Source of the DNA: Octopus bimaculoides
Taxonomy: Eukaryota
Assembly (NCBI RefSeq): GCF_001194135.2
Contig: NC_068986.1
Location: 106,629,904 to 106,693,903, forward strand
Reading direction: 5' to 3'
DNA length: 64,000 nt
Below are positions 1-64,000 of this stretch, one piece after another. Numbering within the stretch: the stretch's first letter is position 1; each line of letters opens with the position of its first letter. The notes beneath the pieces are model-generated. The model worked only from the letters and a program-made list of their open reading frames with translations. It was not told where the DNA came from and did no database searches. The translations under genes were made by a program, and so were the position numbers.

Positions 1-14035: not shown

Positions 14036-15311
14036 NNNNNNNNNNNNNNNNNNNNNNNNNNNNNNNNNNNNNNNNNNNNNNNNNNNNNNNNNNNNNNNNA
14101 TATATATATATATATATATATATATACGATGGGCTTCTTTCAGTTTCCATCTGCCAAATCTACTCACAAGGCTTTGGTCGGCCCGAGGCTATAGTAGAAG
14201 ACACTTGCCCAAGGTGCCACGCAGTGGGACTGAACCGGGAACCATGTGGTTCGTAAGCAAGCTACTTACCACTCAGCCACTCCTCTACGTCTGATAAGAA
14301 AAATATGAAGAAAGTTTATCTTTGTTACACCTTTTTACTTACAGCTCACCATAATGTTCGTTATTGGGTTGAGACATGATATTTCGTTACAATGCTCCAA
14401 TGATGGGTTTATACGCCTACCCTTTTCACTACAGAAGCAACTTACTTCATCGTTACATCCGTTACAACCTGTAAAAGAAAATACGTTTATGAAGACTAAA
14501 AACAAAAGACATGCTATTTCGCTGTTTGACGGGGGGGGNNNNNNNNNNTTAGTGGTTGATCTGGTTTAGTATGAATGCTGCGTGAATCAAATTCCTTCAA
14601 TTATGATATTTGATTGGTAGGTCTTAGTAAGTGTCGTATTCGTGTGAATGACGAAAGCGCGCATGAGCAGAGGCCAGCAGAGGCCAGCAGAGCAGCCAAT
14701 ACTGACTCCTTGTTGTCTTTGTTGATAATCAAGAGACCGATAAGAAACTGATGCGGCTTTGAGGATTAACGGTGACGGCTGATTAGCCAACGATATCTAG
14801 AAAAGCGTGATAATTAATTTACTGTGAAATATCGATGAAATTAGTATTTAGTTGACAAATATTACACTTTAAACTTTTCGACTATATCAATATGTTGTGA
14901 GTGATATTTTATTGTATTTTCCTTTGAATTTCATTCATTTTCTTTAAATATTTCTTATCAAGATGTAGTAAAGACACAAAAGAATGATGATTATTGTTTT
15001 AATTAAGAATGTTTATGTTAATTACACTTCTTGATTTTCTTTTACAAATTTACATACTGGGGTTCAATAAGTTAAAAAAATTCCTTCAAAGGTTTGATGA
15101 TATAAGACGTTTACCGACCTGTACTCAAGAAATTTCATGGATATGATGAAAAATAACTTTGCATGCTGCATGGAAAGAAGCCATGGAGGCTTTTAATGGG
15201 GAAATATATCAGATGAAAACTTAAGGAATATTGAAGCTTACCAAATGGAGCATTCGTAACACCGTTAGGGAGGATTAGAAGTGAGAACAAAGTTACCGGA
15301 AATATATACAT
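7764..15311 (-). CDS. Gene A: intact 89-aa secreted six-cysteine protein (possibly beta-microseminoprotein/PSP94-like); join(15311-15242,13165-13034,7831-7764)
   Basis: The 70+132+68=270 nt spliced ORF has canonical GT-AG sites and two phase-1 introns. Protein: MYIFPVTLFSLLILPNGVTNAPFDCKDTEGQCLTGDYFAFGATDFRCRSLYCRVPPIEFKKVTRYDQICKLERENKNEKYLIYENRLEC*. Exon sizes are identical in the paralogs. N gaps in the last intron could hide extra exons. Confidence 0.85.
8828..9129 (-). mobile_element. tRNA-derived SINE, family 2 (gtggaggcgcaatggcccagtggttaggg head), 3' part lost in a gap
   Basis: Reverse complement matches the copies at 47416-47798 and 61284-61662. Confidence 0.9.
10294..10515 (+). mobile_element. 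3' end of a CR1/L2/Jockey-group LINE with an A-rich tail
   Basis: CSSLGFRGPQLLNALPKHLRD..FKTKLDAFLSTVPDEP..NSLIHQ is a characteristic LINE ORF2 C-terminus, followed by aaaaaataaaaaaataa. Confidence 0.75.
11672..11826 (-). mobile_element. SINE family 1, 3' half (remainder in gap)
   Basis: (actctttt)n tail plus cttgtttcagtcatttgactgc..gccgaacggctaagttac. Confidence 0.9.
13034..13165 (-). CDS. Gene A Cys-rich exon (D)CKDTEGQCLTGDYFAFGATDFRCRSLYCRVPPIEFKKVTRYDQ
   Basis: Acceptor ttctttcag|, donor |gtatgt, 132 nt. Ungapped alignment to 37002-37133 includes synonymous substitutions. Confidence 0.88.
13767..14284 (-). mobile_element. SINE family 1, near full length, in gene A intron 2
   Basis: Tail, body, internal microsatellite and head are all present. 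It is absent at the homologous position in B and D (aactcgtctgataag). Confidence 0.9.
15242..15311 (-). CDS. Gene A signal-peptide exon MYIFPVTLFSLLILPNGVTNAPF
   Basis: ctaacag|ATG acceptor, donor |gtaagc, hydrophobic core. Four copies of identical length (70 nt) occur in the window. Confidence 0.88.
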
Positions 15312-16399
15312 CTGTTAGTAAAGAATACAAATAAAATATTTCATTATGTTCGGTATTTCCTTAATATTGTTGCTAAAGTAATTCCTTCGAAAAGTCAAAT
15401 ATTTAAACAATATTAACATTCAAATATGAGATTGGTGATCATATCCCGCATATATTTTGTCTCTCATTCTCCAATGGCCTACTCCATTCCTACGTGTAAA
15501 TTATAAAGGTAGATGTATGTCACAGTGGCCTACACGGAATACAGGGGCCTTATGCTGATATAGAGAGAAATTATAAGGCTGGGTGTGATGTATTGGAGCA
15601 CGTAAAATACTTTGTTTAAAGACGCGTGTTCCAGAATAAAGAACAGAATGTCAAGTTTGCTTAATAATTAATATGAAATCATGTATAGCCAGTGACAATG
15701 TTTTTCAGAATTGAAATGGAACATTGGAGTCATATTTGCGAAAGTGATTTGACATGAAACAGCGTGCTTAAACTAAATCAACATCACCCGGAAGTCATAT
15801 GTTAGCCATTGAAAACCAAACAAAGGCTCTTAACATTTATTATTTGGTATCAAAATTTTCGTCGCATTAATGGTGACCTGCGCACTCACGCAATCCTATT
15901 GGTTCAAAAGTAACAATTCACAGTAAAATACATATTGGAAATAATACGAAACTTTCGACTTTATATCAAAGGTACAGCCTATTACAAGCCATTGAAAAGC
16001 ATAGTAACGGAATCCTCGATACAAAAAAAGTAATAATAATCCTTTCTTGTATACGTACAATTCAAGAAACTTTTAGAAAGTGGGCTATTCGATCATATCG
16101 ATCCCAGCTTTCAGATGCTGTTATTGTATCAACAGCGTAATTCGCTTCGAAATGTAATGAAGTTTTAATGTTTCATTGCAAAAAAGTCTAGCACAAGACA
16201 GCCGACCATAAATACAATAAATGAATCCATAGAATACAACAAAACATAATATAACTCACCTGGCAAGAAATAAAATTACATTTAAAGACAAAGAAATTAA
16301 AAACACAGTTTATAGTAGAAAATTATCAGTAGCTAGTTTATATAAGAAACAAGGAAAGAAAGCGTGCAGTGCAACACATGCAGAAATATATATATATAT

Positions 16400-16590
16400 G
16401 TATATATATTGTAACCTCGTGGGCATCGGTACCATTTTCCTCTTTCTCCGTTCTTCCATTCTCCGAACTTTCCATCTTTCCGACGAAGGGCTACGCCCGA
16501 AACGTCATACACTCTCTCTTTCCTTTCCTGAGCGTCCAATAATACTATCCATATCACGTCCTCACTTTGTTGTTTTTTTGTTTTTTTGTT
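16400..16590 (+). mobile_element. Penelope-like element terminal fragment with a degenerate hammerhead-like motif
   Basis: ccgacgaagggctacgcccgaaacgtc at 16480-16506, followed by ..cctgagcgtc.. as in the related ends at ~29150 and ~45245. Confidence 0.5.
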
Positions 16591-17758
16591 ATTGTGTTTT
16601 TGAACTNNNNNNNNNNNNNNNNNNNNNNNNNNNNNNNNNNNNNNNNNNNNNNNNNNNNNNNNNNNNNNNNNNNNNNNNNNNNNNNNNNNNNNNNNNNNNN
16701 NNNNNNNNNNNNNNNNNNNNNNNNNNNNNNNNNNNNNNNNNNNNNNNNNNNNNNNNNNNNNNNNNNNNNNNNNNNNNNNNATATATATATATATATATAT
16801 ACATACATCCTTATGCATAAAGTTAAATGCAGATAAAACGTATTAAATACGTAGCAAAATAATCTATGTGCCAACTACTAGGATGTAGTTGCGCGACAAA
16901 AATTCTGAAATTTCATCAAATAAACTTAATTTGATTTAACAGCTTCTTTGCGTTAATACGTAGGTACAATGTCTTTGAAAATACCAGTTATAGTGTATAA
17001 AAGCAAAATATATTAGTGACAGGGTTATTCGAACCAGCATCAACCTGACAGAGCGTTCCCATTCGCATATATTTCGACAGATTGCATGCACAGCTCTTTT
17101 GTCTCATGCAGCAGTTTCTAATAGCCACCAGTTTCATTTCATTACAGATAAATGAATTAATAAGTAAACAAATAAATTGATAAACGCAAATCCCTGGTTC
17201 AAACTCTGGCAGGAGATGTTACAAAAGAAATGCATAAATTGCGCACAATTCTAACAAAACCAATTTTTAAAGAAATAAATTTTCAGTGTTAGGATTATTG
17301 ATGATACAACGGCAACTACCAAACATTAAGATAGCAACCAACAAAAACGATTACATAAAATGCTAAATAGGGAGCCTACATATTTTACTGGACCTGCAAG
17401 AAATATCAACCAAAACTTCCCTATATCCCATTTGGTAAGAGGGAAAGAATATGACGTGACAGCCACGAATAGAACATAATTTGATCATAGACATTTGTGT
17501 TAATCGCTCATGTAAATTAAAGAACAGTAATATCTATTTCAAAGTCGCATTCCTCCTATGTCTTAGAGTAGAATTTCACGCAGAATAGATTTTGATATTT
17601 TTGATATAAGAGTAAAGAAAAATTTCAAAACGAATTGTCATTAGTTTTAGTGCTATATGTCAAGAGATTGATCCTTGTAGTTCTTTGTGTCACATTTCAT
17701 AAACAAAAGGAAAAAAAAAAACTTGAATTATAAATTTTCTACTAGACATGTAACTTAC

Positions 17759-17778
17759 CTCGGAATTCTGAATGAGAG
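17759..17778 (-). other. Gene A 5'UTR exon (20-nt core, or 3' end of a ~130-nt first exon)
   Basis: tttttttag|CTCTCATTCAGAATTCCGAG|gtaagt; homologous at 41900-41919, 55019-55038 and 62663-62682. Confidence 0.65.
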
Positions 17779-17879
17779 CTAAAAAAAACATATGACAAAA
17801 TGAAATTAACTAGTGTTGCAAACTTTTTCAGAGTCTGGGTTACTTTAACATACAGCCGCCGTATGTGGTATATGGATAC

Positions 17880-17990
17880 CGTAAACATACATTCTCTGCA
17901 TGAATTTCTGATTTATAGCTATAATACAAATGGGTTTTAGGTTTGCAATGACACGTTCATTGTTAGTTTTATTATTAGCGTTCTACATTA
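17880..17990 (-). promoter_or_regulatory. Conserved core-promoter block of gene A with TATAAA at 17912-17917
   Basis: Minus strand reads cgtgtcattgcaaacctaaaac..gtattatagcTATAAAtcagaaattcatg. It is highly conserved in all four copies. Confidence 0.6.
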
Positions 17991-18339
17991 ATTCATGACA
18001 GACACATAACTCGACAAATAACAGAGGAAATGTTCGAAAATCAAGAAAAAGTATATTAAATCATTTGGTAATGGAAACAAAACCCCATTTAGCAAAGAGA
18101 ACGTATAATCTATAAGGGAACATATAATCCAATGTATTATCTACTTAAGATTGTAGGGAATTATTTTACACGAATAATGGTTGTAATTCTATCAGATAAA
18201 ACATGGTTTTATGAATGAGTGCTTCACTAAAGTTCTCAGGCTTCCCATCCACGGAAACATAATTTCAACCCCTCCCATTCAATAGTCACATATGCATGAT
18301 TCCAAACATGGGGAGCGAGATACCGTACATCTTGGGGTG

Positions 18340-20150
18340 CTGAAATGACAAACTGAATCCCTTTTTTTATCCTCAGGAAAAACCACCAAAACTACACTCA
18401 CATAAACACCAAGGCAAAAACAAAAAACATTCATCAACCGTGTAGATCGCACTGACTACAATAAAGGAGGAAAAGGCATTTTTCTCAATGATTCCTATGA
18501 AAATCTCAATCTCAAGCACTAATAGTAATAAGCTTCCAAGAGAAAAAAAAATTCTTCAGGTGAATCAAAAGACTTTATTAACAAATTCTCCAATTAAAAT
18601 AAAACCGCCAACAACAGCATGCACATTCAACAACAATAAAAGTATTGAGTTGGAAAAACAGCAGATGCAGGTCAACTTGAACACCTACATCCACAATCAA
18701 AGAGCTGCTGTGGAAAACTGGGTAATTAAAAAGTGAAGCTGTTCTCGAAAGTGTTTTATTCATGTGCCAACAAAGCATAGTAACGTTCTCTCATCAGTTG
18801 GTCTATTAATTAGCATTCTCCCACATGACGCTGAAGAAACGATGGATGTTCTTCACAAGGATTACTACTCTGTCTTTAGCGATCTCTAGGATTTTGACGC
18901 AAGAGTTCTGAAGGAACTCATTCCTCGACATATTGTCTTGGACCGATCTTTCACCGCCTCAGACATCATAAATGATGTCATGTACTATTCTGCTGTAGGA
19001 CCTGATAGATTCGTTATTAGTATCCTGAAGACATCGACTTGCTACCCCTCTAACCAACCTCTGGAGAAATTCTTTACGCTCAGGCTATATACCGAAACAG
19101 TTCCTATCGCAAACTATCATCCCGATTTTCAAAATGAGAAACACGTCTCTCACAGATAACTATTTCCCAATCTCACTCATCTCTAATTTCATCAAAGTGT
19201 TTGAAAGTGTGGTGAGATCGAGGATAACTGGCTTCCGGAAAAGGCAGCACTGACGTCACATCCATGATGTCCTCAAGGCTTTGGATCACATTCGATCTCT
19301 GATGTCATATATCTTGGTTACAGTAAAGCGTTCGTCAGAGTTGACCACAATATCCTGGTTTCAGAATTGTCAAATGTTAGAATTGGAATCCATTGAAACT
19401 ACTACGCTGGATCATTTTCTGGTGAACAAATGACATGTTGTGATCGGTGGATTCCATTGTAGCCCAGCAAGAGTCAACAGGGGATTGTTTGGGATTCATG
19501 AAACCCAGCAAATTAAGAATATTTGCAGATGACTCTGAGCTCCAGAAAATTATCACTACATCTTGCTCTCTGGATATTGCGGTTCAGAGAGCAAGATACC
19601 ATCTCCTTTGTACGGACACACCAAGAATACTGCTGCACTATGTGGCTACCCCACACCAAACAAAGCAGTACGAGAACTAAGTCACTCCAGAGAGTGTTCA
19701 CAAAATATAAATGGCATGATTGATCAGGATTTCTGAATCTTTATTCTTTCCAGCGTCACAACATGAGCGTTACAACGCTTGCACAATGTGGGGGATATAA
19801 CACTGGAATTGCCCAAACGAACTTAACAGCAGATTAAGAATTTGTACAATGCTGATGCCACGTGACATATGCCCGCTGCACATTTCAGGCTCATGATGCA
19901 TAAATTAAGTGCAATACAATTGCTTCCCCTCAACGGGCCATACTGTATTGTACATCATGCGAAAACGAATCAGAGGGAAAGATGTAATGACCCTCAAACA
20001 AAACGTGGACAAGATTCTTCAAGGGATATCAGATAAGCCACTCTTAACTGGACACATCAATAACAACCACGTACTGGAATGGGCCATCACACAGCAACAT
20101 TTGTCTAAAAAATGGCTTGACAGATCCTATCACGCAGTGGAACTAAATTA
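18340..20150 (+). mobile_element. Highly degenerate CR1/L2/Jockey-group LINE (RT remnants)
   Basis: Remnant motifs KAF.RVDHNIL (~19325), IFADD (~19520) and EYCCTMWLPH..SLQRVFT (~19625), with many stops. The 5' part is homologous to 63500-64000. Confidence 0.7.
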
Positions 20151-20369
20151 GAGATGGCCGGGCTCACTCTTTGAGCGAGACTTAATTAGGTTAAGTTATA
20201 TATACAAGAAATTACAATAAACATAAATTCATATTATTTGTTCATACGTATGTTGTTTTACAAATTTTTAAAAGTGATGGTCCTTCAAAGCCCAAGTTGT
20301 TGCAGAATCTGTACCTAGCATTAGATGGAGGGGACAATGCCTTGGTACAACATAATGGCATCAAGTACA

Positions 20370-20640
20370 GGAAGTAGAGCCGTAGTTTTGTGAGTTTCTG
20401 CATGTATTTCATCTGTGGTTCAAACGGTTAAATATAGCAGCGTTCGATCACTTCGAGCTCCGGTGTTACTATGACACTATATGGTGACCACAGCTGAGAG
20501 CAATAGTCAAGGAGCCGAAAACAAATGAGTTCCACAGGGACAACTTGAGGTCTAAGTCGCTTATCCTGAAGGATCTTAGTATCCATCCTGCCAAATGTCC
20601 ATACTTTATCGCTATTTTGGCAATGTCCCACTGTGTGTGT
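20370..20640 (-). mobile_element. LINE RT C-terminal fragment
   Basis: LLDYCSQLWSPYS..ELEVIERCY on the minus strand; homologous fragment at 42440-42770. Confidence 0.7.
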
Positions 20641-20644
20641 TGCT

Positions 20645-22228
20645 GGATGGAATGTGGATGCAATGTGAATGGAATGGGAATGGAATGGGAATGGAATGGG
20701 AATGGAATGGGAATGGAATGGGAATTGAATCGGAATTGAATGGGAATGGAATGTGAATGGAATGGGAATGGAATGGGAATGGAATGGGAATGGAATGTGA
20801 ATGCAATGTGAATGCAATGGGAATTGAATGGGAATGGAATGTGAATGGAATGGGAATTGAATGTGAATGGAATGAGAATTGAATGTGAATGGAATGGGAA
20901 TGGAATGGGAATGGAATGGGAATGGAATGTGAATGGAATGTGAATGGAATGTGAATGGATNNNNNNNNNNNNNNNNNNNNNNNNNNNNNNNNNNNNNNNN
21001 NNNNNNNNNNNNNNNNNNNNNNNNNNNNNNNNNNNNNNNNNNNNNNNNNNNNNNNNNNNNNNNNNNNNNNNNNNNNNNNNNNNNNNNNNNNNNNNNNNNN
21101 NNNNNNNNNNNNNNNNNNNNNNNNNNNNNNNNNNNNNNNNNNNNNNNNNNNNNNNNNNNNNNNNNNNNNNNNNNNNNNNNNNNNNNNNNNNNNNNNNNNN
21201 NNNNNNNNNNNNNNNNNNNNNNNNNNNNNNNNNNNNNNNNNNNNNNNNNNNNNNNNNNNNNNNNNNNNNNNNNNNNNNNNNNNNNNNNNNNNNNNNNNNN
21301 NNNNNNNNNNNNNNNNNNNNNNNNNNNNNNNNNNNNNNNNNNNNNNNNNNNNNNNNNNNNNNNNNNNNNNNNNNNNNNNNATTGAATGTGAATGGAATGG
21401 GAATGGAATGGGAATGGAATGGGAATTGAATGGGAATTGAATGGGAATGGAATGGGAATTGAATGGGAATGGAATGGGAATGGAATGTGAATGGAATGTG
21501 AATGGAATGTGAATGGATGTGAATGGAATGTGAATGGAATGTGAATGGGATGGGAATTGAATGAGAATGGAATGTGGATGGAATGGGAATTGAATGTGAA
21601 GAATGTGAATGGAATGTGAGGAATGTGGATGCAATGTGAATGGAATGGGAATTGAATGGGAATGGAATGTGAATGGAATGGGAATTGAATGTGAATGGAA
21701 TGGGAATTGAATGTGAATGGAATGGGAATGGAATGGGAATTGAATGGGAATTGAATGTGAATGGAATGGGAATGGAATGGGAATTGAATGGGAATGGAAT
21801 GGGAATGGAATGGGAATGGGATGGGAATGGAATGGGAATGGAATGGGAATGGAATGGGAATGGAATGGGAATGGAATGTTGACGATTCCGCTCTGAAATG
21901 TTGGTGGAATGTGAATGGAATGTGAATGGAATGTGAATGGAATGTGAATGGAATGTGAATGGAATGTGGGTGGAATGTGAGAGATATGAATGGAATGTGA
22001 ATGGAATGTCAGGGAAGTGAATGGAATGTGGATAGAATGTGAGGAACGTGAGTGGCTTGCGAATTGAATGTGAAAGGAATGTGAATGGAATGTTGATGGA
22101 ATGTGAGGAGTGTGAATGGAATGTGAATGAAATGTGAATGGAAAGTGGATGTGATGTGATGAACGTGAATGAAATGTGAGGAATGTGAATGGACTGTGAA
22201 TGGAATGTAAATGGAATGTGAGGAATGT
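20645..22228. repeat. (GGAAT)n-type satellite with 11-bp variants (GGAATGTGAAT, GGAATGGGAAT, TGAATGGGAAT); N gap at 20961-21380
   Basis: Seen directly; it degenerates toward the 3' end. Confidence 0.95.
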
Positions 22229-22371
22229 GCACGTGTGTGTGTATCCCTACATATATACATGCTTGTAGAAATAACTATATCAATATCAAATTCTCTCTCT
22301 ATCTCTCTCTATCTCTCTCGAGGGGACAAATAGTGACACACAAACACATACACACACTTATATATATACAT

Positions 22372-22539
22372 ATATACGACGGGCTTCTTTCAGTTTCCCT
22401 CTACGAAATTCACTAACAAGTATTTGGTCGGCCCGAGGCTATAGTAGAAGACACTTGTCCAAAATACCATGCAGTGGGACTGAACCCGGAACTATGTGAT
22501 TGCTAAGCAAGCTACTTACCACACAGCCACTCCTGCGCC
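22372..22539 (-). mobile_element. SINE family 1, 5' half
   Basis: gacgggcttctttcagtttcc..ccactcctgcgcc. Confidence 0.9.
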
Positions 22540-22608
22540 TATTATTAATTTTTTTAATGCATTTGTTTTTTTTTATTTTCTTGATATGAACTTCGTGAAA
22601 TTATTTAA

Positions 22609-23584
22609 CACTAGCAGTATAGCACGGATTTTCCCGAGATTTAGTTAGGATTATAAAGCTAATCAGGTTCATTATTTCAAACCAAACTAAGTANNNNNNN
22701 NNNNNNNNNNNNNNNNNNNNNNNNNNNNNNNNNNNNNNNNNNNNNNNNNNNNNNNNNNNNNNNNNNNNNNNNNNNNNNNNNNNNNNNNNNNNNNNNNNNN
22801 NNNNNNNNNNNNNNNNNNNNNNNNNNNNNNNNNNNNNNNNNNNNNNNNNNNNNNNNNNNNNNNNNNNNNNNNNNNNNNNNNNNNNNNNNNNNNNNNNNNN
22901 NNNNNNNNNNNNNNNNNNNNNNNNNNNNNNNNNNNNNNNNNNNNNNNNNNNNNNNNNNNNNNNNNNNNNNNNNNNNNNNNNNNNNNNNNNNNNNNNNNNN
23001 NNNNNNNNNNNNNNNNNNNNNNNNNNNNNNNNNNNNNNNNNNNNNNNNNNNNNNNNNNNNNNNNNNNNNNNNNNNNNNNNNNNNNNNNNNNNNNATATAT
23101 ATGGGCAACACCCACACATACATACACACACGCAGACACACACACACACGCACACACACACACTCACACACATTCACACATGTACGTACACCAATTGCAT
23201 ACATATTTTTTGTACGCATATATACTTGTATGTGTGTCTGTGTGTGTTGCCCGTATATCAACAAAACACTTTTTTTCCTCGATGGAAAAACACAACAAAA
23301 GTCTTAACAAAAACTTACTCGTCGCTAGAAGAGGACTTAACTCCTGTTGTAAGCAATGGTGGATTTCTCCGACTTGAAAATTGCTAAAAGTTTTGGTGGA
23401 AAATTTAGTTTTACTGCTATTCTCTGGTGCCTTTGGGGAAAATAAGTTGACGAAAATACAGCTAGGTTCATGATGAATGTCCTAAAATTGGAGCGACATG
23501 GGTGCTAATTTGTGGACGTGCATCAATTACTTTCACGTACACACACACATACACACACACATCCTGCATTTTATATATACAGAT
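22609..23584. mobile_element. Possible non-autonomous Helentron/Helitron-like insertion with internal microsatellite
   Basis: Starts actagcagtatagcacggattttcccg and ends ttttatatatacagat. It is absent from the homologous flank at ~43900. Confidence 0.45.
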
Positions 23585-25647
23585 ATATAAAACTTATTTG
23601 TACACTTATCTAGTGAAATCTTTTCTAATTTCGTTCTCTAAACATTTTTATTAACTGTTTCTTGTTTCATTTATTTCGTAAACGAAGATTGGAACGGTGA
23701 AATTCTGAGTCAGGAAATTTAAAATTAAGTTTAAATATATATATATATATATANNNNNNNNNNNNNNNNNNNNNNNNNNNNNNNNNNNNNNNNNNNNNNN
23801 NNNNNNNNNNNNNNNNNNNNNNNNNNNNNNNNNNNNNNNNNNNNNNNNNNNNNNNNNNNNNNNNNNNNNNNNNNNNNNNNNNNNNNNNNNNNNNNNNNNN
23901 NNNNNNNNNNNNNNNNNNNNNNNNNNNNNNNNNNNNNNNNNNNNNNNNNNNNNNNNNNNNNNNNNNNNNNNNNNNNNNNNNNNNNNNNNNNNNNNNNNNN
24001 NNNNNNNNNNNNNNNNNNNNNNNNNNNNNNNNNNNNNNNNNNNNNNNNNNNNNNNNNNNNNNNNNNNNNNNNNNNNNNNNNNNNNNNNNNNNNNNNNNNN
24101 NNNNNNNNNNNNNNNNNNNNNNNNNNNNNNNNNNNNNNNNNNNNNNNNNNNNNNNNNNNNNNNNNNNNNNNNNNNNNNNNNNNNNNNNNNNNNNNNNNNN
24201 NNNNNNNNNNNNNNNNNNNNNNNNNNNNNNNNNNNNNNNNNNNNNNNNNNNNNNNNNNNNNNNNNNTATATATATATATATTAAGTGTATGATTAATTTA
24301 TGGAGTGAAGTTCTACAAATCCAATAATATTTGTCAAAAGATAGCAGATATGATGTTAAAGAGTTGTAGGAAGTTTATTCATGCATACAATCGTTTCATA
24401 CATAGATACAAATTCATTTTATAATTTTCAAATATCAAAGTACTCATCAGTGCAGAGAAAAAACAATAGGAACCTAAAAGAAAAACAGAGAAGTTGATAT
24501 ATGAGTTTCATGTTCATTTGTTCCGATCTATGTGTGATAGTGACGGGAGTCATGTGAATTATTAAGCCACAACTAACCGATGATTGGTATTGGAGGATAT
24601 AAGTATAAAGATATCGACAACTTTCTCTCTATAGATTAGTATAGATTTGCAAATTAAGCCTCTATATATGCAGGGCGCTCTGAATGAACATCATAAGTTG
24701 TAGCTTATATATAATTCAGTGAACGTAAGAGAAATTTTTTTCCACAGTAACTGCAGTGTATTTGCCTTTTTAGCCGTTTAAATATGTGACAAGGGTATAC
24801 CAACTAACCTATAATTCTACTCATACCTAAACAATGGTTTGCGCCAACGCTTCGTTATTTACCTTCATCGAGGGATCTACTAGCGCAAATCAGATTATGT
24901 GAAGACTGAATTATATATAAAGCTACGGCGTTATTAAGTTCGTTTAGATTTTCCTCTCTTAGCTACATATCATTGACAAGTGTAAAAAACCTCGAAACAC
25001 TGAGATCCCTAACAGATGACGACACTGAACTAATTGGCTGTTTTCACACCTTTCTAACGTTTTTCTCGACGGTAACTACAATGTATTTGTCTTTTAGAAA
25101 CTGAAATACGTGCCAAAACATATTTCAACTAACCTAAATTCTGCTCATAACAGCACTGCTTTGCGCCGATGCTTCGTTTTATATATATATATATANNNNN
25201 NNNNNNNNNNNNNNNNNNNNNNNNNNNNNNNNNNNNNNNNNNNNNNNNNNNNNNNNNNNNNNNNNNNNNNNNNNNNNNNNNNNNNNNNNNNNNNNNNNNN
25301 NNNNNNNNNNNNNNNNNNNNNNNNNNNNNNNNNNNNNNNNNNNNNNNNNNNNNNNNNNNNNNNNNNNNNNNNNNNNNNNNNNNNNNNNNNNNNNNNNNNN
25401 NNNNNNNNNNNNNNNNNNNNNNNNNNNNNNNNNNNNNNNNNNNNNNNNNNNNNNNNNNNNNNNNNNNNNNNNNNNNNNNNNATATGAGGGCGACTTGTTC
25501 GCAATTTTTCAGCCGAAAAGTAAAAATATATACGTCACTCTAGCATCAGTATTGCCAGATACGAGAGTCAAAGTAACGCATGCATATATACTTACAGACA
25601 CACGAACACATAATATCATATTAAATTGTATTTATTGTAGTATTATC

Positions 25648-49553: not shown

Positions 49554-52233
49554 TTAGCATTCAAATCGATTCAAATAGACAACATATTTCCAATTTCCAT
49601 ATTTACGATCCACAATGCAAACTGTATAAGACAGTATTTGTTAATAGGAAAGGTCATTGTAAATTTGTTTGATTTTTGTGAAAATAATAGCGACCTTAAG
49701 AGTCTTATTTTTTTTTCCACAACATTAGTAATATGACAGGATTATACGAGATAGTTGAAATTATGTAGCAAACATCAGTATTATTAAAATTCGACAGTAT
49801 ATTTGCAAATGTTCCTAAACATTCATGCACACTCAATCACCCCCACAATCATACACAGAACACATGCACGTACATTCACATGTCCATACACACAAACACA
49901 TGCATGGTGGGTGGAAAGTAATTAGGCATTAAAAATTGCTTATAGAATTCCTAGTATCACAGGTCATGGCAAAACCATTTTTTAAAGTGACAACATTAAT
50001 GAGAATTTATTATTTTTTCATTGTCTTATTTTATATATCTTATTTTCCCTGATGGCCAGTCGTTTGACTATTCAGGTGCGAGCTAAGGTAGCAGGACGCT
50101 ATGAAGTATAGAATTCCATTGTTTTGGTTCAGAGATGGTGATGTGCATGTCTTTTATGAGGAAGTGTACAAAATCAATAATGTAGGCGATTGTAATGTAT
50201 TTTGGCGATTTAAATAAGAGCTTTAAATCTTACTTCCAGCAGGTGGACATACTTAGCATGTCCTTTGATTAATTTTAATCCTTCAGTTATTTAAGGCTTT
50301 TTTGGGGCCTGCGATCGCCTAAATTATTGATTCTATTATTATCATTTTTAAATTGTAACACAAGATAATAATAGAGTCAATGATATCTTCGCAAATATTT
50401 TCTCTGTATTGAAATTATTTTCAGACACAAAACGACTCAGTTGTAACGCAGACTTCACCGTGACGAGTTGGGGCTCTCCATCATGGTAACGCGTCCTGAA
50501 AATGGCGGGGGCTATTATGCCGGTCCAGAAACCAGTCCACGTGAGTCCAGATACTTGAATGTATTCTTTTATTCTTTTACTCTTTTACTTGTTTCAGTCA
50601 TTTGACTGCGGTCATGCTGGAGCACCGCCTTCAGTCGAGCAAATCGACCCCAGGACTTATTCTTTGTAAGCTTAGTACTTATTCCGTCGGCCACTTTTGC
50701 CGAACCGCTATGTTACGGGGACGTAAACACACCAGCATCTGTTATGAAGCGATGTTGGGGGGGNNNNNNNNNNNNNNNNNNNNNNNNNNNNNNNNNNNNN
50801 NNNNNNNNNNNNNNNNNNNNNNNNNNNNNNNNNNNNNNNNNNNNNNNNNNNNNNNNNNNNNNNNNNNNNNNNNNNNNNNNNNNNNNNNNNNNNNNNNNNN
50901 NNNNNNNNNNNNNNNNNNNNNNNNNNNATATATACATATATACGACGGGCTTCTTTCAGTTTCCGTCTACCAAATCCACTCACAAGGTTTTTGTTGGCGC
51001 GAGGCTATAGTAGGAGACACTTGCCCAAGGTGCCACGCAGTGGGACTGAACCCGGAACCATGTGGTTGGTAAGTAAGCTACTTACCACACAGAAACTGAG
51101 TGATTGTCTTAATCTGTTTGCCTTCGGACGGTTGATTTCTGCAGTTTTTATCAGTGTATCTTGGCGATTTAAATAAGAGCTTTGACTGTTATTTCCAGCA
51201 GGTAGACATACTTAATATACCCTTTGATTAATTTTAATCCTTCATGAAAGTACATACTTTTGCATATGGATTCTGTCATCGTCGATTTCAGATCAACTAA
51301 TTAACCTCCTCCTCGAAATAATGCTGTGAATTAGCAGCTCATTTTACTGACACATTGTTTTCATGTAATTTTCAGATTGAATTAGCATGACACGTTACTA
51401 CAAAGGTAAACGTTTGAATTTCAGTTGTATTTCCTCTGTGTACATGTACGTGTACAAACCATAATGTGCGTGCAATTTGTACTGACAATGCTACGTTAGA
51501 CGTGTCTCCGTATGTATCAGGTCATTAAGAATGAAATTTCCGATTTTCTTATGCACGAAGTTTGACAGACGTTAACTTTAATGTTTCGTGCAATGTTTTA
51601 CAACATTGGAGATTTACATTTCGAAATGCAATTCATGGTGTCTGACTATATTGTGAGTTTTCTCTTGTAAATTAATTTTTGTGAACCCATGGATAGATAA
51701 AAAATTCGTGTTGTTAATGAATACGAGTTCCGTCGGGGAACCAATGCATCCCAGACAGATCGAAACATCAATGAGGTGTTGGGAAAGATGTTTCGAGTGA
51801 GCACAATGGAAGTTGATGGTTTGAAAAGTTCTGGCCTAGTGACTTTACTCTTGAAAATCCTCCCCGTGGTAGATCTGAGACAAAGGTGTATAATGACGAG
51901 CCGGAAACGGTAATGGAAGTGGATACATGTCAAATAACGTGTGAGTTAGCGGCAAGATTTGATGTTTCGATTCCAAATACATTGGACCATCTGAAATAAA
52001 TCAGCAAAGTAAAGAAGCTGGACATGTGGATGACACACGAACTGAACGAGCATCAAATGGTACGTCGTCTTCAAACTTGTTCTTCTTTGCTGTCACGTCA
52101 TAAAAACGAACCACTCTTTCAGTGTATTGTTACGTGTGATAATTTCAGACTATTGAAGCTTACATTCTGGAACGTTCGTAACTCCTTTGGGAAGGATTAC
52201 AAGGAGGAACAAAGTTGCCAGATATGAATACAT
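49554..52233 (-). CDS. Copy C: exon-3-deleted paralog, in frame; join(52233-52164,49621-49554) gives a 45-aa precursor (or a young pseudogene)
   Basis: Protein: [45 protein letters not shown]. Both exons are intact with canonical splice sites and matching phase 1. No 132-nt exon lies between them; the only gap there is inside a SINE. Confidence 0.55.
50563..51092 (-). mobile_element. SINE family 1
   Basis: Tail, body and head region flank an N gap. Confidence 0.9.
51517..52140 (+). mobile_element. 3'-truncated mariner transposon (left end plus the N-terminal half of the transposase)
   Basis: TA|tcaggtc.. left end. Translation MDR*KIRVVNEYEFRRGTNASQTDRNINEVLG..WFEKF..DFTLENPPRGR..ELAARFDVS..KVKKLDMWMTHELNEHQMVRRLQTCSSLLSRHKNEPLFQCIVTCD matches the mariner HTH and WVPHEL-like motifs. 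It ends at the first catalytic D. Confidence 0.85.
52164..52233 (-). CDS. Copy C signal-peptide exon [23 protein letters not shown]
   Basis: ctaacag|ATG ... T|gtaagc; 70 nt; synonymous changes versus B (GGT/GGA, AAT/AAC). Confidence 0.75.
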
Positions 52234-53374
52234 CTGTTAGTAAAGAACCACAAATAAAATATCTCATGATATTCCGTATTTCCCTAATATTGTTGCTAAA
52301 TTAATTCCTACGAAAATCTCGATCATTAAAACAAAATTAACATTCAAATATGAGGCTGGTGATCACCTCCTGCATTTACTTTGTCTCTCATACTTTAGTG
52401 GGCGACCCTGTTACTACGTGTAAAATACCGGAAGAAATGTGTGTTATAGTGGCCTACCCGGAATACTAGAGGTATCATGTTGATGTTGAGGGAAGTTATA
52501 ACGCCTTGCATTATATATAGAAGCACGTAAAATATTTTGTTTTGATTCACGTGTTCCAGAATAAAGAACAGAATATCAACTTCGCTTAATAATTAATATT
52601 AAATCCTGTATAGCCAATGCCAATATTCCCAAAATTGAAATGGAACATTGGGAACATATTTGCGAAAGTGATTTGACATGAAACTGTGCTTAAACTAAAT
52701 CAATAACACCTGGAAGCCATATATTAGCCATTCAAAAACACACAAAGCCTCTTAAGTTTAATTAAACATTTATTATTTGGTATTAAACCTTTCGTAGTAT
52801 TAATGGGGACCTGCACACTCACGCAAGACGTTTGGTTCACAAATAGTAATTCACAGTAGAAAACATATTGAAAATAGTACAACCCTTCGACTTTATATAA
52901 CCATGACAGCCTGTTACCAGCCACTGAAAAACAGTAACTGAATCCTCGATACATGAACATATTGATAATCCTTCCTTGTAAACGTACAATTGAAGAAAAG
53001 TTTAGAAAGGGGACTATTTGATCATATCGATCTCAGCATTCATATGTTTATTTTATTGAGACCGAACATCACTTCAGAAGGAAATGAAATTTTAATGTTT
53101 CATTGCAAATAAAATGTAACACAGGAGATCCGACATCAAACACAATGGATGTATCCATAAAATACACCAGAGCATAATATTACTCACCAGAAAAGAAAGT
53201 GTACATACGAGAGAGAGTTAATAATATGTCTCTTTTTTAGTTTTTTAAAAGAATAGCAGCTGACATATCATTCTGAACATCTATAAACAGCCATCAGTAT
53301 AATGTAACAATCACAATTGCACGTAAGAATATATCCATACACAAATATAGACATGTATACATATAGACTGAGGA

Positions 53375-53407
<33 letters not shown>

Positions 53408-53993
53408 TGTATGTATGTATGTATGTATGTGTATGCGAATATGCATATATATGTGTATATATGTATATGTATGTATANNNNNNNNNNNNNNNNNNNNNNN
53501 NNNNNNNNNNNNNNNNNNNNNNNNNNNNNNNNNNNNNNNNNNNNNNNNNNNNNNNNNNNNNNNNNNNNNNNNNNNNNNNNNNNNNNNNNNNNNNNNNNNN
53601 NNNNNNNNNNNNNNNNNNNNNNNNNNNNNNNNNNNNNNNNNNNNNNNNNNNNNNNNNNNNNNNNNNNNNNNNNNNNNNNNNNNNNNNNNNNNNNNNNNNN
53701 NNNNNNNNNNNNNNNNNNNNNNNNNNNNNNNNNNNNNNNNNNNNNNNNNNNNNNNNNNNNNNNNNNNNNNNNNNNNNNNNNNNNNNNNNNNNNNNNNNNN
53801 NNNNNNNNNNNNNNNNNNNNNNNNNNNNNNNNNNNNNNNNNNNNNNNNNNNNNNNNNNNNNNNNNNNNNNNNNNNNNNNNNNNNNNNNNNNNNNNNNNNN
53901 NNNNNNNNNNNNNNNNNNNNNNNNNNNNNNNNNNNNNNNNNNNNNNNNNNNNNNNNNNNNNNNNNNNNNNNNNNNNNNNNNNNNNNNNNNNNN

Positions 53994-54025
<32 letters not shown>

Positions 54026-55018
54026 GCCCTCTTTTATATGTGTATATCCATATGTATGAGGATTAACTCAGATGAAGAGTATTATATACGTAACAAAGTA
54101 ATTTAAGTGCCAGTAACAAGGTCGTGCTTGTGCGACAAAAATTCTGAAGTTTCATCAAATAAAATGAATTTGATTTTAACAGTTTTTTGAGCTAGTTATT
54201 TACTACACTGATTTAGCTAACGTATAAAACAAAATATAATAGCGACAAGATAATTCGCACCAGCATCAACGTGATAGAGCGTTATCAGGCTCTATTTTGA
54301 CAAATCGCATGCACAGCTCTTTTCTCTCATGCAGCAGTTTTCAATAGCCACCAATTCCATTTCAGCAGAAATGAATAAATATATAAATAAATAAACACGT
54401 ATCTCTGGCGGGAAATGTTATAAAAGAAATGCATGAGTTGTGCCGGATTCTAAAAAAAAAATACAATTATCAAAGTAATGAATATTCAGTGTGAGGATAA
54501 TTGTTGGTACAACCTCAGCTACCAAATATTGCAATAGCAACCAGAAACAAGAGCACAGAAATCGCATCATAAGATGCTAAGTAGGGAGCCTACACGTTTT
54601 AATGGACCTGCTAGAAATATCAACCAAATCTTCCTAGTATCCTTCGTTATTGCGTAAATAATTTGATAAAAAGGAAAGACTATGCCTGAAAACAAAAATA
54701 GTACGTGACGTCCACGAATAGAATATATTTTGATCATAGAATTTGTTTTAATCGCTCGTGTAAATTAAACAACAATAATTACTATTTCAAAGTCGTGTTC
54801 CACCTATGATTTCGAGAGGAATTTCACGCAAAATAGATTCAATATTATTAGTGTGATGAAAGTGTAAAATAATTACAAGACATTTATATTCAAAACGAAA
54901 GGTAATTAATGTCCGTGTCATCCGTCTAGGGATTAATTATAATAGGTCTTTGTGTCACATTTCATAAACAAAATGAAAAGAAATTCAGTTCTAAATTGCT
55001 ACTAGACATGTAACTTAC

Positions 55019-55038
55019 CTCGAAATCCTGAACGAGAG
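55019..55038 (-). other. Copy C 5'UTR exon core
   Basis: tttttcag|CTCTCGTTCAGGATTTCGAG|gtaagt. Confidence 0.6.
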
Positions 55039-55134
55039 CTGAAAAATATTTAACAAATTAAATTAACTAGAATTGCAAACGTTTTCAGAATTTCAGTTTA
55101 TGTAACATACAACCGCCGTATGTGGTATATGGAA

Positions 55135-55245
55135 ACTGTAAACATACATTCTCTACATGAATTTCTGGTTTATAGCTATAATACAAATAGGTTTTAGGTT
55201 TGCAATGACATGTTCATTGTTAGTTTTACTATTAGCGTTTAACAC
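55135..55245 (-). promoter_or_regulatory. Copy C core-promoter block, TATAAA at 55169-55174
   Basis: Near-identical to the A and B blocks. Confidence 0.6.
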
Positions 55246-55756
55246 TAATTGTTGACCGATACATAACTCGACAGATAACAAAGGAAATGTAGAAAATTAG
55301 GACAAAAGCATATCAAATCATTTGGCGATGGGAACGAAGTTCTAATTAGGAAATTCCATCTAGGAACATATAATCCAATATATTACTTAATTGAGATAGA
55401 AGGGAGTTATTTTACTTGAATATTGGTTGTAATTCTAGCTAGTGAACATGGCGTTGTGAATGAATGATTCACTAAAATACTGAAACTTCACATTCATGGA
55501 ATCATAATTTCACATCCCCAGTCAGTACCTACTATTACGAGATTCCATACTAATTGAGCTTCCACGTTTTACAATTTCACCTATGTGTTGCTAATGGACT
55601 TATGCAAGTGTCAATGATGTTTTAATTTTGTTAATGAACAAAACCTGTAACCCTTTGTTTAAACAACAGTATAATTAGTATTTTCATAAATGTTGTTTCT
55701 TTTTTCTTTTTACTATTGTCAATCTTTCATATGTAGGAGATATTTCTGCCGCACCC

Positions 55757-55789
<33 letters not shown>

Positions 55790-56682
55790 CTTTGCCCGTA
55801 AATAGGTGAATGTAATCCTGAAAATTGTAAGCTTATAAGAAAGTATTATCGGACGTCGAAACATAATTGGGGCATCAGAAAGAAAATCATAAATTATGAT
55901 ATTTGAATAATGAGAATAATGAAAATAGATAAAATGCATGATCAGATGCATTTGTAATCACAAAACCAATTAAATGAAACAGTATCCTTATATCCTTATA
56001 CATACATAATTTTACAGATGTTTCCTCTTAGTGGGGAGGCTTTGCTAATTCATTATTACGTAGTGCCAATGCAGCATTAAGTTCTAGTTTTCAATGTCCT
56101 ATATAAGAAGGAAGATAGAAGTATTTGCTTATAAATTCAAGTCATGATTTTGCTCACTCGAATAATCATTATTGAAGTGAAACAATAAATTCTCTACTGG
56201 TCTTTCCACATATATCTGGAGATGGAAAGGAGTCTTGTGACAGCATGTTTTATATATCTTGGTTTATACTTGCTTTTGTATATTCATTATCACAATATGG
56301 TAGCAAGGAAAATGAACAAAAATGTCATCTTACCAACGAGTAAAGTTTTATGATCAATAAAACGAGCATGCTGCATAAAGAACTCATAATCTTTAAAACG
56401 CAATGACTACTCCATAAATTGCGGAAATAGATAGATAAATGACGACTGTCATAGAAAAACTTTCGCACTCTCTCAATATATAGCTTTCATTTTCGATTTT
56501 CTTTTTTATGTTTCATTTTCATTCAGAATGCTTCGTACTTGTTATTATGTTATATACTTTGCTCTAATTTTCTGAATGGAAATGTTTGAGACCCGTTTAA
56601 TGGTAAACACGTTCCTACTATGCATACTAATAACATTTTCTTTTCCTTTCATATCTCATTGCTTTTTCTTTCTTTAATAAAG

Positions 56683-56870
56683 GAGCTGTCGAGTGGTACC
56701 CACACGATGGAAAGCGTTCAATCGGAAGACCTCCACACAGGTGATATGATTCAAAAAAAATGTTCGGTACAACGTAGAGGAGAATGGTGTGAGAACGATG
56801 GGAATGGAGCGAATGCTGTGCGAGTGGAGCCGACGCGGCACGAGACATTCTGGCCTATCTAGTTGATCCA
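56683..56870 (+). mobile_element. RTE-like LINE 3' fragment near the C/D junction
   Basis: AVEWYPHDGKRSIGRPPHR*YD resembles the RTE W.P...KR..GRP..RW.D motif. Confidence 0.6.
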
Positions 56871-58523
56871 GGTGAAGTAAATATATTTAACCGTAATCAC
56901 AAACCTGGTGACACCTCCTCCATAGAGTACAGAGGTATCATTACATTCTCCAGGTGGATTTCCGTGCGCAACCAACTGAGACTATGAATATTTTACAATC
57001 ATCTCGTTTTTTTATCTACCCCGAGGTTTCCTGCAGGTTGCCGCCTTAAAGCATACGTTCCCTGAGTCTTTCCTATGTCATTCTAACCGTATATCCAAAG
57101 TACTGGTGCTATGCTGACTCTTATTGCGAAGTAACTGCTCGACCTGGAGAGATGCTTCGATTAAATAGCCTTAAAAGGTAACCTGGCAGTAAAGTAATGA
57201 TAAATTTGAGATTTATTCTTATGGAGTAGTAATTTTTATTTCAAACCTAACTGTTAATCAGTTGCTAACTATTTTCCCTCATTGGACGATGTCCGCCATA
57301 ATCTATTTTGGATCTGACGCTTTGTACAATTTTAAATTCTGATAAACAAATTTCTGGAAAAAGTTTCTACATCTGTTCTCCTCAATATATTAATACACTT
57401 ACATCTATGATTAATACTCTACGTGCTAGAATAGTTTACGAAACGCAGTTAATATATTTTCACTAATAAATGTAGAAAATGCTACAAGAACGAACGTAAA
57501 AGCTGATAACTTAAATAACCTTATTCAATAAATATGTAAGTATTCACACATAAAGACAAAGCCAATAGTTAACTCATCTGCTATGAAAAATAGGAAGAAA
57601 GTATATATTAATTACTATTCCTTACAGGTTCTCAGCGTTTTCGTTACTGAGGTGATACGAGTTATTTCTTTATAACCATCCAATAAACCTGTATGTGTAT
57701 TCTGATCGCTACAAAAGCAACTTGAATGATTGTAACCTACGTGACAATCTGTAAAGGAAATGCAAGTATTAACGCTAAAAAAGACAAGTTATTTTTCTGT
57801 TTGACGGGTTGGATCAGTGATTTAGTTTATGTGGATTAGTAAAAATTCTTCTCGAACTAAATTCCTTCAACTATTAGATTTGATTGCTAGGTCTTAATAA
57901 GTGTCGTAATCGTGTGAATGACGAAAGCGCTCATGAGCAGAAGCCAATACAGCAGTCAATATTGACACCTTGTTATCTTGGTTGCTAACCAAGGGACTGA
58001 TAAGAAGCTGAAGCGACTTTGTGTATTAAGGGCGCCGGATGATTAGCGAACGGCATCTAGAAAAGCGAGATAATTAATTTCCAGTCAAATAGTGATGTAA
58101 TTTGTATTTAGTAGACAAATATTTATTGTTAAATTTTTCGACTATATCAATATGATGTTAGTAAATTTTTATAGTATTTTACTTTCAATTTCGCTTCGTA
58201 TTTTCATTCATTTTCTTTAAATATTTCTTCTTAAACGTGGTAATTTCACAAAAAAATGAAGGTTATTGTCTTAATCTAGAATTTTTGTTTTGTTAATTAT
58301 ACTTCTTAATTTTGTCATAGAAATTTACACGAAAGGTCCAATGATATAAGACGTTTACCGACCTGTAACTAAGAGGTGTGAAATATTTCATGGTTGTGAC
58401 GAAAACTTACATTGCATGCTGCATGGAAAGAAGACATGGAGGCTTTTAATGGGGTCAATTATGATCTTATACACTCATCATATTCATTATCAAAGACGAA
58501 AACTTAAGAATATTGGAGCTTAC

Positions 58524-58593
58524 CTTCTGGAGCATTCGTAACACCTTTGGGAAGGATTACAAGAAGGAATAAAGTTACCGGAAATGTATACAT
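58524..58593 (-). CDS. Copy D signal-peptide exon [23 protein letters not shown]
   Basis: ctaacag|ATG ... G|gtaagc; 70 nt; intact. Confidence 0.65.
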
Positions 58594-59689
58594 CTGTTAG
58601 TAAAGAACCACAAATAAAATATCTCATTATTTTCGGTATTTCCTTAATATTGTTGCTAAAGTAATTCCTACGAAAATCAATTATTTAAACAATATTAACA
58701 TACAAATATGAGGCTGGTGATCGCCTCCTGCATATACTTTGTCTCTCATTATCCAATGGCCCACTCGATTCCTACGTGTAAAATACTGACGTAAACGTAT
58801 GTCATAGTGCCCTACCTGGAATACTGGGGTATTAAACCTCATGTTGAGAGAAGTTATAACGCTGAATATCATATACCGAAGCACGTAAAATACTTTGTTT
58901 AGAATCGCGTGTTCCAGAATAAAGAACAGAATGTCAACTTTGCTTAATAATTAATATCAAATCCTATAGAGCCAGTGACAATATTCCCAAAATTGAAATG
59001 GAACATTGGAGACATATTTGCGAAAGGGATTTGACATGAAACAGCGTGCTTAAATTAAATCAGCATCGCCTGGAAGCCATATATAAGCCATTCAAAACCA
59101 CACAAAGGCTCTTAACATTTATTATTTGGTATCACAATTTTCGTCGCATTAATGGCGACCTGCTCAGACATGCAATCCTATTGGTTCAAAAGTAACAATT
59201 CCCAGTAGAATATATAATGGAAATAATACAAAACCTTCGACTTTGTATAACTATGACAGCTTGTGAGAAGCCACTGAAAAACATAGTAACTGAATCCGCG
59301 ATACAAAGAATATTGATAATCCTTTCTTGTGTACGTACAATTCAAGAAACGTTTAGAAACTGGTCTATTTGATCATATCGATCCCAGCATTCAGATGCTG
59401 CTTCTCCTATCGACAGCGTAATTCGCTTCAGAATGTAATAAAATTTTTATGTTTCATTGAACAAAGTGTATGCCAGAAGTGCGCCGAGTACACGTGCAAT
59501 AAGTGTATCCATAAAATAAAACAAAACATAATATAACTGTCTAGACAAGAAAGTCAAATAAATTTCAAGACAAAGAAATTGAAAACACAGATTATAGTAG
59601 AAACTTAAAAAAATAGGAAGTGTCTAACAGAAACAAGAAAACAAAGCGTGCTTGCATAAGTAGTTAGTTTTGTTGCGTTAACGGTCGTT

Positions 59690-60055
59690 ATAGGAATAGG
59701 CACAAGGCTAGAAGTTCTAGGGGTGAAGCGAGTTGATTATTTTCTCCCCATTGCTCAAGTGGTCCTTGTTTATCAATCTCAAATGGATGAAAGGCAAAGT
59801 TGAAAGTGAACTCAGAACGATAAGATGGGTGATGTGTCGCTAAGTATTGTGTACAGTGTGCTAAAGATTCTGCCAGAAATCTATATGACAGATTGTTATA
59901 ATAATCATTTCTGTTGTAAGCACAAGGTCTGACATATTTGGGAAATGATTAAGTCGATCTCATCGCCCCTAGTACTCAACTGGTATTTATTTAATCGACC
60001 CTGAAAGGATGAAAGACAAAGTCGACCTCGGTGGAATTTGAACTCGGAATTTTGA
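59690..60055 (-). mobile_element. Two adjacent degenerate SINE family 3 fragments
   Basis: ..aaaggatgaaagg/acaaagt.gacctcggtggaatttgaactc.. occurs twice. Confidence 0.65.
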
Positions 60056-60217
60056 AGCCTTGTATATATTCTTTCGATCTATTTGGTCACACCTCTATGT
60101 TAAGAAGGCCTAATGAAATCAACACCAGTCGCCAATGGTGGTGGTGTGGGTACAAACATAAACTCAAACGCATGCCTCCCCTAACACAGACACACACACA
60201 CATATATATATATATAT

Positions 60218-60268
<51 letters not shown>

Positions 60269-61283
60269 ATGGGCTCTGTAGACTTTCCATCAACAAAATT
60301 TACTCATAATTTTAGTCGAACATACTTGCTCTAGGTGACGTGCAATGGGACCGATCTCGAAATGAAATATTTACAAAGCAATGCCTGCAACTATGTTCGT
60401 CATTGTGCCACAGTAAATATTGAGACATGAAATGGGTAACACATTGGGTGAAAAGGACGAATTTGATATCCTTGATGGTAGAACATGTCCATATTTTATG
60501 GAAGGGCACCAAATTCACCAGGAGTCGAAAATTATTTTCCCTCACTTGAGAGACTTGCGTTTAGCTCCGATACAAGATTTATACTTTTATTCTTTTACAT
60601 GTTTCAGACATTAGACTGTGGTCATGGAGGAAAATTGAAGGAAAATATGGAACGCTTCACTAATATGTGTATGATTCCTATTCAGAAGCCATGATAAATT
60701 TCTGTGCATCGTTTGAGTTTTAGTATATGTACTGCCGAATTGTGTACGCAAATTAATTTTTAAGATGGCGATCTGAGTCGTTCGAAGCAGTACAAAGTTC
60801 CACCGTGATGTTCTTCGCCTTTCATTCATTCGTAGTCGATAAAATAAATACCAGTTTATCACTGGAGTTAATGAAATCGACTCTGAAATTTCTCAAATCA
60901 TATTAGTTTTCCATTTTGTTAGCTAAAACCCATGACTGCCTTTGTGTTCATGACAGATAATTATTCTGAGTTTGGAGAGGATTGTGTTTGGGATTTCTAG
61001 TTAGTTTAGCATCAGATATGTGAAGTTGATCGTATAGCAGTTGATCATTTTAAGTGTACATGCAAAAGAGCTAATAATGTCTTTTGTTTTGTTATTCTTT
61101 AAAACAATAGCAGTTGACATGAGTCAATCTGAGCATCACATTGATCACTATATAATTAACTATCAGTATAACGTTACACTCGCAATCACACATAGGAATA
61201 TATTGATACAAATATAGAGAAAAGTATAAGTATAGAATGATGAATATATAGTTATATATAAGCACACTCATGTACGTATGTAT

Positions 61284-61662
61284 GGTTGAGGCGCAACGGT
61301 CCAGTGGTTAGGGCAGCTGCCTCGCGGTCGTTGGCAGTTTGGATTCCCAGACCGAGTGTTGTGGGTGTTTATTGAGCGAAAACAACTCAAAGCCCCACGA
61401 GGCTCCGGCAAGTGGAAGTGGTGAACCCTGTTGTACTCACATCACAACTTTCTCTCACTCTTTCTTCCTGTTTCTGTTGTACATGTATTTCAAAGGGCCA
61501 ACCTTGTCACACTCTGTGTCACGCTGAATCTCCCCGAGAACTACTTTAAGGGTACAAGTGTCTGTGGAGTGCTCAGCCACTTGCACATTTATTTCATGAG
61601 CAGGTTGTTCCGTTGATCGGATGAACTGAAGCCTCGTCATCGTAACCGACGGAGTGCCACGA
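61284..61662 (+). mobile_element. SINE family 2, full length, diverged
   Basis: Head gaggcgcaacggtccagtggttagggcag; end gtaaccgacggagtgcca. Confidence 0.88.
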
Positions 61663-62769
61663 CATATGTATACATCGATAAGCACAAACTCATATTCATA
61701 TGAAAAACATTATATACGTAGCAAAGTAATTTAAGTGCCAGTAAATAGTCTGAAGTCGTACAACAAAAATATTGACATTTCAACCAATAAAATTAATTTC
61801 ATTGAAACAATATTATTTTGCGTAAATAATTAATAACAATTCCAATTATAATGTATATAAACAAAATATAATGGCGACAAGGTGATTCAAACCAGCACCA
61901 ATTGAATACAGTGTTCCCAGTCACATATATTTCGACAAATTGCATGTATAGCTCTTTTCTCTCATGCGGCAGTTTTCAATGCCGACCTGTTCCATTTCAG
62001 TACAAATGAATAAATAAATGAAAAGATGCGAATCCCTGGTTCAATCTGTGGCGGGAAAAGTTATAAAAGAAATACATAAGTTGCGCACAATTCTAACGAA
62101 AAATCAATTTTCAAAGAAATTAATTTTCGGTGTGAGGATTATTGTTGGTACAGCCACAACTATCAAACTTTACGGTAGCAACCAAGAAATTGTTGGAGTA
62201 GGGAGCCTAAAAGCTTTAATGTACTTGCTAGAAATATCAACCAAATCTTCACAATAACGTACGTTATTTTATAACTCATTATATGAGAGGGAAAGATTAT
62301 GACTGAAAAATGAAATATCACAATATCATACGTTATATCATAAATCATTAGAGAAGAGGGAAAGATATAACGTCTACGAATATATTTTGATCATAGTTCT
62401 TTTTGTTAATCGCTCATGTAAATTAAACAACAATAATAATTATTTGAAAAATGCATTCCACCTAGGCCTTCGAGTGGAATTTCACTCAAAATAGATTCGA
62501 TATTATTGATGTGATAAAAGTGTAAAATAATTAAAAGATGTTTATATTCAAAACGAAAGGTAATTAATGTTAGAGCCATATGTCTAGAGAATAATTATAA
62601 TAGTTCTTTATGTCACATTTTATAAACAAAATTCTAAATATGCTACTAGACATGTAACTTGCCTCGAAATTCTAAATGAGATTTGAAAATTATTTGGCAA
62701 ACTAAAATTAACTAATTTTGCAAAATTTTTCAGAGTATGAGTTTAGCCACCGCATGTGGTATATGGAAA

Positions 62770-62885
62770 TCGTAAACATACATTCTCTCCATGAATTTCT
62801 AATTTATATCTATAATACGAATATGTTTTAATGTTTACAATGACACATTCATTGTTAGTTTTGCTATTAGTGTTTAACAGTAATT
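62770..62885 (-). promoter_or_regulatory. Copy D core-promoter block, TATAAA at 62803-62808
   Basis: Homologous to A/B/C but more diverged. Confidence 0.5.
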
Positions 62886-62897
62886 CATGACCGATAT

Positions 62898-63099
62898 ATA
62901 TTTTTCTACTCTATGCACAAGGGACGAAAGTATGGCGGAGGAGGGACAGTCGATTAGATCGACCCCAGTAGGCAACTGGTACTTAGTTTAGCGAACCCGA
63001 AAGGACGAAAGGCAAAGTCGACCTCGGCGGAATTTGAAATCAGAACATAAAGAGAGACAAAACATCGCTAAGCATTTCGTCCGGCGTGCTCGCCGCAAA
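62898..63099 (-). mobile_element. SINE family 3 insertion with a perfect 13-bp target-site duplication
   Basis: tcatgaccgatat at 62885-62897 and 63100-63112; the site is empty in A, B and C. Confidence 0.85.
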
Positions 63100-63370
63100 T
63101 CATGACCGATATGGAACGCGACAAATAACACAGGAGAATTTAGAAAATTAGGACAGAAGAATACAAAATCATTTGGCGATGGAGACGAACCCTCAATTAG
63201 GAAATTCCATCTGGGGACATGTAATGCAATGTATTAATTAATGAAGGAGGGAGTTATTTTCCATGAATACTGGTTGTAATTCTAGCAAACGGAACATGAA
63301 GTTATGAATGAGAGATTCACTAAAGTTCTCAGGCTTCCATTCTATTGGAACATAATTACGCCTCCCCATT

Positions 63371-63474
63371 CAATGCTTACAATTACAAGATTACATAAAG
63401 ATTACATTCAATGCTTACAATTACAAGATTACATACAAGATTACATTCAATGCTTACAATTACAAGATTACATA
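63371..63474. repeat. ~38-39-bp tandem repeat, ~2.7 copies
   Basis: caatgcttacaattacaagattacat... repeated three times. Confidence 0.85.
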
Positions 63475-63499
63475 CATAGTGAGCCGGATTGCTGAAATG

Positions 63500-64000
63500 A
63501 GGTACTACATCCCTTTCTTCATCTTCAAAGTAAACCAATTAAACGCCAATCACATTGATAACGAGGTAAAAATTTAAAAAATTATCAACAGCCGTGGAGA
63601 TCGCACTGGCTAAAATATAGGAGGAGTAGCGACTTTTCTCAATTGTTTCTATGAAAATCTCAAGCAATAATAGAAACAGGCTTCCAAGAGAGAAAAAGTA
63701 CTCAACATGAGAGTCAAAAGACTTTATAAAAATCAACCAATTAAAATACAACCGCAAACAAAAACTACAATCAGCAGCAATAAAAGGCTTGAATTGAAAA
63801 AAAAAACAGCGTCTGCAGTTCAGCGAGAAAACCTACATAGATGCTCGAAGAGCTGCTGACAAAAATTGGGTAATCAAAAAAAAAAACAGTTTCCGAAAAT
63901 GTTTTATTCCTATGCCAACAATCGTAGGGACGCCCTCTCATCCGTTGATCCATTAATTGGTCGACACGCATAAATATGAGACTAATCTTTGTCTTCAATT
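63500..64000 (+). mobile_element. Degenerate LINE segment upstream of D, paralogous to 18340-18850
   Basis: Shared ttttctcaat..ctatgaaaatctcaa..gcttccaagaga..aattgggtaat.aaaaa..gaaa.tgttttattc. Confidence 0.65.

What the first reader, a model, noticed from the sequence alone, without database searches (positions are those of the whole stretch)
49554..52233. Copy C: in-frame loss of the middle exon creates a 45-aa precursor of a single-disulfide loop peptide
Both introns are phase 1, so deleting exon 3 leaves exon 2 joining exon 4 in frame: [45 protein letters not shown]. The two remaining Cys are exactly the pair predicted to bond (PSP94 64-87 equivalent), so the product could be a self-contained ~25-aa cyclic, aromatic- and cation-rich peptide. 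Promoter block, 5'UTR exon, splice sites, stop and AATAAA are all intact. This would be a neat route to a new peptide by domain deletion; the alternative is a recent pseudogene.
Basis: partly seen in the sequence, partly recalled or inferred. Interest (0 to 1): 0.72.

Follow-up and report, generated by a model that had tools for sequence, protein, structure and literature searches.

The report
Truncated octopus gene copy, probably dead
One copy of an octopus-only gene for a small cysteine-rich secreted protein has lost its two middle coding exons through a genuine genomic deletion. The 45-codon frame left behind is real but is an automatic result of the exon phases, and nothing available shows that it is used.

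Summary
The window is Octopus bimaculoides chromosome CM046606.1 (100% identical, same gaps). It holds a tandem cluster, on the minus strand, of an Octopus-only family of secreted proteins with 12 conserved cysteines.

- **The open frame is real.** Copy C joins its signal-peptide exon (52233-52164) to its last exon (49621-49554) in frame and gives the quoted 45 residues. TATA box, splice sites, stop codon and AATAAA are present.
NCBI models of copies A and B have two internal coding exons, of 126 and 132 nt, both phase 1-1. Copy C therefore lacks two exons and 10 of the 12 cysteines. Any such loss stays in frame automatically.
- **The gap does not hide the exons.** N 50764-50927 lies in the intron, inside a single SINE, at the internal microsatellite where three other SINE copies in the window are also gapped.
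- **The deletion junction is in continuous sequence.** Twenty-six nt after the donor (about 52138-52140) the sequence runs straight into a decayed, truncated mariner element. Sequence collinear with B's last intron follows.
- **PSP94 kinship is not supported.** Pfam and a PDB profile search found nothing, and hhalign gave 0.06% probability.
- **No evidence of use.** No protein model for C exists and no constraint is detectable. The neighbouring truncated copy D also keeps open exons.

Most likely C is a deletion-derived relic. The new-peptide reading is untested, at about 10%.

The parts
55012..55177 (-). Copy C: conserved distal promoter-like block (CTATAAAC) and distal first exon, with donor CGAG|GTAAGT at 55019|55018
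   Evidence: It is homologous to the block in copy A that encodes MFFLALIQNSE of NCBI isoforms X1 and X3 (17759-17791). It is 84-87% conserved in A, B and C. Its use in C is inferred.
52884..52899 (-). Copy C proximal TATA box (TATATAAAGTCGAAGG)
   Evidence: Conserved in A, B and C. It is mutated to TATACAAAG in D.
52811..52870 (-). Copy C proximal 5'UTR exon. It is inferred, and its start is approximate. The donor GCAG|GTCCCC lies at 52811|52810.
   Evidence: The CAG|GT donor is conserved in all four copies. No transcript data were available.
52164..52233 (-). Copy C signal-peptide exon (70 nt, ends in phase 1): [23 protein letters not shown] + T
   Evidence: It has four paralogues in the window: A 15242-15311, B 39881-39950, D 58524-58593.
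52138..52163 (-). The only remnant of the intron after the signal-peptide exon. It is 26 nt long. Homology to A, B and D stops here.
51689..52140 (+). Decayed N-terminal half of a mariner transposase. It has two stops and one frameshift. It is cut off in mid-ORF (…IVTCD) exactly at the deletion junction.
   Evidence: Three-frame translation. Pfam HTH_48 (Mos1 transposase HTH), E = 4.4e-10.
51240..51453 (-). Block homologous to the last intron of copy B (32169-32377, 79.5%)
   Evidence: In transcript order it lies upstream of the gap, so the collinear position for the lost exons is in read sequence, not in the gap.
50558..51097 (+). One SINE that contains the assembly gap 50764-50927 at its internal (CA)n/(TA)n microsatellite
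49622..49905 (-). Conserved 3' end of the last intron, homologous to B 30242-30513 and A 7839-7971
49554..49621 (-). Copy C last coding exon: TT + CIVDRKYGNWKYVVYLNRFEC + TAA
   Evidence: Paralogues: A 7764-7831, B 30167-30234.
49487..49492 (-). AATAAA, 62 nt after the stop codon
   Evidence: Copy A has AATAAA at the same aligned position.
57626..58593 (-). Copy D is a second truncated paralogue. Its signal exon is 58524-58593. Its six-cysteine exon, 57626-57748 (123 nt), is degenerate but still open, with 3 of the 6 cysteines lost. It has no later exons.
56685..56692 (-). Junction where D's intron meets the distal upstream region of copy C. The corresponding point in the orthologue of A is about 700 nt before the 132-nt exon.

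Best explanation
Copy C is a truncated paralogue in a tandem cluster of an Octopus-specific gene family. The family encodes secreted proteins of about 110 mature residues with 12 conserved cysteines.

**Shown**
- A non-homologous genomic deletion removed everything between two breakpoints. One lies 26 nt into the intron after the signal-peptide exon. The other lies inside a mariner element in the last intron.
- The lost segment included both internal coding exons (126 nt with six cysteines, 132 nt with four cysteines).
- Every coding exon border in the family is phase 1, so the remaining signal-peptide exon and last exon are in frame by construction.

**Inferred**
- The locus is most likely a non-functional relic (an unprocessed pseudogene). 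Its promoter and splice signals have not yet decayed.
- It may still be transcribed.
- It sits beside a second truncated copy (D), which indicates birth-and-death turnover in the cluster.
For: **Identity of the locus**
- The window is identical to GCA_001194135.2 CM046606.1.
- Copies A and B are LOC128248166 and LOC128248167, and their proteins contain the two internal exons.

**Loss of the exons**
- Peptide and nucleotide searches find the 126-nt exon only in A, B and, degenerate, in D. They find the 132-nt exon only in A and B. No remnant occurs in C.

**The junction is real**
- Paralogue homology stops at 52138, and the mariner ORF stops at 52140 in mid-domain.
- The junction lies inside the uninterrupted read stretch 50928-53477.
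- I estimate from the alignment at most about 4 nt of shared sequence at the join. That makes a misjoin through a shared repeat unlikely (inference).

**Collinearity**
- The rest of C's intron is collinear with B's last intron.
- C's downstream flank is collinear with B's.

**The gap**
- It lies within one SINE, at a microsatellite that is gapped in three other copies.

**No sign of function**
- No protein like C or D exists among 15 billion sequences, although the queries contained their sequences.
- No gene is called in the part of C that falls inside locus L001.
- C-specific changes, counted by eye from the alignments, are about 10 non-synonymous to 3 synonymous.
- Exon identity is no higher than flank identity.
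- Copy D keeps open exons and splice sites despite losing 3 invariant cysteines, its TATA box and its 3' exons.
- The gap-free O. vulgaris assembly also has a copy with only the first two coding exons (L005 78582-79542). Partial copies therefore recur in this family.
Against: - All signals needed for expression are intact: two TATA-containing 5' blocks, first-exon donors, both splice sites of the 2.5-kb intron, ATG, TAA and AATAAA.
- In a neutral simulation using C's own branch length (7.7% substitutions, 0.74% indel events per site), only about 11% of runs kept all signals, and about 8% also kept both cysteines. This is mild evidence against long neutral decay, unless the deletion is young.
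- Each coding exon carries an even number of cysteines (6, 4, 2). Annotated isoforms that swap the last exon mostly lose or gain both C-terminal cysteines together, with one exception, P0017. This is compatible with the last-exon pair forming its own disulfide.
- No transcript data could be consulted, so expression is neither shown nor excluded.
Confidence: 0.66

Rival explanations
1. Copy C is a working gene for a new small secreted peptide. The 45-residue precursor is made, its signal peptide is removed, and a peptide of about 24-26 residues with one disulfide (C25-C45) is released. The peptide arose by deletion of the two large cysteine-rich exons.
For: - The ORF and all expression signals are intact.
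- The intact state occurs in only about 8-11% of neutral runs if the deletion is as old as C's branch.
- The hydrophobic core of the signal peptide is kept.
- The even cysteine count per exon and the isoforms that swap the last exon fit an autonomous C-terminal pair.
- C-specific E-to-G and E-to-W changes raise the loop's net charge from 0 in B to +2 in C (counted by eye).
Against: - No annotated protein and no homologue with this exon junction exist.
- There is no constraint signal.
- The disulfide-pairing argument rested on PSP94 homology, which failed every test.
- The donor lost its -1 G and the acceptor lost 3 T of its pyrimidine tract.
- Copy D shows that open exons persist in dead copies here.
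- A 45-residue precursor is very short for efficient entry into the secretory pathway (general knowledge).
Confidence: 0.1
2. Assembly artefact: the real genome has the two internal exons in copy C, and the short-read assembly lost or misplaced them, either in gap 50764-50927 or through a wrong contig join or scaffold order.
For: - The assembly is short-read, with 25 gaps (8,010 N) in 64 kb.
- Gap lengths are only estimates.
- SINE copies are frequent, at least six in the window, so the two halves could in principle belong to two different copies.
- Only one haplotype is represented.
Against: - The deletion junction (52138-52140) is in uninterrupted read sequence and not at a gap.
- The shared sequence at the junction is about 4 nt at most, by my estimate.
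- The gap flanks fit one SINE in register.
- Sequence homologous to B's last intron already lies upstream of the gap in transcript order. The lost exons would therefore have to be out of order to sit in the gap.
- No orphan copy of either exon exists elsewhere in the window.
- Contig order on both sides agrees with paralogue collinearity.
Confidence: 0.07
3. D and C form one composite transcription unit. Transcripts start at D's or C's promoters and share C's last exon. D's signal exon plus its degenerate six-cysteine exon plus C's last exon are also in frame and would give 86 residues with 5 cysteines. C's 5' part would then act as an alternative first-exon block.
For: - All borders are phase 1, and the D-D-C join reads through to the same stop codon.
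- D's intron runs directly into C's distal upstream region with no 3' exon of its own.
- D's splice sites are intact.
Against: - D's proximal TATA is mutated, and its distal first-exon donor is GC instead of GT.
- D's exon has lost 3 invariant cysteines, which leaves an odd number.
- No such protein is annotated.
- C's own signal-peptide exon would have to be skipped.
Confidence: 0.05

Closest known systems
Octopus 12-cysteine secreted protein family (O. bimaculoides LOC128248166, LOC128248167, LOC128248169, LOC128248170, LOC128248178, LOC106872966, LOC106869804; O. vulgaris CAI9723911, CAI9724926; O. sinensis LOC118763715). All are listed as uncharacterized.
   Same: - The signal-peptide exon is 73-86% identical in nucleotides to those of copies A, B and D.
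- The last exon is 75-85% identical to those of A and B, with the same C-x19-C spacing.
- The promoter blocks are homologous, and C lies in the same tandem array and orientation.
   Different: C lacks the two internal exons that carry 10 of the 12 invariant cysteines and about 80% of the mature protein.
Unprocessed (deletion) pseudogenes and truncated paralogues in tandem gene clusters
   Same: C is an intron-containing paralogue next to intact copies. An internal deletion removed most of the coding sequence. The breakpoint lies in a transposon. A second truncated copy (D) is adjacent.
   Different: The frame, start, stop and splice signals are still intact, because the lost exons are symmetric (phase 1-1). 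No classical disabling mutation is visible.
PSP94 / beta-microseminoprotein (Pfam PF05825; PDB 3IX0, 2IZ3)
   Same: Both are small, secreted and cysteine-rich, and both are encoded by several short exons. There is a faint local resemblance, C-x-D-x2-G-N … C-x-T-x2-C.
   Different: - No Pfam match even at E = 10.
- No PDB match with a family profile at E = 10, although PSP94 chains are in that library.
- hhalign probability 0.06%.
- The octopus family has 12 cysteines with different spacing, against 10 in PSP94.
Single-disulfide loop peptides such as thanatin, arenicin, bactenecin and Rana-box peptides. This is a functional analogy from general knowledge.
   Same: The hypothetical mature product would be a ring of 21 residues closed by one disulfide. 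It is rich in aromatic residues (5 of 21) and mildly cationic.
   Different: - Net charge is only about +2.
- Its existence is hypothetical.
- Its origin would be exon deletion and not a dedicated precursor.
- No sequence relationship was tested or is expected.

Membership tests
PSP94 / beta-microseminoprotein | Match to the Pfam PSP94 model (PF05825) | tested here: not met
   hmmscan of full-length A, B, C and eight paralogues at E up to 10 gave no PSP94 hit.
PSP94 / beta-microseminoprotein | Detectable sequence or profile similarity to solved PSP94 chains | tested here: not met
   - A family profile against all PDB sequences gave 0 hits at E up to 10.
- The PSP94 chains 3IX0, 2IZ3, 1XHH and 6RWC are present in that library.
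- hhalign of the family against human PSP94 gave probability 0.06%, E = 0.75.
PSP94 / beta-microseminoprotein | Ten conserved cysteines with the PSP94 spacing, including a 64-87 pair in the C-terminal domain | tested here: not met
   The octopus family has 12 invariant or nearly invariant cysteines (6 + 4 + 2 by exon) with different spacing. The PSP94 cysteine count and pairing come from general knowledge and from the 3IX0 sequence.
PSP94 / beta-microseminoprotein | PSP94 fold | tested here: inconclusive
   The AlphaFold2 model of copy B, built with a 9-sequence alignment, had mean pLDDT 32 and pTM 0.16. It is too poor for a fold search, so none was run.
Octopus 12-cysteine secreted protein family | Homologous signal-peptide exon ending in phase 1 | tested here: met
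Octopus 12-cysteine secreted protein family | 126-nt exon with six cysteines | tested here: not met
   Absent from C by tblastn and by sensitive blastn.
Octopus 12-cysteine secreted protein family | 132-nt exon with four cysteines | tested here: not met
   Absent from C.
Octopus 12-cysteine secreted protein family | Last exon with C-x19-C ending the protein | tested here: met
Unprocessed pseudogene | Paralogue of an intact neighbouring gene that has lost an essential part of the coding sequence | tested here: met
   Two of the four coding exons and 10 of the 12 conserved cysteines are deleted, with the breakpoints mapped.
Unprocessed pseudogene | Relaxed selective constraint | tested here: inconclusive
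   - Exon identity is similar to flank identity.
- C-specific changes are about 10 non-synonymous to 3 synonymous, counted by eye.
- Only 138 nt are available, and the intact paralogues also evolve fast.
- The neutral simulation gives 8-11% survival of the intact state.
Unprocessed pseudogene | No functional transcript or protein | not testable with these tools
   No RNA-seq access. The only indirect evidence is that no protein model exists for C.

The most novel reading that the evidence does not exclude
Deletion of two symmetric, cysteine-rich exons turned a gene for a 12-cysteine octopus protein into an expressed gene for a secreted peptide of about 24 residues with a single disulfide loop. 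The peptide would be built only from the old signal peptide and the old C-terminal loop. This would be an observed case of a new peptide arising by domain deletion.
Probability: 0.1. Interest if true: 0.6.

Novelty: new member of a known kind. Interest (0 to 1): 0.22.

Why it matters
- **If C is a relic, it is ordinary.** It is one more truncated paralogue in a fast-turning, lineage-specific tandem cluster. It is mainly useful as a caution that phase-symmetric exons leave open frames behind after exon loss.
- **It corrects the gene model for the family.** There are four coding exons, all with phase-1 borders, and cysteines are distributed 6 + 4 + 2 by exon.
- **It removes an unsupported PSP94 label.**
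- **It explains many of the assembly gaps.** They fall at SINE-internal microsatellites.
- **If the 45-residue product were shown to be made,** C would be a clean natural example of a new short disulfide peptide created by exon deletion, in an animal group known for lineage-specific secreted proteins.

Tried and rejected
- **Structure.** AlphaFold2 on copy B with the family alignment gave pLDDT 32 and was unusable, so no fold search was run.
- **Family assignment.** Pfam, a PDB profile search and hhalign against PSP94 were all negative. The UniRef label 'UPAR/Ly6 domain-containing' on paralogue LOC106872966 has no Pfam match either.
- **Evidence that the product exists.**
  - Exact look-up of the C product and of the hypothetical D-exon-plus-C-exon product found neither in the collection.
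  - Three homology searches, two with profiles containing C and D sequences, found only annotated full-length family members.
  - This is weak negative evidence. The clusters for A and B hold only NCBI and UniRef entries, so transcript-derived proteins from octopus runs seem not to be represented.
- **Orthologue of C in a long-read genome.**
  - The O. vulgaris loci L002, L003 and L005 were fetched.
  - L002 is the clear orthologue of copy A, at 82-87% nucleotide identity.
  - Nothing fetched matches C or D at orthologue level; the best matches are 75-82%.
  - The 63 kb between L005 and L002 could not be reached. No O. sinensis orthologue of A to D was returned.
- **O. vulgaris models that skip the 132-nt exon** (P0009, P0012) looked at first like precedents for exon loss. 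The exon is present in the genome at both loci, so they are model choices and not genomic losses.
- **Rfam hits** in 49000-53500 (mir-297, mir-3149, mir-1277) all lie on (TA)n/(CA)n microsatellites and fall below the gathering scores. They were rejected.
- **Literature.** A search for the LOC and XP identifiers found no paper.
Full report
**1. Where the window comes from**

A protein built from copy B's exons hit one cluster, XP_052824997.1, 'uncharacterized protein LOC128248167 isoform X2' of Octopus bimaculoides. The locus fetched for its longer isoform (GCA_001194135.2, CM046606.1) is 100% identical to the window, including every gap. Window position x corresponds to record position x + 106,629,903. 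No independent assembly of this individual was therefore available.

**2. The real gene model**

All genes lie on the minus strand. The coding exons are:

| Coding exon | Length | Content | Copy A | Copy B |
|---|---|---|---|---|
| Signal peptide | 70 nt | signal peptide | 15242-15311 | 39881-39950 |
| Internal 1 | 126 nt | six cysteines | 14343-14468 | 38998-39123 |
| Last | 68 nt | two cysteines and the stop | 7764-7831 | 30167-30234 |

- All three coding introns are phase 1, and both internal exons are multiples of three.
- The 5' end has two candidate first exons conserved in all copies.
  - The proximal one lies behind a TATATAAAG box.
  - The distal one lies about 2.5 kb upstream. NCBI's A isoforms X1 and X3 actually use it (MFFLALIQNSE, 17759-17791).

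**3. Copies in the window**

Peptide and nucleotide self-searches gave these counts:

| Element | Copies that have it |
|---|---|
| 5' module and signal-peptide exon | A, B, C, D |
| 126-nt exon | A, B, and a degenerate one in D |
| 132-nt exon | A, B |
| Last exon | A, B, C |

- C has only the signal-peptide exon (52164-52233) and the last exon (49554-49621).
- D (58524-58593 and 57626-57748) has only the first two coding exons.
- D's intron then runs, at about 56685-56692, straight into the distal upstream region of C.

**4. The observation**

- The C exons join in frame to give exactly the 45 residues quoted.
- The TATA box (52884-52899), first-exon donor (52811|52810), distal first-exon donor (55019|55018), both splice sites of the 2.5-kb intron, TAA and AATAAA (49487-49492) are present.
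- The donor's -1 base is T instead of the G seen in A, B and D. The last acceptor has lost three T of its pyrimidine tract.
- Because the missing exons are phase-symmetric, the in-frame result carries no information of its own.

**5. The gap, tested first**

- N 50764-50927 lies in the intron, so frame across it does not matter.
- Its flanks are the left half (50573-50762) and right half (50928-51091) of a single SINE, on the same strand and in register.
- The one ungapped SINE copy (38143-38540) has only 36 nt of (CA)n/(TA)n between the halves.
- The copies at 5638-6188, 13775-14283 and 48740-49228 carry a gap at the very same internal point. These gaps are assembly failures at a microsatellite.
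- A block homologous to B's last intron (C 51240-51453, matching B 32169-32377) lies upstream of the gap in transcript order. A collinear position for the lost exons would therefore be in read sequence, where they are absent.

**6. The deletion**

- Homology of C to A, B and D ends 26 nt after the signal-peptide exon's donor, at 52138.
- From 52140 downwards the plus strand encodes the N-terminal half of a mariner transposase (MDR…IVTCD). It has two stops and a frameshift, and it is cut off in mid-ORF. Pfam HTH_48 matches at E = 4.4e-10.
- The junction is inside the uninterrupted stretch 50928-53477. I estimate at most about 4 nt of shared sequence at the join, so a repeat-mediated misjoin is unlikely (inference).
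- After the mariner piece come the block homologous to B's last intron, the SINE, and the conserved last 280 nt of the intron (49622-49905).
- C's downstream flank is collinear with B's.
- The simplest history is this: a mariner sat in the last intron, and a later non-homologous deletion removed everything from intron position +26 to the middle of that mariner, including both internal exons.
- It is not resolved whether D and C descend from two complete units with one deletion each, or from a 5' segmental duplication followed by a deletion.
  - The 5' modules are 82-87% identical in all pairs.
  - The upstream blocks are 71-78% identical.
  - The A orthologue in O. vulgaris is 82-87% identical to A.
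  - I infer from these figures that the copies are probably at least as old as the split between the two species.

**7. What the family is**

- An exhaustive HMMER search found ten relatives, all from Octopus bimaculoides, O. vulgaris or O. sinensis. All are listed as uncharacterized, and most lie on the same chromosome.
- The alignment shows 12 conserved cysteines, distributed 6 + 4 + 2 by exon.
- No Pfam family matches. A family profile finds nothing in the PDB at E up to 10, although PSP94 chains are in that library. hhalign against human PSP94 gives 0.06% probability.
- The AlphaFold2 model is unusable, at pLDDT 32.
- The only hint that the two last-exon cysteines pair with each other is indirect. 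Every exon has an even cysteine count, and annotated isoforms that swap the last exon mostly lose or gain both together. One isoform, P0017, is an exception.

**8. Is C used?**

- No protein resembling C or D exists in the 15-billion-sequence collection, even when their sequences were part of the query.
- NCBI calls no coding gene in the part of C that lies within locus L001.
- The A and B clusters contain only NCBI and UniRef entries. Transcript-derived proteins from octopus runs seem absent, so this is weak evidence.
- Exon identity to the paralogues (73-86%) is no higher than flank identity (68-85%).
- C-specific changes are about 10 non-synonymous to 3 synonymous, by hand count. That is near the neutral expectation, but the intact paralogues also evolve fast.
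- A neutral simulation with C's own branch length kept ATG, frame, stop and splice dinucleotides in 11% of runs, and also both cysteines in 8%. The figure would be higher if the deletion is younger than the branch. This is not significant either way.
- Copy D is a useful internal control. It has lost its 3' exons, its proximal TATA box and three invariant cysteines, yet both of its coding exons are still open with intact splice sites.

**9. Other species**

- O. vulgaris (gap-free assembly) has the clear orthologue of A, with all four coding exons in the genome (L002). The annotated model P0009 nevertheless skips the 132-nt exon.
- Further upstream (L005) it has a copy with only the first two coding exons, followed 21 kb later by a complete copy.
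- D's degenerate exon is most similar to the exons of these two copies (about 50% amino-acid identity, against 28% with B). Nucleotide identity to D and C is only 75-82%, so orthology is not established.
- The 63 kb between L005 and L002, where orthologues of B and C would be expected, could not be fetched.

**10. Verdict**

- The sequence facts are right, apart from the exon count. The gap is harmless, and the deletion is real as far as this assembly can show.
- The most likely reading is a deletion-derived, non-functional relic that still looks tidy because the lost exons were phase-symmetric (confidence about 0.66).

| Alternative reading | Probability |
|---|---|
| A genuine 45-residue peptide precursor | about 0.10 |
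| Assembly artefact | about 0.07 |
| Composite D-C transcription unit | about 0.05 |

- Interest is low to modest.

Noticed in passing
window 56685-59651: Copy D is a second truncated paralogue. It has both 5' blocks, the signal-peptide exon and a 123-nt version of the six-cysteine exon. That exon is still open and has good splice sites, but it has lost 3 of the 6 invariant cysteines. The proximal TATA is mutated to TATACAAAG, and the distal first-exon donor is GC. The intron joins C's distal upstream region at about 56685-56692.
   Followed up: partly
window gaps 5812-5960, 14036-14099, 48997-49107, 50764-50927: Four of the 25 assembly gaps sit at the same internal (CA)n/(TA)n microsatellite of one SINE family, which is about 400-450 bp long. 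The copy at 38143-38540 is the only one read through. A fifth gap, 11827-12701, directly follows a left half of the same SINE.
   Followed up: yes
window 17759-17791 (A); homologous blocks 41815-42084 (B), 54915-55207 (C), 62570-62842 (D): A distal first exon with its own TATA-like box lies about 2.5 kb upstream of the signal-peptide exon. It is conserved at 75-87% in all four copies. NCBI isoforms X1 and X3 of copy A use it, and there an in-frame ATG adds MFFLALIQNSE. In B the equivalent ATG is out of frame, and in C there is no ATG.
   Followed up: partly
window 13034-13165 (A, 132-nt exon): NCBI isoforms X1 and X2 of copy A (P0013, P0004) use an internal donor, AAAAAG|GTGACA, inside this exon. 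They then read the last exon out of frame, which gives a 45-residue tail without cysteines. Only isoform X3 has the canonical C-terminus.
   Followed up: partly
L002 23267-23398; L005 104576-104707: The O. vulgaris gene models CAI9724926 (97 aa) and CAI9724927 (313 aa) skip the 132-nt exon although it is intact in the genome. CAI9724927 spans 98.6 kb and starts with a long unrelated N-terminal region. These look like annotation artefacts.
   Followed up: partly
L005 78582-79542: O. vulgaris has its own copy with only the signal-peptide exon and the six-cysteine exon, all six cysteines kept. A complete copy follows 21 kb later. This is the same kind of arrangement as D and C in O. bimaculoides.
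   Followed up: partly
window 51155-51244 and 50196-50285: A 90-nt direct repeat (89% identical) brackets the SINE and about 400 nt of other intron sequence in copy C. Its origin is unexplained. It could be the ends of another element or a small intronic duplication.
   Followed up: no
window 8828-9133, 47415-47807, 61285-61671: A repeat of about 300-390 bp occurs three times in the window, at 84-94% identity. It also occurs many times in the O. vulgaris loci, at up to 92% identity. It is probably a young or well-conserved transposable element.
   Followed up: no
protein family (alignment A5): The family appears restricted to Octopus and has no Pfam or PDB relative. Its 12 cysteines fall 6 + 4 + 2 on three phase-1 exons. 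UniRef labels one paralogue 'UPAR/Ly6 domain-containing', and Pfam does not support that label.
   Followed up: partly
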